Shown here one piece after another: positions 1 to 63,367 of a DNA stretch of 63,367 nt; positions within the stretch are counted from its first letter, which is position 1, and each line of letters begins with the position of its first letter. The translations under genes and the position numbers were made by a program. This DNA is from a virus (taxonomy: Duplodnaviria > Caudoviricetes): positions 1-63,367 of the IMG/VR virus record IMGVR_UViG_3300013137_000021, one strand, 5' to 3'. The notes under the pieces are model-generated. The model had not been told where the DNA came from. It did not search any database and saw nothing but the letters and a program-made list of their open reading frames with translations.

Positions 1-147
1 ACGGATGGGCAGGTGGTATACACTCAATACATCCACCATTATGAGGGAGATAGCGACAGGTGCTACGCCGTTGATCCTACGAATTTTAAACCCCCATACA
101 AACGAGCGGTTGAGCTCCTGATTGCGAACATGGAGGGAACAAAATGA
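1..147 (+). CDS. Partial hypothetical protein (5' truncated)
   Basis: Frame 1 is open from base 1 to TGA 145-147, which overlaps the next ATG (ATGA) preceded by GGAGG. Confidence 0.45.
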   Translation, partial: TDGQVVYTQYIHHYEGDSDRCYAVDPTNFKPPYKRAVELLIANMEGTK

Positions 148-482
148 TACTCACATCACGAGCAGGATTACGGGTAGAATTGCCCGATGAGCAGGGCATG
201 ACTGATAAGGGCATCATATTGAGCCTCGCGGGCCGCATCTACAAGGCGCGACGTTGGATGAACGCTCTGTCTATTCGGGACTCGTTATTGAAAATCAATA
301 TGCAAGCGAACGTTGTACGCGATGAACTGGAATTGCCGCGACGGCCATTTGCTATTGCCGACGATCCGATGAGATCCCTAGAGGATATCACGGAATCTGA
401 TCTGGAGTGGATCTCTGGTATTGCTGCATGGCATCCGGATTGGAAAATCACAGCTCCGCCGACGTGGGGAATGCACAGATGA
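144..482 (+). CDS. Hypothetical protein
   Basis: GGAGGG RBS, ATGA coupling at both ends. Confidence 0.65.
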   Translation: MILTSRAGLRVELPDEQGMTDKGIILSLAGRIYKARRWMNALSIRDSLLKINMQANVVRDELELPRRPFAIADDPMRSLEDITESDLEWISGIAAWHPDWKITAPPTWGMHR

Positions 483-670
483 AAACCGAAATAGAGTCGC
501 TGGCAGAACAATATTTCATCGACCTAGAACGGGACAACCGCCAGGATACTCGTGAGAATCTCAGGGGATGGCTATGGTTTACATGCCCCGCGCATCTCAG
601 GACCGAGGTCGCAGAGGCTATCGAACAGAAACGGGAGGTTTCAGCCCTAAAATATGGAGGTTCATTATGA
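479..670 (+). CDS. Hypothetical protein (MKTEIESL...)
   Basis: ATGA overlaps with the neighbours on both sides. Confidence 0.55.
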   Translation: MKTEIESLAEQYFIDLERDNRQDTRENLRGWLWFTCPAHLRTEVAEAIEQKREVSALKYGGSL

Positions 671-882
671 AAACAGGTCTATGGACTGACCAGAAAGACG
701 GCTTTCACAATCTGACAGTCAATGGACGGCTTGTCGGTTGTTGCCGGGTCAAAAAGCCCTATCCGGCCACGGAAGCTTGGCTTCGGCTCAACAAGCCAAG
801 CCCGGACGAGTTCCGTTTTTTGGGCGTTTGCGACACGTTAGGCGAGGCCAAACGGGAAGTTGAACATAACGCGTGCATTTAA
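667..882 (+). CDS. Hypothetical protein (MKTGLWTD...)
   Basis: GGAGG RBS, ATGA overlap. Confidence 0.6.
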   Translation: MKTGLWTDQKDGFHNLTVNGRLVGCCRVKKPYPATEAWLRLNKPSPDEFRFLGVCDTLGEAKREVEHNACI

Positions 883-1015
883 CCCTTGAACCACGCTCGC
901 GGCTCTACGGAACGCGGGCGGATTCAGCGGTTAAACCGCTCTGGATGGAATGTTAAATTTTCTTCCGGGAATATCGCCGTATAAGGGGTTCCTGGACGTG
1001 GAGGAAGGCTTCGTT

Positions 1016-2029
1016 ATGCGATTAGCTGGCCAATCGAAAATGGGGTATTACCCTACGCCCCCGCGGATTACGCAACTAATCCGTGAAAGGGTATGTTTCC
1101 CGGATAGATTCGCGGCGTTGGACCCATGCGCGGGAGAAGGGACAGCCCTGGCGGAATTCACCGCGGGAACGACGGCGCGGACGTACGGGATTGAACTGGA
1201 CAAGACCAGAGCCGCGGAAGCCTCGACTGTGCTTGACCGCGTGCTCGTTTCTCCGATTGAGGATTGCCGCGTGGGGCATAAGAGCTTTTCATTAATATGG
1301 CTCAATCCGCCATACGACTGGGAGCATGGGGAAGAAGACGAAAAGTGCGAGCGTAAAGAGCTTACTTTCTTAAAGCGGTCGGTTCCTTGGCTCTGTCCAG
1401 GCGGAATACTCGTTTATATCATCCCAGAATCCGCCTGGATTGAGCCCATACGGCGGTTGTTGGCGTACCATTTCACTAATATTGATGTTTGCAGGTTCCC
1501 AGAACCCGAATATCAGCAGTTTAGGCAGATCGTTGTGATTGCCACGCGGAAGGATGCTCCCAGCGCGGACACTATGCCATATTTGCGGTATTTTCCGGAA
1601 AGCTCGCAACAAGCCGCGCCGGTCCATGTTCCCGTGAGTAATCCAATCGTAAAACTCTTCCAATCCACCCACATGGAAGCGGAAGAGATGGCGCGCCTTG
1701 TCGAAAACTCCCCCGGCTGGAAAATGTTTCTCGCGAAGTCAAGAAAGTCGGGACTAAAAGCGACTTGCGAAGGTAAGCGCCCGCCCTTGCCGCTTCACTC
1801 CGGGCATCTTTCCTTGATGCTCGCCGCGGGCGTCCTGGACGGCATAGTAGGACATGGCGAGGACAGCCACGTGGTCAAGGGGAAAGTCACAAAGGGCCAG
1901 TCCGTCAAGGTCCATGAGACCGTGGACGCGGAAACGGGGAATGTCACCAATACCACGGTCTATACTGACCAGTACGTTGTCAGCGTGAAACTGTTAGACC
2001 GCTCGGGACAAATCAGAGAAATCGCATAA
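1016..2029 (+). CDS. N6-adenine DNA methyltransferase, DUF6094-like
   Basis: N-terminal GYYPTP, SAM motif LDPCAGEG, GIELD, catalytic LNPPY; GGAGGA RBS before ATG 1016. Confidence 0.85.
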   Translation: MRLAGQSKMGYYPTPPRITQLIRERVCFPDRFAALDPCAGEGTALAEFTAGTTARTYGIELDKTRAAEASTVLDRVLVSPIEDCRVGHKSFSLIWLNPPYDWEHGEEDEKCERKELTFLKRSVPWLCPGGILVYIIPESAWIEPIRRLLAYHFTNIDVCRFPEPEYQQFRQIVVIATRKDAPSADTMPYLRYFPESSQQAAPVHVPVSNPIVKLFQSTHMEAEEMARLVENSPGWKMFLAKSRKSGLKATCEGKRPPLPLHSGHLSLMLAAGVLDGIVGHGEDSHVVKGKVTKGQSVKVHETVDAETGNVTNTTVYTDQYVVSVKLLDRSGQIREIA

Positions 2030-2038
2030 ACAGGAGCG

Positions 2039-2653
2039 TTGAACATGGAAACGATAGCTTTCAAATCATACGGCCGCTCGGACATTGAAGCAAAAACAGA
2101 CTGCTATGCGTACCAGCATGGAACGGTGCTTTTCTTGTCAATGGTGGGCAATGACTCCGCGGTCAAGGCTCTGTCAAGCGCAGTCCTGGACGCATCAAGC
2201 CGTTATGGCCTGCATTTGACTCTGGATGACGGACGCCAAATCGGTCGGTCAGATTCCAAGAAAGTTCACTATGCCCGGCGAACAACCAAGCTGGCGAGCG
2301 GCTGTACTCATGAAATGTTAGTTGACACGCGGTTCTTTGAGCCTCACCCAGAATCAACCGAGCGGTTTGTCCTGGTACGGCCTGGAGAAAATCCGGCCGC
2401 GGTGCTATATGAGACCATAATCAAAAACGTGCCAAGCCCCACACTTCCCGCGTGGAAAGAAGAAATTTATTCGGAACTGAAGCGCCGCGGGCAACGCAGC
2501 GGATATTATGGGGAAAGCGCGGACGGAACAGTCCGAGTTATCGCGGGATATCCCGCGGAAACATTTGTGTTGCAGGTGAATTTATCGGAAGGCGCTCTTG
2601 ATGAAATAGTTTCTCACTTAGTTTCAACGGGGGTCGTATCATGGGAAAACTAG
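2039..2653 (+). CDS. Hypothetical protein between MTase and helicase
   Basis: AGGAG RBS, overlaps the helicase start; LFLSMVGNDSAVKAL recalls proteins next to ICE/plasmid MTase-helicase pairs (from memory). Confidence 0.7.
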   Translation: MNMETIAFKSYGRSDIEAKTDCYAYQHGTVLFLSMVGNDSAVKALSSAVLDASSRYGLHLTLDDGRQIGRSDSKKVHYARRTTKLASGCTHEMLVDTRFFEPHPESTERFVLVRPGENPAAVLYETIIKNVPSPTLPAWKEEIYSELKRRGQRSGYYGESADGTVRVIAGYPAETFVLQVNLSEGALDEIVSHLVSTGVVSWEN

Positions 2654-5541
2654 AAAATATCACCACTTTGGTTGACTATATAGGCGCGTTCGGCAATGAC
2701 ATCGCTCGGAAGGTAAGCACAAATCACGAACCGCTTTATATGCCGGGTACTGACTGGCATCCGAAGCTATACCGCTCGCTCCGCGCGCCGTTCCAGGGTC
2801 AAGGGGATGCAATTATGGGCGCGGTTGAAACGCTGAAACAGAAAGACGCGGCCTTCATAGTGGGGGAAATGGGGACCGGGAAAACCTTAATCGGCGCTCT
2901 AATCCCGTGGACCATGATGGACGCGCCCCGCGTGTTGGTAATGTGTCCCGGACATCTGACCGAGAAATGGGTCCGGGAGATTAAATTGACAGTTCCTGAA
3001 GCGGAAGCGTCCGTTATCAATAACCTGTCGGATGCAATCGCCGTTGACGCAGAAGCCGCGGCCGCTGGAAACAAGCCGCGGTATTGGGTTATGTCCAAGG
3101 AACGAGCAAAACTCACGTATAAATGGATGCCCGTCGGGAAAGTCAAAACTCGAATTGAGCGCCGGTTAATCGTGGACGCGGACAACACGACAATTTGTGA
3201 TGAAAACGACCGTCCGAAGTACGAACTTCTCGAAATCAGTGAAATAGTTTGTCCGCGGTGCGGCAAAATAGTCTTGAAGCCTAAGCCCGCGAGCGCTTCC
3301 AAGAAGAAAAAGAAATCTGAAGAGGATGACGTTCCTATCCCTCTCGGCCCAGCGGATATCAAAAAGCGCAAGTGCTATTGCCAGTGTGGGGAAGCGTTAT
3401 GGCAAGCCGATAATCGTAAATTCAGGCGGTATGCCATAGCGGAATATTTGAAAAAGCACTTGCCGCGGAACTTCTTTGACTTCTTCATCGCGGATGAGGT
3501 ACATGAATTGAAAGGCGCGGATACCGCCCAAGGGAATAGTTTCGGCAGCCTTGCCGCTTGTTCGCGCAAGACAATCTGCCTGACAGGTACGCTCTTAGGT
3601 GGGTACGCTTCACACCTATTTTATTTGAACTATCGCGTCAATTCCACGGGCATGAAACTAGACGGGTTCGAGTACGGTAAAACCAAGAAATTTGTGGAAC
3701 TGTACGGGGTTGAAGAAACGACGGTCAAGGAATACGAGTCCTCCCAGCGGACGGATAACAAGTGCTCTCACGGCACTTCTCGAAGTTCCAGCACGGCAGA
3801 AAAGCCCGGTATCAGTCCTGAACTTTTCATGCACCAGCTAATGGATAAAGCGATATTCTTGCACTTGGAGGATGTTAGTCAGACGCTTCCGGATCTTACA
3901 GAGGATGTCATCGGGGTTGACGTGGATTCAGACGTGATGGACGCATATAACGATATGCAGGATGAAATCAAAGCGGTAATGAATCCGCAATTAGTCAAGG
4001 GGAATCGACAATTACTCGGAACATACCTCGTAAATCTATTAAGTTATGCAGATAAGCCGTTTGGGAATCCGAGCATCTACCTGGACGGATGTGAGTATGA
4101 ACCTGAAGAGTTTCCGCGTGAACGCATTTATCCTAAAGAAAAAAAACTTCGTGAACTGGTACAAAACGAGCTTGCACAAGGGCGAAAATGCCTTATTTAC
4201 GCGACTTTTACGCGCACACGTGATGTGACTACCAGATTGCAAAAAATCTTAGTGGACGCGGGAATCAAGGCGGAAATACTGCGCGGGGACGTTAAACCGA
4301 CCGCCCGCGAAAGCTGGGTTAATGAACACCTGGAAAATGGCATGGAAGTAATGATTTGCAACCCGGAATTAGTCAAGACCGGCCTTGACCTGCTGGACTT
4401 CCCCACTATCATCTACACGCAAACCGGATATAATATTTTTACGCTTCGGCAGTCCTCCCGGCGTTCGTGGCGCATCGGTCAAACTAAGGAAGTCAAAGTC
4501 TTCTACCTGTATTACAAAGGGACCATGCAGGGCCGCGCCGTTGAGTTGATTGGTAAGAAGCTGGATGCAAGCCTTGCGCTTGAAGGGAAGCTGACAGAAG
4601 GCGGACTGGCGAGCCTATCCGATAGCAACGACGGCTTGACCGCTTTGGCGAAGTCATTGAACGAGGGAGGAGTTGAAGGGGTTGAAACGATATGGAAGAA
4701 AATCCGGGATAAGAAGTCAACGCATAATTCCGGGCATAATCCAGAGCCGAAAATAGAAAACTCGGTTACAAGCGGCTCCTCGACTGAAAACCCGGTTGAT
4801 TATGACGCTAAACTTGACGCGGCCCTTGCAAAGAATCCTTATATCGACTGCCTGGAAAGCCGAGAAATCAGAAATAGACGGGCAAAACAAGCGCCCGCGC
4901 CGATTGATAATCTCCCCGCCCTAAGAGCCAATTCTAATACAAGGCTTTACCAAATCAACGCTGTTGCGATTAGACCGCGGGGGGTTGTCATTCCCCTCCC
5001 CGTCCACGGAACAGCCCACACCGTTGAGCATGCAAAGCCTCACGTGGTAATAGAGTCAATCACTACCGGCAACCGTCAGCGCCCCGCGTCCGACAACGTG
5101 ATTTACCTCCCCGCCGCGGCTGCAACCACGGCAGAGGAAGCCCCCTGGATGGGAGAACAGAAATCCTCCCGGAAAATCACGGCCAAAAGAGGGGTCCCCG
5201 CAGCAGGGAAAATCAGGAAGCCGCGGGCCCGTAAACCAGCGGATAACGCCTGGAGGACAAACCCGGATGTCAACCCCGGCCCGGAATACAAGTGGGGAAA
5301 AACTGGATGGCGAAAAATATCTCAACGCAGCATAGACGCGCAAATTAGAAGGGAGGAAAGGGCGCGGGCTATGGCTTGGAAGTATGACGGAGCCACCTCG
5401 CCGGAACCGGCAGAGGATTGGTACTGGGTCAATAGTTATTCCTATCAGAGAAGGCTCAAGGATACAATGCGGATAATCAACGTCCGCGGACACTGGAGAA
5501 TGAGACGAAATGCAGCCATGAAACTGAGAATGGCAGCGTAG
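2641..5541 (+). CDS. SF2 (SNF2/DEAD-like) helicase with Zn-ribbon insert and long C-terminal extension
   Basis: Walker A GEMGTGKT, DEVH, LTGT, TGLDL, QSSRRSWRIGQ (motif VI); CPRC...CQC insert. Confidence 0.9.
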   Translation: MGKLENITTLVDYIGAFGNDIARKVSTNHEPLYMPGTDWHPKLYRSLRAPFQGQGDAIMGAVETLKQKDAAFIVGEMGTGKTLIGALIPWTMMDAPRVLVMCPGHLTEKWVREIKLTVPEAEASVINNLSDAIAVDAEAAAAGNKPRYWVMSKERAKLTYKWMPVGKVKTRIERRLIVDADNTTICDENDRPKYELLEISEIVCPRCGKIVLKPKPASASKKKKKSEEDDVPIPLGPADIKKRKCYCQCGEALWQADNRKFRRYAIAEYLKKHLPRNFFDFFIADEVHELKGADTAQGNSFGSLAACSRKTICLTGTLLGGYASHLFYLNYRVNSTGMKLDGFEYGKTKKFVELYGVEETTVKEYESSQRTDNKCSHGTSRSSSTAEKPGISPELFMHQLMDKAIFLHLEDVSQTLPDLTEDVIGVDVDSDVMDAYNDMQDEIKAVMNPQLVKGNRQLLGTYLVNLLSYADKPFGNPSIYLDGCEYEPEEFPRERIYPKEKKLRELVQNELAQGRKCLIYATFTRTRDVTTRLQKILVDAGIKAEILRGDVKPTARESWVNEHLENGMEVMICNPELVKTGLDLLDFPTIIYTQTGYNIFTLRQSSRRSWRIGQTKEVKVFYLYYKGTMQGRAVELIGKKLDASLALEGKLTEGGLASLSDSNDGLTALAKSLNEGGVEGVETIWKKIRDKKSTHNSGHNPEPKIENSVTSGSSTENPVDYDAKLDAALAKNPYIDCLESREIRNRRAKQAPAPIDNLPALRANSNTRLYQINAVAIRPRGVVIPLPVHGTAHTVEHAKPHVVIESITTGNRQRPASDNVIYLPAAAATTAEEAPWMGEQKSSRKITAKRGVPAAGKIRKPRARKPADNAWRTNPDVNPGPEYKWGKTGWRKISQRSIDAQIRREERARAMAWKYDGATSPEPAEDWYWVNSYSYQRRLKDTMRIINVRGHWRMRRNAAMKLRMAA

Positions 5542-5612
5542 CTAACCATTCCTAAAATCTCCGGGGTGGGCCGGACACCAACCACAACTGGAATACCAGG
5601 AAAGGGGAAATT

Positions 5613-6200
5613 ATGAGAACAGACAAACAGGGCAATTCAGTATCTGACACCTGCCTGTACGAGCACGCTAACAATTTCTACGGAGTTTATCATTTCCGTG
5701 ATGGACAATTTGGAGCCGTAGTATGGGACGCCAAACGGCATGGTTATCAAGATTTGCCGGGGATTTTCTATCGAAAAACGGCACAGGAAGCATTCGAGGA
5801 CCTAGTGAGGCGCCTCCCCATTGGCGGAACTTGGATTGACGGCGATATCAATGCCTGTGCGCAACGCATTGCTCTCGCGGACCTAATTCGACACGTCATC
5901 CGGGAATGGGGCACATTTTGTGATCGCAATTCCGCCTATAAATTTGGCTCAACCTCTGCCTATTGCGTGAACGGTGTCCCTGTGCCAGGGCCAGTTGTCC
6001 AGTCGGCAGAGAAATTCGCTAACGACAGAGTGTTACCGGAGGGGCGCAGGGTATTCCAGATTCTCTGTGAATTGTTGCCTGACTCAATCGGTGAGGATGG
6101 ATGTTTCTCGTTTCCTATGTTTTTCAGTGCTGGAAAACTCGCTCATAATGTCATGTGGAAGATCTGTCATGAGCACCGCGAGGAGAAAGATTTTGAATAA
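5613..6200 (+). CDS. Hypothetical protein
   Basis: 195-aa ORF, AAGGGG RBS. Confidence 0.65.
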   Translation: MRTDKQGNSVSDTCLYEHANNFYGVYHFRDGQFGAVVWDAKRHGYQDLPGIFYRKTAQEAFEDLVRRLPIGGTWIDGDINACAQRIALADLIRHVIREWGTFCDRNSAYKFGSTSAYCVNGVPVPGPVVQSAEKFANDRVLPEGRRVFQILCELLPDSIGEDGCFSFPMFFSAGKLAHNVMWKICHEHREEKDFE

Positions 6201-6228
6201 GAAATCAAATAGCAGGGAGGTATTTACC

Positions 6229-6564
6229 ATGAACCCCCGCTACTATCAGCCTCAGCTTCTCTGGGGCTATTTCCGAGCGTGGATAGGTGCCAACATCCCG
6301 GAGAATGAGCAGGACTTCAATCCCAAGCTGTTCATTTTCCGGCGGGACATGCCCGGCGCTTACCGGCTACACGGCCCCAAACTCTATTGGGCTGAGGACC
6401 TGGGCGCATCCTATTTCCAGAACTGCGATCAGGACGAACTCGAAACGAACCTGGCCAACCTCGGAGAGATCCAGGCATTCGTGTACCGAGACCGGCGGCG
6501 GAACCCGGTGCAATGGCCGAGCCTGGAGGAATTCGTGAAGGAGATGAAAGGAGACGAATCATGA
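6229..6564 (+). CDS. Hypothetical protein (MNPRYYQP...)
   Basis: GGGAGG RBS, ATGA coupling to the next gene. Confidence 0.7.
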   Translation: MNPRYYQPQLLWGYFRAWIGANIPENEQDFNPKLFIFRRDMPGAYRLHGPKLYWAEDLGASYFQNCDQDELETNLANLGEIQAFVYRDRRRNPVQWPSLEEFVKEMKGDES

Positions 6565-6758
6565 AACTCTACACCTACTATTGGAGCGTGAATTCCCTGT
6601 CAGGGATTCTCCGCGTGAGCCGGGACGTGGACAAAGTGATCGGACACTCCCACGACTACCACAAAATCCGCGCCCACAACATCAATGAGGCGTACGAATT
6701 GGCGGAAAAGGCCAAACAGAGCCAATACACCACTGACGGATTGCCGGTGAATCCATAA
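6561..6758 (+). CDS. Hypothetical protein (MKLYTYYW...)
   Basis: AAAGGAG RBS, ATGA overlap. Confidence 0.65.
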   Translation: MKLYTYYWSVNSLSGILRVSRDVDKVIGHSHDYHKIRAHNINEAYELAEKAKQSQYTTDGLPVNP

Positions 6759-6809
6759 TACCACTCTTTGGGCTCCCGAAAGAGCCCAAGGAGAAGGAGA
6801 GAAAAAATC

Positions 6810-7043
6810 ATGAGCACTGAGTACGAAATATTCTTCGATGATGAGGGCGACCCGGATAATCCCGGCTGGGTGTGCCGCGCAACAAAGGCAGAGGACGATG
6901 GGCGCGGAATAGTGAAAGGTCATGAGGATATTCCGCTAGACGCCTCCGATGAGGATAGTCCGGAAGCGGCTCGCCACGAGGCTGCGAAGCACTTCGGCAT
7001 TGATCCGACAATTATTCGGGTGATCCCATACTGGGGGGAGTAA
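6810..7043 (+). CDS. Small acidic hypothetical protein
   Basis: AAGGAG RBS; D/E-rich sequence. Confidence 0.65.
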   Translation: MSTEYEIFFDDEGDPDNPGWVCRATKAEDDGRGIVKGHEDIPLDASDEDSPEAARHEAAKHFGIDPTIIRVIPYWGE

Positions 7044-7129
7044 CCCACCACCCAGGACGCCGACGCTACCCTTATGCTTCCTCTCCCTCTGGGAGAGATC
7101 CGCCGGCAGGGACGCCGGCCCGCGACCTG

Positions 7130-7175
7130 GCAGACCACATTGACCGATTTCTACAGAGAGGGGTAGAGAAATGAA
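7130..7175 (+). repeat. Repeat A copy 1 (remnant 3' end of a paralogue of ORF 7626-7886); copy 2 at 7842-7887
   Basis: 39/46 ungapped identity with 7842-7887; encodes ADHIDRFLQRGVEK* versus ADQIDRFLQRGEGK*; both copies end in ATGAA starting the next gene. Confidence 0.85.
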
Positions 7176-7470
7176 AACATTATATGAGCATCTCATAAAA
7201 TGGGAATCCGGCAACGTCCAGGAGGGCGATATGTTCCGCCATTGGATTGTCAGTCTACCGGACGGACGGGAGGCGGATCGGTGGCAACGCCTAACTCGCG
7301 GCAATCCGTGCCGTATCACCAGAACGCAAATCAGAGCGGACTATGACACCGCTGGCAAGTGGGGACCGTCCTGGGATAATTCCTGTAGCATGAGTCAACC
7401 AGTCGTCCGCGTAAAGGGCACAAAAATATTTCCTGTTCCATTGGCAGCAGCATTGGCAATTCTCGATTAA
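7171..7470 (+). CDS. Hypothetical protein (cassette 1 payload)
   Basis: Start embedded in repeat A, stop is the TAA that begins repeat B. Confidence 0.7.
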   Translation: MKTLYEHLIKWESGNVQEGDMFRHWIVSLPDGREADRWQRLTRGNPCRITRTQIRADYDTAGKWGPSWDNSCSMSQPVVRVKGTKIFPVPLAAALAILD

Positions 7471-7546
7471 TCCGGCCTCCTCCCGTCCTGGGCGAGGGCG
7501 GGAATGAAAGTCGGAATGAACCTGAAAAGCCCGCGTATCGGCGCGG
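7467..7546 (+). repeat. Repeat B copy 1, structured intergenic element
   Basis: Near-identical to 8110-8193; last 37 bp identical; nested stems TCCGGC/GTCGGA, TCCCGTCCT/AGGGCGGGA, CCGCG/CGCGG. Confidence 0.9.
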
Positions 7547-7625
7547 CGTGAACGCACGAGAAAGGAACGAAGATGACAAAGAAACAGTTATGCGTTGAAG
7601 CAACGATGGTTGTAGGGGGAGCGTC

Positions 7626-7886
7626 ATGACTCAACCTGAAAAATTCACCGGCCCGGAGTACCAGGACTCGTACGACGAGAACCTGGATGAGATCACAAAT
7701 GTGCTAGAAGATTTTCCAGAGCGGGATTATTTCGAGCAAGCGGGGGAGTTGCTGAGGGAAGCGGCTGAGGAGCTGCACAACGCCTGCGGCACTCTCCATG
7801 TATGTGAGCGCTATAGAGCATCCCAAATATGCCGAGGACTTGCAGACCAAATCGACCGATTCCTACAGAGAGGAGAGGGGAAATGA
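7626..7886 (+). CDS. Small acidic hypothetical protein
   Basis: GGGGGAG RBS; acidic N-terminal half; its 3' end is repeat A copy 2. Confidence 0.7.
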   Translation: MTQPEKFTGPEYQDSYDENLDEITNVLEDFPERDYFEQAGELLREAAEELHNACGTLHVCERYRASQICRGLADQIDRFLQRGEGK

Positions 7887-8113
7887 AGCGATGGAACAAC
7901 ATTACCAAAGCGCAAGGATTGGAGTTACTAAAGGCGGCGCCAGCAGATGAACAACCCTCTCAAATTAATCCGGGACTCACGAGGAAATACGTTACAGATA
8001 TCCTGTTGGCATTGTGCCGAGATGGAGATCCAACGGACATACTGAGTGAACTACTGACAAAGCGGATATTCCAAGCGGCACAAGACAGCCTGCATCCAGT
8101 ACAGGAATTTTAA
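7883..8113 (+). CDS. Hypothetical protein (cassette 2 payload)
   Basis: GGAGAGGGG RBS, ATGA overlap, stop begins repeat B copy 2. Confidence 0.7.
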   Translation: MKRWNNITKAQGLELLKAAPADEQPSQINPGLTRKYVTDILLALCRDGDPTDILSELLTKRIFQAAQDSLHPVQEF

Positions 8114-8193
8114 TCCGGTCTTCCTCCCGTCCTGAGCGTCGGGGGCGGGAATGACGGTCGGAATGAACCTGAAAAGCCCGCGTATCGGCGCGG
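8110..8193 (+). repeat. Repeat B copy 2
   Basis: Direct repeat of 7467-7546; differences mostly keep pairing or fall in loops. Confidence 0.9.
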
Positions 8194-8242
8194 GCTCAAC
8201 GACGGCCTAGCCGTCCACGACACAACACAACGGAGGTGTGCC

Positions 8243-8488
8243 ATGTCAGAACCGAGAGTATCGAAAAACTTGGAAATCGTCAATCCCGATAACCGCCCCG
8301 TCGGCATATTCCCCGCGATGGCCGAACGCTTGCGGACTCGATTGGTGGCGTTGTCCTGCGAGGTCGAAAATCTGGACAACGAACTGATTGAAACGATTGA
8401 GAAAATCGTTGAGGTCAAAAAAGAGGGATTGGCAGCGGCTAAAGAGATTCTGGCCGTGGAAAAAGAGTTTCTCAAAAATCAGTTGTAA
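8243..8488 (+). CDS. Small coiled-coil hypothetical protein
   Basis: GGAGG RBS; heptad-like E/K/L pattern. Confidence 0.65.
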   Translation: MSEPRVSKNLEIVNPDNRPVGIFPAMAERLRTRLVALSCEVENLDNELIETIEKIVEVKKEGLAAAKEILAVEKEFLKNQL

Positions 8489-8500
8489 TAAACCACTGTC

Positions 8501-8544
8501 CCGATGCGGACCCCATAACAGCACACGCGCCGGGTCCGCATCGG
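8501..8544. other. Perfect 13-bp inverted repeat with 18-nt loop upstream of the recombinase
   Basis: CCGATGCGGACCC ... GGGTCCGCATCGG. Confidence 0.8.
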
Positions 8545-8594
8545 ATGGCAATTACAAATCCTTCCGGGATTTTTCGATAGAAAGGGTGGTCATT

Positions 8595-9290
8595 ATGACT
8601 GAAACCTCCATAACGCCGCGGCTTCGTGTCAAAGGCTACGTCCGCGTGTCCACAAAAAAGCAGGACATCTCGCCAGAAATGCAGGCCGCAAAGATCCAGG
8701 CATATTGCGAACTTAACGACTTGGAACTGGTGGATATCACAGAGGAACGCCGTAGCGCCAAAGATATCAAACACAGGCGGGAATTTCGACGGGTCCTGTC
8801 TGACATCCTCACGGACAAAGCCGACTCCCTGGTAATCTACAAATTGGACCGGGCGTTCAGATCGACTCGGGATGCACTCGACACCGCTGAAATTTTGAAC
8901 AAACAGGGAAAGGGCCTGCATTCCATCACAGAAAAATTGGACACTACGTCGGCAATGGGGGAGTTTATTTTCACCCTGTTGGCAAGCCTGGCCCAAATGG
9001 AACGCCGGTTAATCGGGGAGCGCACACAGGCCGCGATGCAACAGAAGAAATCCAACGGCGAGAAAGTATCCAGGGAAGCGCCGTTTGGGTATAGACATGA
9101 GGGGAAATTCGTGGTAGAGGACGAGAAAGAACAGTCCTGTATCATGGAAGCGCAGCGGCTGCGAGAGGAAGACCCGAAGAAATCCCTTCGTAATGTCGCC
9201 CGCGAACTAGCGGCCTCTGGTTACAGGAATCGGCAGGGCAAAACATTCCATCCTGAGTGTGTCAAGGCAATGCTGGGAGGTAGTTTCTGA
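8595..9290 (+). CDS. Serine recombinase (resolvase/invertase catalytic domain + short C-terminal DNA-binding region)
   Basis: GYVRVST catalytic motif, YKLDRAFRS, ERRLIGERT, APFGY. Confidence 0.92.
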   Translation: MTETSITPRLRVKGYVRVSTKKQDISPEMQAAKIQAYCELNDLELVDITEERRSAKDIKHRREFRRVLSDILTDKADSLVIYKLDRAFRSTRDALDTAEILNKQGKGLHSITEKLDTTSAMGEFIFTLLASLAQMERRLIGERTQAAMQQKKSNGEKVSREAPFGYRHEGKFVVEDEKEQSCIMEAQRLREEDPKKSLRNVARELAASGYRNRQGKTFHPECVKAMLGGSF

Positions 9291-9389
9291 TGAATGCCTT
9301 ACGTTGTCAGATACCAGTTGGCTGGACAGGCCGCGTTAGGATAAATCCCGGAATAATTTACCGTAGCATCGCCAAAATTACACAGGCGG

Positions 9390-9923
9390 CTATCTGAGCC
9401 GCCTGTGCCCACCTTCGGGCAGACAAGCGATCCACATACCCTCGATGTCATCTATAGCAATCCCGCGGCGCTTGCCGCTCGCGTGTATTATTTTGTACTG
9501 ATAATTAAATTGTATGATCGCGCCGACGTGGTTCACTCCGTACGGTCGTTCGAGACTTCCAGGGACTGCAAGACAAAGCAAATCACAAATCTCCATGCTG
9601 CCGGCCAGGACACCAGGGTAGATACTGTCACCCACAAAACGGTCCATACCCTTGAAGATCCGCCAAGCCTGGGTGCGCCCCTCAGTAACGCCAACCCCCG
9701 CGTCCTTCATGCCCTTGCGTACAAACTCAGAGCAGTCAATAAATCCCTTCTTGGGTTCCCCGCCGAGTGCATAGATGTAGGCGGGCTTGCGATAGTACAT
9801 CTCCAGGTATTTCGCCTGTGCACCCGCCCTGTATTCCGGGCTCAGAGCCTCACATTGCCCCGCTAACAGCAATGCCAATAGCAAGGAAAAGGCCCATAGC
9901 CGCAAGACCGACTGCAATTTCAC
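9390..9923 (-). CDS. NlpC/P60-like cell-wall hydrolase (probable endolysin) with N-terminal signal peptide
   Basis: YALGG..GFIDCSEFV, HVGA, IIHAS Cys-His-His pattern; hydrophobic N-terminus; GGAGGG RBS before GTG 9923. Confidence 0.75.
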   Translation of the reverse strand: MKLQSVLRLWAFSLLLALLLAGQCEALSPEYRAGAQAKYLEMYYRKPAYIYALGGEPKKGFIDCSEFVRKGMKDAGVGVTEGRTQAWRIFKGMDRFVGDSIYPGVLAGSMEICDLLCLAVPGSLERPYGVNHVGAIIQFNYQYKIIHASGKRRGIAIDDIEGMWIACLPEGGHRRLR

Positions 9924-10269
9924 TGTATTGACCCTCCGTGAGCTTATCCCACCAGTCATGTTTCGTAATCCAGTTGATTGCCAGTGCGCCGCCGCAAATC
10001 CCTATAACGGCAAGGACAACCTGAGCGTGCTTCCAGATCATACTGCGGACGAACCCGTTAGGATCTTCCGCCGGCTGGTAGGCTGGGCTCATGAGAGCAA
10101 GAATCCAAATAATCCCCTCGCCCGTTAGGACGATGAGAAGCCATTTCTTGAATTCTTTCCGCTGATCGTCTTCTTCATTCAGATAGACCCACGCAAAAAA
10201 CACGCAGAGCGAGACCAGGAGCGGGACGGAAATGAACCAGAACTTCAACAGCACTATAAGTATGTCCAT
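9850..10269 (-). CDS. Multi-pass membrane protein (holin candidate)
   Basis: About four hydrophobic segments, GAGGAGG RBS, adjacent to the hydrolase. Confidence 0.6.
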   Translation of the reverse strand: MDILIVLLKFWFISVPLLVSLCVFFAWVYLNEEDDQRKEFKKWLLIVLTGEGIIWILALMSPAYQPAEDPNGFVRSMIWKHAQVVLAVIGICGGALAINWITKHDWWDKLTEGQYSEIAVGLAAMGLFLAIGIAVSGAM

Positions 10270-10288
10270 GAGTAAGACCTCCTCTATG

Positions 10289-10684
10289 CTATTTTGCGAC
10301 GTGCGGCGCCACGGGATACGCGAGCCGGTATATCTCGATGAAAAAAAGCACCAGTGTTCCAAGGCAACTCGCTCCCACCGCCAGCAGCGTGTATCTTGCG
10401 ATCTTGCTCGAAGCTTCTGCCGTGCTGAGGTGAGGCTCAATCGTGGCCTGGTGTTTCAAGACAGACTCCACGCCCGCGGCATGATCCTGAGTGCCCCGGA
10501 TCTGTTTTAATTCCTCGTAGACACAGCCCATGTCATTGCGGCAATCCTTCAGATGCCCACGCAGGACGTCCTTGATTTCGATCATTTGGTCTGGCAGTGC
10601 GGATAAGATCCCCACCTTTTCACTCATAGCCCGCAGCTCCACGAGTACAGTCTCAAGCAACGACTTCGGTTGAGTCTCTTCCAT
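10289..10684 (-). CDS. Coiled-coil protein with C-terminal TM segment (lysis-module type)
   Basis: Hydrophobic C-terminus; position in the lysis cluster. Confidence 0.55.
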   Translation of the reverse strand: MEETQPKSLLETVLVELRAMSEKVGILSALPDQMIEIKDVLRGHLKDCRNDMGCVYEELKQIRGTQDHAAGVESVLKHQATIEPHLSTAEASSKIARYTLLAVGASCLGTLVLFFIEIYRLAYPVAPHVAK

Positions 10685-10702
10685 GAGTCTTCTCCTCGCT
10701 TC

Positions 10703-10966
10703 TTATTTCCTTGCGCCCTGCTTTTCGATCTCCAACCCGACATGGTTCCGATACGTGTCTACCGCGTTCACAAGGTCCGCGGTGCCTGTCAGGTCCAGCG
10801 CGGCGGCCTGATCCTGGATGGATTGCAGTGTCATCAGCATGGACAACAGCCGCATGTCAACCTGCTCAAAATCTATCGTGGATGTCGGCTCCTTAGATGC
10901 AAGCGCCTTGAGGACCGATATCATCCTCGGATCGAGTTTATCCAGTTCATCTCGTGTCAGGGCCAT
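10703..10966 (-). CDS. Hypothetical protein
   Basis: In operon directly after the fibre gene. Confidence 0.6.
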   Translation of the reverse strand: MALTRDELDKLDPRMISVLKALASKEPTSTIDFEQVDMRLLSMLMTLQSIQDQAAALDLTGTADLVNAVDTYRNHVGLEIEKQGARK

Positions 10967-10967
10967 T

Positions 10968-13900
10968 CTAGTTCCCTTCTATGCTCAGGATCATGTTCCC
11001 GTTGATCCAATAGACAGCGCCTCCCATCGGTGTAGATGTGCACGTTATGAGCCAACCGCCGTCACTCCACATATAGAACGTGCTCGCCGGATAAACGCCC
11101 GCGGCAATATTGGCGCTATGTGATTTGTTACGCGACGCATATCCTAGTTCGCATGTGCCGTACCCTGGTGTAGAACTGGCAACGGCTGTGCAATTGACCG
11201 AACCGCACGTGAAATTCCAGCCGGTGCTGCCGGTCACTGAAAACGTCGCTGGATGTATGGGCGGAACCAGGACCGCGTCATGCTGATCGAAATAGACGAC
11301 GTGGCCCGGCGTGATGCTCAGCGCCTTCAACAGTGCCCTCGCGTCCTGGTTGAAAAACGAGTAGGCGCTCCAGTACCCCGGCATTTCGCCGCTATTGTTC
11401 ACTCCATAGTACCCGACCAGTATGTCATTGTCCTTCCATTGCAGATTTTCAGCGCCGTCAGTCGGAGCGTCCGCACTGGCGACCAGCTCGCAGACCGTAT
11501 CCGAAATGCGACGGAGATACACGTAATAAATCGTATAGCCTGTTCCGCTTACGTCGAGACTCAGCCCATTGGCAGGCAACACACTCACACTCACGTCCGG
11601 AAACGTGACGGTCAGGTCCTCCGTGTTCATAGGCGCGAACAGGACCGTTCCGGCGTTGGTCCTGGTCATCCTCGCGGCCAAGCCGTTGAGTTTTTCCTGG
11701 CCCCACGCCGAGGCCGCCGAAATCAACTGATAGACCCGATCGACCTTGCCGTCGATGCACGCGCTGGAATACGTGGACGTGAGCGACGAGACCGCATCGT
11801 CAATCCTCACCACGAACGGCGCGATTGATTCAAGCACAAATGATCCCGTGAGTGCTCCGGTCCTGTCCGGTCGCACGGTCATGATCCATCGCGCGTTGTT
11901 CCCCGGCCAGTTGCGGCTCAAGTAGCCGTTTACCGGCTCCTGAGCGCATGCAACGAGCCTGTTTGCCCAGGCGCCCCAGAAATCCCATGCGTTCGCGAGG
12001 TAAATGTTGACTCGTTGGCCGATATACGCGCTGATCGGCCCGCTCGCGGCCTCGACCTCTATTTTGGCCACGCCGATATCGGCATAGTTAACATAGGAAA
12101 ATCCGCTTACGGTCTGACTGTTCCACGACGTGACCCCGATTCTGTAGTAGAAGCCGTCAATCGGTGGACCATAATTCGCTCCCACCTTGGACGGCGTATC
12201 ACAGTCGAGAATAACCAGATGATCCACGGTGTCGTCATAGTCGTAAACCAGAGCATCGCCCGTGATACTCTGCGCCGCGCCAATCTCAAAACCGGACTCC
12301 TCATCAAAAACGATCTCAGTCGGCGTCGTGGTCCCGTCGTCAGTCTCTCCGTCGCGTTCCACTATCGAAGCGTGCGCGCAGATAAGGCCGACTGATGCGC
12401 CCGCGGCGAATGTGACCCTGATTTTGCCGCCACTGAGCGTCGCTGTACCCGCCTTGATGACCTGCCGTATCGAATACGTGGACGCCTCAACATTGTCCCC
12501 GAGAGCTTTCTGCCAGGAGGTAAACCATGCCGGTTCCGTGGCTTCCAACGGCTCGTCGGGCCGGTCCTCGTGATAGGTCTGGACGTATTGGCTCGTGAGC
12601 AGCTTATGGACATTAGCGTCGTTTGAATCGAATGTCTGGACGCTCTGCCCCGCGACGTTGACTATCCCGCTCGCGCCGCGCCGCTTGCTGACGCGTACTT
12701 CCTCGTCATTGACCGGCGTGATGTCAATCTCCGCGAGGCCGCTGAAATCGGACGGATTCAGGGTGGGTTGCCGAATCGCTGAAACGTCCGCGGCCGGGAC
12801 AAACTTCCCGTTCGCGTCTGTGCGAATCTGCCCGATATGCCGGACTTCGTAACCCGGCCACGCGTCGGCCATGCGGCCATGTTCCGGCGTTTTCGGACTC
12901 AGGAACGGTCTGAGTCTCACATCCAGGTCCGTGTCGTAATGAGATTCGGATTGGTAGTCCGTGCTCAGCCAAGGCCGATTGGTCGCGGGATTGATCGCGT
13001 TGAAATTGAAATTGTCTATCCGAGCCGATAAGTAGGCAAAATACAGAGTGTCGGGCGATAACGCGGTTGCGCTTCGCAAAACATCCCCATCATTCCAATC
13101 CACCCACGCGTCAGCCGTGCCTATTTCGTAGTCAGCGCCCAGATAGTAGAGGTCCCGATTGATCCCGATCTGCGGATAGAGTCCGTCAATCAGCGTCAGA
13201 CTGAGCGTATCCTGGTCCACAAACCTCAACTGATAGGCCGAGTATTCCCGGTAGGTCTCTGCGAAATTCGCGGTCTGACTGATCAGGGAAATACCGAGTT
13301 CATGGATAAAGCGCGGCCCACCGTCCGCTTTTGCGGTGTCGTCGGTCTGGCATCGGCCCACCATGCGAGCGTGTTTGCCGCTGCCCATAGGCGAGAGATA
13401 GCCGTCCACGTTGGGCGTCGCGGACAAAAACATCCGGCCTTGATAGTTCCAAGGAGGCGCGGCGTTGTGCGTATCGTCCGCGGCGATCCCTGCGATAGAA
13501 CTGAATGCGGGGTCCTGGTTGTTCGCGAGGTAGATCCAGTATTCCGTGTCAGGCTGGATATGCGTGAACGTGAGCCTGTTATGCTGCGAATCCCAGTTGA
13601 TGACTGCGAGGTTATTCCGCACGCTGCACGTTGCGCTGGCCGTGATCCATTCGCCATTCACCCAGACCCGACCTGAACCGCCCGGAACGATTTGAAGCCC
13701 GATCTCCGTTGGCCCCACATAGACCACTCGAACATCCGGCGCGGCAATCTGGAGGAAGCCCCGCGGCAAATGACGTTCTTCCTCGTCGTTGTCTAAGCTG
13801 CTATGCCTGGGTCTGCGGAACTGGAATCCATCCCAAAACACCTCGACATCAGGCTCAACAACGATATGGGCCGCGCCCACGTGATAGCCGGGATAGGGCA

Positions 13901-14267
13901 GATCAGAGAGCGCATCGGCCTTGAAATACCAGTTCAGGATCTTGAATCCCTCGGCCTCGGAATCCCAGTAGTATGTGTCCCATATATATTGCCCTGAATC
14001 AGTATATCGAACCGCTTTCCAGATTTCCCCGAATGCTCGCGGGCCGCTGGGTAGTAATTCCACGGACCCGGCTGTGCCGCCCAACGACTCATCAGTAATC
14101 TCCAGGTACTGTTCACCATCCCACCAATATTCGTGCGGCCAGTTCGCGTATCGCGTCCGCGCCCCGTAGACCAAGCCCTTCGGGCTGATGTTCAGCGGGT
14201 TACGACTGTACACGCCCTCTGCCCGCCAGGGCGCGGGAACTTTGATGGTGATGGTGCTATCTGCCAT
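10968..14267 (-). CDS. Large tail fibre / receptor-binding protein with internal repeats
   Basis: 1099 aa, distal tail position, about four repeats of a YxxYL...xxSxxxP...GY/GR motif. Confidence 0.65.
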   Translation of the reverse strand: MADSTITIKVPAPWRAEGVYSRNPLNISPKGLVYGARTRYANWPHEYWWDGEQYLEITDESLGGTAGSVELLPSGPRAFGEIWKAVRYTDSGQYIWDTYYWDSEAEGFKILNWYFKADALSDLPYPGYHVGAAHIVVEPDVEVFWDGFQFRRPRHSSLDNDEEERHLPRGFLQIAAPDVRVVYVGPTEIGLQIVPGGSGRVWVNGEWITASATCSVRNNLAVINWDSQHNRLTFTHIQPDTEYWIYLANNQDPAFSSIAGIAADDTHNAAPPWNYQGRMFLSATPNVDGYLSPMGSGKHARMVGRCQTDDTAKADGGPRFIHELGISLISQTANFAETYREYSAYQLRFVDQDTLSLTLIDGLYPQIGINRDLYYLGADYEIGTADAWVDWNDGDVLRSATALSPDTLYFAYLSARIDNFNFNAINPATNRPWLSTDYQSESHYDTDLDVRLRPFLSPKTPEHGRMADAWPGYEVRHIGQIRTDANGKFVPAADVSAIRQPTLNPSDFSGLAEIDITPVNDEEVRVSKRRGASGIVNVAGQSVQTFDSNDANVHKLLTSQYVQTYHEDRPDEPLEATEPAWFTSWQKALGDNVEASTYSIRQVIKAGTATLSGGKIRVTFAAGASVGLICAHASIVERDGETDDGTTTPTEIVFDEESGFEIGAAQSITGDALVYDYDDTVDHLVILDCDTPSKVGANYGPPIDGFYYRIGVTSWNSQTVSGFSYVNYADIGVAKIEVEAASGPISAYIGQRVNIYLANAWDFWGAWANRLVACAQEPVNGYLSRNWPGNNARWIMTVRPDRTGALTGSFVLESIAPFVVRIDDAVSSLTSTYSSACIDGKVDRVYQLISAASAWGQEKLNGLAARMTRTNAGTVLFAPMNTEDLTVTFPDVSVSVLPANGLSLDVSGTGYTIYYVYLRRISDTVCELVASADAPTDGAENLQWKDNDILVGYYGVNNSGEMPGYWSAYSFFNQDARALLKALSITPGHVVYFDQHDAVLVPPIHPATFSVTGSTGWNFTCGSVNCTAVASSTPGYGTCELGYASRNKSHSANIAAGVYPASTFYMWSDGGWLITCTSTPMGGAVYWINGNMILSIEGN

Positions 14268-14563
14268 TATGCGTCGTGATAACCCTCGGTAGCTCCGGGC
14301 GGTGGCGCTTGCTGCTCAGGCGGCGAAACGTACCCCCTGACCGGCCCTGGCGCGAACTCCGGGCTCGGCAGTGGCGGCATCGTGCCGTTGACGTGGTTGT
14401 TGAAATTCATAATCTCGAAGCCCTCCATGATGGAGTGCTCCTTGTCGTTGATTTCAACGCGTTTGCCGTACACAGCCACGCATCCAAGCTCGGTTGTCAC
14501 TAACCCGCCCTTAGCCTGGGCCTCCTTTTTGCATCCCTCGTATGCGCTGAGGTCGTCAGCCAT
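14267..14563 (-). CDS. Hypothetical protein
   Basis: Co-oriented, stop/start overlap with the fibre gene. Confidence 0.6.
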   Translation of the reverse strand: MADDLSAYEGCKKEAQAKGGLVTTELGCVAVYGKRVEINDKEHSIMEGFEIMNFNNHVNGTMPPLPSPEFAPGPVRGYVSPPEQQAPPPGATEGYHDA

Positions 14564-14598
14564 TGTGCCTCATCCTGCCGGTTGTTTCTGGACCTGCG

Positions 14599-14808
14599 CT
14601 AATCTGCGCCTTCTGCGGACACTCTCTGCATTGCCTCTTCCAGCGCACGCAATCGCGCGTCCTGGTCCGCCAATCGCGTCTTCATCTCATCGTTCTCCTG
14701 AGCCAGCCGTTTCACTGGTCTGGAATGCACGCCAGGCCCCAGGAGAAACCCCTTTGTGGCGGTCTTCATATAGCCGGGTGGTAACGTATCGTATGGATCA
14801 ATAGCCAT
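14599..14808 (-). CDS. Small coiled-coil hypothetical protein
   Basis: GAGGG RBS, operonic. Confidence 0.55.
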   Translation of the reverse strand: MAIDPYDTLPPGYMKTATKGFLLGPGVHSRPVKRLAQENDEMKTRLADQDARLRALEEAMQRVSAEGAD

Positions 14809-14817
14809 GCCGTCCCT

Positions 14818-16212
14818 CTAGGCTGTTGGTTGAAGGCTCCTGATCGCGCCCTCGTTGAAGAGCGTCGCGGTCAGCCCTGTAATCGTCTCTGAAGACCCGG
14901 CATTCCGGTGACAGTTGATGTCCATAAAATCCGGACAAGTATCATCTACGTCCAAGGCCACTCCGGTCCCCCCGTACGAACAGTTTATTCGCGTCAAGTT
15001 CCAGATCCCCCGGAAAAAAAACCCCTTGCCGAGCGTATCGCCCAATTGCACTCCACGAAATACAACATCCTGCATGGAATGGTCGATATATATAGCGAAG
15101 TGATCCGCATCGGTCCCCTGCTCGTATCGCAGATGTCCGAGGTCTATCAGGCCGCTGATACCGCTGTTGTGATCGTGATCGTCCCATATCAGGATACCGG
15201 CCCCAGTAGCGCAGGCCACATGCCCGTTCATTGTCCAGCTCGTGATATTGCAGTCGAGTCCCACAGTTACAGCCCATTGCCCCGCGCCGGGAATCAGGTA
15301 CATATTGTTCCAGTCCGAATTGTCCAGCGAAATTGCCGAATGAGGGTTGGCCTCGATATATATAGGTTTGTCCGCGAGGATGTTCACGTTGTCCAGATCG
15401 CAGAAATCTCGCCCCTGCACGTTTATTCCGATACTGGTATTCCCGGTCCAGGTGCCAATATAGATATCTCGCCCGTTGAACCGTCGAGTGTCCACGAGTT
15501 TTATAGCCGTCTTCTGGTATGTTCCAAAGCCGGTGAAACTCATAGACGAGAGCGATGCGTCTGCGATTGTGCCCGCTCCGGACGCCTGGAAAACAAAGCA
15601 GGGTTTGGCTGACGTCGGATGGAAATAGATGTTGGTGGATACCACTCCCTCTCCGTCTATGTGTGTTCCAGATGCGGCGATTGTGATAGTGTCTGTTATC
15701 TTCGGCGCTCCCTGGCCCAGCTTGATATGCTGTGACGGCGCCGCTGTGATAGCGGCCTGGATAGCTGCTGTGCAGTCTGTCACCCCATCGTTGATAGCGC
15801 CCCACCAGTGCGGTTTCACCCCGTCCATGACCGCAGTGTGAGCAATCGTGGCGTGGCCCGCGCCCGTAAATGCGAATATCTGATACTGCCCGGCATAGAG
15901 TGGGCCGTGAAAATCGACCGTGCCCTCGCCCGTGAACCTTGATCCCCGAACCACCGCGACAGCCACGTTTGCCGGAAAATTCTTGGTTACGGCCCAGTCG
16001 CCGCCACAAATCACCAAGGTTTTCTGCTCGCTGCCTATGGCTGCCAGGGCCGCGTCAAGCGCGGCCTGTCCGGGGTCACCGTAGTTTGTAGCAAGCACAT
16101 CTCCAACGAGCAATGCGTCAAAGTTGGCCTCCAGCGCCAGAATCCTGGTCCGCAACTCCGCTATTAGCGGGGACGGAGTGCCCGGCAAAAATCCCGGTGT
16201 TGGTTCAGTCAT
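14818..16212 (-). CDS. Tailspike-like protein with pectate-lyase-type beta-helix
   Basis: WGAINDGVTDCTAAIQAAI motif typical of the start of a beta-helix domain, followed by beta-rich rungs. Confidence 0.75.
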   Translation of the reverse strand: MTEPTPGFLPGTPSPLIAELRTRILALEANFDALLVGDVLATNYGDPGQAALDAALAAIGSEQKTLVICGGDWAVTKNFPANVAVAVVRGSRFTGEGTVDFHGPLYAGQYQIFAFTGAGHATIAHTAVMDGVKPHWWGAINDGVTDCTAAIQAAITAAPSQHIKLGQGAPKITDTITIAASGTHIDGEGVVSTNIYFHPTSAKPCFVFQASGAGTIADASLSSMSFTGFGTYQKTAIKLVDTRRFNGRDIYIGTWTGNTSIGINVQGRDFCDLDNVNILADKPIYIEANPHSAISLDNSDWNNMYLIPGAGQWAVTVGLDCNITSWTMNGHVACATGAGILIWDDHDHNSGISGLIDLGHLRYEQGTDADHFAIYIDHSMQDVVFRGVQLGDTLGKGFFFRGIWNLTRINCSYGGTGVALDVDDTCPDFMDINCHRNAGSSETITGLTATLFNEGAIRSLQPTA

Positions 16213-16222
16213 GATGATTCCC

Positions 16223-19200
16223 CTACACTCTCGTGAAAACGAACCCGATATCTCTCACTCTGGGCGCTCGCGCTTGATTGTCCGTTTCCAGCAGCACGCG
16301 GCCCCTGACCTGATCGTATTCCGCGTGATTGATCGTCCCGCCCCCGGTGTATGCGCCATTACCCGCGATGTCCGCGCCGCTGACAGGATCTGTGAGTGAA
16401 AAACTGTTTGCGCTGACATCCACGATGCGCCTGGTCCCGTTCGCCGCGGTGTTGCCCGTAATCCCCACGATGGTGACAAGCTGGTCCTCTTGGAACTTGT
16501 GCGACGTGCTGGTGATGACTATGGGCGTCGCGTTGGAGGCGTTTTCCACCGTGGCTTCGTCCGGCGTCTCGAACTGCTGCACATAGAATCCCTGTTCCGC
16601 GGTTACAGGGACGAATCCCGGTGTCGGCTGCATGTCTACCCAATGAGCGCCGTCATCCACGGTGTATTTTGGCGTGATGGATGTCTCACCCACGCCATTG
16701 GTCCCGTCCGTGATGGTTTTGACCGTGCAGACGATTCTATTCGGCAGGGCCAACGGATCATTGAAGAAACAGGCCCGCCCCACATAATCCGCGCTTTCCA
16801 CGTGCAGGAGGAACAGCACGCCGGCGATTTGCTCCACGATCTGGTAGGACCCACCAAAGCTCGTCACATCAATCCGAAGCTGTACCTGTTCCACGATTTG
16901 CTCGAGTACCACATTGACCCTCGGGTGGAACGGGACCCAATCGTCAGACCCATCAAGGCAGTAGCTCCAAACCACATTGACGCCCGGCGCAACAAACTCT
17001 TCCACTGCTGTGGCTATCTGTGCCGCCTGAAGCCCGGAAATCGCATGAAATACGATTTGGCAATCGTTCTCAAAGTTGCTCCGGTAAATTTTGTACTTCA
17101 AGTCCCGTTTAGTCCACGGTTCCCACGTACGCCCATTCGGGGAGTGGAACAGCACGCCATTGGCCATTGGCGGGCCGATAATGTCACCGCTGATAACGTC
17201 GATCGCGCCAAGTTCCGCGGCCCAGAGCTTGTAGTCGGGCGACGTTCCCGGCATGGTCACAAAGCAGAACTCGTTGCCTGCTTTGTACCCCAGCACATGA
17301 TCGAATGTGAATAGCGTCTCGACTGAGCCGTCATCGCTGATATCAATGTCATCCGGTTCCAGCGTGCATGTCGCGTACACGTCGGGGCCTGGATAGCCGT
17401 TGACTACGCTCCGTATCTGAACCGTGAACGGCATGGTCGCGGACTTGGCCGAAAAAAACAGCCCCACAGCCGACACGTACGTGATTTCCGATGGAATCAC
17501 AAAGCTCTGTGCCAGCGGGTCTGCATCGCCCATGCCGCCCCATATCATTTGTCCCTGGCCCACCACAACGGTCTGCTGTTGCGAGACGGTTTCTGTGCGT
17601 ATGCTCGCAGTGGATATCCCCAACGTCATGCCCTGATGCGTCGTCAGGAAGCCCTTGCCATAGAACGTGGCTTGAGCGATTGAGTGTGAGGGTAGACTGT
17701 AGTGGAAACAGCTCACCAGCGGCGCTCCGTTGGGCACGCCCGCGGGCATGGTGAATTTGCCGGTCAATCGACCGTCATTATCCGCGCAAACCGTCGTTTT
17801 GCCCTGAACCGTATGCGTTCCCACGGCCCCTCGCGGATGCTCCGCGCCGGAGTCATAGGTGAAATCGACATTCTTCCCGCCTATTGTTATCGCATGGTCC
17901 TGGTTGGGCACGAGCCCGTCAACGCGAACCTGAATCACAAACGGATCCCCTGTGTCCGTAGTAGTCCGGAGCATCGGAACTACGCTCATGTCAATTACGC
18001 GGTCCCCGAGATCACGGGTGATAGATCCCGGAATCTGGGTGATCTGGAGTCCCTGGCGTTCCTGCTGCTGCGTGATATCCCACGATATCGTTCCGCTGAT
18101 TCCCGCCGCGTTATCATTCCGCAACGTGGACCAATCCGCTGTAGCCGTCCCCACGCTGTTCCATGTCCCCCAGAACACTGAGTTCAGATCTTCGGGCGTC
18201 ATGTCCGCGGCCGCGCTGGTCAAGTTGTCGTCAAAATCCACATTGATGACCGGCGCTTGCGTCTCATCCAGAAACGAGTCACAGAACGGGGCCAGTTGCA
18301 TGTGGCCAACATAGTCCTCATACACCCAATCCGCCGCGCAGTTGATCCAGATGGATGCCTGCAACTGTTGGTCGATGACCTCGGGCTCATAATCCAAGCA
18401 AAGGACATTTCCGTTGCGCCGCACATGGGTGGAGTTCACCAGATCCACACTGAGGTTTTTGGCCTGATAGTCTGCGGGTAGGCTCAGGGTCCGCGTCAAC
18501 GGCTCAATCGCGGCGGTATGCCGCACTCGATTGCCGTGAGCATCCATTTTATCGAATGCCGTGTCCACGCGGCCCAGGCCGGTCAGCGCGTCGGTATAGA
18601 TCCCGATATTGTCCAGGGCGATAGGCTGTTGAGCAATCTCTTTCTCAAGCCCATTCACGACCGCGAAATACTCCATTTTCTCCATTCGCTCTTGGAGTCT
18701 GTTTAGCCCTGATTGTGTGATCCTTCGGGCCGCTACGGGGACAACCTGCACATCCGTAGGATTGTAAGTGTAGGGCGGAATCTTGGCCACTGCTAGGGTC
18801 ATCACGCCCGTCTGATCGGGCGGCGCAGGCGCGACCAGTGCGGGCGCTCCAGCGATGAGGCTGAAGTCGCCCGTGTCCGCGAGCACGAGCTTGTCCATGC
18901 GACTCAAATAAAAGTTGTAGTCCATTGTCGCGGATTCGTCAGGTTCAGGCAGGACGCCCAGCGTGCGGAAATCTATACAGTCCCGCAGAGGCAGGGTAGC
19001 AAACGTCTCAATCTCCGAGTAAACATCGTAGGAGTCCGCTGAGCAGTAATCGCCCTCGGTTTCATGGCGCCACGCCCAGAAGGAACAATAATATGTGGCT
19101 CCGAGCGCAGGCTGTCCACCCGCGCCGCTACCTGGAGCCCCAGCGGATGACCAATCAACCTGTGAAGTCGCGTGCGTGAGTCCGTCAGAGTTCTTCAGGA

Positions 19201-21157
19201 ACGCATAGGCGGTGTATTCGGTATTCGATTGCCCTGGCGAGTTGTTCACCCGGAGTATTTGAACCGCGTCCTTGACGTTGCCGGAGAGCCCTGTCACCGC
19301 GCTTCCGTCGAGTACCTTAGTCCACGTCCCGCCGGTCCAGACAATATCGTCCAGTCCGCCCACCGCGCCCTTTACAATCTCCGCGTCCACACACTGGACC
19401 AGGGTCCGCGCCCCCTTAATCGCATTCCGGTTGTAGGTGTACGCATAATAGACTGTAGCGCCGCTCGCAGGCTCCGCCCCGCCCACATAACTGGCGGCGC
19501 CCCCGTCCTTGACGAAATCCACACTTTCGAGGTAATTCCATTTCCCGTCGTGAGCGTCCGCGGCGGTGTCGCTCGCTCCCAGGATGGAGAGCACATTTTC
19601 ATTGGCCAACAGATCGATGTGCGTGCTGCCATTGTGGGTTCGCTGCTCAACGAGCGATGTCCGATAGTTCAGATCGCTCACATCCCGGATGAATGCATCA
19701 TTGCACTCGTAAATTCTCGTCCCCAACGGGGTATATGTTGTCGCCTCAGTCAAGCCTAATTCTGTGTAAGCGTCGTCCACCACTGCGTTGACAGTCAGGT
19801 TCTTCCCGTCAACGGCCTGTATCTCCAAATAGCCGCTCGCCGCGGTACAGATAACAAGCTCGCCGTCCGTAGGGTACGCATTCACAGACGCTTCGATAGC
19901 CGCGCCCACTTGGGCCGCTGTCATGCCGTCCGATGTGAACGCCACAACATGAGCGTTCCCGGACCCTATGGTGAGGCTCACATTCAGCCCGTCCAGATCG
20001 TATGTTTCGGGGTTGCCCGTGATAACGCTGCCGCCCGGTGTTTCAAATGCGTCGATTCCACTGTTGTTCACGAACTTGACATCGCGCGCCCTGTTGAAGG
20101 GGACCGTCTGTGTCCCTTCGGTATAGACCCGCCAGCCGTTCGGGTACGCTTTCCCTTTGTGAACCTTCAGGTTCAATTTCGTGCTATCCGTCGGGTGCGC
20201 CACGACCTCAAAGGGGAAATTTTCAACGCTGAAGTGCCCGCTCACATCGAAAATCATCTCCGCGATACGCCTGTCCAAGACCGTCCTCTCCGGCCTGAAC
20301 GTCTGGACCTTGGGCGCGTTGTCCACGAAATCCTTGATCGTAACTGCCAAGGGCTCGTCCACAACCCACGTAACCGCAAAACTGAGCTGGTCAGCGCCCG
20401 GCTGGTTATATGCCGCGGCCGCTATGCCCTCGTCCGTATTCCTGAGAACAGGATCGTCCTCATAGTCAATGATGCTCGGCGTCACCAGCACGCCCACACT
20501 CTCCGTCCCCGTCCCCGCGAGAGTGACCTCGCCCTCGGGAATCCGCAGCGGTATTCCACCCAGATACAGCGTGCCGCTGGTGAACCTCCACGTTGTCCCG
20601 CTGACAAAAACCTCGTTACAACCCTCGAAGATGTCACCATCCCTGTGGGTCACATCCCCCAGCTTCTGCAAGTGCCGATGGAAGATGCCTATCAGGTCAA
20701 TTAGCTCCATGCGTTGCGCTGTGCGCCCGGTCTTAATTAGTGGCGCATACCAATCCGGCCTGCCCGAATCGTTCACGCTGGGCGGATGTACCGCGACATT
20801 CGGCGTCTGGCCGACATCGTAGAGCGAGTGGCCCGTGGTCAGGTTCACGATCCCTAGCAAATTCCAGGCTGCGCCGACCTTTTTGTAGTATCGAACGTAC
20901 CGCGCAGCAGCGGGGATGGACGCCACAACATCCAGGAGGATCTTGTTCACAGAGTTCAGCGTGGTCGGGCCTGTGGCAATCAACACGCTGTCAGACGCGG
21001 TTGTCTGCCCGACTTTTGTGATCCACGTCGCGCAATACTCGTAGGTCGTGGCCCCTGGCGTGCCCTCCACAACCGGCGTAACCATCTGGGGAGGGTCAAC
21101 CGTGTCGAAGGCCCGTAAGTTGTACGGATGCAGCGCATCTATGACTGGATTAGGCAA
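16223..21157 (-). CDS. Large baseplate/tail structural protein (DUF4815-like)
   Basis: 1644 aa; PGAD motif, SGHFSV, DPLAQSF, DLKYKIYRSNF motifs resembling myovirus DUF4815 proteins; baseplate position. Confidence 0.75.
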   Translation of the reverse strand: MPNPVIDALHPYNLRAFDTVDPPQMVTPVVEGTPGATTYEYCATWITKVGQTTASDSVLIATGPTTLNSVNKILLDVVASIPAAARYVRYYKKVGAAWNLLGIVNLTTGHSLYDVGQTPNVAVHPPSVNDSGRPDWYAPLIKTGRTAQRMELIDLIGIFHRHLQKLGDVTHRDGDIFEGCNEVFVSGTTWRFTSGTLYLGGIPLRIPEGEVTLAGTGTESVGVLVTPSIIDYEDDPVLRNTDEGIAAAAYNQPGADQLSFAVTWVVDEPLAVTIKDFVDNAPKVQTFRPERTVLDRRIAEMIFDVSGHFSVENFPFEVVAHPTDSTKLNLKVHKGKAYPNGWRVYTEGTQTVPFNRARDVKFVNNSGIDAFETPGGSVITGNPETYDLDGLNVSLTIGSGNAHVVAFTSDGMTAAQVGAAIEASVNAYPTDGELVICTAASGYLEIQAVDGKNLTVNAVVDDAYTELGLTEATTYTPLGTRIYECNDAFIRDVSDLNYRTSLVEQRTHNGSTHIDLLANENVLSILGASDTAADAHDGKWNYLESVDFVKDGGAASYVGGAEPASGATVYYAYTYNRNAIKGARTLVQCVDAEIVKGAVGGLDDIVWTGGTWTKVLDGSAVTGLSGNVKDAVQILRVNNSPGQSNTEYTAYAFLKNSDGLTHATSQVDWSSAGAPGSGAGGQPALGATYYCSFWAWRHETEGDYCSADSYDVYSEIETFATLPLRDCIDFRTLGVLPEPDESATMDYNFYLSRMDKLVLADTGDFSLIAGAPALVAPAPPDQTGVMTLAVAKIPPYTYNPTDVQVVPVAARRITQSGLNRLQERMEKMEYFAVVNGLEKEIAQQPIALDNIGIYTDALTGLGRVDTAFDKMDAHGNRVRHTAAIEPLTRTLSLPADYQAKNLSVDLVNSTHVRRNGNVLCLDYEPEVIDQQLQASIWINCAADWVYEDYVGHMQLAPFCDSFLDETQAPVINVDFDDNLTSAAADMTPEDLNSVFWGTWNSVGTATADWSTLRNDNAAGISGTISWDITQQQERQGLQITQIPGSITRDLGDRVIDMSVVPMLRTTTDTGDPFVIQVRVDGLVPNQDHAITIGGKNVDFTYDSGAEHPRGAVGTHTVQGKTTVCADNDGRLTGKFTMPAGVPNGAPLVSCFHYSLPSHSIAQATFYGKGFLTTHQGMTLGISTASIRTETVSQQQTVVVGQGQMIWGGMGDADPLAQSFVIPSEITYVSAVGLFFSAKSATMPFTVQIRSVVNGYPGPDVYATCTLEPDDIDISDDGSVETLFTFDHVLGYKAGNEFCFVTMPGTSPDYKLWAAELGAIDVISGDIIGPPMANGVLFHSPNGRTWEPWTKRDLKYKIYRSNFENDCQIVFHAISGLQAAQIATAVEEFVAPGVNVVWSYCLDGSDDWVPFHPRVNVVLEQIVEQVQLRIDVTSFGGSYQIVEQIAGVLFLLHVESADYVGRACFFNDPLALPNRIVCTVKTITDGTNGVGETSITPKYTVDDGAHWVDMQPTPGFVPVTAEQGFYVQQFETPDEATVENASNATPIVITSTSHKFQEDQLVTIVGITGNTAANGTRRIVDVSANSFSLTDPVSGADIAGNGAYTGGGTINHAEYDQVRGRVLLETDNQARAPRVRDIGFVFTRV

Positions 21158-21166
21158 GAGAGCCTC

Positions 21167-21682
21167 CTATGTCATCTCAATCACAATCGGAACAGTAATC
21201 GACCAATTGCCATCGTATGTGGCCTTCACATGATTCTCCAATTGAGCCAGTATGCCGGGATCCTCGACATTCGCCGGAGCGAGCCACGTGTCAGTCTCGT
21301 GTCCGGCCGCGGGGACCAGGTTCCTCAGCACACCCCATTGCCGGAAGTCCGCATGGGGCTGCCCCCCCACAGTGCCCGTGAATTCCCCCACCATGTAGAT
21401 GAATTCCGCAATCTCCGTGAGCGCGTCCTCGTCCGCCACGAAAGCGTATTTCACGCCCGCGACAATCACGTCCTCGCCTGTGGTCACCACTTTGCACAGA
21501 TGCGTCTGAGTGGCCTGCACGTACACGATGGGCTCTTCGATGTCTACAGCGTCCAGGTCCACCGCAGGCGGCGTTTCCTCGTCATCCCACGGGGTCGTCC
21601 TGCCGATTCCCACCCAGAATTCAGAATTGGTTTTTTCCAGTAAAGCCCGCCAAGCCCTATCTATGTGCGGTGATTCGCTCAT
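21167..21682 (-). CDS. Baseplate wedge-type protein
   Basis: VGIGRTTPWDDEETPP and FRQWG motifs seen in myovirus baseplate proteins; synteny. Confidence 0.65.
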   Translation of the reverse strand: MSESPHIDRAWRALLEKTNSEFWVGIGRTTPWDDEETPPAVDLDAVDIEEPIVYVQATQTHLCKVVTTGEDVIVAGVKYAFVADEDALTEIAEFIYMVGEFTGTVGGQPHADFRQWGVLRNLVPAAGHETDTWLAPANVEDPGILAQLENHVKATYDGNWSITVPIVIEMT

Positions 21683-21691
21683 TGCGGTCTC

Positions 21692-23071
21692 CTATGCGAG
21701 AGTGATTCCATATTTGCGTGAAAAATGGCCGTTGATGCTGGTTCGTTCGTCCGCGGTCAATACGCGGCTGTACATAATCATGGCTACCAGATCGCCTATG
21801 AAGTTCCGGTTGGTCGCGTGCGTGTATCCGCAGCCGAGAGTGAATGAGGCCAGGTCCGTGTCGCTCGTGTTCCCCGCTGTATTATAAACCGCCGCATCAA
21901 TCAGGACAGTGCCGTTTACCCAAAGACTGGCCGTGGCCGCTGCCCAATCCCATGCGCCTATATGGATGCCGAATTCATTCGGCGTGTATGTGTTCTGAGT
22001 TTTCAGGGTCCCCGCGACCTCATCCAGCCGTGTATATCCGATACCGGACTTATAGCCTGAATTATGCGCTGCCAGGATGTGCAGTCGCCGGGATGGAAAG
22101 GATGTGAGGCCGTCAACAAGTATCTGATTATCCGTTGTCGGGCTGCTCGACTTGTAGATATAGATGGCTGTCCAACCCGCTTTATTGCGCGCGAGATTCA
22201 ATCCGCTCAGAAGCATCATATACGTAGGGGTAGCAGTGAATCGCAGAGCGCCGTATCCATTCAACTGGTCAGTCAGAAATGTGGGTCGTATCGCGGCCGT
22301 GGCCTGTGATAAATCGCGATTGTTCGCGCTCTGATCTGCCCACGCGGTCGCTTTACTATCGCCGTCCAGGGTCAACGTCGCCGGATCTGTTTCCCACCAC
22401 AACTCGCAGTCTTCAATACCCGGAAAATCCGCTTCTATGATCTCAGAATAGGAATTGTCCTCGTTCTCGCCGTATCCGGGTACCTCCCGGATGAACTCCA
22501 CTGAACAGTCATCCTCGTGAGCAGCCTCCGCATCAATCAGCAGATCGAACCACCAGACCTCCCCGCCCGCAAGCGTTTCAGCCAGATCCGAAATCAGTGT
22601 TTCCGCATCAACGCCCAGCGGCACGCGCAACTCGTACGCTCCGTCATGCCACTTGTCCGCGGATGTCCAGTGGGCGTCATCGGCGCCCCACTGTCCTTGA
22701 CAACCCCAGACGAGCAGTCGCGACGCCTGGTCCGTCACTGTATATGCTGCCGCATTGTTCGCTCTGCATGAGTCCCCCAGCCTATCCTGAGTGCCTTTGT
22801 AGCTATGACTCTCCAACGCGTGCTGGATGGCTCTACGATTCCATGAGTGAGTCTGATCCCTACGCCATGTGAGCCCCACAAGCGGCGCGAGCAGTTGCAA
22901 CCACCGGTCCGGGATCTTGTCCACGTTCCGCAGGTCCAGCAGCGCGGCAGCCAGGTCGTGCGACCGGTCAAACCCGTCATCCAGCACACCGAGGAAGCGT
23001 TCCAGAACGGTGTTAACATCCAGCTTGCGCCAGATGTCGGGCACTCGGTTTATGAATGGAGTTCTAGGCAT
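21692..23071 (-). CDS. P2 gpI-like baseplate protein fused to a C-terminal LamG/ConA-like domain
   Basis: LERFL..LLAPLVG..YKGT N-terminus; WADQSANN..RPTF and GDLVAMIMYSRVLT C-terminal motifs. Confidence 0.7.
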   Translation of the reverse strand: MPRTPFINRVPDIWRKLDVNTVLERFLGVLDDGFDRSHDLAAALLDLRNVDKIPDRWLQLLAPLVGLTWRRDQTHSWNRRAIQHALESHSYKGTQDRLGDSCRANNAAAYTVTDQASRLLVWGCQGQWGADDAHWTSADKWHDGAYELRVPLGVDAETLISDLAETLAGGEVWWFDLLIDAEAAHEDDCSVEFIREVPGYGENEDNSYSEIIEADFPGIEDCELWWETDPATLTLDGDSKATAWADQSANNRDLSQATAAIRPTFLTDQLNGYGALRFTATPTYMMLLSGLNLARNKAGWTAIYIYKSSSPTTDNQILVDGLTSFPSRRLHILAAHNSGYKSGIGYTRLDEVAGTLKTQNTYTPNEFGIHIGAWDWAAATASLWVNGTVLIDAAVYNTAGNTSDTDLASFTLGCGYTHATNRNFIGDLVAMIMYSRVLTADERTSINGHFSRKYGITLA

Positions 23072-23082
23072 GAAAACCTGTT

Positions 23083-23224
23083 ATCCGCAGATTACACAGA
23101 TGGCCGCAGATACGGTCATTGCGAGGCCGAGGGCCGTGGCGATGACATGTTGAGAGTTTTTGCCGGAGGGGTCCGGGGAACCGGCTTTTTGCAAAAAGCG
23201 GGTGCCCCGGATGGCCTTCTCAGC
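23083..23224. repeat. Cluster of REP-like palindromes in an intergenic gap of the baseplate operon
   Basis: CGCAGAT/CACAGAT/CGCAGAT short repeats; hairpin GTCATTGC..GCGATGAC (23115-23146); palindrome TCCGGGG..GCTTTTTGCAAAAAGC..CCCCGGA (23172-23211). Confidence 0.7.
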
Positions 23225-23245
23225 GCCCTATCGCATTCCATGCTT

Positions 23246-24700
23246 CTATCCTACGGTCACGGTGATGGTTCCTGCCGTGTGGATCTGTCCTTTTTCCAGT
23301 GTCACATCCTCCTCGGGTGTCGTGAAGTCCTCCCAGGCCACACCAGCGACACCGGTCACAGCCCGGCACAGTTCCGAGAATTCCAGGGTCTCCCCGATTG
23401 CCCGGTTTGCAGGCGCGAGCACATTGGCTATGGCCGTCGAAACGTTGTTGCTCACGGTTTGGGTCGAATAACCGGTCAGCACGCCGATACGCACCGTCAC
23501 ATTCAGCGGGACCTCTATCGCGTCGAACAGCAAATATCTCTCACTCCAAGGCCCCAGGTGCCCCTTTGCCGCGCACGCGGCCCAAATGTCATCCTTCAAG
23601 GGCGTAGACATAGGCCCACCGTCGTTAGGGACCACAACCAGCACCTGATACCGGTGCGGCCAGCCCCCTTCTTCGGAACCGAAATAGGCCAAATTCAACG
23701 CGGGTGTCACGTCGTTGCGGTCCAGTGCCTGACAATGAAGCACACCAGCCACACCTTCAACCAGGGCCTCATAATCTTCGGATATCACGGCCCGTCGCTG
23801 TATCGCGGTGCGCCTCGGAATGTTCCGCCTGATCGAAGTGGTGGATTCCGCGGATCCACCGCCGGTCGCGGATTCGATATTCGTGCAGGTGATGGCATCG
23901 CTGAGGCTTTCCGGGACAAGGTAGATCGTGCCTGAACCGCAATTCCCCGCGGCTTCATCGGTCCTGACAAAACGCACATGGAGAGTCTCGGAGGTGGGAT
24001 AGTTGGCTCCTTCCACCCCATCCCCGAGCACTAACCAAACCGTATCGTCATCCCCGTTTAATTCGAGGACGAAATGCAGATCCGTCGAGGCCGTCCGCCA
24101 AAAGCTATCTATATTAATCCAGGATGTCGGCCCGCCGCCGTGCCAAACTTCAACCGTTCCTGCCGCAACGCTCTTTCCAAGGCTTACCCGTGGCCGTTTA
24201 CTCCAATCAGGGATGTCGAAGTCCGCTTCCACAAAATCGTATGTGACAACCGTTCCTTGAATTGCGTCAACGGTCCCCGTCTGCTCATCAGCAGCCATAG
24301 TGAGGCCCGCCGCAGTCAGATATGAGACTCCATCGCTGCGGGAAAAGGAGGAGTATTGTGGTATGGTGATGCTTCCTGTTTTGCCCGCCTGCCGCGTAAA
24401 TTGCAGAGTCGTGGAAGCTGCCGCGGCCAATACTGGCAGATAGTCAACGCAGCGGCCAAGATCCACGAGCGACTGCTTAAATTGCGCTGTTGCAATGAAG
24501 CCCTCATTAAAAACCCGGTCGATATATTCGTTGAGTTGATCCGTCTCTCTAGCCAGCAACCGAAGAATCACTATCCCGGCATCAGAGTGGTTAAGATCGG
24601 TGTATTCGCTCAACTCCGCTTGAAGCAATGCGGTCAAACGTTCAAGTTCGGTAGTGTAGTCCCGACCAGAAAAGGTATATATGATGTCAGCCACGGGCAA
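23246..24700 (-). CDS. Baseplate J / gp6-like wedge protein
   Basis: YTDLNHSDAG, LGDGVEG, ATGGGSAES, RAVISEDYE motifs. Confidence 0.9.
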   Translation of the reverse strand: MPVADIIYTFSGRDYTTELERLTALLQAELSEYTDLNHSDAGIVILRLLARETDQLNEYIDRVFNEGFIATAQFKQSLVDLGRCVDYLPVLAAAASTTLQFTRQAGKTGSITIPQYSSFSRSDGVSYLTAAGLTMAADEQTGTVDAIQGTVVTYDFVEADFDIPDWSKRPRVSLGKSVAAGTVEVWHGGGPTSWINIDSFWRTASTDLHFVLELNGDDDTVWLVLGDGVEGANYPTSETLHVRFVRTDEAAGNCGSGTIYLVPESLSDAITCTNIESATGGGSAESTTSIRRNIPRRTAIQRRAVISEDYEALVEGVAGVLHCQALDRNDVTPALNLAYFGSEEGGWPHRYQVLVVVPNDGGPMSTPLKDDIWAACAAKGHLGPWSERYLLFDAIEVPLNVTVRIGVLTGYSTQTVSNNVSTAIANVLAPANRAIGETLEFSELCRAVTGVAGVAWEDFTTPEEDVTLEKGQIHTAGTITVTVG

Positions 24701-25547
24701 TCTCCATCAGCAATCGTGTGCGTGAAGGCAATCTGAGCAATGTTCCAGTTGTGGGGTTGCCGGTATTGTCAAGATAGTCGCGGCTTAGACCAGCGGCCGC
24801 GGCGTCCGTCATTGCCATTTGAGACACCTTGTAATGGAATCGAATATCCCCATAGATCTCATGGGCTATCAACAGCCACGTGTCGTTGAGCTTGACCTCA
24901 TAATAGGAGTCATCATTGACGGTGGGTATCGGACGCAATCGTCGCGGTCGGATGTATCGAACACCGTTTTGCTCATATACCGCCTGATCGTAGTACCGAC
25001 TCGTCCAGTCGTGCCCTGCGGCATCCGCCGTGCCAAGGGCATATTCCTGTGTTCTCTGTTCCCGAGAAGTCACGAACGGGGCAACCAGGTTCCCCTCGAC
25101 CTGATTCTTGATGAATTCAGGGCTCACCATAACGGGCAATTCTCGCCGCTGTACGCCCGCGGGGGTGTCCCGCCATTCCACACCCTCATTGTTGATCTTT
25201 GCGCGCTTTTCCCATCGTTCTGTTGATTCAGTGAAGTAATGCTGCGCGAGCATCCTGAACTCTTCACTGTTCGGCTTGAACAGAATGTGGAATAATTCGG
25301 ACCCGAATTCGGGCAAAGTGTCATGTTCGGTGGGTCTCGTGAGCAGGATATGGGCAATGCTCTCCGCGACGTGGTTCAACGGGCTGGTGATATCCTCGCG
25401 GATAGTCCAGTCTTCGCGCAGATAAGCAAGATCGACTGTGCCCGCATCAGTCACACCATCAGACATTTGAATCCCGCCCGTTGCCGCGTTGATGCGGAAC
25501 GGAAAGCTTATGCCGCGACCATAAAAGGGCAGTTCGGCAGGATTCAT
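24687..25547 (-). CDS. GPW/gp25-like baseplate protein with C-terminal LysM/gp53-like region
   Basis: GISFPF, ILLTRPTE..LPEFGS, RWEKR; YEVKLNDTWLLIAHEIYGD. Confidence 0.8.
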   Translation of the reverse strand: MNPAELPFYGRGISFPFRINAATGGIQMSDGVTDAGTVDLAYLREDWTIREDITSPLNHVAESIAHILLTRPTEHDTLPEFGSELFHILFKPNSEEFRMLAQHYFTESTERWEKRAKINNEGVEWRDTPAGVQRRELPVMVSPEFIKNQVEGNLVAPFVTSREQRTQEYALGTADAAGHDWTSRYYDQAVYEQNGVRYIRPRRLRPIPTVNDDSYYEVKLNDTWLLIAHEIYGDIRFHYKVSQMAMTDAAAAGLSRDYLDNTGNPTTGTLLRLPSRTRLLMEIARG

Positions 25548-26563
25548 GTGTATGTCACCTCATTAGGCACACCGGATGATGCAACCATTGGGGCTTTATA
25601 GTTCTTGTACCTCTCGAATGCGCGTTGTATGCGTTCCCAAAACGCATTGAAGTACGCGCCAATGTCTATTTTGGGTTGTTCTTGTATGATTTGGCGCGTC
25701 ACTTCCACATGGCCGCGCTTACCATTTACCACGAGTTGGGCCTTGCCGACCGAGAGCACGAGGATTTCATTCTCGGAATCCATCACAATGCAAGGCCCAT
25801 CGGTCTTACCGATTTCCTTGGCACAACCGATTATCACCTTCCCTTTGCCATCCTCGGCCCACCTGAGTATCCCCTGGCCATTCAGGTCCACATCGCCGGT
25901 AATTGCCCAACCCTCATCGAGCAATTCGGAAGGCTTCTCCGATGTCAAAGCCATGACGCTCTTTGCGCCGCGAACCGCTCCCTTGCGCCACTTGCTCTCC
26001 TCGCCTGACCGCTCTCTCTCGTCTTCCTCCTTGCCAGGGGCAATCGAGAACCAACCTGCGCCAGTCCAGTCGAGAAGCGCCATTGTCTCTTCCCCGCCGT
26101 TGTCGTCCATAAGGAGAGTGTGGCCGGCTTCGCTCTTGAGCATCCTCACCCGCGTCCCCTTGCGGATATCCTGATCACTCATCGCCTTGGCTTCGGCGGG
26201 TATCATTTCCTGCTTATCTTTCTCAGTGGCTTGCCAAGCGGAAAAGGGAAAGACGATAGGAGGCGCGGCATAATCACCGCCGGGAAAGGCCACAAGCACC
26301 ATTTCTCTGGGCACCGGGGACCACCATATTCCGGTATCACCGTTGCCGCGTGCGTTGCATCCCGGCATCCATGACATCTCACACCAATTCGACCAGCATT
26401 TTGCGCTCTTATCATCGAACAGGTTCGGCACTTCCACTCGCACACGGCCACGGCGCTTCGGGTCCTTGAGATCCTTCACCGTGCCGACGTGACAAGTCGC
26501 GGCCTGTAGTACGTGCCACGGCTCACGAGAAATCGGCAATGTGTCTTGGCGAGGATCTAACAT
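25544..26563 (-). CDS. Baseplate spike protein (gpV/gp5 OB-fold)
   Basis: DPKRRGRVRVEVP, VLVAFPGGD, SEAGHTLLMDD. Confidence 0.85.
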   Translation of the reverse strand: MLDPRQDTLPISREPWHVLQAATCHVGTVKDLKDPKRRGRVRVEVPNLFDDKSAKCWSNWCEMSWMPGCNARGNGDTGIWWSPVPREMVLVAFPGGDYAAPPIVFPFSAWQATEKDKQEMIPAEAKAMSDQDIRKGTRVRMLKSEAGHTLLMDDNGGEETMALLDWTGAGWFSIAPGKEEDERERSGEESKWRKGAVRGAKSVMALTSEKPSELLDEGWAITGDVDLNGQGILRWAEDGKGKVIIGCAKEIGKTDGPCIVMDSENEILVLSVGKAQLVVNGKRGHVEVTRQIIQEQPKIDIGAYFNAFWERIQRAFERYKNYKAPMVASSGVPNEVTYT

Positions 26564-26575
26564 GGTGTGAGCATC

Positions 26576-27760
26576 CTAATATGGCGCTGCGTCTGCAAAT
26601 ACTTTGGCGAATTCTGGATCGTCCATCAGGACATATTTCCCGTGAACTTCTTCACCCGCGCTCTTGCTCCCCTGAACCTCTATAGTGGCCTTAAACGTAC
26701 GAATAAGCTTCTCCGCTGTGCCGAACGTGAAGGTCGCCTGACTGTCCCCGTCCATGATACGCGGCCCTATGTAGAGGGTATTGTCCTTGTAAATATCGCA
26801 GTGCATGACGTTCGGGCGATCCATGTCCTCATCTTTCTCAAGGCCGTCCTTACCCAGAGAATCCCTGAGCAAGTCGCCACGGGTATGGTATCCATGTCCC
26901 CTGGACCACGAATGCGCCGCGCCTCGGACATACCATTTACCGGAGAAATCAGGACCGACATTCAAAATCGTGATACACTTCTTGGCTCGCACGTGAGGCA
27001 CGCCAATCAGTTCAACCAGCCCGCGAATTGATTGTGATGCTGCGGATTGATTGACTTGAGCAAGACCGTTCTTGATTATGGTACTGAGTTCTTTCTCAAC
27101 GTCGCCATAGGCCACGCCACCGCCGCGTGTGCGAAAATTTCCGTTTCCCCATGTCCCATAGAATCCTTTCGGCGCCACTGTCTTGCGTTGCGATTTGATG
27201 GGTTTTTTGGGGCTGCCGCCTGTGGGAACCTTCCCGCCGCCTTTCCCTTTTTTTGCTCCGAGCATCTGTAGGGCACGCCGGAAAAATGCAGCGGTAGTCT
27301 CGCCTGGCATTGGTATCTTATTGTTGTGGGGGTTGGCCGGGTCTTCAGTCTGATCTAAACCCTCCACCTTTAGACCGAGGGATTGACCGATACCCTCAAG
27401 TACCTTCTTGAGGCTCGTCTCGTCGAACATGCCCCGTCCGCCAGTCCCGGCCATAGCCTCTGACGGGTCCATGCCCACGAGCACGACGCGCTGTCCTTTA
27501 TCGGAATAGATCGGGCTCAACTCTTTGAGGTTCATCGTCACCTTTGGCGACATATCTCCCCGGTTGCCGAATCGAATCACCACCTTGTCGTCAATTTTGA
27601 ATGCCCCGTCATATTTGCGATCTTCGTTCACAACCGTTACCGTGAGCGTGGAAACTGCATCCTCCAAATCCTGCAACTCCCACCGCTCGCAGCATCGCGT
27701 TACGTCCTTGCTGCCGACGGTAATGACGAAATCGGGTTGGTATTTCATCTGGTCAGGCAT
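26576..27760 (-). CDS. Baseplate hub protein (gpD-like)
   Basis: IGVPHVRA..ILNVGPDFSGKWYVRGAAHSW..GYHT C-terminal motif; synteny. Confidence 0.8.
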   Translation of the reverse strand: MPDQMKYQPDFVITVGSKDVTRCCERWELQDLEDAVSTLTVTVVNEDRKYDGAFKIDDKVVIRFGNRGDMSPKVTMNLKELSPIYSDKGQRVVLVGMDPSEAMAGTGGRGMFDETSLKKVLEGIGQSLGLKVEGLDQTEDPANPHNNKIPMPGETTAAFFRRALQMLGAKKGKGGGKVPTGGSPKKPIKSQRKTVAPKGFYGTWGNGNFRTRGGGVAYGDVEKELSTIIKNGLAQVNQSAASQSIRGLVELIGVPHVRAKKCITILNVGPDFSGKWYVRGAAHSWSRGHGYHTRGDLLRDSLGKDGLEKDEDMDRPNVMHCDIYKDNTLYIGPRIMDGDSQATFTFGTAEKLIRTFKATIEVQGSKSAGEEVHGKYVLMDDPEFAKVFADAAPY

Positions 27761-28196
27761 TCTTGTATTCCGTCAGCTTCACTCGTAGCTTGCCGAATTC
27801 GGGTAGGAGTTGGTTAGGCTCGAACAGCGGCGACCATGCCGCGTCAACGTGTTCCACCACGCATTTAGCTTTGAGGGCGGAACCGAGAATCAGCGTCACA
27901 ACCGGCGGGCAATCAACGCCTGTGCCCTTGCTCGTGCATTTCGTGAGTTTCAGGAGGTCGTCAGTTCCCTTCTTGACCTGGTTGAAATCGCCATCCATAG
28001 AAAGCTGCATGTCAAGTTCATAAGCCGTTGCCTGGCCGCATCCATACTGCAATATGGGCGCTTCCCGACCCGCCGCGGAAAGGTGATTCCACTTGGCGTT
28101 CTTCACGATCTTGACCGTGTGCGGATTCCATTGAAAGCTTACCTGAGCGCCGCCCCCAACGATCATACCGCGGGTGAATTGAGCGGTTGCAGCCAT
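27753..28196 (-). CDS. Tail tube initiator (gpU/CIS tube-like)
   Basis: FQWNP..REAPILQY..PPVV motif; follows the tape measure gene. Confidence 0.7.
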   Translation of the reverse strand: MAATAQFTRGMIVGGGAQVSFQWNPHTVKIVKNAKWNHLSAAGREAPILQYGCGQATAYELDMQLSMDGDFNQVKKGTDDLLKLTKCTSKGTGVDCPPVVTLILGSALKAKCVVEHVDAAWSPLFEPNQLLPEFGKLRVKLTEYKNA

Positions 28197-30610
28197 TAGT
28201 ACGGCGACCCCCAGTTGGTTCCATAGGCTCCGAAGTTCTGCGCTGCATCACGCCGATTGGTTTCACGAATAGTTGTTCGTAAGGCTTCGCCGTCAATCTC
28301 CACATGATTCTCGACATGGATATTCGCGAGGCGTTCGCCCAAATCCATGATGGTTTGCTTTAGTGAAGCCAATAAGTCGCTGGTAGCAGATTCACCCGCG
28401 GAGGGCGCAGCGAGTGTGCCCGTGGTATCGGTTGGTGTGCCGGGTGCGATTGGAGCGTATTTGGGGACATTCTCACCTACCCATCCTGCCACTACATTAA
28501 CGTTCTGTTGATATCGCCAATAACGCTCCGCGAAATTGTTCAGACCGAGCCCGCCAGCGACACCTTCTTTTGTAATGTAGTCTTGTGGCCTGTTGAACAG
28601 GTTGAGCGCCTTGTCGAGCCCCAGGTATTTCCCCCATTCCGAGGCTTTGGCGTGGTTCTCTTTGCCAACCGAGTTTTCAATGATCCCACCCCAAAAACCT
28701 TGCATACCTTGGTGCACCATTGAACGCCATTCCGCCATGAATTTCACAAACGTCTCAACCCCGCTGTAGAGAGCTTCGGCAGCCGCTGTGCCAGCTTGCA
28801 TACTGGTATTTGTTCCCCGGAAATATCCTCCCAAGGTATCAATGGCCGTGGTGATTGATGCGGCAAAACTCATCACTTGTTCAGACTTCTGCGCCATGAG
28901 ATCCCACTCGCTCATCATGTGAGCCCATGCGTTTTTGAGCCGCATATACCGAACATCTTGACCCAGGCCCTCAGCAATAATTTCCTCCAACTTCCGGGCC
29001 TTCTCTTCTTCGCTGAGGTTCTTATCTTCCTCAATACGTTTTAATTGTTGCTCCATCTTCGCGAAGTACCCAGGCGTCAACATCATCTCAAGTTGCCCGC
29101 GCCATTGTGGGTCAAAACCGATCTGTTTCAGTATGCCCGGTCCAAACTGGTCCTTGGCTTTCGCGTACCATTGAGTCATCCGCTTGAACCAGGCAACGGG
29201 ATCCTTGGCAAACGCCTGCATGAATATGGTTCCGATTTGTGCGTTGAAACTTTCTTTCGCAGGCCCTCTTAAATCCTTCAGTTGACCGAATAGTTTTGGA
29301 TCTGGACCACCAGCAGCAAAAAGCTGCATCAAAGGAACGCCGCCCTTTTCCAAGAAACTCCTCATGCCACGAGCGCCTAATTGGGGCTTCTGACCACCGG
29401 AAACGAGTGCGCCATACATAGCAAGGATGTTCTTGGTGCTCATGCCCAGTTCCAACGCGGACGGCAATGTATATGTGGCTACATTGGCAAGATCACGACC
29501 CCAAGCGTGTGTCGTGATAACCACTGAAGCCACTTCACCCATGACCTCGCCAACAAGTGAGGCATACTGCTTCTGGCCGGTCTCATATTTGAGCCGTTCC
29601 GCTTCGGGCATGAACATTAATTGGGCTTCAGCGGTCTTGGAGAGCAGGCGGGCCATGACTTCGGGCGTGGTTTTGGTCCATTTCCCCACGAGCATGGACA
29701 TTCTTGTCATGCGGTCAACTTGATCTTGCGCCCCTTTGGGGTCCAAATTTGACAACAAGTCCATCGAAAACCCTGATATCACTTCCCCAGCCGCGTCCAA
29801 ATAATCCTTAATCGAGCCCAAATGTGGATTACGTTTGACAAATTCCCACCCTCGCCGTTCCGTGGCGAGTATCTGCTCACGGGACAAATTACTACCTGCA
29901 AGGACTGATTCGGGCTCAACCAGCTTTTCCCGCGCTTTACCGAGAACAACGTTCTCCATAAGCGACTTGGCTCCGTGAATAAGCCCGCCCCACAACATCC
30001 ACCGCATCATAAAAAACGGCACAAACTTATCCATAGACATGCCGAATATGCTGTCATCCTTGGGCACGCGACCGCCCGCGCCGCCACCGGCACCCATCAC
30101 CCTTAGCGGCGTAACGCTCTTGGATGCCCTGGCTAGCGCCTCCATTTGTCTCGTAACAGTTCCTAGTTCAGTCTTGATCGTAGATAATTTGGTCGTGAGC
30201 GGCGCAAATGCGCTATTAAAAGCCGTGGCCATCTTGCCTGTGGCAGCCGTGGCGGTAGTGGCGAGCGAATTCATCAATGTCTCCATCCGTGTGATGGAAT
30301 CCATGATTGCAGCCTTGGGCACGCGACCGCCCGCGCCGCCACCGGCACCCATCACCCTTGGCGGCGTAACGCTCTTGGATGCCCTGGCTAGCGCCTCCAT
30401 TTGTCTCGTAACAGTTCCTAGTTCAGTCTTGATCGTAGATAATTTGGTCGTGAGCGGCACAAATGCGCTATTAAAAGCCGTGGCCATCTTGCCTGTGGCA
30501 GCCGTGGCGGTAGTGGCGAGCGAATTCATCAATGTCTCCATCCGTGTGATGGAATCCATGATTGCAGCCTCGCCCTTGACACCGTATGCTATGCCTATCT
30601 GCTGATCCAC
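28196..30610 (-). CDS. Tape measure protein
   Basis: 804 aa, helical A/M-rich, follows the chaperone genes. Confidence 0.8.
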   Translation of the reverse strand: MDQQIGIAYGVKGEAAIMDSITRMETLMNSLATTATAATGKMATAFNSAFVPLTTKLSTIKTELGTVTRQMEALARASKSVTPPRVMGAGGGAGGRVPKAAIMDSITRMETLMNSLATTATAATGKMATAFNSAFAPLTTKLSTIKTELGTVTRQMEALARASKSVTPLRVMGAGGGAGGRVPKDDSIFGMSMDKFVPFFMMRWMLWGGLIHGAKSLMENVVLGKAREKLVEPESVLAGSNLSREQILATERRGWEFVKRNPHLGSIKDYLDAAGEVISGFSMDLLSNLDPKGAQDQVDRMTRMSMLVGKWTKTTPEVMARLLSKTAEAQLMFMPEAERLKYETGQKQYASLVGEVMGEVASVVITTHAWGRDLANVATYTLPSALELGMSTKNILAMYGALVSGGQKPQLGARGMRSFLEKGGVPLMQLFAAGGPDPKLFGQLKDLRGPAKESFNAQIGTIFMQAFAKDPVAWFKRMTQWYAKAKDQFGPGILKQIGFDPQWRGQLEMMLTPGYFAKMEQQLKRIEEDKNLSEEEKARKLEEIIAEGLGQDVRYMRLKNAWAHMMSEWDLMAQKSEQVMSFAASITTAIDTLGGYFRGTNTSMQAGTAAAEALYSGVETFVKFMAEWRSMVHQGMQGFWGGIIENSVGKENHAKASEWGKYLGLDKALNLFNRPQDYITKEGVAGGLGLNNFAERYWRYQQNVNVVAGWVGENVPKYAPIAPGTPTDTTGTLAAPSAGESATSDLLASLKQTIMDLGERLANIHVENHVEIDGEALRTTIRETNRRDAAQNFGAYGTNWGSPY
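30058..30570. repeat. 255-bp in-frame tandem duplication within the tape measure gene
   Basis: 30058-30312 versus 30313-30567; only two substitutions seen by eye. Confidence 0.95.
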
Positions 30611-30612
30611 GG

Positions 30613-30864
30613 TTATCTTCCCGCCTGTCTTTGCTCGAATTCACGTTGCTTCATGTATCGTCGCCACATGTCCCGCCGCACCGAGGTGGGCCAGGACATG
30701 ACTTCACTACGTGGTTGCCTCAAATGGTAAATCAGGTTGAATGTTTCTTGCTCGAAAGCATCCAAATCGGCTCCGAACAACGGCACTAGCGGGGTAAGAT
30801 CCTTGTAGCCCCACTGTGTGAGACTCCCTCCAATTGCTATACCTACCCCGCCGGTAAGAAAAAA
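30613..30864 (-). CDS. Tail assembly chaperone C-terminal extension (-1 frame)
   Basis: Open -1 frame entered at T TTT TTC (30864-30858); ends 2 nt before the tape measure start. Confidence 0.7.
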   Translation of the reverse strand, partial: FFLTGGVGIAIGGSLTQWGYKDLTPLVPLFGADLDAFEQETFNLIYHLRQPRSEVMSWPTSVRRDMWRRYMKQREFEQRQAGR

Positions 30865-31580
30865 CGGCGGTCCATGAACAGATTGAACATCTCCTTGTCG
30901 CCACACTGCTGGCAGGCCAAGGTGATGTTCGGGTCATAGCCGCAAATCAGTTCTTCCCGCATTCCCCGGATGCGCTCATGGTCCCGCGGGGGCAATGCAA
31001 TCACGTCCCGGTAAGAGATCGTCTCCACCCCGCCGAGGCTTCGGAGGCATTGCATGTCCGATAGATTCGGGTCGATTCCACCAGCATCCGCGGCAGCACT
31101 CAGGATCGTCGCCTCCTTTTTCCCGGTGATCATCCCGACAACGGCCCGTTTGCCAGAGCGCGGCAATACGTCCTCAACTGTGGGGTCGTTGGGATTCGGA
31201 CCCCATCGCAATGGTTCCACATAAGGCAAGCCATCCGGGTTATCGTCCGATTGCGGAAGTATCGACTTAGCGTGCGAGTTGGGGAAATTGCACTTGGAAC
31301 ACTTCCTGTTTGATTTCAAGAAATCACCGTATCTCACACGGAATATTGCAACCAACAGGTATTCGATATCTGGCACGAGAAGCGCTTGAATATCCTGAAC
31401 CGTGCAATTTTCCTTGCCGTTCAAGGAGACGACGCTCTTCGCCGCGTACCGTGCGGCAAATTCCCAGTGCGGCAGGTTGAACTTCAATATTTCTTTATCC
31501 GCCGCGCCATTCCCCTCACGCACAACAGCCTCAATGCCGCTCACGGGAAGCAGGATAGTTTCGACTAGTTCTTCATTCAT
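30843..31580 (-). CDS. Tail assembly chaperone / hub assembly protein with CxxC pairs
   Basis: Between tube and tape measure; LPVSG and LPRSG repeated halves, CSKC, CQQC. Confidence 0.7.
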   Translation of the reverse strand: MNEELVETILLPVSGIEAVVREGNGAADKEILKFNLPHWEFAARYAAKSVVSLNGKENCTVQDIQALLVPDIEYLLVAIFRVRYGDFLKSNRKCSKCNFPNSHAKSILPQSDDNPDGLPYVEPLRWGPNPNDPTVEDVLPRSGKRAVVGMITGKKEATILSAAADAGGIDPNLSDMQCLRSLGGVETISYRDVIALPPRDHERIRGMREELICGYDPNITLACQQCGDKEMFNLFMDRRFFLPAG

Positions 31581-31581
31581 G

Positions 31582-32055
31582 TCACATCACGCTCGGCTTT
31601 CTGAAGTCGTAAGCGATGTGAACCTTCTCCAGAAGCGGCTTGTCTATTGAACTCGCATCGCGCTTGCCGGGATCATGAACGCTCACAAGACAATTGAAAT
31701 AATCCCACGACCTGACGGGATTCATCTGGTTGTCGAGGTCCTGAATAGTCAGCATGATCGCAGGCATCGCGCTGTCACCATATCCAGTCTCCGGGTTTTG
31801 CGCCCCATCCGCGAGTTGCGTCCAGAAGCCTCGTTCACTGCCCGAAATCGGAATCACATATTCGAGTTCCATGTCGTCAAACTCGACCTGACCGGGCTCT
31901 TTGTGGGGATGGTTCATGCCGCCGCCATAGATTTTCATGATTCCGTTCTTGCGCTGGCCAGGTGTGACACTCTGACACAATGCCGCGTCCATGCCGTTCA
32001 CCAAGACCCTATAACGGAATTCCTGAATCTTGGGTATTGCCATTATTTGATTCAT
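31582..32055 (-). CDS. Tail tube protein (T4 gp19-like)
   Basis: FRYRVLVNG, KEPGQVEFDDMEL, LEKVHIAYD; directly after sheath. Confidence 0.85.
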   Translation of the reverse strand: MNQIMAIPKIQEFRYRVLVNGMDAALCQSVTPGQRKNGIMKIYGGGMNHPHKEPGQVEFDDMELEYVIPISGSERGFWTQLADGAQNPETGYGDSAMPAIMLTIQDLDNQMNPVRSWDYFNCLVSVHDPGKRDASSIDKPLLEKVHIAYDFRKPSVM

Positions 32056-32074
32056 TTATCGTTACCTCCTGTTG

Positions 32075-34309
32075 TTACCGGCGAATCCAACCGGGCAACG
32101 TGTGCATGGACGAAAAGTTTGAATACAGTTCGCCCGTCGCGAGCACGCCAACCTCGAACTCGAAATACTCAATGTCCTGTGTAGGCTGAACCAGCACACG
32201 AGCATGGTAGATCCGCTGTTGGATCTCTTCTTCCGTGTTCAGCACTGCGCCCCGCAGTGCGCCGGTATCATCAAAAACGGCATGCCTGTCCGTTTCCAAC
32301 TCAAAAGAGTAGATGTCTCCACGAGCCTTCCATATCCTGAGTTGCGGCTCCAATATCCGATGGACCTCGCCCCAGGTATCGGGATGGTTCGGCTTGTTGA
32401 TGAACTGCCGGAGCACGGGCATGAACATCTTCTTCATTGCGAGCAGGAAGTTCATGATACCAATGCTCTGCATAGACGAATTGGCTATCAGCGTAGTGTT
32501 CTGTTGCCAGAAGACCGCGCCTTCGGTTCGAGTCAATTCAAGGAAATTGATCTGATTGTCCGCAAACTCATCCTGATAGCCGGGATAGGAAGCCAGGTTG
32601 AAATCAATGCCTTCAACCATCTGGACCGTGCCGAACTCAGGACCCGCGGGGGCACGCGAGGTATCTTGAATCTTAGCAAGGCATACCGCCCACAAGCCAA
32701 GATTTGAACACGCTTCTCTGTGGGCGTCATACTTGGCGTCATAGAGTGTCGGTCTGCCGAACTGTAGCGCAAGGTGAGCGTTGTTCCACTTCTCAAACGT
32801 CCAAGGGCTTTCTCCGTTGCGGTACTCAAGCGCATCCTCCGGGTCGCCGCCGGACGGGACCATAATGTGCGCCATGAGTCCTCTGTCCTCGCAATATGCC
32901 GTCAACGCTTGAGCCACGGCGTAACTCGTGGTCCCCGGAATGATGTAATGCAGCGCCATGTCTGTGCGGTCGGATATGATGTCCGCCGCATAAATGCCTG
33001 TATGGGCAAGTTCGTCACCAATCCAGTCGTTGTCTGCAAAGTCCGCCAAGCCGTCGTTGCCGCCGGTAAGCGCCACGCCGGTTGTTGAATACGCGGGCCT
33101 GTTGTTCGGAGCCGCGCTGACGGAAGCAAGGTCCGTCACTGTAATCAACTTGGACCGCGCGTTAATGTAGTTCACCACATACCGGTCGCTCTCCGGGTCC
33201 ATATTGACCTGCTTCCAATATTCATTAAGCCCCCCCTGCTCGGAATAGGTAACTTTCACGTCGAAACTGCCGTTAGTGTCGAGCCGGTTTTCCATAGGGT
33301 AAACTTTCAGCCCGTCACCCCAGACGCCAGGGTTTTTCGCTGCAAACGTGAGGGTGTCCTGAACCGTGCCCACGCTGCCGGAATGCACATCGTTGTCCAC
33401 GCCAAGAGCGGTCGTGCATGTGCTGGTGTTCTTGACCTGCAATGTTGCGCTTGCGCCGGTCTCGGTGGTCCGTATAGTTAGCACACCGCCAGATACGGAC
33501 AGTGAGGCCCCGAGCACGTCAGCAAGGTCAGCCTGAATCTGCGCGGCGCTTCGTATCCCGGCAGTGAGAGTGAAGGTCTGATCCGACTGCCCGTGAATCG
33601 CCAGTACAAGGCTGTCCGTGCCCGCCGTAGCGTCATAAACCGCGACGGTTAATCCCAAGTGAGTGTACGCATCATTGGTGACAGCTTGAATCTCCAAATC
33701 GTCGGTTACAACGTTCGCTGTAACCTTGATGCGTCCGTTGGCTACCGTAGCGGTAAGGTAATCCGTTCCGGCGTTTATCTGTCCGGCCACGGTCTCTGCC
33801 GTGATGCCAGCGCCCACCAGTGTGACGGTCTGCGCGTCATGTGTCCCTACCTTGACCTTGAACGCATCTGAGGCCCCCACGCCAAACGTAAACGGCCCGA
33901 CTTCCGTCCCTGTCACCGTTCCCGCTGCCGGGGCAGTAATAGTGAACGGGTCTGGGTCCGTCGCTATAGATGCGGGCAGTTGCGCCGCCCCCTGATCCTC
34001 CAGCGTCACAGACGAGGCCACGGCGGTCATCGTGCTGGGATCTGACGCATCCGTGCAATGCACGACACGCATAATGATGAATTTGGCCCCCTGCATGAGA
34101 CCTATTTTGATAACCAATGGGTCAACGCTGCCGGTGAATGTGCGGCCAAACCAGCGTTCGTACTCATCGACGCTTGTAACCGGCACAGGGGTCCAGAGGG
34201 GACCACGTTCCGCCTGTATCAGCGCAAACACGTAGCCGGCCATAAGCTGCTTGACATAGAGCGAGAGGTCGTTAAACGACCAGATTACTCGTGCGGCTCC
34301 CATTCCCAT
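32075..34309 (-). CDS. Tail sheath protein with two inserted repeat modules
   Basis: AERGP..VTSVDEYERWFG, AKNPGVWGD, LTGGNDG, KPNHPDTW. Confidence 0.92.
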   Translation of the reverse strand: MGMGAARVIWSFNDLSLYVKQLMAGYVFALIQAERGPLWTPVPVTSVDEYERWFGRTFTGSVDPLVIKIGLMQGAKFIIMRVVHCTDASDPSTMTAVASSVTLEDQGAAQLPASIATDPDPFTITAPAAGTVTGTEVGPFTFGVGASDAFKVKVGTHDAQTVTLVGAGITAETVAGQINAGTDYLTATVANGRIKVTANVVTDDLEIQAVTNDAYTHLGLTVAVYDATAGTDSLVLAIHGQSDQTFTLTAGIRSAAQIQADLADVLGASLSVSGGVLTIRTTETGASATLQVKNTSTCTTALGVDNDVHSGSVGTVQDTLTFAAKNPGVWGDGLKVYPMENRLDTNGSFDVKVTYSEQGGLNEYWKQVNMDPESDRYVVNYINARSKLITVTDLASVSAAPNNRPAYSTTGVALTGGNDGLADFADNDWIGDELAHTGIYAADIISDRTDMALHYIIPGTTSYAVAQALTAYCEDRGLMAHIMVPSGGDPEDALEYRNGESPWTFEKWNNAHLALQFGRPTLYDAKYDAHREACSNLGLWAVCLAKIQDTSRAPAGPEFGTVQMVEGIDFNLASYPGYQDEFADNQINFLELTRTEGAVFWQQNTTLIANSSMQSIGIMNFLLAMKKMFMPVLRQFINKPNHPDTWGEVHRILEPQLRIWKARGDIYSFELETDRHAVFDDTGALRGAVLNTEEEIQQRIYHARVLVQPTQDIEYFEFEVGVLATGELYSNFSSMHTLPGWIRR

Positions 34310-34310
34310 G

Positions 34311-34601
34311 TTATTGCACCTCCTCTATGTCGATTTCCCCGCGCTTTTTCATTTTTGTGATGATGCCGTCCTTGCCGTCCGGTTTGACCAGGAGCAGCTT
34401 CTCGGCTGGGATCGGCGCGGAAATGTGATCCGTTTTCTGAGGATGCCACGCGCCCAATCGTATGGTCGTGCCGTCAATAAGCGGGATTTCCTGCGGTTGA
34501 CGCCTCTTGTTCGTCACCCGGAACATGACAGGAGCGGGCTTCGAGATTGGCGCCACGCCCGGAGCTTCCGGCGAATCATTGGATTTCTTCTTCAGGGCCA
34601 T
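34311..34601 (-). CDS. Hypothetical protein
   Basis: AAGGAGG RBS, operonic. Confidence 0.65.
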   Translation of the reverse strand: MALKKKSNDSPEAPGVAPISKPAPVMFRVTNKRRQPQEIPLIDGTTIRLGAWHPQKTDHISAPIPAEKLLLVKPDGKDGIITKMKKRGEIDIEEVQ

Positions 34602-34613
34602 GATCGGGCCTCC

Positions 34614-35195
34614 TTATGATGCAGAGATAGTCAGGTCGATGGTTGTTATTGAGGCATTCGGCCACGATGTCAGGCGGTCTATCCATACCGGCCGTACGTC
34701 GTAGACGAACGATGTCCTGAACTCAGGAATGCTTAGATCGTCCAGGTTAATCGGTTTGTCATGAACGAACATGGGTGATTGTCCATCCAACAGAGGCGAA
34801 TAATCGGGAGGAATGACCGAATACATGGCCTGCAACAGAAAGTCAGAATGAGTCCGGTTCGTCGCCATGACGTGAAACTCATAGGGAATCGACAACGGGG
34901 TAGGGTAGGGCTTACGGGTGTAAGACGCTGGCCCTGTGACTTCTCCACCGCCCATGCTTCGGGGCAACTCGGTCGTTATCTCCTCTTCCGAAGGGACGAA
35001 GAGCCATTCCGATGCCCTACGGTCTTCCTTGATCTCGTGATGCCCGAGCCTCTGCCAACCAATGCAAGGCGGCTCTACTTCACCCTTTTCGCGACCAGGA
35101 ATATACGGATAGACTTTGACCGCGACGCCTGCCAGCTTGATTAACGCAAGCCGTTCGGTAATCTTATTTTCGAGCAACGTGATAATGTTACTCAT
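34614..35195 (-). CDS. Probable tail terminator/completion protein
   Basis: Synteny upstream of sheath; PTPLSIPYEF motif. Confidence 0.6.
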   Translation of the reverse strand: MSNIITLLENKITERLALIKLAGVAVKVYPYIPGREKGEVEPPCIGWQRLGHHEIKEDRRASEWLFVPSEEEITTELPRSMGGGEVTGPASYTRKPYPTPLSIPYEFHVMATNRTHSDFLLQAMYSVIPPDYSPLLDGQSPMFVHDKPINLDDLSIPEFRTSFVYDVRPVWIDRLTSWPNASITTIDLTISAS

Positions 35196-35698
35196 GCTGC
35201 AAGAGCCTTCTGCAAAGCTTCTTCGTAGATGCTTCGCACTCGTACCTGAATGTTGAGTGCCGCGGGTTGAAACAGCGGTCGCGGCGGGCCGTGCATTTCG
35301 CCTCGCTCGTGACCCGCAATTGTTGCTGCAACAAAGGACGGAATCCTATGCGGAGTTGTGTGATGTCTGACCATTTTTTCCAGAGCTTCCGGCCATGCTA
35401 AGCCGCCCGGTAGTCCTACCCAACCGCCGAATCCTTGTCTCACGGTCTTCACTTTCCGCGTGGCATAATCTGATCGTATCAATGGCCGCGTGCTAAATCC
35501 CTTGTCAGCCTTCTGTTTTCTCCACTTAGCTTCGTTTTCCCGCCAACCATAAGCGTTGCTGTTCCAGCTAGTCACGATCTCTTTCAGAATCACATCGCCC
35601 GCCTTCATCGCGGCCGCGGCGAGTTGGGCCTGAAACCTCTGGGCAAATCCATTGGTGATCTTGCGAAACGCTTTTATGTCGATGTTGATCCGAATCAT
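35192..35698 (-). CDS. Probable neck/tail-completion protein
   Basis: Basic protein with HERG..PPRPLFQP motif; synteny. Confidence 0.6.
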   Translation of the reverse strand: MIRINIDIKAFRKITNGFAQRFQAQLAAAAMKAGDVILKEIVTSWNSNAYGWRENEAKWRKQKADKGFSTRPLIRSDYATRKVKTVRQGFGGWVGLPGGLAWPEALEKMVRHHTTPHRIPSFVAATIAGHERGEMHGPPRPLFQPAALNIQVRVRSIYEEALQKALAA

Positions 35699-36345
35699 CC
35701 GAAACTCATCACTCCAGGCTTGGAAGCGTTCAGTTCAACCGCCTTTCGCACCGTGATCCTCACCATGCCCTGCACCGCGCCAATCGGGCCGTAAGCGTCA
35801 ATGACCTGCTCGTCAGTGGCAAAATCCCATCGTTCACCCGAAATAAGCAGATGCCCGCCTATTTCCAGCACGGGTACGCCCCGGCTGGTATTGAAGCCTT
35901 TGTGAAAACACAGGATCTTTTCGGCGCGGTTCCACATGCCTAACTCGTCTATCTTCAGCCCTTCGCTCGATTCCTTGTCCCTGTTCCAGCGGCATGTCAG
36001 CAGTCCGGTAGAGGCGTGAACGACCGTCCCGCCTTCGGTATATTCACCAGTGCCCGCTATGGGGTCGCCGGTATCCGCATTGAATAGTTCAAATGTGCTG
36101 CCGGTTATGTTTCTCGCCTTGTATGTGCCGTTTGCCGCTTCGTTGCCTTCCACATCAGCAACCGTCACCAGGGCATACTCGGGAAAGGGCGCATCATCTA
36201 CCGTAACCACAATGGGCGTGGCATTGCTGGCGTCCATAACGGTCAATGTCCGCTCGGGCGGCACATAAGTCACATATTCGCTAGCCTTCCACATGAAGCC
36301 TTGTTCCTCTCGACGTTGTATGCTAGCGAGAATTGAAGCCCTCAC
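35695..36345 (-). CDS. Probable head-closure protein with inserted beta-domain
   Basis: GTGA coupling to the upstream gene; ASNATPIVVT..GNEAANG..GEYTEGG insert. Confidence 0.6.
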   Translation of the reverse strand: MRASILASIQRREEQGFMWKASEYVTYVPPERTLTVMDASNATPIVVTVDDAPFPEYALVTVADVEGNEAANGTYKARNITGSTFELFNADTGDPIAGTGEYTEGGTVVHASTGLLTCRWNRDKESSEGLKIDELGMWNRAEKILCFHKGFNTSRGVPVLEIGGHLLISGERWDFATDEQVIDAYGPIGAVQGMVRITVRKAVELNASKPGVMSFG

Positions 36346-36752
36346 GTCCTGTCTCCCCACGCAACAAGTCCACAACCGGGCCAGGAATTTGGATTCTTGG
36401 CCGACTCGTCATCCAATAGACCCGCACCCCTAGCTGCGCCCGCCTTCAGGTCCTTAATGACCTGCCGGAGCGTCTTAAAAAACTCTGACCTGCTGGGCAA
36501 CCTCACACGTTCCGGACCCTCACCCAACTCCTGAACGTCATCCATGTAGACCTGAGAAAAGCGGAACATCAGGGCTTCGAGCACCAACGCCGCGACGTAA
36601 TTGCTCTGAGCGTCAGTGAGCGTGACATCACTCCAACCCTGCTCGGCCTTCTTGGAAACGATATAGATCGAGAGGTCATCCTCAATAGTGTTGTCCAATG
36701 CCAGCGCAGGTCGGATATGGACTTTCACAAGTTCTGTGATATCAATCGCCAT
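36342..36752 (-). CDS. Probable head-tail adaptor
   Basis: Size and position after the capsid genes. Confidence 0.55.
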   Translation of the reverse strand: MAIDITELVKVHIRPALALDNTIEDDLSIYIVSKKAEQGWSDVTLTDAQSNYVAALVLEALMFRFSQVYMDDVQELGEGPERVRLPSRSEFFKTLRQVIKDLKAGAARGAGLLDDESAKNPNSWPGCGLVAWGDRT

Positions 36753-36768
36753 TCTCTAAACTCTCAAA

Positions 36769-36850
36769 GGGGCCTGGGATGCTGGGAAAGGAGGATATAT
36801 AGCCAGCATCCCTAATTGATTGGCCCCAATGCGGCGAGGCTTTAGGCCCC
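36769..36850. promoter_or_regulatory. Structured intergenic element; inner hairpin displays CCUCCUUUC (anti-SD-like) on the mRNA strand
   Basis: GGGATGCTGG/CCAGCATCCC perfect stem (36776-36812), loop GAAAGGAGGATATATAG; outer GGGGCCT/AGGCCCC. Confidence 0.55.
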
Positions 36851-36914
36851 TCGTTCTTGGGTCTCACGTCGATGGGCCGGAAGTCTCTTCGACCTCTTCC
36901 CTCGCCACACCAAT

Positions 36915-37223
36915 TTATCGTTTAACCTTCACCGGTTTGCGTTTCGGCTTAACTGCCGGTCGCGACACTTTCCGGGGAAGGGGCTTAGGTTCCTCAACAG
37001 CGGGTGGCGGCGGGGCTGCTTCCTTTGCCACCCCCTGAGCCGGAGAAGGCGGCGCAAAAGCCACCTTTTCCTTCACGAACTTCAAACCGCCCTCGTTGAG
37101 CCATTCCCGAGTTTTTTTTCCGATTGGCTCGGACAGCGGTTTGATTTCATTAAGCTTGATCCGAAATCCCGTCTCCGGGTCAGTGAACTGAGTGCCCGGA
37201 TTGCTCAGACATACTTTTTCCAT
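36915..37223 (-). CDS. Small basic Pro/Lys-rich protein
   Basis: Directly after the major capsid gene. Confidence 0.65.
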   Translation of the reverse strand: MEKVCLSNPGTQFTDPETGFRIKLNEIKPLSEPIGKKTREWLNEGGLKFVKEKVAFAPPSPAQGVAKEAAPPPPAVEEPKPLPRKVSRPAVKPKRKPVKVKR

Positions 37224-37232
37224 GTCCTGCCC

Positions 37233-38357
37233 CTATGCGTCCTCACGTGGGCTCATGTAAACGGGGAAGCCGTTCTCCGAGAAGGCCAGCGAACGGTCCA
37301 CGATGATCCGGCGGATTCTCTTTAACGTTGTGAATCCAGAGATGACCGAGGCATAGGTCCCTTGAATCTGGCGCTGTATAATCCGGTCGTTCTCGACCAG
37401 GAGGCCACGGAACGTCAGATAGTCCATCGCGCGACGGTCGAAGAAAAGAGTCTGATCGTCGGAAAGCTGATCCGTGATGCGGTGCAGCAGGTTTGCTGGG
37501 ATGATGCGGTTTGTATCGACCGATACGACCTGCCCGCCGACGCCCTTCTGAAGCTTGAACTCATCCATGTCGAGGATTTCATTCGCCAGGGGCTCACTCG
37601 TCAGCATATTTACCCAACGGACGCCCACGCGAGAACCACGTACCCAGGGCCGCACGTAGTCAGGGAAATCCAGCGTATCCGCTACGCTCACGCCGATAAT
37701 CGAAGTGGCGTCAGAGCCCCCCGCCTGATCGCCGTTAATCAAGCAGTTCACACCGGCGCGGAACAGCTTCATGCCCAACTCTGTCCCGACTTCCGTCAGG
37801 TACTCACCAAGCAGATTCAGCGGACAGGAAAGGATGACTTCATCGGTGTACTCGATACCTATGGCGGATTTCTTCAGGCGAATCGTCTTCTCACCCCAAG
37901 AAATCTTGGACACCGGGATGGTTTCGGCCTCTCCGATATCCTGCGGCCTGGTGTCTTCGTACTTGATCCAAGGGCTCGTGACCGTGAGTTGCCCCACATT
38001 TTGCGAACTACTTATCAAGTCGGTGTGCGTAGCCGTGGATTCGAGGCCATCTACAACGAACTGGCGCACGATTTCAGGCGCGAGGCGACTGATATCGCCA
38101 CTGAGGGAAATCAGGTTACCAAGGGTCAACTCTGCCGGATTTTCCGCCAAGTCCTGCCATAGGTCCTCCAGTGTGATCGGATTGCCCGCCATGTTTGTCA
38201 GACCGCAAGGCCGCCCCTGTCCGTTGATAGCCCTGGTCTGCATGAATTTCTCAAGCGAAATTTCGCTGCCGGGCTGTCCATCGTTGCCTCTATAGGCTTG
38301 AAGCGGCTCATAGACACGCTCCCGAAAACTGTTGAGAAGACCAAGTTCTCCTGCCAT
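37233..38357 (-). CDS. Major capsid protein (HK97 fold)
   Basis: 374 aa; IGEAETIP, KSAIGIEYTDE; position after scaffold and decoration genes. Confidence 0.85.
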   Translation of the reverse strand: MAGELGLLNSFRERVYEPLQAYRGNDGQPGSEISLEKFMQTRAINGQGRPCGLTNMAGNPITLEDLWQDLAENPAELTLGNLISLSGDISRLAPEIVRQFVVDGLESTATHTDLISSSQNVGQLTVTSPWIKYEDTRPQDIGEAETIPVSKISWGEKTIRLKKSAIGIEYTDEVILSCPLNLLGEYLTEVGTELGMKLFRAGVNCLINGDQAGGSDATSIIGVSVADTLDFPDYVRPWVRGSRVGVRWVNMLTSEPLANEILDMDEFKLQKGVGGQVVSVDTNRIIPANLLHRITDQLSDDQTLFFDRRAMDYLTFRGLLVENDRIIQRQIQGTYASVISGFTTLKRIRRIIVDRSLAFSENGFPVYMSPREDA

Positions 38358-38369
38358 GTCCGTTACTCC

Positions 38370-40280
38370 TTATTTCTCCAGGGTTTCGATAGCGGTAGAA
38401 GCCGCGTAATTTCCGGCTGCAAGGCCGAGGGTTGAATATGCGTCGTGTGCTATTTCATCCAGCGTTATGTCCGTGAATCGGTCATCAGCAGTGATGCGAA
38501 TCTTTGCCGCGACCACGGATGCCATGAAATCCGTCGCGGTAGCATTGATGTCGTCACAGACCTCTGAGGCGGTTCGCGCCGCCCCCGCGGTCAGGTCGAA
38601 CACCTGCGCCTCCCCGTCTCCGATGGTGATAGAAAGGGCGTCATTGCTACCATTGGTAATGGCATAGGGGCCGCGTCTGCCGCCTGAAACGCTTCGCGCA
38701 GAGGGAAGGCCGATTATGAGACCGGCGATAGCGGCCGGGTTGTGTGAACGAACTTCATCATAGGTGTCAGCGGTGAAGCCAAGCGCCGTGTAACAATCGC
38801 CCGATACCTCCATGATGATGAGAGAATCGGCAAGGTCTTCCGTAGCCAACCGGAGATGACCGGACGATGCGGAAGCGACGAATCCGACAGCAGCGGCAAA
38901 GTCCGCTATGACCTGCGTAATATTCCTGGACCCACTCGTCAGCGTGAAGGTTTGCTCATCACCATCGGAATTGATTTTGACCTTGAACTGATTGGCCTGT
39001 ACGGTATGCTCGTACTGGTCAACCACGAGCCCTAGCACTGCATATGCGTCATCAGCGACATCCTCGACCCACAGGTCTCCGTCAGTCTCATCCGCGGTGA
39101 GTGTCAGAAATCCGCCGCCATTTACTGCCGCGGTTAGCCCCGTTGTGCCGCTATTGATCTCGCCCGCTATCTGGGTGATGGTCCGCGCAGCGCCAACGGT
39201 CAGAGTGACCGTTTCGGATTCTCCGCCTGTAACCTTAAGCTTGACCTTGGTGTTCACAGCGTCCGCAATGAACTGAGCGCCGGTAGCTGTTCCGGTCGTG
39301 GTCCCCGCAAGGGCCGAAGTCGCCTCGTAAACATCCACTGTGAGGCCCAACAGGGTGTAGGCGTCATTTGCGACCGCCTCAATTTCGAGGTCGTCGTATG
39401 TGGCGTATGCCTGAAGCTTCAAATAGCCGCCCGCGACCGACGCCACGATATTGTCGGTCTGGGTGTTGATTTCATCCCTAATCGTGGTGAGAGCCACATC
39501 TACGCCCGCTGTCAGCGTCACCGTCTGCGATGCGCCCGCTCCGACCTTCAACTTGAGCTTATCGTTGGTGTTCAACACGACCGTTACGACGGTGTTCACC
39601 GTCCCGGTATGCGTTCCACCCGCGGCGGGCACTGCTGAATAGACTGCGGCAGTCAGACCCAACGCCGTGTAGCAATCGCCCGTGACCTCCACGACCTCTA
39701 AGTCATCCGCGGTATCGTCCGCTGTGAGCACGAGATGTCCGCCGCCATCGACACCCGCTGTAAATCCAACTGCCGTGGCATTGATGTCATTCTGGATCTC
39801 AACCATTTCCAAAGCAGGGCCAGTCGCCAGCGCAATGGTCTGCGGGTCGCCGGTCCCCACCGTGACCTTCAACTGGTTGTTGATCGCGTCCGCTATGCTG
39901 ACAGGGCCATCGTCAGTGCCGATTGTTGCGCCCGCGGCCGCTGCGGTGACAAGGAACGGTCCCGTCCCCGTGCCAACAACGCCGACGAACTCATCTCTGG
40001 TGTAGTTGACTGCATTGCCGTCAGCATCGTGAACGTAAGGCCCCACGGTTACAGCTTCGCCCGCCTCGCGGTCGTCCCTTCGCTCGCGGAATCGTGTATT
40101 CAGCGTGCAGGTTGTGGCGTCTGCCAGATGGACGGCCACTGTCCCGAGGACATTCACGCTGCCGTCAATGCTGAGCGCCGCGGCCGTAAGGTGGTCCGAG
40201 ATGTCGAGCACTTGACCAACAACCACGTCTGAAGGACAGGCGACGGAAGTGGCAAGGCATCTAGTTCGTGCTTGTTTCAT
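38370..40280 (-). CDS. Capsid decoration paralogue carrying five ~90-aa inserted repeats
   Basis: Shares TRFRERRDDR, HxPAAIAGL and ETLE with 40292-40663; five repeats ending (A/C)YxxLG(L/F). Confidence 0.75.
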   Translation of the reverse strand: MKQARTRCLATSVACPSDVVVGQVLDISDHLTAAALSIDGSVNVLGTVAVHLADATTCTLNTRFRERRDDREAGEAVTVGPYVHDADGNAVNYTRDEFVGVVGTGTGPFLVTAAAAGATIGTDDGPVSIADAINNQLKVTVGTGDPQTIALATGPALEMVEIQNDINATAVGFTAGVDGGGHLVLTADDTADDLEVVEVTGDCYTALGLTAAVYSAVPAAGGTHTGTVNTVVTVVLNTNDKLKLKVGAGASQTVTLTAGVDVALTTIRDEINTQTDNIVASVAGGYLKLQAYATYDDLEIEAVANDAYTLLGLTVDVYEATSALAGTTTGTATGAQFIADAVNTKVKLKVTGGESETVTLTVGAARTITQIAGEINSGTTGLTAAVNGGGFLTLTADETDGDLWVEDVADDAYAVLGLVVDQYEHTVQANQFKVKINSDGDEQTFTLTSGSRNITQVIADFAAAVGFVASASSGHLRLATEDLADSLIIMEVSGDCYTALGFTADTYDEVRSHNPAAIAGLIIGLPSARSVSGGRRGPYAITNGSNDALSITIGDGEAQVFDLTAGAARTASEVCDDINATATDFMASVVAAKIRITADDRFTDITLDEIAHDAYSTLGLAAGNYAASTAIETLEK

Positions 40281-40291
40281 GCCGCCCTCCC

Positions 40292-40663
40292 TTAGTATTC
40301 GAGGGTTTCAACAACTACGTCCCCAGCGTTTGCAGTTGTGATGACCAATCCCGCAATGGCCGCGGGATCATGCGAGGCGGAATTGTAGTTGATGACTTTT
40401 CCCGCCGCATTCCAGACGAAAGCGCCTACAGAGACAGCCGCGCCCGAGAGCCGGTCGTCCCTTCGCTCGCGGAATCGTGTCTCAATGGTGCCGAACAGAT
40501 CGGTCCCGCGATGCACACAAACCGTTCCGACAACCTTTAGCGAAGCAGCCTCGGCCAACTTCACCACTGTTTTAGCCGCCGAAATGGTGACTACATCCCC
40601 GACCTCGATGTCCGCGGGGCAGATCATTTCGACTGCAAGCACGTCCGATACTTTTTGCTTCAT
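40292..40663 (-). CDS. Capsid decoration/cement protein
   Basis: 123 aa, beta-rich, between scaffold and capsid genes. Confidence 0.7.
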   Translation of the reverse strand: MKQKVSDVLAVEMICPADIEVGDVVTISAAKTVVKLAEAASLKVVGTVCVHRGTDLFGTIETRFRERRDDRLSGAAVSVGAFVWNAAGKVINYNSASHDPAAIAGLVITTANAGDVVVETLEY

Positions 40664-42033
40664 CTACTTGCCCTCCCTATTCGTCGAAACATGCTGCCCA
40701 CGCCATCGGCTATGTCTGCGTCCCTGGCGATGCGCTGATTCGTTGTCTGAGCGTTCCCCGTCCCTGGCAGCACGGGCGGCGCGGTGGACCGATTCAGACT
40801 GAATTTTGCCGCGGCCAATTCCTCGAAATGGGTCTTGTGAACCTTCAGCATTTCAGGATCTCCACAAGCCTCAATCATTGCTCGGAGTTTCTTGTCCCCC
40901 TCAGACATTTCGGGCTTTTCGGGATTCGCCTTGGCTGCGTCAAATTTACACAAGGTCTGTTGGCGAAGATCCTCAATGTAGGCGTCCCCCAGGGCTGCGT
41001 GTTCCAGCCGTTTGGGTAGGCGCTCAAGGATCTCTTCGGTGGTCAGCCCCGTCTCACCTTCGTTGAGAAGATGTTTGGCCGCGACAAACTGAAGTTTTTC
41101 CTGTTGACCGGTCAGGACTTCACTCGCCTGGTTCAAGGCAGCGGTTCGCTCCCTGATTTTTTCCGCGAGTCCTTCCGGCACTTGGGTGTTGTCGATAATT
41201 GGGTCTAACTTCAGGAGGCCGAGCGCCTCATTCAGCAGATCCAGAATTTCCTTTTCCATTCCTCGTCCTCCCGGTATTATGGAATGTTCGAGATTGGGAA
41301 TCTCACGGGCACCGGCGTTTTTGTCCGCACCGGAACCCGATGGGATCATTGCCATGTGCCGCACTGCGGTTATCTTTTTGGGAAGCCAGCGGACCACCTC
41401 CCCTTTGACCTTCTTGCCCTGCTTGATCATGAAGCCGTAATCATCCATATCGGGATGACTCTTCACGAAATCGCCGGTAATCCCCACGGAGCCCGACCGG
41501 ATTAGGCCGCTATCCAGGCCCAAGGCCGCTTTCGCATCAAAGGCGGGATCAACCACGATCTCTGCGTTCACTCCCGGCGGGATGTCCTTGGAATCTTCCC
41601 AAGCAGCGTGTTCAACGAATCCGGCCAGATACTTGACCTCCCATGAATGATCCCATGTCAGATCCGGTCGATTGCTGTTGATGAGCCCGACAATGCCGCG
41701 AATGGCCTTTCCATTTTCGTGGCCGTAGTCCACAAGTTGCGGATACCAACCGCCCGAAGGCCACGCCTGCACACATGAAAGAATGCGCCAGAGTTGCCTC
41801 AACTGGCCGTTAGCGTCAGAAGCGGCATTACTGCTCTTATCGTCAGCGGCGCCCTTGCCTGCTTCGGCATGTTCGAGTGAAGCTTCCTCTTCGGATTCGC
41901 TTTCAGTCTCGGGTGTCGTCGCTGCCGGCGGCTCGCGATGCGCCGACGCCGCCGGGGAGTGATCGAAGGTGAACACCTTCTCGTTGCCCTCCATCCGGCT
42001 GTTCGGAATTGTCAGTTTCTTGGTCTGATCCAT
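40660..42033 (-). CDS. Prohead protease/scaffold
   Basis: WDH, RSGSVG, GADKNA protease-like motifs followed by a helical C-terminal half. Confidence 0.7.
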   Translation of the reverse strand: MDQTKKLTIPNSRMEGNEKVFTFDHSPAASAHREPPAATTPETESESEEEASLEHAEAGKGAADDKSSNAASDANGQLRQLWRILSCVQAWPSGGWYPQLVDYGHENGKAIRGIVGLINSNRPDLTWDHSWEVKYLAGFVEHAAWEDSKDIPPGVNAEIVVDPAFDAKAALGLDSGLIRSGSVGITGDFVKSHPDMDDYGFMIKQGKKVKGEVVRWLPKKITAVRHMAMIPSGSGADKNAGAREIPNLEHSIIPGGRGMEKEILDLLNEALGLLKLDPIIDNTQVPEGLAEKIRERTAALNQASEVLTGQQEKLQFVAAKHLLNEGETGLTTEEILERLPKRLEHAALGDAYIEDLRQQTLCKFDAAKANPEKPEMSEGDKKLRAMIEACGDPEMLKVHKTHFEELAAAKFSLNRSTAPPVLPGTGNAQTTNQRIARDADIADGVGSMFRRIGRASR

Positions 42034-43468
42034 GCACGCCTCCCGGCGACAAGGCTAAGTCTGCGCCCTGCCATTTCGAGGTTTCAAAAGGCACCAGGCT
42101 GTAGTCGTCGGCTCCCCGATTGAAAGCCGCCACATAAGCCCCGGATTCGATGTTTATGTCTTCGTGCCCGAGAAGTTTCCGGGCTTCAGGTATGTCGATG
42201 ATTTGGGCCTCTAACTGCGTAGCAATGGCTTGCGCCTTCATCTGCGTAGCTTCGGCTTCTTTGAAAAGGTCGACAGTCATGTTGTCGAGCATGCGAACGC
42301 GAACCGCCACGTCCCCCATGCCCAACAGGGCCAGATTCAGCCGATACCCATGCTCAAGTACTCGGATTGCCCCTTGCTGATAGATTTTGAGCCCCTGGAG
42401 CAATTCCTGGAAAATCACACGAAGCGCCGCTTCACTGAGGCCGAAGTTCCAGCCGAACCAAATAGGATCTCGCTGCAATGCGGAGAAGAGGCTCTGAAGC
42501 GCCACTTGCAGCGTTTCTTTGGCCCCTTCCGCTCCGGCGCTGAGATTCTGAAATTGAAAATCAATATTGTCGAAGCCAATTGCGAGGCCGTCCGCGAGGT
42601 TATGAGCCACGGAGTCCGCTATGGCATCCAAATAAATTTGTGACTTGTTATCGTAAGCTTGTTGGTCCTCACCAGGCACGCGAGGCGGGGCCTTCACTGA
42701 TGCCAGCAAAATTCCCATGCTGCTGGCCTTGGCTACCCATGTCCTGATTTGCTTGATTATATCCCGCTGCATCTGACACGATTCGAGAGCGGAGAGCAGC
42801 GGCGGAATCGGGTAGGGGTTGCTGTCACGCAGCATCAGGGCGTGATACACCGTCTGAATAGCCTGCAATGGCACAGGGCTTGCGCTGGTCGGCTGAAGTT
42901 GCACAAGCCGGAGCGTCCCTTGGTCGTCAGCGTATTGCCAGCGTAGCGAACGTATCGGTGCAGGGAAATACCGTTCGATGCGCTCAAAACTGGTCCGCGG
43001 AACCCACTCGCCGCACGTGGCCCCGGCACGGGCAAGTTGTTCTAACGAACTGTTTATGATGCCTTCCGCGCCGCCAGCATACGGAAAGCAGCGGCTCGCC
43101 AGTTCGTTGCAGGCAGTTATGGCTTCCCGTGCCCGCGCTTCAGTAGCGGCTTGAATCAGGAGCTTATGACCAGGATTTCCGAGGCTGACCGTGGTATGCA
43201 CGAAGCGGCGACAATAGGGGTCTACGACCGAGACCGCATCACAAATATCGTAATAGGCAAAATTGAAATTGGCAGGAATCAAGGAAAAATTATTGAGGTT
43301 AGGTCCAACCCATTCAGCATCCCGACTGACCCTCTTGGCTGTCACCATAGGGTAGCCCGCACGCGGTTTGGTGCGTGGCCGTGCCAGTGATGTTTTCTTC
43401 AGTGGAATCTGACTCTGCGGCCATAATGCGATCTGCTTATCGGTCTTCCGTGGGGTAGCTTTTTTCAT
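41903..43468 (-). CDS. Portal protein
   Basis: 521 aa directly after terminase; PYPIPPLLSALES, IIDIPEARKLLG. Confidence 0.8.
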   Translation of the reverse strand: MKKATPRKTDKQIALWPQSQIPLKKTSLARPRTKPRAGYPMVTAKRVSRDAEWVGPNLNNFSLIPANFNFAYYDICDAVSVVDPYCRRFVHTTVSLGNPGHKLLIQAATEARAREAITACNELASRCFPYAGGAEGIINSSLEQLARAGATCGEWVPRTSFERIERYFPAPIRSLRWQYADDQGTLRLVQLQPTSASPVPLQAIQTVYHALMLRDSNPYPIPPLLSALESCQMQRDIIKQIRTWVAKASSMGILLASVKAPPRVPGEDQQAYDNKSQIYLDAIADSVAHNLADGLAIGFDNIDFQFQNLSAGAEGAKETLQVALQSLFSALQRDPIWFGWNFGLSEAALRVIFQELLQGLKIYQQGAIRVLEHGYRLNLALLGMGDVAVRVRMLDNMTVDLFKEAEATQMKAQAIATQLEAQIIDIPEARKLLGHEDINIESGAYVAAFNRGADDYSLVPFETSKWQGADLALSPGGVHGSDQETDNSEQPDGGQREGVHLRSLPGGVGASRAAGSDDTRD

Positions 43469-45135
43469 GCCGCGTGCCCCCCCACTCTTCGGGTGATTGG
43501 CATAACCATCGGAGATGCTTGCTGGCCAAACTCGTAAGCCGCAATGGTGGCTGAATTCATGGCCATCGCATAATGGTTCTCGACATGCTGCCCGGAGATG
43601 TAATTACGCTTGGTGACGCCGTTAGCCTTGTGCTCCCATTTGACGATCAATTTCTTGAGATGCCGGCGTGCATCCTCAACTAAAGACAGGGCCGCGCCTT
43701 CACAGAGGGAACGCTTGGGAAGCCAGATCAAACCGGCCTCTATCTTGTCTATGAATGCATCCAGACTTTCGGTTCTGTCCTGGCTCACGACGTCGATCTT
43801 ATAGATACCCTCGTGAAGTTCCTCCCCCCGTTTCAACTCCTTGCCCTGAAAATACTGAATCGCCACCCGTCCGGGATGCCTCGAAGCAAACGCCTTTGCG
43901 GAGTGCTTGCTTGGAAGGGCATCCACCACACAGAAGGCTATGCCGAATTTTTCCATGAAGTAGTCAAGGCGGTCCCACGACTCCACTTCCTCGAAGAAAC
44001 TGAACAGGGAAAGCGCACCGCTGCGGATATTAATCGCCACGTGCAGCCGGTCGCCCTGGTCAACCCCCATGAAAGCGCCAATTGCCCCCTCATAGGCCCA
44101 GCCATAGTCGCCTTCACGCTGATTCAGGAGCGTGTCTGTAACCCTGGCCGCGCCCCCGCCGTAAGGGAAGCCTAGAATACTGATCGTAAACCGACTCATC
44201 TTGCTCTGAGAACGGCGTGACTCTTTCCATTCCTGCATGACCGAAGAGGCGTAATTCGGGTAATCAGGCGGGCATATCTGCGTGTACAATTGGCTGAGAT
44301 GATAGCCACGGCGTTTCTTGGACGGTTGGTGTGCAACCCATACGCCCTTGCTCATGTCGAGTTGCGCCCCGCAATTCTCACAGCCTCGGTAATGTGTGGC
44401 GCCGTCGGGAAATTTCTTGCTGCGTCGCTGATTGCTAGAAAGTTCGAGGAAATTCTTAGGGAAGTTCAGTTCGAGGACGTTATCTTTGTTGCCGCAGCTA
44501 GGGCAGATCAGGTGCCAATATCGTTGATCCGACCCAGCGAACATGAAATCAATGTCTTGGCCTGGTAGACCCGGCTGAGAGAGCGCATGTATCCATTGCA
44601 GATCCGAGTGCATAACCCGGTCACGGGCGAGCTGCAAATTGTCAGGATTGATCTCTGATGTCTCATCGAAGAAAATCGCGTCGCCATCGACGCTCTTCGC
44701 GCGGCCCCGCGTATAGAGCCCCCTGAAAAAGATGGAGCCAAAGCCAATGTCTTTCAGGCCGACGTTGTTAATGGCTCCGACCCTATCTCTTAGATATGTG
44801 CTTTCATTTAGAATCGGCAAACATCGGTTGTTAGAGAAATCTGAAACCGCATCATCGTCCTGGAAAAAGTACAGGGCCTTCTTGCCCAGATGTTCGGCAA
44901 CGTAGATGCCCTTCAGAAGTTCGACGGTGGAAATACCGACCTGGGCGGCTTTTTCAAACGTCTGATCCGGGCTGTCATCCCAGATGATATCCCGCAGGTA
45001 CTCATGGCCAAGGAGTGAGTAGGGTGATTGCCGAATCTGTACCCGTGAACGCTTAAACAGCCACTCATGAAACGGCATCCGCCGTTGCGCTCCGACGAGT
45101 TCCTTGACTGGGATTATCTGTTCGAGAATGCTCAT
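43465..45135 (-). CDS. Terminase large subunit (lambda gpA-like)
   Basis: KAAQVGIS, FFDE Walker B, SDQRYWHLICPSC..CENC, GYHLSQL, GVDQG nuclease motif. Confidence 0.9.
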   Translation of the reverse strand: MSILEQIIPVKELVGAQRRMPFHEWLFKRSRVQIRQSPYSLLGHEYLRDIIWDDSPDQTFEKAAQVGISTVELLKGIYVAEHLGKKALYFFQDDDAVSDFSNNRCLPILNESTYLRDRVGAINNVGLKDIGFGSIFFRGLYTRGRAKSVDGDAIFFDETSEINPDNLQLARDRVMHSDLQWIHALSQPGLPGQDIDFMFAGSDQRYWHLICPSCGNKDNVLELNFPKNFLELSSNQRRSKKFPDGATHYRGCENCGAQLDMSKGVWVAHQPSKKRRGYHLSQLYTQICPPDYPNYASSVMQEWKESRRSQSKMSRFTISILGFPYGGGAARVTDTLLNQREGDYGWAYEGAIGAFMGVDQGDRLHVAINIRSGALSLFSFFEEVESWDRLDYFMEKFGIAFCVVDALPSKHSAKAFASRHPGRVAIQYFQGKELKRGEELHEGIYKIDVVSQDRTESLDAFIDKIEAGLIWLPKRSLCEGAALSLVEDARRHLKKLIVKWEHKANGVTKRNYISGQHVENHYAMAMNSATIAAYEFGQQASPMVMPITRRVGGHAA

Positions 45136-45716
45136 TGCAGCGGTTCACCATTCTCCGCAATGGTCTCTTCGATAGTGGCTTCAGCGATGGCCGCAGCTTC
45201 CTCGATGCGCTCCTTGATCTGCACAAAGAGTTCCGGATGGTCGGCCATTTCCTTGCGGATTTCCTCTTGAAGCTGTTCCTTGGCCTTCATGAGAGACCTG
45301 CGCTGCACAGCGGCAGATTTCTCTTTGTCCGCGCTCATTCTGCCGATGCTTGACCAGGTTTGGACGGTCCGTTGCAGGGCCAAGACCAAAGCCCCCATTT
45401 CCTCAATGGTCTTCTTGGTGCGAACGCTGGGCAGATCGCAGATCCAACCCTCGATCTTGTTGGCGAGGATGATGCAGCACCGCTCCTCAACCGGCAGATA
45501 CTGAAGGTCGCGGTAATCAGCGTCGGTCATATTGCCGGGGCGCTGGCGAGCAGCCCACGTCTGAAGAAAGCGGAATTCGGTCTTGTAGCCGTGATGCTCT
45601 AGAATTTGCATCCCCTGCCATGCAGGGCCTTTGATGAGTGCCCACTGGACCAACTCAACGCGGATATCTTCGGGCAGGCGGTCAAACGCAGTAATGGGCA
45701 TGAGTTTCGCGGCCAT
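45132..45716 (-). CDS. Probable terminase small subunit
   Basis: Helical protein directly upstream of the large subunit; FDRLPEDIR N-terminus. Confidence 0.6.
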   Translation of the reverse strand: MAAKLMPITAFDRLPEDIRVELVQWALIKGPAWQGMQILEHHGYKTEFRFLQTWAARQRPGNMTDADYRDLQYLPVEERCCIILANKIEGWICDLPSVRTKKTIEEMGALVLALQRTVQTWSSIGRMSADKEKSAAVQRRSLMKAKEQLQEEIRKEMADHPELFVQIKERIEEAAAIAEATIEETIAENGEPLQ

Positions 45717-45719
45717 GTG

Positions 45720-45932
45720 CTATGGAGCCTCCCGTTTATTCACAACGGGGGTCAGCGGGGACGGCAAGAAGAGATTCAGCAGGGCCTGGGCAATGGCTTG
45801 GTATTTCAACCAGTCCGGTTCCCCCACAATGCCCGCGCCGGTGAGGACCATACCAATCCCACCCAAGATATTGATAAAGATGCTCGGATGCAGCTTCACG
45901 TAGGCTTGAAGCTTCGCCCATACGTCACTCAT
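45720..45932 (-). CDS. Small two-TM membrane protein (holin-like)
   Basis: GGAGG RBS, two hydrophobic segments. Confidence 0.6.
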   Translation of the reverse strand: MSDVWAKLQAYVKLHPSIFINILGGIGMVLTGAGIVGEPDWLKYQAIAQALLNLFLPSPLTPVVNKREAP

Positions 45933-45954
45933 GATTGCCTCCGTCCATTGTGAA

Positions 45955-46261
45955 TAGTGGCGAACGCACCCGTATTTCCCGGAAGGGCAAGAAAATTTCG
46001 GAGTGACAAGATCCTGGGAAATTGCGCCAATGGCGAGTCATTGAAGAAGAACGGGCAATATCGGCGGGGCGCAGGAATGCAGTGCCGCCGAGGGCGTGTT
46101 CGCCGCTACGATGTGAGAAAAGGGCTGATGCTACTATGGTAAGGGGTTGCGCCGAAGTTGCGTGCTGCGACGTTATATCATGTCGGTGAGCAGTCCTTGC
46201 AAGTCGGCGCGCTCCTTTGGTACTTCTCAACATACCTTCGGTATGTTGTGGCGTCCTTTTC
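45955..46261 (+). ncRNA. Putative large structured non-coding RNA, family unrecognised
   Basis: Seven or more nested helices in two domains, about eight G.U pairs versus one A-C on the + strand, GGAA tetraloop; no credible ORF. Confidence 0.65.
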
Positions 46262-46540
46262 ACTCATAGCTACACAATGTCAAGCACAAAGTGCAAAAAA
46301 CCTGTTCTGAACACAAATTGGAATGCGTGTTTCTTGTTTACAGTCACCCCATTTCAGCACAATGCGAACACATTTACCGCTATGGCCTGGGAATCACGGG
46401 GAATCCAGCGCCCCCCCACCCTCCTGGTCGTGGGTGACTATTGGGGTGACTGTTGTATTTCGGCTATTTCGGTAAATTAGTGAAAATATTAGGGGTGAGA
46501 TTCGGGGAAAAGGGATGATTTTCGGCCCCACAAAACACGA

Positions 46541-46578
46541 AAGGGACTCGGAAAGTCTCCGAATCCCTTGGGTTTTTG
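46541..46578. terminator. Intrinsic terminator-like hairpin following the tRNA 3' end
   Basis: AAGGGA-C-TCGGA / TCCGA-A-TCCCTT with T-rich runs on both strands. Confidence 0.65.
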
Positions 46579-46579
46579 C

Positions 46580-46629
46580 TGGTGGCGGTGCAGGGACTTG
46601 AACCCCGGACACTGCGGATATGAGCCGCA
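46580..46629 (-). tRNA. 3' half of a CAT-anticodon tRNA (Met or Ile2) = attP core; not a complete tRNA
   Basis: TGCGG-CTCATAT-CCGCA anticodon arm, CGGGG-TTCAAGT-CCCTG T arm, CACCGCC-A-CCA end; D arm and 5' acceptor strand absent. Confidence 0.9.
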
Positions 46630-46656
46630 AATTCCCCAGAAAATACGTTAAATATA

Positions 46657-47799
46657 TTAGCCTGTTGCGGTCCTGTTTGTTTTTATGGGTGACTGTTTGG
46701 GTGACTCTTGTTCCCGTGAAGTGTCTATCATTTGTTCCAAGGCCGCGCGAATCTCCCGTTGAAAAGGGGGAACATATTTCATGGATGTTTTGATGTCTCT
46801 ATGCCCAAGGGCGCCCTTAATCAACAGGACATTGCCGTGGGTGACTTCCGCTACCCGTTTAGCAAAATGGTGTCTGAGATCGTGGAATCGAAAGGGCCGT
46901 TTGATCCTTGCCAATGCCTTAACAATCGCGAAAGATTTCCGAACTTGGAGATATGGCCGTCCGGTCCTCGGGTTTGGGAAATACCATCCATCTTCATTTG
47001 GCTCTATATCATGCAAAGCCTTTCTTACCACTGAGTTCATATATGCCTGATGTGATCGGTTGCCCTTCTGCCGTACATTAATGACACCCGCTATGAAATC
47101 AACCTCGTCGGCTCGTAACCGAAATACATTGGCGGCCCGCATCCCTGTGTAAATGGCTACGGCCAGCATTTCATAAAATCGCGGAGGCGATCCGCCTGTA
47201 AGGCCCTTCGCTGCCAAGAGAATGTCGGCCTCTTCCTTCAATGTGAGTTCCCGCACGAGGGTATTGTCTGGCCGATAGCGATTCACGGCCTCAAAGGGAT
47301 TCGGCAAACGGCCCTTGAGGGAATAATTCCACGCAGCGCAACCCATCTCCAGGTGCCGGTCACAGTTCGCTGGGGCCGCACCGCTCTGTCTTAAAAAGGT
47401 CTGAAAGCGTCTCAAAATATCAGGGGTGATCTCATTACAGAGCCCATCACCACAAAAATCAATAAGCCGCCTGAGATACAAGCGAGCGTGGGCATAGTAA
47501 CGTCTCTTTTCCGCCTTGAGCTTATCCAGGTACGCGTCGGCAACCTGGGCCAACGTCACGATCACCGTCTGTCTGCTTTCCTTGACACCTATGGAGTGCA
47601 ACCATTCCGCATATTCTGTCTGTGCTTCAGAGAGCGTCCGGGCCTGCAATCTGCGGATATAGCGCTTCCCGTCGATGATTCTGCGGAAATAGAACTGCCG
47701 CTCGTCGCTTCTTTTCTCCCCACACAAAGGACAGGCCCCTTTGCGAGCGTCAAAGAGGTTCCGGCAGCCTCTATTTTGGCAGCGTTGAAGGATAGTCAT
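46657..47799 (-). CDS. int: Tyrosine integrase with N-terminal Cys cluster
   Basis: TGMR, FHDLRH, LGH..SMKY catalytic residues; adjacent to attP. Confidence 0.95.
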   Translation of the reverse strand: MTILQRCQNRGCRNLFDARKGACPLCGEKRSDERQFYFRRIIDGKRYIRRLQARTLSEAQTEYAEWLHSIGVKESRQTVIVTLAQVADAYLDKLKAEKRRYYAHARLYLRRLIDFCGDGLCNEITPDILRRFQTFLRQSGAAPANCDRHLEMGCAAWNYSLKGRLPNPFEAVNRYRPDNTLVRELTLKEEADILLAAKGLTGGSPPRFYEMLAVAIYTGMRAANVFRLRADEVDFIAGVINVRQKGNRSHQAYMNSVVRKALHDIEPNEDGWYFPNPRTGRPYLQVRKSFAIVKALARIKRPFRFHDLRHHFAKRVAEVTHGNVLLIKGALGHRDIKTSMKYVPPFQREIRAALEQMIDTSREQESPKQSPIKTNRTATG

Positions 47800-47804
47800 T
47801 TGTC

Positions 47805-48059
47805 TCACTTTGAAAACCGGCTCAACAACACGAAGAATATGATCGTGAGTGCAAGAAGGCTCGCTACCCAATGTTCTTTCAAGTCCTCCCAAAAGGTTGT
47901 TGTTGGTTGATTACCGCATATCATACAGCGAATCGGGTAAAAGGGTAAGGCAACCAGCCATATCCCCCCGGTCACGAGGCAAGCGATAAAGGTGCCGATT
48001 CCGAAGGCCCGCTTATGACCGGTGACCTTCCCGCAATTTTCACATGCATGCATTCGCAT
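47805..48059 (-). CDS. Small membrane protein, CxxC-hydrophobic-CxxC (LITAF-like) plus C-terminal TM
   Basis: CENC..GIGTFIACLVTGGIWLVALPFY..CMIC; GGAGG RBS. Confidence 0.7.
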   Translation of the reverse strand: MRMHACENCGKVTGHKRAFGIGTFIACLVTGGIWLVALPFYPIRCMICGNQPTTTFWEDLKEHWVASLLALTIIFFVLLSRFSK

Positions 48060-48160
48060 CTTGGCCTCCGCGCGTACGCGTACCTCTCTAACGCTCTCCA
48101 CATGCTAGCTTCATGACTTGGCGACACGTGCGTCACGGTGCCCGCCAATCCCGCCCCCCC

Positions 48161-48295
48161 CTACCTCAATATGCTCCAAACGGCAATTGCACAGCCGATT
48201 AATGCGAATATCGCCCGGACGATTAATGCCCCCCTTTGTCGTTTCCATGAAACCGTGACGGGAAAAACAAACATGATAACCACCAGGGACAGCAA
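48161..48295 (-). CDS. Putative 44-aa two-TM peptide (below the ORF-track cut-off)
   Basis: LLSLVVIMFVFPVTVSW-KRQRG-ALIVRAIFALIGCAIAVWSILR; start codon uncertain. Confidence 0.4.
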   Translation of the reverse strand: MLSLVVIMFVFPVTVSWKRQRGALIVRAIFALIGCAIAVWSILR

Positions 48296-48307
48296 TGAAT
48301 ATTCGTT

Positions 48308-48628
48308 TTAAGCCCCCCGCTTTTTACAACGGGCGGAAGCCTGAACCTCGCAAGGTGCGCCCCCTCCGCCCTGCGGCACAGTCTCAGCGCGAATAATCCT
48401 CTCGCCCCACATAAGTTTGGCAGTGTCTACATAGGAAAGCAGTAGCACGTTGCTAATTAACTCAACAGTTTCTGGCCTTACAACCTCAACTCTAGTCCAT
48501 TCACTCTTTTTATTTGCCATATTCTGGGAATTCCACCCAAATTTAGCAAACCAGTCTCTATCAGACATTCCTTCAGGTTTTAGCCCCATAAACCTGTCAT
48601 AAAAGTTGTTTTTTATTTTTTTGTCCAT
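48308..48628 (-). CDS. Probable immunity regulator (leftward gene of the divergent switch)
   Basis: Divergent from the HTH gene across an AT-rich gap; MDKKIKNNFY start. Confidence 0.5.
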   Translation of the reverse strand: MDKKIKNNFYDRFMGLKPEGMSDRDWFAKFGWNSQNMANKKSEWTRVEVVRPETVELISNVLLLSYVDTAKLMWGERIIRAETVPQGGGGAPCEVQASARCKKRGA

Positions 48629-48772
48629 ACGCGCAAAAATAGCTTGCCTTTCGTATAGGCTATAAACTATAAACTGTGAACCATAAGATCCTTCCACGGG
48701 AAGTCCCCTCCGTAGGGCATAGCCTACAGCGGACACATCAGAAAAGTCAAGAGAAAATGCCAAGGGAGAATT

Positions 48773-49009
48773 ATGTCTTCGATAGCTGAACGGTTGGAGG
48801 CCGAGCGGTTGCCGGGTGAAAGCGACAGAGCGTTTGCTAAGAGGGCCGGCCTGAAGTGGGTGACTAGCCTTCAGGACATCCTGGGCGGCAAGGAACCGAG
48901 GGAGCGAACAATAAACAGGCTTATTGAGAACCTTGGGCATGACGCAGCCTATTGGCGTTATGGGATTAACACGCATAACGGGGAGGAAAGATGTCAAACG
49001 ATCTCATAG
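48773..49009 (+). CDS. Cro-like HTH regulator
   Basis: SDRAFAKRAGL..SLQDILGGKEPRERTINRL; GGGAG RBS. Confidence 0.75.
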   Translation: MSSIAERLEAERLPGESDRAFAKRAGLKWVTSLQDILGGKEPRERTINRLIENLGHDAAYWRYGINTHNGEERCQTIS

Positions 49010-49812
49010 TGAAACATTTCGAGGGAAGGCCGATAACGTTTCGCGTTGAGGGTGAAAAGCTCTGCTTGAGCGGCGAAGATATCGGCAAACATCTGGGCTA
49101 CAAGAATCCAGCGGAAGCAGTGAGCCGACTTTTCCGGCTGCACGCTGACGAATTCGATAATGATTGCGCCCAAATGTCAGTTATGAACATTCCGGGTGGA
49201 CCTCCAAGACGGGAACGCGTTTTTACCCTTGATGGCTTGATTCTGCTCTGCATGTTCAGTGAGCAACCTGTTGCAAAGAAATTCCGTCGGTGGCTGCGCA
49301 AGATAGCCAAGGAAGTCATGACCACCGGCCAATACGCTAACCCGCAGCTTCTCAGCATGATCGAGGAGAGCCGCAAGTTTCAAGCCCATTTCCTCGAATC
49401 GCACGTCACTCTGTCCAAGTTAGTTGATTCCATGAAGCATAGCCAGGAATTGCTCCGTCAGGAAATAGAGACCCTGAAAGGCCGACCGTTTCTGCTTTCA
49501 TCGAGTATCGAACTGGACACCCGCGAATGGTACACGGCAGGGCAGTATGTGCGTCAGGTTCTTCGGCCACAAAACTTGCCCAAGAGATTCAATTCAGGGG
49601 GGTCATTTGATGTTTACGCGGCCGAAGAGCACAACAAAATCGTGGGCGGATACCCTCGCCAACGGTCGCGGCGTCACATCGGGAAATTGATGGAATTCGT
49701 ATTCCCGCCTGGAGCGGAGACTTCCATTTTTGTTCGTACCACTTACGAGAAATACAGGCAACTTCAGGCTGAGAGACAGCGGAAGCTACCGTTGAGAATA
49801 GCGACAAAATGA
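48991..49812 (+). CDS. BRO-N domain antirepressor-like protein
   Basis: DIGKHLGYKNP, VFTLDGL, AKKFRRW. Confidence 0.85.
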   Translation: MSNDLIVKHFEGRPITFRVEGEKLCLSGEDIGKHLGYKNPAEAVSRLFRLHADEFDNDCAQMSVMNIPGGPPRRERVFTLDGLILLCMFSEQPVAKKFRRWLRKIAKEVMTTGQYANPQLLSMIEESRKFQAHFLESHVTLSKLVDSMKHSQELLRQEIETLKGRPFLLSSSIELDTREWYTAGQYVRQVLRPQNLPKRFNSGGSFDVYAAEEHNKIVGGYPRQRSRRHIGKLMEFVFPPGAETSIFVRTTYEKYRQLQAERQRKLPLRIATK

Positions 49813-50081
49813 GTTCCATGCTGAGCGAAGCCAGGTGGAGCAGAGCAGAGCAAAGGAACACCAAAATGAGCGACCGCGAACAATCGAACAAGCCGCCTCG
49901 GTTATGGCTACCCCCGATGCTTTTCGCTCTCAAGGGCATGTTTTTCGGCAGGGGCGGGCACTTCCTTTGCCCGGATTGCCGTAACGATGAGGGATGCCGT
50001 GGGTGCCCCGTAAGCTATCGGGACATGGGAAATGGGCCAGAATACTACAGGCATGTGATTCACGGTGGCAAGACAGCATGA
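49809..50081 (+). CDS. Cys-rich hypothetical protein
   Basis: ATGA coupling both sides; CPDC..CRGC. Confidence 0.55.
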   Translation: MSSMLSEARWSRAEQRNTKMSDREQSNKPPRLWLPPMLFALKGMFFGRGGHFLCPDCRNDEGCRGCPVSYRDMGNGPEYYRHVIHGGKTA

Positions 50082-50353
50082 CCAGGTTGGACCTCGTAAA
50101 CGAACTCACCCGCGCCGGGGGCTTGAGCCGTACCAAGTCCTACGACGTGGTGAGACTCCTGTTACAGACGATCAGAGCAGCAATAAAGAATGGCGAGAAT
50201 GTCAACCTCAATGCCTTCGGGCATTGGCACTGGGTAACACTGTTGGGTCGGAAAATTCGCAATCCACTCACGGGCAAAGTCAGGCGCCTGCCGAGTAGGA
50301 GGGTGCTGCGATTCAAGTTAGCCAAGGATATCAGGAAGAAGGACGAGGAATGA
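50078..50353 (+). CDS. HU/IHF-like DNA-binding protein 1
   Basis: GENVNLNAFGHW, RNPLTG, LRFK. Confidence 0.85.
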   Translation: MTRLDLVNELTRAGGLSRTKSYDVVRLLLQTIRAAIKNGENVNLNAFGHWHWVTLLGRKIRNPLTGKVRRLPSRRVLRFKLAKDIRKKDEE

Positions 50354-50655
50354 GCGGCAAGAAAGGCAAGAGGGAACTTATCGACGGGCTGATGCGAGGC
50401 GGACACATGACCGCTATAGAAGCCAGACGAGCCGCCGATCTCTTCCTCGCCTATCTCTATGACACGCTGCTCGCTGGTAAGAGTCTCCGTTTGCCCAAAA
50501 TGGGCACCTTCCGGGTGGTCCGCCGCAAGGCCACGACCGGTGTTAATCCGTATACCCATAAACGCATCCGAATCCCGGCGAAGAGGGCGCTCTCTTGGCG
50601 CACATCTGAATACTTCAAGGACGAACTCAATAAGACGAAAGGTGAAGAGCGATGA
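50350..50655 (+). CDS. HU/IHF-like DNA-binding protein 2
   Basis: LRLPKMGTF, GVNPYT, IPAKR. Confidence 0.85.
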   Translation: MSGKKGKRELIDGLMRGGHMTAIEARRAADLFLAYLYDTLLAGKSLRLPKMGTFRVVRRKATTGVNPYTHKRIRIPAKRALSWRTSEYFKDELNKTKGEER

Positions 50656-50930
50656 GCGCCTTCTCGGTTCCGGGCTTCATCACCGCGGCAGTGGCGGCTC
50701 AACATTTGGGCATCAGCTACGATGCCATGATCCTTTGGCTGAAGGCACGGCGGATTGAGCACTTGAAGATCCGCATCAAGAAGCGTGACACCTGGCTGGT
50801 ATCGGAACTGGATCTTGCGAGGTTCATCACCGAGAACACGGTTGCGAGAAAGGTCGAGGACGAGGAACAGGGCCGGCCGCGCCGAGTCGGCAGACCCTCG
50901 ATAATAAAGATGGAGGCAAAGAGAGGATGA
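50652..50930 (+). CDS. Excisionase-like HTH protein
   Basis: ITAAVAAQHLGIS..WLVSELDLARF. Confidence 0.7.
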   Translation: MSAFSVPGFITAAVAAQHLGISYDAMILWLKARRIEHLKIRIKKRDTWLVSELDLARFITENTVARKVEDEEQGRPRRVGRPSIIKMEAKRG

Positions 50931-51880
50931 GATCACGAAGGAGACGATACGACAGGGGCCGTGGTACGGCAACGGAGAAAGTAGATCTGCCGCCCGAAGA
51001 GACACAGGAGCAGGAGATGGTTTGGATAGAACCGCCTCCTCCTATGCTGGCCGAAGAAGCACCGGTTGAGCAACAACCCCTTGGCCACTGGACGTGTGGG
51101 GTGTGCAGCTACAGTGACGAAGGAAGTGGCGGAGAGGATCCCCGCACTTGTTCATTGAATTTCGTTCCTGCCGAAGAGTTCGAGTTGACATCACCGGCTT
51201 GCGAGGAGTTCGCACCGATCCCGTCCGAGTGTTGCTGCGATAACTGTGCGAATGCCCAAACCGTATGGGTGAGCGACCTTGAAGAGTTACCAGAATGCCA
51301 CGTCACTGATGATTACCAACTCCCCTATGAGACATGCGGGGACTTCATGGGCCACGAGGATGAGAGCAACCGTTCTCTCAAGGGATGGGATCTGACAGAC
51401 GAGATGCCAAATTCGGAGCGGACGAAAGATTTCAGCCTCTATGACATCAAGGACTTTGAGCACGATCTGAATGTCGGTCTCTTCCGAGTATACGATTACC
51501 TTGCCAAGGGCGGCGACGGAGACCCGAATATCACTATCAAACTCACCGATTTTGGAGAACGCATCAAGTCCGGGATTGTGGTTGACCTTCCCCACAAGAT
51601 CAAACTCGCGCCGGGAGCAGTGAAGATAATTCGCGAGAATGGGAAGTTCCGGACGCTTCTATCCGATCAACCCGGTCTATTCGACCCCCGCGAGAAAGTT
51701 CCGCCCAAATGGGAGGGTTGCCAGACGCCAGGCGAAACAACTGAAGACCAGGAAGGAGAGGTTCCGACAGGCGATGCTCCGGCGGGCGAACCCGGAGAGT
51801 ACGAACTGGAAAACGAACAACTTGAATTCGATGGTGAAGAAGCCTCGGAAGAGGTTCCCACCCAAGAAAACGCAGCATGA
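50927..51880 (+). CDS. Acidic, Cys-rich hypothetical protein
   Basis: 317 aa, two Cys clusters, strongly acidic C-terminus. Confidence 0.7.
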   Translation: MRSRRRRYDRGRGTATEKVDLPPEETQEQEMVWIEPPPPMLAEEAPVEQQPLGHWTCGVCSYSDEGSGGEDPRTCSLNFVPAEEFELTSPACEEFAPIPSECCCDNCANAQTVWVSDLEELPECHVTDDYQLPYETCGDFMGHEDESNRSLKGWDLTDEMPNSERTKDFSLYDIKDFEHDLNVGLFRVYDYLAKGGDGDPNITIKLTDFGERIKSGIVVDLPHKIKLAPGAVKIIRENGKFRTLLSDQPGLFDPREKVPPKWEGCQTPGETTEDQEGEVPTGDAPAGEPGEYELENEQLEFDGEEASEEVPTQENAA

Positions 51881-51894
51881 AAGGAGATTATCAA

Positions 51895-52173
51895 ATGACA
51901 AAGACAGAACTAATCGGAGAATTGGCGGAATTATCGGGATGCACAAAGAAGTACGCAACAGAGATGTTTGAGAACTTGCTTCACATCATCAAGAGCAATC
52001 TCGTCGCGGGCCGTCACGTTGACCTGGCGGGCTTCGGGAAATTCGACGTTCATCACATGAGTCAACGCAAGGGCGTCAATCCGCGGACACGCGAACCCAT
52101 GACCGTTCCCCGCAAGAACAAGGTCCGCTTCAAGGCGCACAAGGGTTTGAAAGACGCGGTGAACCCGAAATGA
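51895..52173 (+). CDS. HU-like DNA-binding protein 3
   Basis: MTKTELI, LAGFGKF, GVNPRT, VRFK; AAGGAG RBS. Confidence 0.9.
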   Translation: MTKTELIGELAELSGCTKKYATEMFENLLHIIKSNLVAGRHVDLAGFGKFDVHHMSQRKGVNPRTREPMTVPRKNKVRFKAHKGLKDAVNPK

Positions 52174-53501
52174 GCCTAAGAGTCATCGCATTCAAAGGCG
52201 AAAACTTCAAGAAACTGAAGGCTTGGGACATTGCAGCGGACCCGAATGTGAACGAGATTACCGGCGGGAACGAACAGGGGAAGACGAGCCTGCTGGATGC
52301 CCTTGAAGCCGTGTTCCAGGCTAAGGAAGTCTTGAGGCGTACGCCGGAGCCTATCCGTAAGGGCGAAGAGAAAGCCTACGTCATTGCAGACCTTGGGGAC
52401 CTAGTTGTCACCCGCACATTCACAGCCAAGGGTGAATATCTCAAGGTCGAGAACAAAGATGGCGCGGTTTTCCGCAGCCCTCAAGAGATCCTAAACAAAA
52501 TAACCGGCAAGCTGACATTTGACCCGCTGGCCTTCTCGAATCTGAAGGACAAAGAGCAACTTGAAACACTGCTGGGCCTTGTGGAGATCCCGCTTGACCT
52601 AGAAGCATGGGCAGCGGAGCGGGCAGAGGTTTTTGACGGCCGTACCGTCACGAACCGGGAGATCAAAGCCATTGAGGGGCAGATTCAGGGCATCACGTTC
52701 CCTGATGATACCCCGGACGAGGAGGTTTCCGCGGCGTCAGTATTAATTGAGCAACGAGAAGCCCAGGAGGTGAACGAGAGCAACGCAACGAAGCGGCGCT
52801 TGGCGCACAACGCAAAGGCCGAGTTGGAGCGTCAGGTTGAGGTTCAGGCCGCTTTGCAAAGGGACATCCGAGAGATAGAGCGGGAACTGATTGAAACAAC
52901 GGAGAAATTAGCCTCGGTTGGGGACACCATAACCAAGCTGAAAAACGTCTGCGCAACCCATGACGAGGAATGCGCTGCCCTGGTTGATATTGATTTTGCG
53001 TCCTTCCAAGACCGTATCTCCGAAGTCGAGGCAACAAACTGCAACGTAAGGTTGAAGAAAAGCAAGAGCCAACTCACGGTCAAGTTGACGGAGCAGAAGG
53101 TCGCTGCCGACAACGCTACGGTGAAACTCGGCAGACTAGATCTTGCTCGAGAGCAAGCCCTCAAAGCTGCAAATATGCCGATTGCCGACCTTTCCTTCAA
53201 TGACCACGGTGTGACCTACAAAGGTATCCCTTTCCGCCAGTGCTCGTCTGAAGAACGATTACGGGTCAGCATTGCGATGGGCATGGCGCTGAACTCGAAG
53301 CTTCGCGTGATGTTCATCCGTGACGGCTCGCTTCTCGACGCCAAACACCGCGCCGTTATTCAACAGATGGCCATTGACAACGAGTATCAGCTCTGGATCG
53401 AACGCGTGGACGATAGCGGGAAGGTGGGGCTCTATTTCGAGGACGGAGAAATCGTGAACCAGCCGAAGGTGAAGACCAAAAAGGCGGCAGCAAATGGATG
53501 A
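52170..53501 (+). CDS. SMC/SbcC-like ATPase
   Basis: ENFKKLK, GGNEQGKTS Walker A, central coiled coil, CSSEE signature-like, IRDG. Confidence 0.85.
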   Translation: MSLRVIAFKGENFKKLKAWDIAADPNVNEITGGNEQGKTSLLDALEAVFQAKEVLRRTPEPIRKGEEKAYVIADLGDLVVTRTFTAKGEYLKVENKDGAVFRSPQEILNKITGKLTFDPLAFSNLKDKEQLETLLGLVEIPLDLEAWAAERAEVFDGRTVTNREIKAIEGQIQGITFPDDTPDEEVSAASVLIEQREAQEVNESNATKRRLAHNAKAELERQVEVQAALQRDIREIERELIETTEKLASVGDTITKLKNVCATHDEECAALVDIDFASFQDRISEVEATNCNVRLKKSKSQLTVKLTEQKVAADNATVKLGRLDLAREQALKAANMPIADLSFNDHGVTYKGIPFRQCSSEERLRVSIAMGMALNSKLRVMFIRDGSLLDAKHRAVIQQMAIDNEYQLWIERVDDSGKVGLYFEDGEIVNQPKVKTKKAAANG

Positions 53502-53730
53502 CTGCCGCCTCCATATTACCAGAGAAAAGGACTGTCATGCACGCCAGCTTGGCCCAAAGAACTACCGGCGCACGCCTACGGGGAAACTCAATGTGATGTT
53601 CACGAGTTGCTTCCGACCCGAGCCCTGCCCGCATCTTCTCAGCGATGAGGATCTGATTACGGCGGGCGGGGTGCTCACGTTGAAAAACCGGAGGCCCACG
53701 TGGGGATACGGGAGGCCGAAGAATGGGTGA
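53494..53730 (+). CDS. Hypothetical protein
   Basis: Overlaps both neighbours. Confidence 0.5.
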   Translation: MDDCRLHITREKDCHARQLGPKNYRRTPTGKLNVMFTSCFRPEPCPHLLSDEDLITAGGVLTLKNRRPTWGYGRPKNG

Positions 53731-54538
53731 CACGATGCCCAAGCCCCAAGCGCATATCAGCAAAGTGCTCTCGTTTCTAGATTGTGGCGAGGCGTTCCGG
53801 CGTTCAGAGCGCGGAGAATACATACCGCCGGGGATAGCAATAATCCGGGGCGTGGGCACTCACAAGGGTAATGAATTGGACTTCCAACACAAGATCGCCA
53901 CGGGCGAGTTGCTGCCTCTTGATGCACTGACGGACGGAACGCGAGACGCCGTGAATGAAGTTTGGGATGCGCAAGGCGCCCGCCTGATGCCAGACGAGAA
54001 AACTGTCGGTGAGAAAGAGATCCGGGGCCGGACGGTGGATTCAGCGGTCAGGCTCGTATCAAAATACCACAATGAATTTGCGCCCAATATTGACCCGGCC
54101 CGCGTGGAACGGCCTTGGGTGCTTCACCTGAAGAGTTGCGATTACGATCTTGCCGGCCAGATTGACCTTGATGAAGTCATTTCGGAGCAATTACCGACTG
54201 GCAGAATCACCGATTGGAAGACATCTGCAAAGTCACCTACGGCAGACATGGCGCATCGGAGCATCCAGTTAAGCCTCTATGCGATGGCAAAGAAGGCCCT
54301 TGATGGCGTAATTCCAAAAGTAGCTTTACATTACCTGGTCGATCTCAAGAAGGAACCTAAAATCGTGCCCCTTGAATCAGAGCGCACGGAACGGCATTTC
54401 AGGACGGTTTTCAATCACCTGACGACCGTCTTTGACGCATGGAAGAAGGGCATCTTCATTCCCTGCAATCCGAACTTTTGGAAATGCTCCGATCTTTACT
54501 GTGGGTATCACTCTTCGTGCCGCTATGTTCATCACTAG
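53723..54538 (+). CDS. PD-(D/E)XK exonuclease (RecB/Cas4-like, probable Fe-S)
   Basis: GQID, DWKT, QLSLY; N-terminal Cys plus C-terminal C..C..C. Confidence 0.85.
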   Translation: MGDTMPKPQAHISKVLSFLDCGEAFRRSERGEYIPPGIAIIRGVGTHKGNELDFQHKIATGELLPLDALTDGTRDAVNEVWDAQGARLMPDEKTVGEKEIRGRTVDSAVRLVSKYHNEFAPNIDPARVERPWVLHLKSCDYDLAGQIDLDEVISEQLPTGRITDWKTSAKSPTADMAHRSIQLSLYAMAKKALDGVIPKVALHYLVDLKKEPKIVPLESERTERHFRTVFNHLTTVFDAWKKGIFIPCNPNFWKCSDLYCGYHSSCRYVHH

Positions 54539-54620
54539 AAGGGGGCAGGCGTGAGGATCTCGTGGAAGAATGCCGACCGTTGGTCAGCAAGTAACACACT
54601 AATCATTACTAGGAGAAAAC

Positions 54621-55826
54621 ATGGAAACAGGTGAACGACAGGAAGATACCCTTGGGTCCGCTCTCGTAGCTAGGACTGGTGAGATGGCGGTCACTGCGGG
54701 CGCAGCACGGGCAAAAGCAGAAGTTGAGGCGGCCTATTTGGTGGCAATTAACCGGCCTCGCGATGTTCAAAAGGCGAAACAACGCATTTTGACCGCTTGC
54801 TCAAACTCGACGTTCGCTGAAGAGGCTCTATGGAACCGCATAGTAGGCCGTCAAAAGAACGAGAAGACAGGTCAGTGGGAGGACGCATGGGGTGAGGGAT
54901 TGAATATCCGATTCGCTGAAGAGGCTATCCAAGCGATGGGGAATATACGGCCAGCGAGCGACCTGGTTTATGAGGATGCCGAGACGAAGGTCATCAAGAT
55001 CACGATCACAGATCTCGAAGCAAACGTGAGCTATAGCAAGGATGTGACAATACAAAAGACCGTTGAACGTTCCACGCTCAAGAGGGGGCAAATTGCCCTG
55101 GCGGAACGCACAAATAGTAGAGGCCAAAAGGTATACATCGTCGCCGCTACGGAAATGGACATGCGTAACAAACAGTCCGCGGCTGAATCCATCATCATGA
55201 GGACTAACGGCCTGCGGTTGCTGCCGGCAGACATCAAGGCAGAAGCGCTCAAGGCAATCAAGCAGACCATTCTAGCCAAAGAAAAGGCAGAGCCGGGGGC
55301 CATTGGGAGGTTGCTGAAGAGTTTTGAGGAATTCGGAGCGACCAAAGAACAGCTTGACGAACTCCTGGGTCATGACCTCGCGCAGGTGACAGGAGAGGAG
55401 ATCGTTAAGCTCCGCGGTCTCTACCGGGCAATTAAAGATGGGGAAACGACCTGGAATGAAACAATCAACGCAAAAGTGGATGTCAGGCCCGCCCCTGAAG
55501 AAGGCTCGTTAAGCATGGATGACATCTCGCCGGGTTCAGAATCGGAACATACCGACGTCAAGAAGCCGATGCGCCCAGCAACCGAAGACATCAAACCCGA
55601 AGGGGGTCTCTTCAACCAGTCTGAAGTGAGTGACGAAGATCGCAAGACGCTCCTGAATAGTCTCGTCAAGGCCCTAGTCAAGAAGGGCGTACGTCAAAAG
55701 GCGCGGCAGGATGAGGCCACGGCGGCGATGTGCCAGCACGTTGGAGCGCCGAATGTCCAGGGAATCAAGGGTCTCGATCAATTCAACGCGGCCCTGAACT
55801 GGATTGACGAAACGTGGGGTGAATGA
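54621..55826 (+). CDS. Probable single-strand annealing/recombination protein
   Basis: Follows ATPase and exonuclease; RPRD, GLNIRFAE motifs; AGGAG RBS. Confidence 0.6.
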   Translation: METGERQEDTLGSALVARTGEMAVTAGAARAKAEVEAAYLVAINRPRDVQKAKQRILTACSNSTFAEEALWNRIVGRQKNEKTGQWEDAWGEGLNIRFAEEAIQAMGNIRPASDLVYEDAETKVIKITITDLEANVSYSKDVTIQKTVERSTLKRGQIALAERTNSRGQKVYIVAATEMDMRNKQSAAESIIMRTNGLRLLPADIKAEALKAIKQTILAKEKAEPGAIGRLLKSFEEFGATKEQLDELLGHDLAQVTGEEIVKLRGLYRAIKDGETTWNETINAKVDVRPAPEEGSLSMDDISPGSESEHTDVKKPMRPATEDIKPEGGLFNQSEVSDEDRKTLLNSLVKALVKKGVRQKARQDEATAAMCQHVGAPNVQGIKGLDQFNAALNWIDETWGE

Positions 55827-55832
55827 CCATCT

Positions 55833-55992
55833 TGGGGTTGCCCGCCCGACTGTTGCAGGTGGGGGTCTTCTCACGGGCAACCCCACTATTTCGTATAACC
55901 GGTTTGGTCCCGGCCTGCATCCTACCTAAATGCAGACCATACGTTGAAGCAAATCGTGAAAACCAAACCGACACAGGCCGGGACCACTATTT
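55833..55992. other. Two tandem long-stem inverted repeats, each ending CCACTATTT
   Basis: TGGGGTTGCCCG/CGGGCAACCCCA and TGGTCCCGGCCTG/CAGGCCGGGACCA. Confidence 0.8.
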
Positions 55993-56000
55993 GAAAGGGA

Positions 56001-56489
56001 ATGATGATGGGATTACTCAAGGTTAGCATTGATCCTGGCACGAATGCGACCGGATATTGTGTCTGGAAAGATGGCCGTCCATCCGAAATCGGCACGGTGA
56101 GACCATCAGGCAAGGCAAGGACCCCACTTGAAAAGCTTCTGTCTCTTCGGGAGCGTGTCTGGGAGCTATTTAACGCCATAACAACTCCCCCGTCGCCGGC
56201 AATTCATACGATTGCGGTGGAGGCTTGGCAAAAGGGAGTGCACAGGGGGCAATTCTCCGTCGATACAATGCGTATCTGCGGCCAAACAAAGGGGATGATC
56301 ATCGCTGTTGCAACGGAGTTTAGTGGCCGGATAGTGGAGGCGAGCAAAGGAACATTAGGGAAGGGCGAAACTGAATTGCGAGCCAGGGCAGCGGGGCTTA
56401 TTAAGCCGGGGAGGCGCAAACCTAGCAAGGACGCCTTAGATGCCTACGAAATAGGTATTTGTGCAGGCTTTGACAGGAAGCTTCAATGA
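56001..56489 (+). CDS. RuvC-like Holliday junction resolvase
   Basis: SIDPG..TGY, IAVE, DALDAYEIG. Confidence 0.85.
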   Translation: MMMGLLKVSIDPGTNATGYCVWKDGRPSEIGTVRPSGKARTPLEKLLSLRERVWELFNAITTPPSPAIHTIAVEAWQKGVHRGQFSVDTMRICGQTKGMIIAVATEFSGRIVEASKGTLGKGETELRARAAGLIKPGRRKPSKDALDAYEIGICAGFDRKLQ

Positions 56490-56617
56490 TTAACCAGTTT
56501 CTACCGGGTTTACCACCCGATGAGCGGGGCAAGTGGTGCCACCGAGCCGCGGTGCATCGCACGGGCTCACACAGGAATAAGTAGTCCTTGCCCCGCATTT
56601 TTCTCAAGAGGAATGAA

Positions 56618-56926
56618 ATGACCGCTCTTTCAGAATCGCAAACCTTCGCATCCTGGGAAGTGCTCATGCAAGGGCCTAACTCCAAATCCGGAGCGCACCG
56701 GTACTACTGCCTCTGCCGTGGGTGTGCTCGACCGTTTCTCGTTCGCAAAGACAATCTCTTGCGAGGCCACACAAGCCGATGTTCATACTGCAATCGGACC
56801 AGGATCAGCCTCGATGTCAAAGTGATTCGAGAGATGTATCGGACCATGACACAGAAGGCCATAGCCAAGCGCTTTGGCTGCAATCGCATGACCATTAACC
56901 GCCTGTTGGCGGAGGAGGAGAGTTAA
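56618..56926 (+). CDS. Zn-binding + HTH protein
   Basis: CLCRGC..CSYC; TQKAIAKRFGCNRMTINRL. Confidence 0.65.
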   Translation: MTALSESQTFASWEVLMQGPNSKSGAHRYYCLCRGCARPFLVRKDNLLRGHTSRCSYCNRTRISLDVKVIREMYRTMTQKAIAKRFGCNRMTINRLLAEEES

Positions 56927-56928
56927 TC

Positions 56929-57123
56929 ATGGAAGTTCGCAGCGAGTTCGAGACCACTATCAACTTGCACATCCGATTGAGTGAGACAGAAGCGCGGGCC
57001 ATCAAACGAGCCGTGGCAAAGATTGCCGAATCCACTAGCCGTAGCCAAGATTATGACGACTTTGTCGAAGTAGATGATATTAAAGTCCTTCGCGCTCTTG
57101 CGGGTGCTATTTCGAATGTTTGA
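56929..57123 (+). CDS. Hypothetical protein
   Basis: GGAGGAG RBS. Confidence 0.6.
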   Translation: MEVRSEFETTINLHIRLSETEARAIKRAVAKIAESTSRSQDYDDFVEVDDIKVLRALAGAISNV

Positions 57124-57138
57124 AGGGGGTTTGGAACT

Positions 57139-57903
57139 ATGAAGACCTTAGCATCAGTCCTTTTAAGCGTGCTTCTCGCGGCTGCATCCGCAGGAGCGCA
57201 ACAGGACGTTTATTTTCCACCAGGGCAACCGCAACCCGAAATAGTTCTGTCTGTGAGCCTTGTGCCGGCCAAGGTAGGCATCAATTTCAAGGGAGATCAG
57301 GGTTCGTTTAATGCGAACCCCATACTGGCATTATTCAGCGTGGAGTATCGGCCCAAACAGACGAACCTCACACTCAGGTATGATCTTCTGACCGGGTGGT
57401 CGAAATCCGACTCGATCGTACCGGCAGGGCCGCTTTTTATCGGACTTTCCAACTTCGGGCAAGATCCGCAACAACAGGGGCAACAGAATAACAGTAGTCA
57501 GAAGCCCATTGCCATTAGCCTGTCGGGGGCTGCAAATCACCGAATTGAACTTGCCGCTCTTAACCGTGGGCGCCTACGGCCCATGATTTGTGGCGAGTGG
57601 TCTGACGTGAGCGCATGCGCAACGGGCGAAGTGAAGGGGAGGCAGACCACGGACAGCGAACGACTATCAAGGTTCGTGGTGGCTGGCGGTCTCGCATATG
57701 CCGTGCAGATGCCGAGCCTTGAAACTGACCTGGTGGTTGCATTTGGTTCAGATCGGTATGCCTACCTCGAAGCCAGGGCACTGTATCAAGTCTCAAAGAC
57801 ATTATGGGCACGATTCAGCTACCTGCATAAGAACCTGATGCTCGGCAGTGATTCCACGTTGCGCCTTAATGCCGCCGCCATTGGCGTGGCCTGGGAGTTT
57901 TGA
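57139..57903 (+). CDS. Secreted, outer-membrane beta-barrel-like protein
   Basis: Signal peptide ending ASAGA, alternating beta strands, C-terminal GVAWEF. Confidence 0.7.
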   Translation: MKTLASVLLSVLLAAASAGAQQDVYFPPGQPQPEIVLSVSLVPAKVGINFKGDQGSFNANPILALFSVEYRPKQTNLTLRYDLLTGWSKSDSIVPAGPLFIGLSNFGQDPQQQGQQNNSSQKPIAISLSGAANHRIELAALNRGRLRPMICGEWSDVSACATGEVKGRQTTDSERLSRFVVAGGLAYAVQMPSLETDLVVAFGSDRYAYLEARALYQVSKTLWARFSYLHKNLMLGSDSTLRLNAAAIGVAWEF

Positions 57904-58018
57904 TCATGTGTGAACGCGAAAGACAAATAGCGCTACCCCGTCGGGCATCAGCAAGGATCTTCTACGCCACCTTGCTCGCGTTGGGCACGGGAATCGGTCT
58001 TGTCCTATTTCTTGCCTG

Positions 58019-58282
58019 GTGCCTCATGCGCTTGGCCTTCATGGATCGGATATTCCTGTGAGCCTGCGCTGCGTAGCCTGTAATCAGTCTGTGACTGAGC
58101 GCGAAAGCCGCGTTTCACTCGATGGTGATGTTTACTGCGATGTCTGTTGGCATGCGGCCATGACATGTCCTCATTGCAATGGCTCGGGAGAAGGACACGC
58201 TGATGGTTCGCGGTGTATGTGGTGCAACGGCAGCGGAGTTGAGAAATACGAACCCGATCCAGAGGATTATTTCCGGGAGTGA
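58019..58282 (+). CDS. Cys-rich protein with DnaJ-type CxxCxGxG repeats
   Basis: CPHCNGSG, CMWCNGSG; start uncertain. Confidence 0.6.
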   Translation: MPHALGLHGSDIPVSLRCVACNQSVTERESRVSLDGDVYCDVCWHAAMTCPHCNGSGEGHADGSRCMWCNGSGVEKYEPDPEDYFRE

Positions 58283-58295
58283 AGGATAAAATACG

Positions 58296-58544
58296 ATGAC
58301 CAAATGCACGCTTCTCCTCGCCGTCTCGATCGCGGCTCTGATCTGGGTCGCCTGGTGGACCATCGTCCTCTGGCCGGCGCCTCACGATCCGCTTGACGTA
58401 CCGTGGGATGATTCTGAGTGGGTACAGGTCGAGGGATTCTGGATCCGGCGTGCGCACTGGCTAGACGATCCGTATCAGCGCCAACAACAAATCAAGGACC
58501 AGGAGAGAGAAGGCGAAGAGGAGGTTCAGAGTGGGAGTCGCTAA
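58296..58544 (+). CDS. Small membrane-anchored protein
   Basis: Hydrophobic N-terminus. Confidence 0.55.
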   Translation: MTKCTLLLAVSIAALIWVAWWTIVLWPAPHDPLDVPWDDSEWVQVEGFWIRRAHWLDDPYQRQQQIKDQEREGEEEVQSGSR

Positions 58545-58884
58545 ACAGCCGAAATGCTCGGTCTGCGGTGTTGCGTTGCCTGTTGGTCGTAAGTTCGGGC
58601 GATGCCGCGAATGCAAGAAGAAGGGCGCGCGAAAACGGTTTGAAAACAATAGTAGACTGTACGCACCAAACGAAAAGCGAGACATCGAAGAGCTTCGCGC
58701 CACGTGCGGTCTCCCTCCCCTGCCAAAGGCCACTATTCGGCCTTGCCTGCGATGTGAGAAGCCGTTCAAGTCAGACGGCCCGAGTAATCGCTTGTGTCCT
58801 ATTTGCACGAACATGGTCAGTCGAAAATCGCGGGCCCACGGCGATGATCTCCAGAAATTCCCTGGGCAGAGGAATGTGCGATGA
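58531..58884 (+). CDS. Zn-finger protein
   Basis: CSVC..CREC, CLRC..FKS..NRLCPIC; GAGGAGG RBS. Confidence 0.65.
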   Translation: MGVAKQPKCSVCGVALPVGRKFGRCRECKKKGARKRFENNSRLYAPNEKRDIEELRATCGLPPLPKATIRPCLRCEKPFKSDGPSNRLCPICTNMVSRKSRAHGDDLQKFPGQRNVR

Positions 58885-59033
58885 TTTGGAAATGCACAAA
58901 ATGTAAATGGATGGGTGAACATCCGGTGGTGATCCGTGTTGGGCTCAAACCGGCATGTCCGGAGTGCCTATCTGTGGTTGTTTTTGAGGAAACACAACGT
59001 CATGCGAATGATGACGGCCGAAAAACAGATTAG
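58881..59033 (+). CDS. Small Zn-ribbon protein (MIWKCTKC...CPEC)
   Basis: ATGA overlap; two CxxC pairs; below the ORF-track cut-off. Confidence 0.5.
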   Translation: MIWKCTKCKWMGEHPVVIRVGLKPACPECLSVVVFEETQRHANDDGRKTD

Positions 59034-59193
59034 CTCCATTGAGCGGCTTTTCTGTCCACATTGCGGCAGCAGGCGAATTGCTGTAGCGCGAATCGGGAAA
59101 TATCAGGGCAGAAAGCAGCTCCGATTCCAATGTAGATCCAAACGCTGCAAACGGCGCTTCTGGGAGGAACATGGACGATGGATAACGAAATGA
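59002..59193 (+). CDS. Small Zn-ribbon protein
   Basis: CPHCGS..GKYQGRKQLRFQC..CKRRF. Confidence 0.55.
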   Translation: MRMMTAEKQISSIERLFCPHCGSRRIAVARIGKYQGRKQLRFQCRSKRCKRRFWEEHGRWITK

Positions 59194-59696
59194 CCAGAGA
59201 AGAGGTAATACAACGACTGCGAAACGGCGATCCGGGTCTATCGTATTGTCAGACGGGTTTCAAATTAGCTACGAGCACAGCCGCAGATTTGCTCGAATCT
59301 GATACGCCCACAGCGACGGCTCAGCGCAACGTGGAACGGCTCAAGAAGGCAAAGGCTAAGCTCAGGCGGTACACCCATGCTTGGGCGGAACTGCGTGCCT
59401 ATATCAACGAAAAGCTCGTTGCGGGGGTAGCAACCGGATATGGCATCAAGCAGAAGCTGCTGGAACTCGAACTGGAACGCGACCCCGACTATGCCGATAA
59501 CCCGCCTCCAAACTGCTTCTGGCTCGTGTGGGATGAACAGCGCCGCACGCCAACCGTGAAGCATCTAGTAGAGGATTCAGCCCGCGTCGAGGCTGAACGG
59601 CTGGCAAAGGCAAATCCGGGCCACCAATTTCATGTGCTGCAGCTGCTCGGGACATGCAGATTCGCAGGACTTGAGTGGAGCGACGTAGATGAATAG
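59178..59696 (+). CDS. Hypothetical phage protein
   Basis: GGAGG RBS; PTVKH..EAERLAKANPG..FHVL motif. Confidence 0.7.
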   Translation: MDNEMTREEVIQRLRNGDPGLSYCQTGFKLATSTAADLLESDTPTATAQRNVERLKKAKAKLRRYTHAWAELRAYINEKLVAGVATGYGIKQKLLELELERDPDYADNPPPNCFWLVWDEQRRTPTVKHLVEDSARVEAERLAKANPGHQFHVLQLLGTCRFAGLEWSDVDE

Positions 59697-59732
59697 ACCA
59701 CCCCAATCAAATGGACCTATTGGGTAGACACG

Positions 59733-60722
59733 ATGACCGAGTGGGAAAATCGAGTACTGTATGGAGATTGCCGTGAGGTATTGGCAAATTTGATGGTTGC
59801 TTCCGTTCGCGTCCAAATGGTCTGCACCTCGCCTCCATACCTCTGGCAGCGATCATACCTCGCGGATGATGATCCCATGAAGCCGTTCGAGATCGGGCAA
59901 GAGTCTACACCTCTTGATTACGTGGAAACGTTGCTTCAAGTCTTCTCGATGGTTCGTGAGTTGCTTGCAGACGACGGGGTTTTGTTTTTGAACCTGGGAG
60001 ACAAATTTAATGGCTCCGGAGGCGCAGGGGGCGATTACGGCCCTGGTGGTCGGCGGGAGGGCCAAACAAAATACCCGGGTCGTCGGTGGAAAACGCTTCC
60101 GCGAGGTTGCCTGATCGGTGTCCCGTGGCGTATCGCGCTCGCCCTGATAGACCGCGGTGGTTGGACGCTTTTGGCTGACGTGATCTGGGAGAAGCCGGGC
60201 AATAGTGGAGTTCCGGCAAAAGGCCGACCAACAATAGAACATGAGTATCTGTTCATTTTCGCTAAGAAAAGGCCCCACTATTTCGATGATGCGGCCATCG
60301 GGATACCCTATTCACCGGAGGCAATAACCCGATTCCAGCGTGTCATACGGAACGGCGAGACATTCGACCCGACCCGACACAAGCACTACCAGGACGGAAA
60401 TAACCGCTCACCTATGCAGCGGCTTACTGAAGGGGCAAAGCGAGCATTAGAGCGGGGTTATCGCAATATCGGTTCTGTCTGGCGCATCCCAAATCCTGGC
60501 TATGCAGGAGCACATACGGCAGTTTTTCCCGAGGCCCTCGTCGAAAAGTGCATACTCGCAGGCTCACGGCCTGGCGATCTAGTCCTTGATCCGTTCATGG
60601 GTAGCGGAACCACCGGCCAAGTCGCTGAACGGCTAGGAAGGAAATGGCTTGGAATCGAAATTAACGAAAAGGACTATCGGCCATTGATCGAGGACCGCAC
60701 GCGGCAAATAGGACTACTTTAG
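59733..60722 (+). CDS. DNA methyltransferase, N4-C/N6-A beta class
   Basis: TSPPY before [11 protein letters not shown]; HTAVFPEAL. Confidence 0.92.
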
Positions 60723-60730
60723 GAGGGATT

Positions 60731-61456
60731 ATGCAAATCAAACGATGGACAGACGACGTTGTGATATTTGAAGATGATTCTGACAATATTCGGGATTGCT
60801 TGACTAATGCGGTTAAACAACAAATATCGCTGGATTACGCCCGCCTGGTAGGAGCCAGCCTGGATTACGCCCGCCTGGTAGGAGCCAGCCTGGAGGGGGC
60901 CAGCCTGGAGGGGGCCAGCCTGAATAGAGCCAGCCTGGTAGGAGCCCGCCTGGTAGAAGCCAGCCTGGAGGGGGCCAGCCTGAATAGAGCCAGCCTGATA
61001 GGAGCCAGCCTGGAGGGGGCCAGCCTGATAGGAGCCAGCCTGGAGGGGGCCAGCCTGAATAGAGCCAGCCTGGTAGACGCCAGCCTGGTAGACGCCAGCC
61101 TGAATAGAGCCAGCCTGAATAGAGCCAGCCTGGTAGGAGCCAGCCTGGAGGGGGCCAGCCTGGTAGGAACCAGCCTGGTGAATCCTTCGTTGTTGCTATT
61201 GGCGTCCTGGGGTGAAGTTTCTGACTCTCTCTGCATTGAATTGATGCGTTATGATGCAGCAAACCATCCCAACCCAAAAACATTTGACGTGTGGGCTGAT
61301 GGTGGGGTCTGTCCATACAGCGGTTTTATGGTGACCCGCATGATTCACTTTCGGGAGAGGAGAGAATTGTGGAGTCCCGGACCTGCTAAATCAGCATACG
61401 AGTTGATGGTGATGCTGTTCAAGGAGAAGAAAATCAAATGGAAGCCGACGAGGTGA
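60731..61456 (+). CDS. Pentapeptide repeat protein
   Basis: More than 20 tandem A(S/R)Lxx units encoded by 15-nt repeats. Confidence 0.92.
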   Translation: MQIKRWTDDVVIFEDDSDNIRDCLTNAVKQQISLDYARLVGASLDYARLVGASLEGASLEGASLNRASLVGARLVEASLEGASLNRASLIGASLEGASLIGASLEGASLNRASLVDASLVDASLNRASLNRASLVGASLEGASLVGTSLVNPSLLLLASWGEVSDSLCIELMRYDAANHPNPKTFDVWADGGVCPYSGFMVTRMIHFRERRELWSPGPAKSAYELMVMLFKEKKIKWKPTR

Positions 61457-61508
61457 GCATGAAATGTAACATGGACGGAGATTCGATTGAGTGCGTGGCG
61501 GTGGAGAG

Positions 61509-61979
61509 ATGAAAGCAATCTCAATTTGGCAGCCTTGGGCATCGTTGATAATGCTGGGCGCAAAGACGTTTGAGACTCGATCATGGTCATATCCGAAGTG
61601 GCTGGATGGAGAACTGATTTTGATTCATGCGGCCAAGAAACGACTTACAATTTACGATCAAAGGGATGTCTTGCCCTTAGTCAATAAGGTCTTAGAAGAA
61701 CAAGGACAAGACCCGCTCGACTATTCATCGCTTCCCTTCGGTTGCCTCTTGGGCACGGTGAAATTAGCGGGCTGCTTCCCTACGGATAGTCGAGCGTGGA
61801 CCAATGGGCTTACCATCAAAAACATTCGACACGAGGAAGCTCTGGGAAATTGGGGGGCAAACCGTAAGGCATGGCGGTCAAGCGACCGGCGGCAATTCAA
61901 AATATCTATCCCGTTTCGTGGCGGGCAGGGGTTTTTCAATGTGTCCGATTTCATGCTGGAAGGGAGAGAATTCATATGA
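61509..61979 (+). CDS. ASCH domain protein
   Basis: MKAISIWQPWASLI..GAKTFETRSW, IHAA, RGGQGFF. Confidence 0.9.
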   Translation: MKAISIWQPWASLIMLGAKTFETRSWSYPKWLDGELILIHAAKKRLTIYDQRDVLPLVNKVLEEQGQDPLDYSSLPFGCLLGTVKLAGCFPTDSRAWTNGLTIKNIRHEEALGNWGANRKAWRSSDRRQFKISIPFRGGQGFFNVSDFMLEGREFI

Positions 61980-62069
61980 CAAAGATCCATATCTGGAAAA
62001 GATTTTTACCGAGCGACCTAAAAGCTATTGCGGAAACTGTGGCTCCAAAGACACGATTGAGAGGCAACC

Positions 62070-62279
62070 ATGACCATCATCGAGGCGGCGAAGGCGATAA
62101 AGGAAGGGAAGGTAGTCTTTTCTGATACCTATGGGAAACGACTCCGCATGGGCGGTAGGGGCCCTGATGAGGACTTGATATGTGTCGCCTTGACCGTGGA
62201 CGGCGAAGAACTCGCAGGCAATTGGGCGCCCTTTACGACGGCGGATCTTTTAGCGACGGATTACGAGGTGGTGGAATGA
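62070..62279 (+). CDS. Hypothetical protein
   Basis: GAGG RBS; ends DLLATDYEVVE. Confidence 0.65.
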   Translation: MTIIEAAKAIKEGKVVFSDTYGKRLRMGGRGPDEDLICVALTVDGEELAGNWAPFTTADLLATDYEVVE

Positions 62280-62692
62280 GCCCCTACGCCCCCAAAACCG
62301 TCGTTCCGGTTGAACGTACGCGAGCGGAAATCGAACGGCTTTTGACTCAAAAGTACGGCGCTAAAGCGTTCGTTTATGCTGTCCGCGCGGATTTCACCCG
62401 TATTGAATTTGAGATGAATGGTCGACGCATAAGATTTCAGATGCCGTTACCTCAAGAAAAAGATTTCTACTCCAAGCGCGAGTTCGAGCAGGCGTTACGA
62501 ACAAAATGGCGGTGTCTGTTGCTCACGATCAAGGGCAAACTGGAAAGTGTGGAGAACGAAATAGAGACCTTTGATGACGCGTTTCTTCCTCAAATCGTAC
62601 TACCGAGTAACGAGACATTAGGGGAGTGGGCGCGGCCACAGATTGTGGAAATTTATCAACTAGGCCAAATGCCGCCTCTATTAACAGCCTGA
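62276..62692 (+). CDS. Hypothetical phage protein
   Basis: GAGGTGG RBS, ATGA overlap; WRCLLLTIKGKLE motif. Confidence 0.75.
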   Translation: MSPYAPKTVVPVERTRAEIERLLTQKYGAKAFVYAVRADFTRIEFEMNGRRIRFQMPLPQEKDFYSKREFEQALRTKWRCLLLTIKGKLESVENEIETFDDAFLPQIVLPSNETLGEWARPQIVEIYQLGQMPPLLTA

Positions 62693-62704
62693 AAGGAAAA
62701 ACCA

Positions 62705-62884
62705 ATGCCTGATGTAATCAAATGCCCGAAGTGTAAGTCTACAAACATCATCGTGGAGGGAACGGTTCGTTGTATCTACAGCCAAACGAGTCGTGGCACT
62801 TGGACACTAGAAGATAGTGAGGTCCCTGAAGGTCGGGACGCCCACTATACCTGTGACGAGTGTCGTCACGAGTGGGAGGATTGA
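62705..62884 (+). CDS. Small Zn-ribbon protein (MPDVIKCPKC...CDEC)
   Basis: AAGGA RBS, two CxxC pairs; 59 aa. Confidence 0.6.
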   Translation: MPDVIKCPKCKSTNIIVEGTVRCIYSQTSRGTWTLEDSEVPEGRDAHYTCDECRHEWED

Positions 62885-62885
62885 T

Positions 62886-63341
62886 ATGCCTAGTGGCCTG
62901 TGTCAGTGTGACTTTGAGACAACTTCAGCTACCTCAAACTGGTGGAGCAGTAGAGACCTAGATGGCCAACCTAAGCCGGTAGGCACGGCCACGGCATGTT
63001 TTGTTAGATGGAGAGACGGCGTGCCGGAGCATGGCTGTGGGTACTACCGTGCAGATTCCACCGAAAGGGCTTTTGCATATAACCTTATCTACCCACAAAA
63101 GCGTGTCGATCCTGTCGAGTGGTGTGGATTTAGGTTTAGAAAGGGATTCCTGATGAGAACGAAACCAAGGTGTATTTATTGCAACGAGATATTACCCATA
63201 ACTCCTAACGATTTTCATAATTTACACCAAGACGAGTCAATCCATTATCACTGTCCGTATTGCAGGGGCGGAACAGTAGAGAAGCCAAGACTGCAAAAAG
63301 TAACTAGAATCATTAGATTTGTTTCTGCGTTTATAAGATAA
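62886..63341 (+). CDS. Cys-containing hypothetical protein
   Basis: GGAGG RBS before ATG 62886; CIYC..CPYC near the C-terminus. Confidence 0.55.
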   Translation: MPSGLCQCDFETTSATSNWWSSRDLDGQPKPVGTATACFVRWRDGVPEHGCGYYRADSTERAFAYNLIYPQKRVDPVEWCGFRFRKGFLMRTKPRCIYCNEILPITPNDFHNLHQDESIHYHCPYCRGGTVEKPRLQKVTRIIRFVSAFIR

Positions 63342-63367
63342 AGTCAACGAACATCATCGAGGCGGCG

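Follow-up and report, generated by a model that had tools for sequence, protein, structure and literature searches.

Ahead of the packaging genes of an uncultured phage lies a 307-base stretch of nested inverted repeats, set in a non-coding gap, which we read, with a probability of about 0.4, as the structured, untranslated 5' leader of a single late (packaging and structural) operon, carried by the minus-strand RNA. The DNA analysed, hereafter the window, is the whole of the linear IMG/VR virus record IMGVR_UViG_3300013137_000021 (63,367 bases, estimated 68% complete), of which identical copies are present in three lake-water DNA metagenome runs, no RNA run being listed with it. The nearest TerL proteins are 62–63% identical to that of the window. 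Those that bear names belong to Thermodesulfobacteriota, and the genome contigs of the relatives are mostly Desulfomonile or Syntrophaceae MAGs. Along the minus strand the order is integrase, attP, hairpin 46569–46541, arm repeats, element 46261–45955, 70-aa gene, 194-aa gene, TerL and a 521-aa ORF. The annotated ORFs and the tRNA-like core thus agree with an earlier note, made on the letters of the sequence, which had placed the element between the packaging genes and attP. The features of the region are the following.

43465–45135, minus strand: large terminase (TerL) of the lambda gpA type (PF05876, E 1.5e-11; PF20454, E 5.7e-4, under its cut-off).
45132–45716, minus strand: 194-aa gene at the place of the small terminase, with no match in Pfam or PHROG.
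45720–45932, minus strand: first late gene; its 70-aa product is membrane-type, having one hydrophobic helix, and belongs to no Pfam or PHROG family.
45946–45952, either strand: left arm of an outer helix, CATTGTG, seen on folding with flanks (7 bp with 46272–46278).
45955–46108, either strand: domain 1, a multiway junction with a closing helix of 16–17 bp and a TCGGCGG/CCGCCGA arm capped by GCA-GGAA-TGC (repeats and folding).
46117–46261, either strand: domain 2, closed by GAAAAGGGC/GTCCTTTTC, with a long arm and a hairpin at 46228–46248 (repeats and folding).
46255–46284, minus strand: conserved block CTTGACA-N14-GTGAAAAGG (TTGACA, 17 nt, AAAAGG), shared at the same place with the related loci L017 and L002/L003/L004.
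46272–46278, either strand: right arm of the outer helix, CACAATG, overlapping the promoter-like block.
46285–46300, minus strand: T-rich, UP-element-like tract upstream of the TTGACA hexamer (alignment with relatives).
46340–46456, either strand: arm-type repeats (GGGTGACT family), P side of attP (repeat search).
46541–46569, either strand: 13-bp hairpin with an A-tract on one side and a T-tract on the other, a terminator following the tRNA-like attP core (minus strand by the terminator scan, + strand by eye).
46580–46628, minus strand: attP core, the 3' part of a tRNA (anticodon CAT by eye; Rfam tRNA 18.1 bits, below threshold).
46657–47892, minus strand: tyrosine integrase (PF00589, E 8e-19).

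The first late gene has its ribosome-binding site (GGAGG) about 10 nt below domain 1. The 194-aa gene gives weak tblastn matches (22–30% identity) to genes directly upstream of TerL in 11 relatives' loci, and the 521-aa ORF, for which no Pfam family was found, occupies the portal position beside TerL. The order int-attP-gap-terS-terL is found again in at least six relatives, which supports the reading of the gap as a late leader. Single-protein searches of IMG/VR with TerS, TerL and Int returned no close relative. The longest integrase ORF is 411 aa (from a TTG) and exceeds the 356-aa form of the protein collection, so that the true start is probably further downstream.

A complete attP occupies 46340–46846. 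Its core is a fragment from the 3' end of a tRNA, flanked left and right by arm repeats, and it includes a hairpin bordered by an A-run and a T-run; further GGGTGACT-type copies lie at 46686–46711 and 46836–46846, on the other side of the core. In the three metagenomes dozens of unrelated contigs match the tRNA-like core only, and assemblies break exactly there. The hairpin 46541–46569, possibly a bidirectional terminator, would terminate the rebuilt tRNA gene after integration. Far from this region, where the long minus-strand operon ends against the rightward genes, we noted a serine recombinase (8388–9290; Resolvase domain, E 8e-37) near a 1099-aa ORF (10968–14267); it may be an invertase-type switch.

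The element is spanned by a minus-strand ORF (45925–46263), which we rejected as a gene on codon-position GC, homology and Pfam. Its GC at the three codon positions is.58/.57/.48, versus.56–.63/.38–.45/.54–.70 in five phage genes. A search of 1.84 billion representatives gave a single marginal match (E 3.7e-4), in five stretches, to a 1036-aa protein, and the ORF has no Pfam family. This codon-position GC and the near-absence of homologues confirm that the element is non-coding. The earlier note could not match the element to tmRNA, RNase P, SRP, 6S or a known ribozyme, and this stands: with Rfam 15 the whole window has no match at the gathering threshold, and the four matches at E<=10 in 45700–46700 all fall outside 45955–46261. 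RNAs of the retron, bridge-RNA and omega-RNA types were dropped, because the scanned neighbouring ORFs include no adjoining reverse transcriptase, IS110 or TnpB/IscB gene.

The helices listed in the earlier note are present. The repeat search recovers 45955–71/46092–108 (17 nt), 46111–23/46255–67 (13 nt) and 46228–36/46240–48 (9 nt, perfect), and the others can be followed by eye on the sequence. Folding against shuffled controls, which the note had asked for, shows that both domains beat the shuffles on both strands. For the whole element the + strand reaches -127.8 kcal/mol (shuffles -106.8 ± 5.0; z -4.17; none of 100 as good) and the minus strand -99.7 kcal/mol (shuffles -83.0 ± 4.6; z -3.66; one of 100 as good). 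Taken alone, with 200 shuffles each, domain 1 has z scores of -4.46 (+) and -3.32 (-), and domain 2 of -4.90 (+) and -3.81 (-).

Pairing probabilities of at least 0.8 on both strands are obtained for the two closing helices, TCGGCGG/CCGCCGA, GCGCCG/CGGCGC, TTGC/GCAA, GAC/GTC and the 46228–48 hairpin; for the closing helix of domain 1 they are at least 0.82 on + and 0.94 on minus. The interior proposed for domain 1 holds in part: the TCGGCGG/CCGCCGA arm is well defined (P at least 0.8), while the left interior (45972–46060) is ill-defined on both strands. The folds have 109 base pairs on + and 86 on minus, 61 of them common to both. It is mainly from such shared Watson-Crick pairs that the signal above the shuffles arises. 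Both domains would be enclosed by the 7-bp outer helix, which may be a chance pairing.

We also scanned the genome coarsely in 300-nt windows (n=1928, starts 1–57780). The best one over the element ranks 8th (z -3.35), and those at 36.8–37.3 kb rank above it. The best-folding ones lie at 36750–37260, on both strands, with z down to -4.2 by the regression scan; they bridge the 162 bases that separate ORFs 36342–36752 and 36915–37223, just downstream of a 374-aa ORF.

The side of the element facing attP carries a block that is conserved in related phages. CTTGACA-N14-GTGAAAAGG is found again in L017 and the L002/L003/L004 group, its spacing and orientation unchanged, and there likewise faces the late operon (46255–46300 on the minus strand of the window together with the T-rich tract, 2800–2843 in L017 and 2310–2353 in L003). 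L017 has a TerL 60% and an integrase 41% identical to those of the window, and L003 a TerL 60% identical (TerL values from the best tblastn segment). With its last 7 bases the block supplies one arm of the helix that closes domain 2. The block occurs once in the window (0.04 expected). A scan of the whole of IMG/VR for it gave five stretches, four of which are the contigs of those relatives and one of which lies inside an ORF; L186 was rejected on this ground as a further copy and attributed to chance. Among 401 genomes sampled from the host phylum none has the block, and the reversed control also gave none. A fourth phage, L191 (about 3975–4020), has the same T-run and CTTGACT, followed 17 nt on by TTAATA. 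A T-run with CTTGAC(A/T) thus heads the operon after attP in four phage lineages, three of which share CTTGACA-N14-GTGAAAAGG exactly. From its sequence and place, the block is likely a late-promoter signature for this Desulfomonile/Syntrophaceae-type phage clade.

In the relatives the block is followed by a non-coding leader, and the window has its element, of about 320–322 nt, in that position. The leader of L003 (256–258 nt) ends in an 11-bp hairpin with 9 G-C pairs and a T-run, confirmed as a terminator by the scanning tool; immediately after it come the ribosome-binding site and gene of a small membrane protein, then terS and terL. The leader of L017 (209 nt) ends in a branched hairpin and TTTTTT, seen on folding and by eye and missed by the terminator scan. 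These leaders are less folded than the element: L003 has a z of -1.2, and L017 scores -2.9 for the operon strand and -1.65 for the opposite one. They also have a CCCTCCCTCCCCC run in common (about 2985–3000 in L017, about 2470–2485 in L003). On the operon strand the leaders of all three phages are C-rich (GC skew: window -0.18, L017 -0.11, L003 -0.18), unlike the coding strand of the phage genes, which is G-rich. Such C-rich leaders recall Rho-loading sites.

On the leader reading, transcription would begin at or just below the T-run/CTTGACA-N17-AAAAGG block (46300–46255), the CTTGACA being taken as the -35 side of a putative late-operon promoter. The minus RNA would be about 320 nt long, folded and C-rich, with a perfect 9-bp 5' hairpin (46248–46228), then the long arm and domain 1; beyond these it would meet the ribosome-binding site that serves the first late gene (45932). 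We infer that it would act in cis, gating late-gene expression. The leader could pause or stop RNA polymerase unless the latter is modified by a phage factor, as in the PR'-tR' logic of lambda, and it could, in addition or instead, hide the ribosome-binding site and lend stability to the long messenger. In a lysogen, the late operon would lie directly downstream of the rebuilt host tRNA gene and be co-oriented with it, which a barrier to read-through would fit.

Several observations argue for this leader. Nothing but non-coding sequence separates the block from the first late gene. Three lineages keep the block with its sequence, spacing and orientation, it is near-absent elsewhere, and the relatives carry leaders at the equivalent place, all C-rich on the operon strand. 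The minus RNA taken from the predicted start, which opens with the perfect 9-bp hairpin, beats its shuffles (z -2.87; 1 of 200 as good), and in its minimum free energy fold the first gene has its Shine-Dalgarno region paired to a C/U-rich run (46125–46115). Other observations speak against it. The -10 position is occupied by AAAAGG, which is not sigma-70-like, and the promoter scan (45600–46800) calls no sigma-70-like site on either strand; the block is a promoter candidate by position and by its perfect TTGACA. One arm each of the domain 2 closing helix and of the outer helix lies in or above the block, so that a start below it leaves both arms, which belong to two of the most striking helices, outside the leader RNA. 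The terminator scan finds no canonical terminator on the minus strand of the window leader (46255–45933), and the fold is not conserved in L003 or L017. Moreover, the 24 ORFs that were scanned from outside the late operon, in a contig that is 68% complete, gave no match to an antiterminator family of Pfam or PHROG.

Late control in lambda uses the promoter PR', qut, the 194-nt 6S leader RNA, the terminator tR' and the antiterminator Q. As in the lambda late region, a promoter-like block is followed here by a few hundred bases of folded non-coding leader that heads a single late operon, and the leaders of L003 and L017 end, like that of lambda, in a hairpin and T-run just before the first gene. 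Unlike the lambda leader, that of the window is larger, has two domains and no canonical terminator; it directly precedes terminase and not lysis genes, and the ORFs scanned include no Q-family gene. The put RNAs of HK022 are cis-acting, protein-independent antiterminators made of two stem-loops of about 35 nt with a known consensus. The element would be like them in being a folded leader RNA close to its promoter, one that could affect the transcribing polymerase in cis; it differs from the two short stem-loops described for put.

The earlier note had favoured an RNA from the + strand, opposite to the late operon, on its G.U pairs and a GNRA loop. The G.U argument fails, because the minimum free energy fold of the + strand has 17 such pairs and its shuffles 16.9 ± 2.9. 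The minus fold has 2, versus 6.2 ± 2.0 in dinucleotide shuffles (3 of 100 as low), a mildly unusual shortage that counts against the leader reading. The asymmetry between strands reflects the composition of the G-rich + strand (99 G, 69 C), since shuffles reproduce the + count. This G-richness is in turn a trait common to the leaders, as the equivalents in L017 and L003 show the same skew without the fold. The GNRA loop itself is present on + (GGAA, 46074–77). What is left in favour of the + strand is this one loop, about 1 z unit per domain and the fact that all closing helices would fall inside a + RNA.

These three points would fit a separate + strand non-coding RNA of about 310–620 nt, antisense to the late-operon leader, which would hold the late genes down in the lysogen or have another function in trans. 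It would start just before 45955 and end at the hairpin/T-run 46541–46579. Such an RNA would contain every helix, the two closing ones and the 7-bp outer one among them; both domains have their better z on +, and by eye the hairpin 46541–46569 has a T-run on the + side too. We nevertheless hold such an RNA to be unlikely. The + strand has no promoter-like site in 45600–46800, the terminator scan calls the 46541–46569 hairpin on the minus strand only, the G.U count equals that of shuffles, the G-richness is common to relatives without the fold, and no homologue was found, hence no covariation. Quite unlikely, in our estimate, is a lineage-specific two-domain + RNA of about 330 nt, with a three-way junction closed by CATTGTG/CACAATG, which would be antisense to the late promoter and leader, end at the attP-side terminator, and keep packaging and lysis genes silent during lysogeny or else have a part in packaging. 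Large ornate phage RNAs are known, some near tRNA genes or packaging functions, such as GOLLD, ROOL and the phi29 pRNA; the likeness is in size and setting, and no Rfam model matches the element at E<=10. A staphylococcal-phage RNA made from the terminase genes reportedly triggers CBASS (PMC10686824).

The 61 pairs common to both strands, with their Watson-Crick core, are also what would be expected if the repeats acted as double-stranded DNA, either in a cos-type packaging region, with sites for the terminase small subunit and a bending protein beside the cut site, or as operators for a GAAAAGG-binding regulator looping DNA around the late promoter and attP. The lambda cos consists of cosQ, cosN and cosB, with cosB just upstream of the small-terminase gene. 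The window resembles it by its TerL of the gpA (cos) type, by the position of the element just upstream of the gene in the small-terminase position and by its inverted short repeats. As to operators, GAAAAGGR is enriched in the window (11 copies, 5.3 ± 1.9 expected). Four of the 11 lie in 46117–46768, grouped within 650 bases around attP and the element at 46117, 46254 (minus), 46507 and 46761; the helix that closes domain 2 is built from two of these. Clusters around the block also occur in L003 and L017, and the motif may be the binding site of a shared DNA-binding protein. But some ten nested helices in two closed domains far exceed the needs of protein sites, cosB has no extensive nested fold, and relatives with a 60% identical TerL do without the repeats. 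We thus regard a role at the DNA level as rather improbable.

None of the searches for relatives of the element found one. By blastn it has no match in INPHARED phages. By blastn and nhmmer it is absent from 99, then 162, loci around TerL relatives (IMG/VR, metagenomes and genomes), which match only the attP/tRNA part and the promoter-like block. With a single-sequence covariance model for each domain, run on 57 sources (476,295 bases), only the window scores (best other E 0.28), and these models find no second copy within it. The pattern of the domain 1 closing helix retrieved 20 stretches from IMG/VR, all rejected as chance because they lie in regions of 60–83% GC and have low model scores (best 13.4 bits, E 1). 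In 70 genomes of the likely host order the one match, of 48 nt, was unconfirmed by the model and discarded as a chance likeness in unrelated sequence. The nearest integrases are 56% and 49% identical to that of the window, and an int-attP search based on the integrase added one locus, L191, which is without the element. In the three lake metagenomes, at 80% likeness or more, the element is covered by the phage's own contigs only; the copies are identical, with no variants, joints or ends inside it. The fold is thus real, non-coding, unclassified and unique to one uncultured phage, and as such it cannot yet define a family or settle an open question. Since no relative was found anywhere searched, the element is most likely the folded start of the late mRNA and not a proven new RNA gene.

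An orphan sequence may also have no dedicated function. It would then be a spacer in which palindromes have built up, or else an ordinary leader that has received one or two miniature inverted-repeat insertions, since decayed. Coding windows of the same genome score equal or better folds, and related leaders work without the element. Correia-type elements are miniature inverted-repeat elements, and domain 1 resembles them in its size (about 150 bp), its terminal inverted repeats and the TA at both ends: its arms are of 17 nt, and their outermost bases can be read, by eye, as a TA flank around 15-bp repeats. Domain 2 is flanked by GCTAC, also by eye. The element is however single copy everywhere searched, unlike Correia-type elements. 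An insertion would leave unexplained that there is no second copy in the window, none in the 70 genomes of the likely host order and none at 80% likeness or more in the three lake metagenomes, where dozens of contigs cover the tRNA core. Domain 2, for its part, is not an insertion, because one of its arms is the conserved block itself. On balance we doubt that the element is without function.

Folded RNAs at this place are not without parallel. A survey of IMG/VR reported cis-regulatory RNA candidates within 25 nt of start codons, 14 of them upstream of a putative large terminase; the candidates, as described there, are of 29–151 nt and were required to have at least 3 unique regions and covariation (PMC10690425). 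The element differs from the candidates so described in its length of 307 nt and in being unique, and a sub-part of it is possibly listed among them (PMC10690425).

The likeliest identity of the element remains an unusually ornate version of the phage late-operon leader, a known type of element. To our knowledge nothing is known of late-gene control in phages of Desulfomonile/Syntrophaceae-like anaerobes. If the leader reading is true, the element would be an unusually large, two-domain and terminator-less case among the little-studied folded leaders that head phage packaging operons, and late promoters of this phage clade could readily be traced through CTTGACA-N14-GTGAAAAGG.
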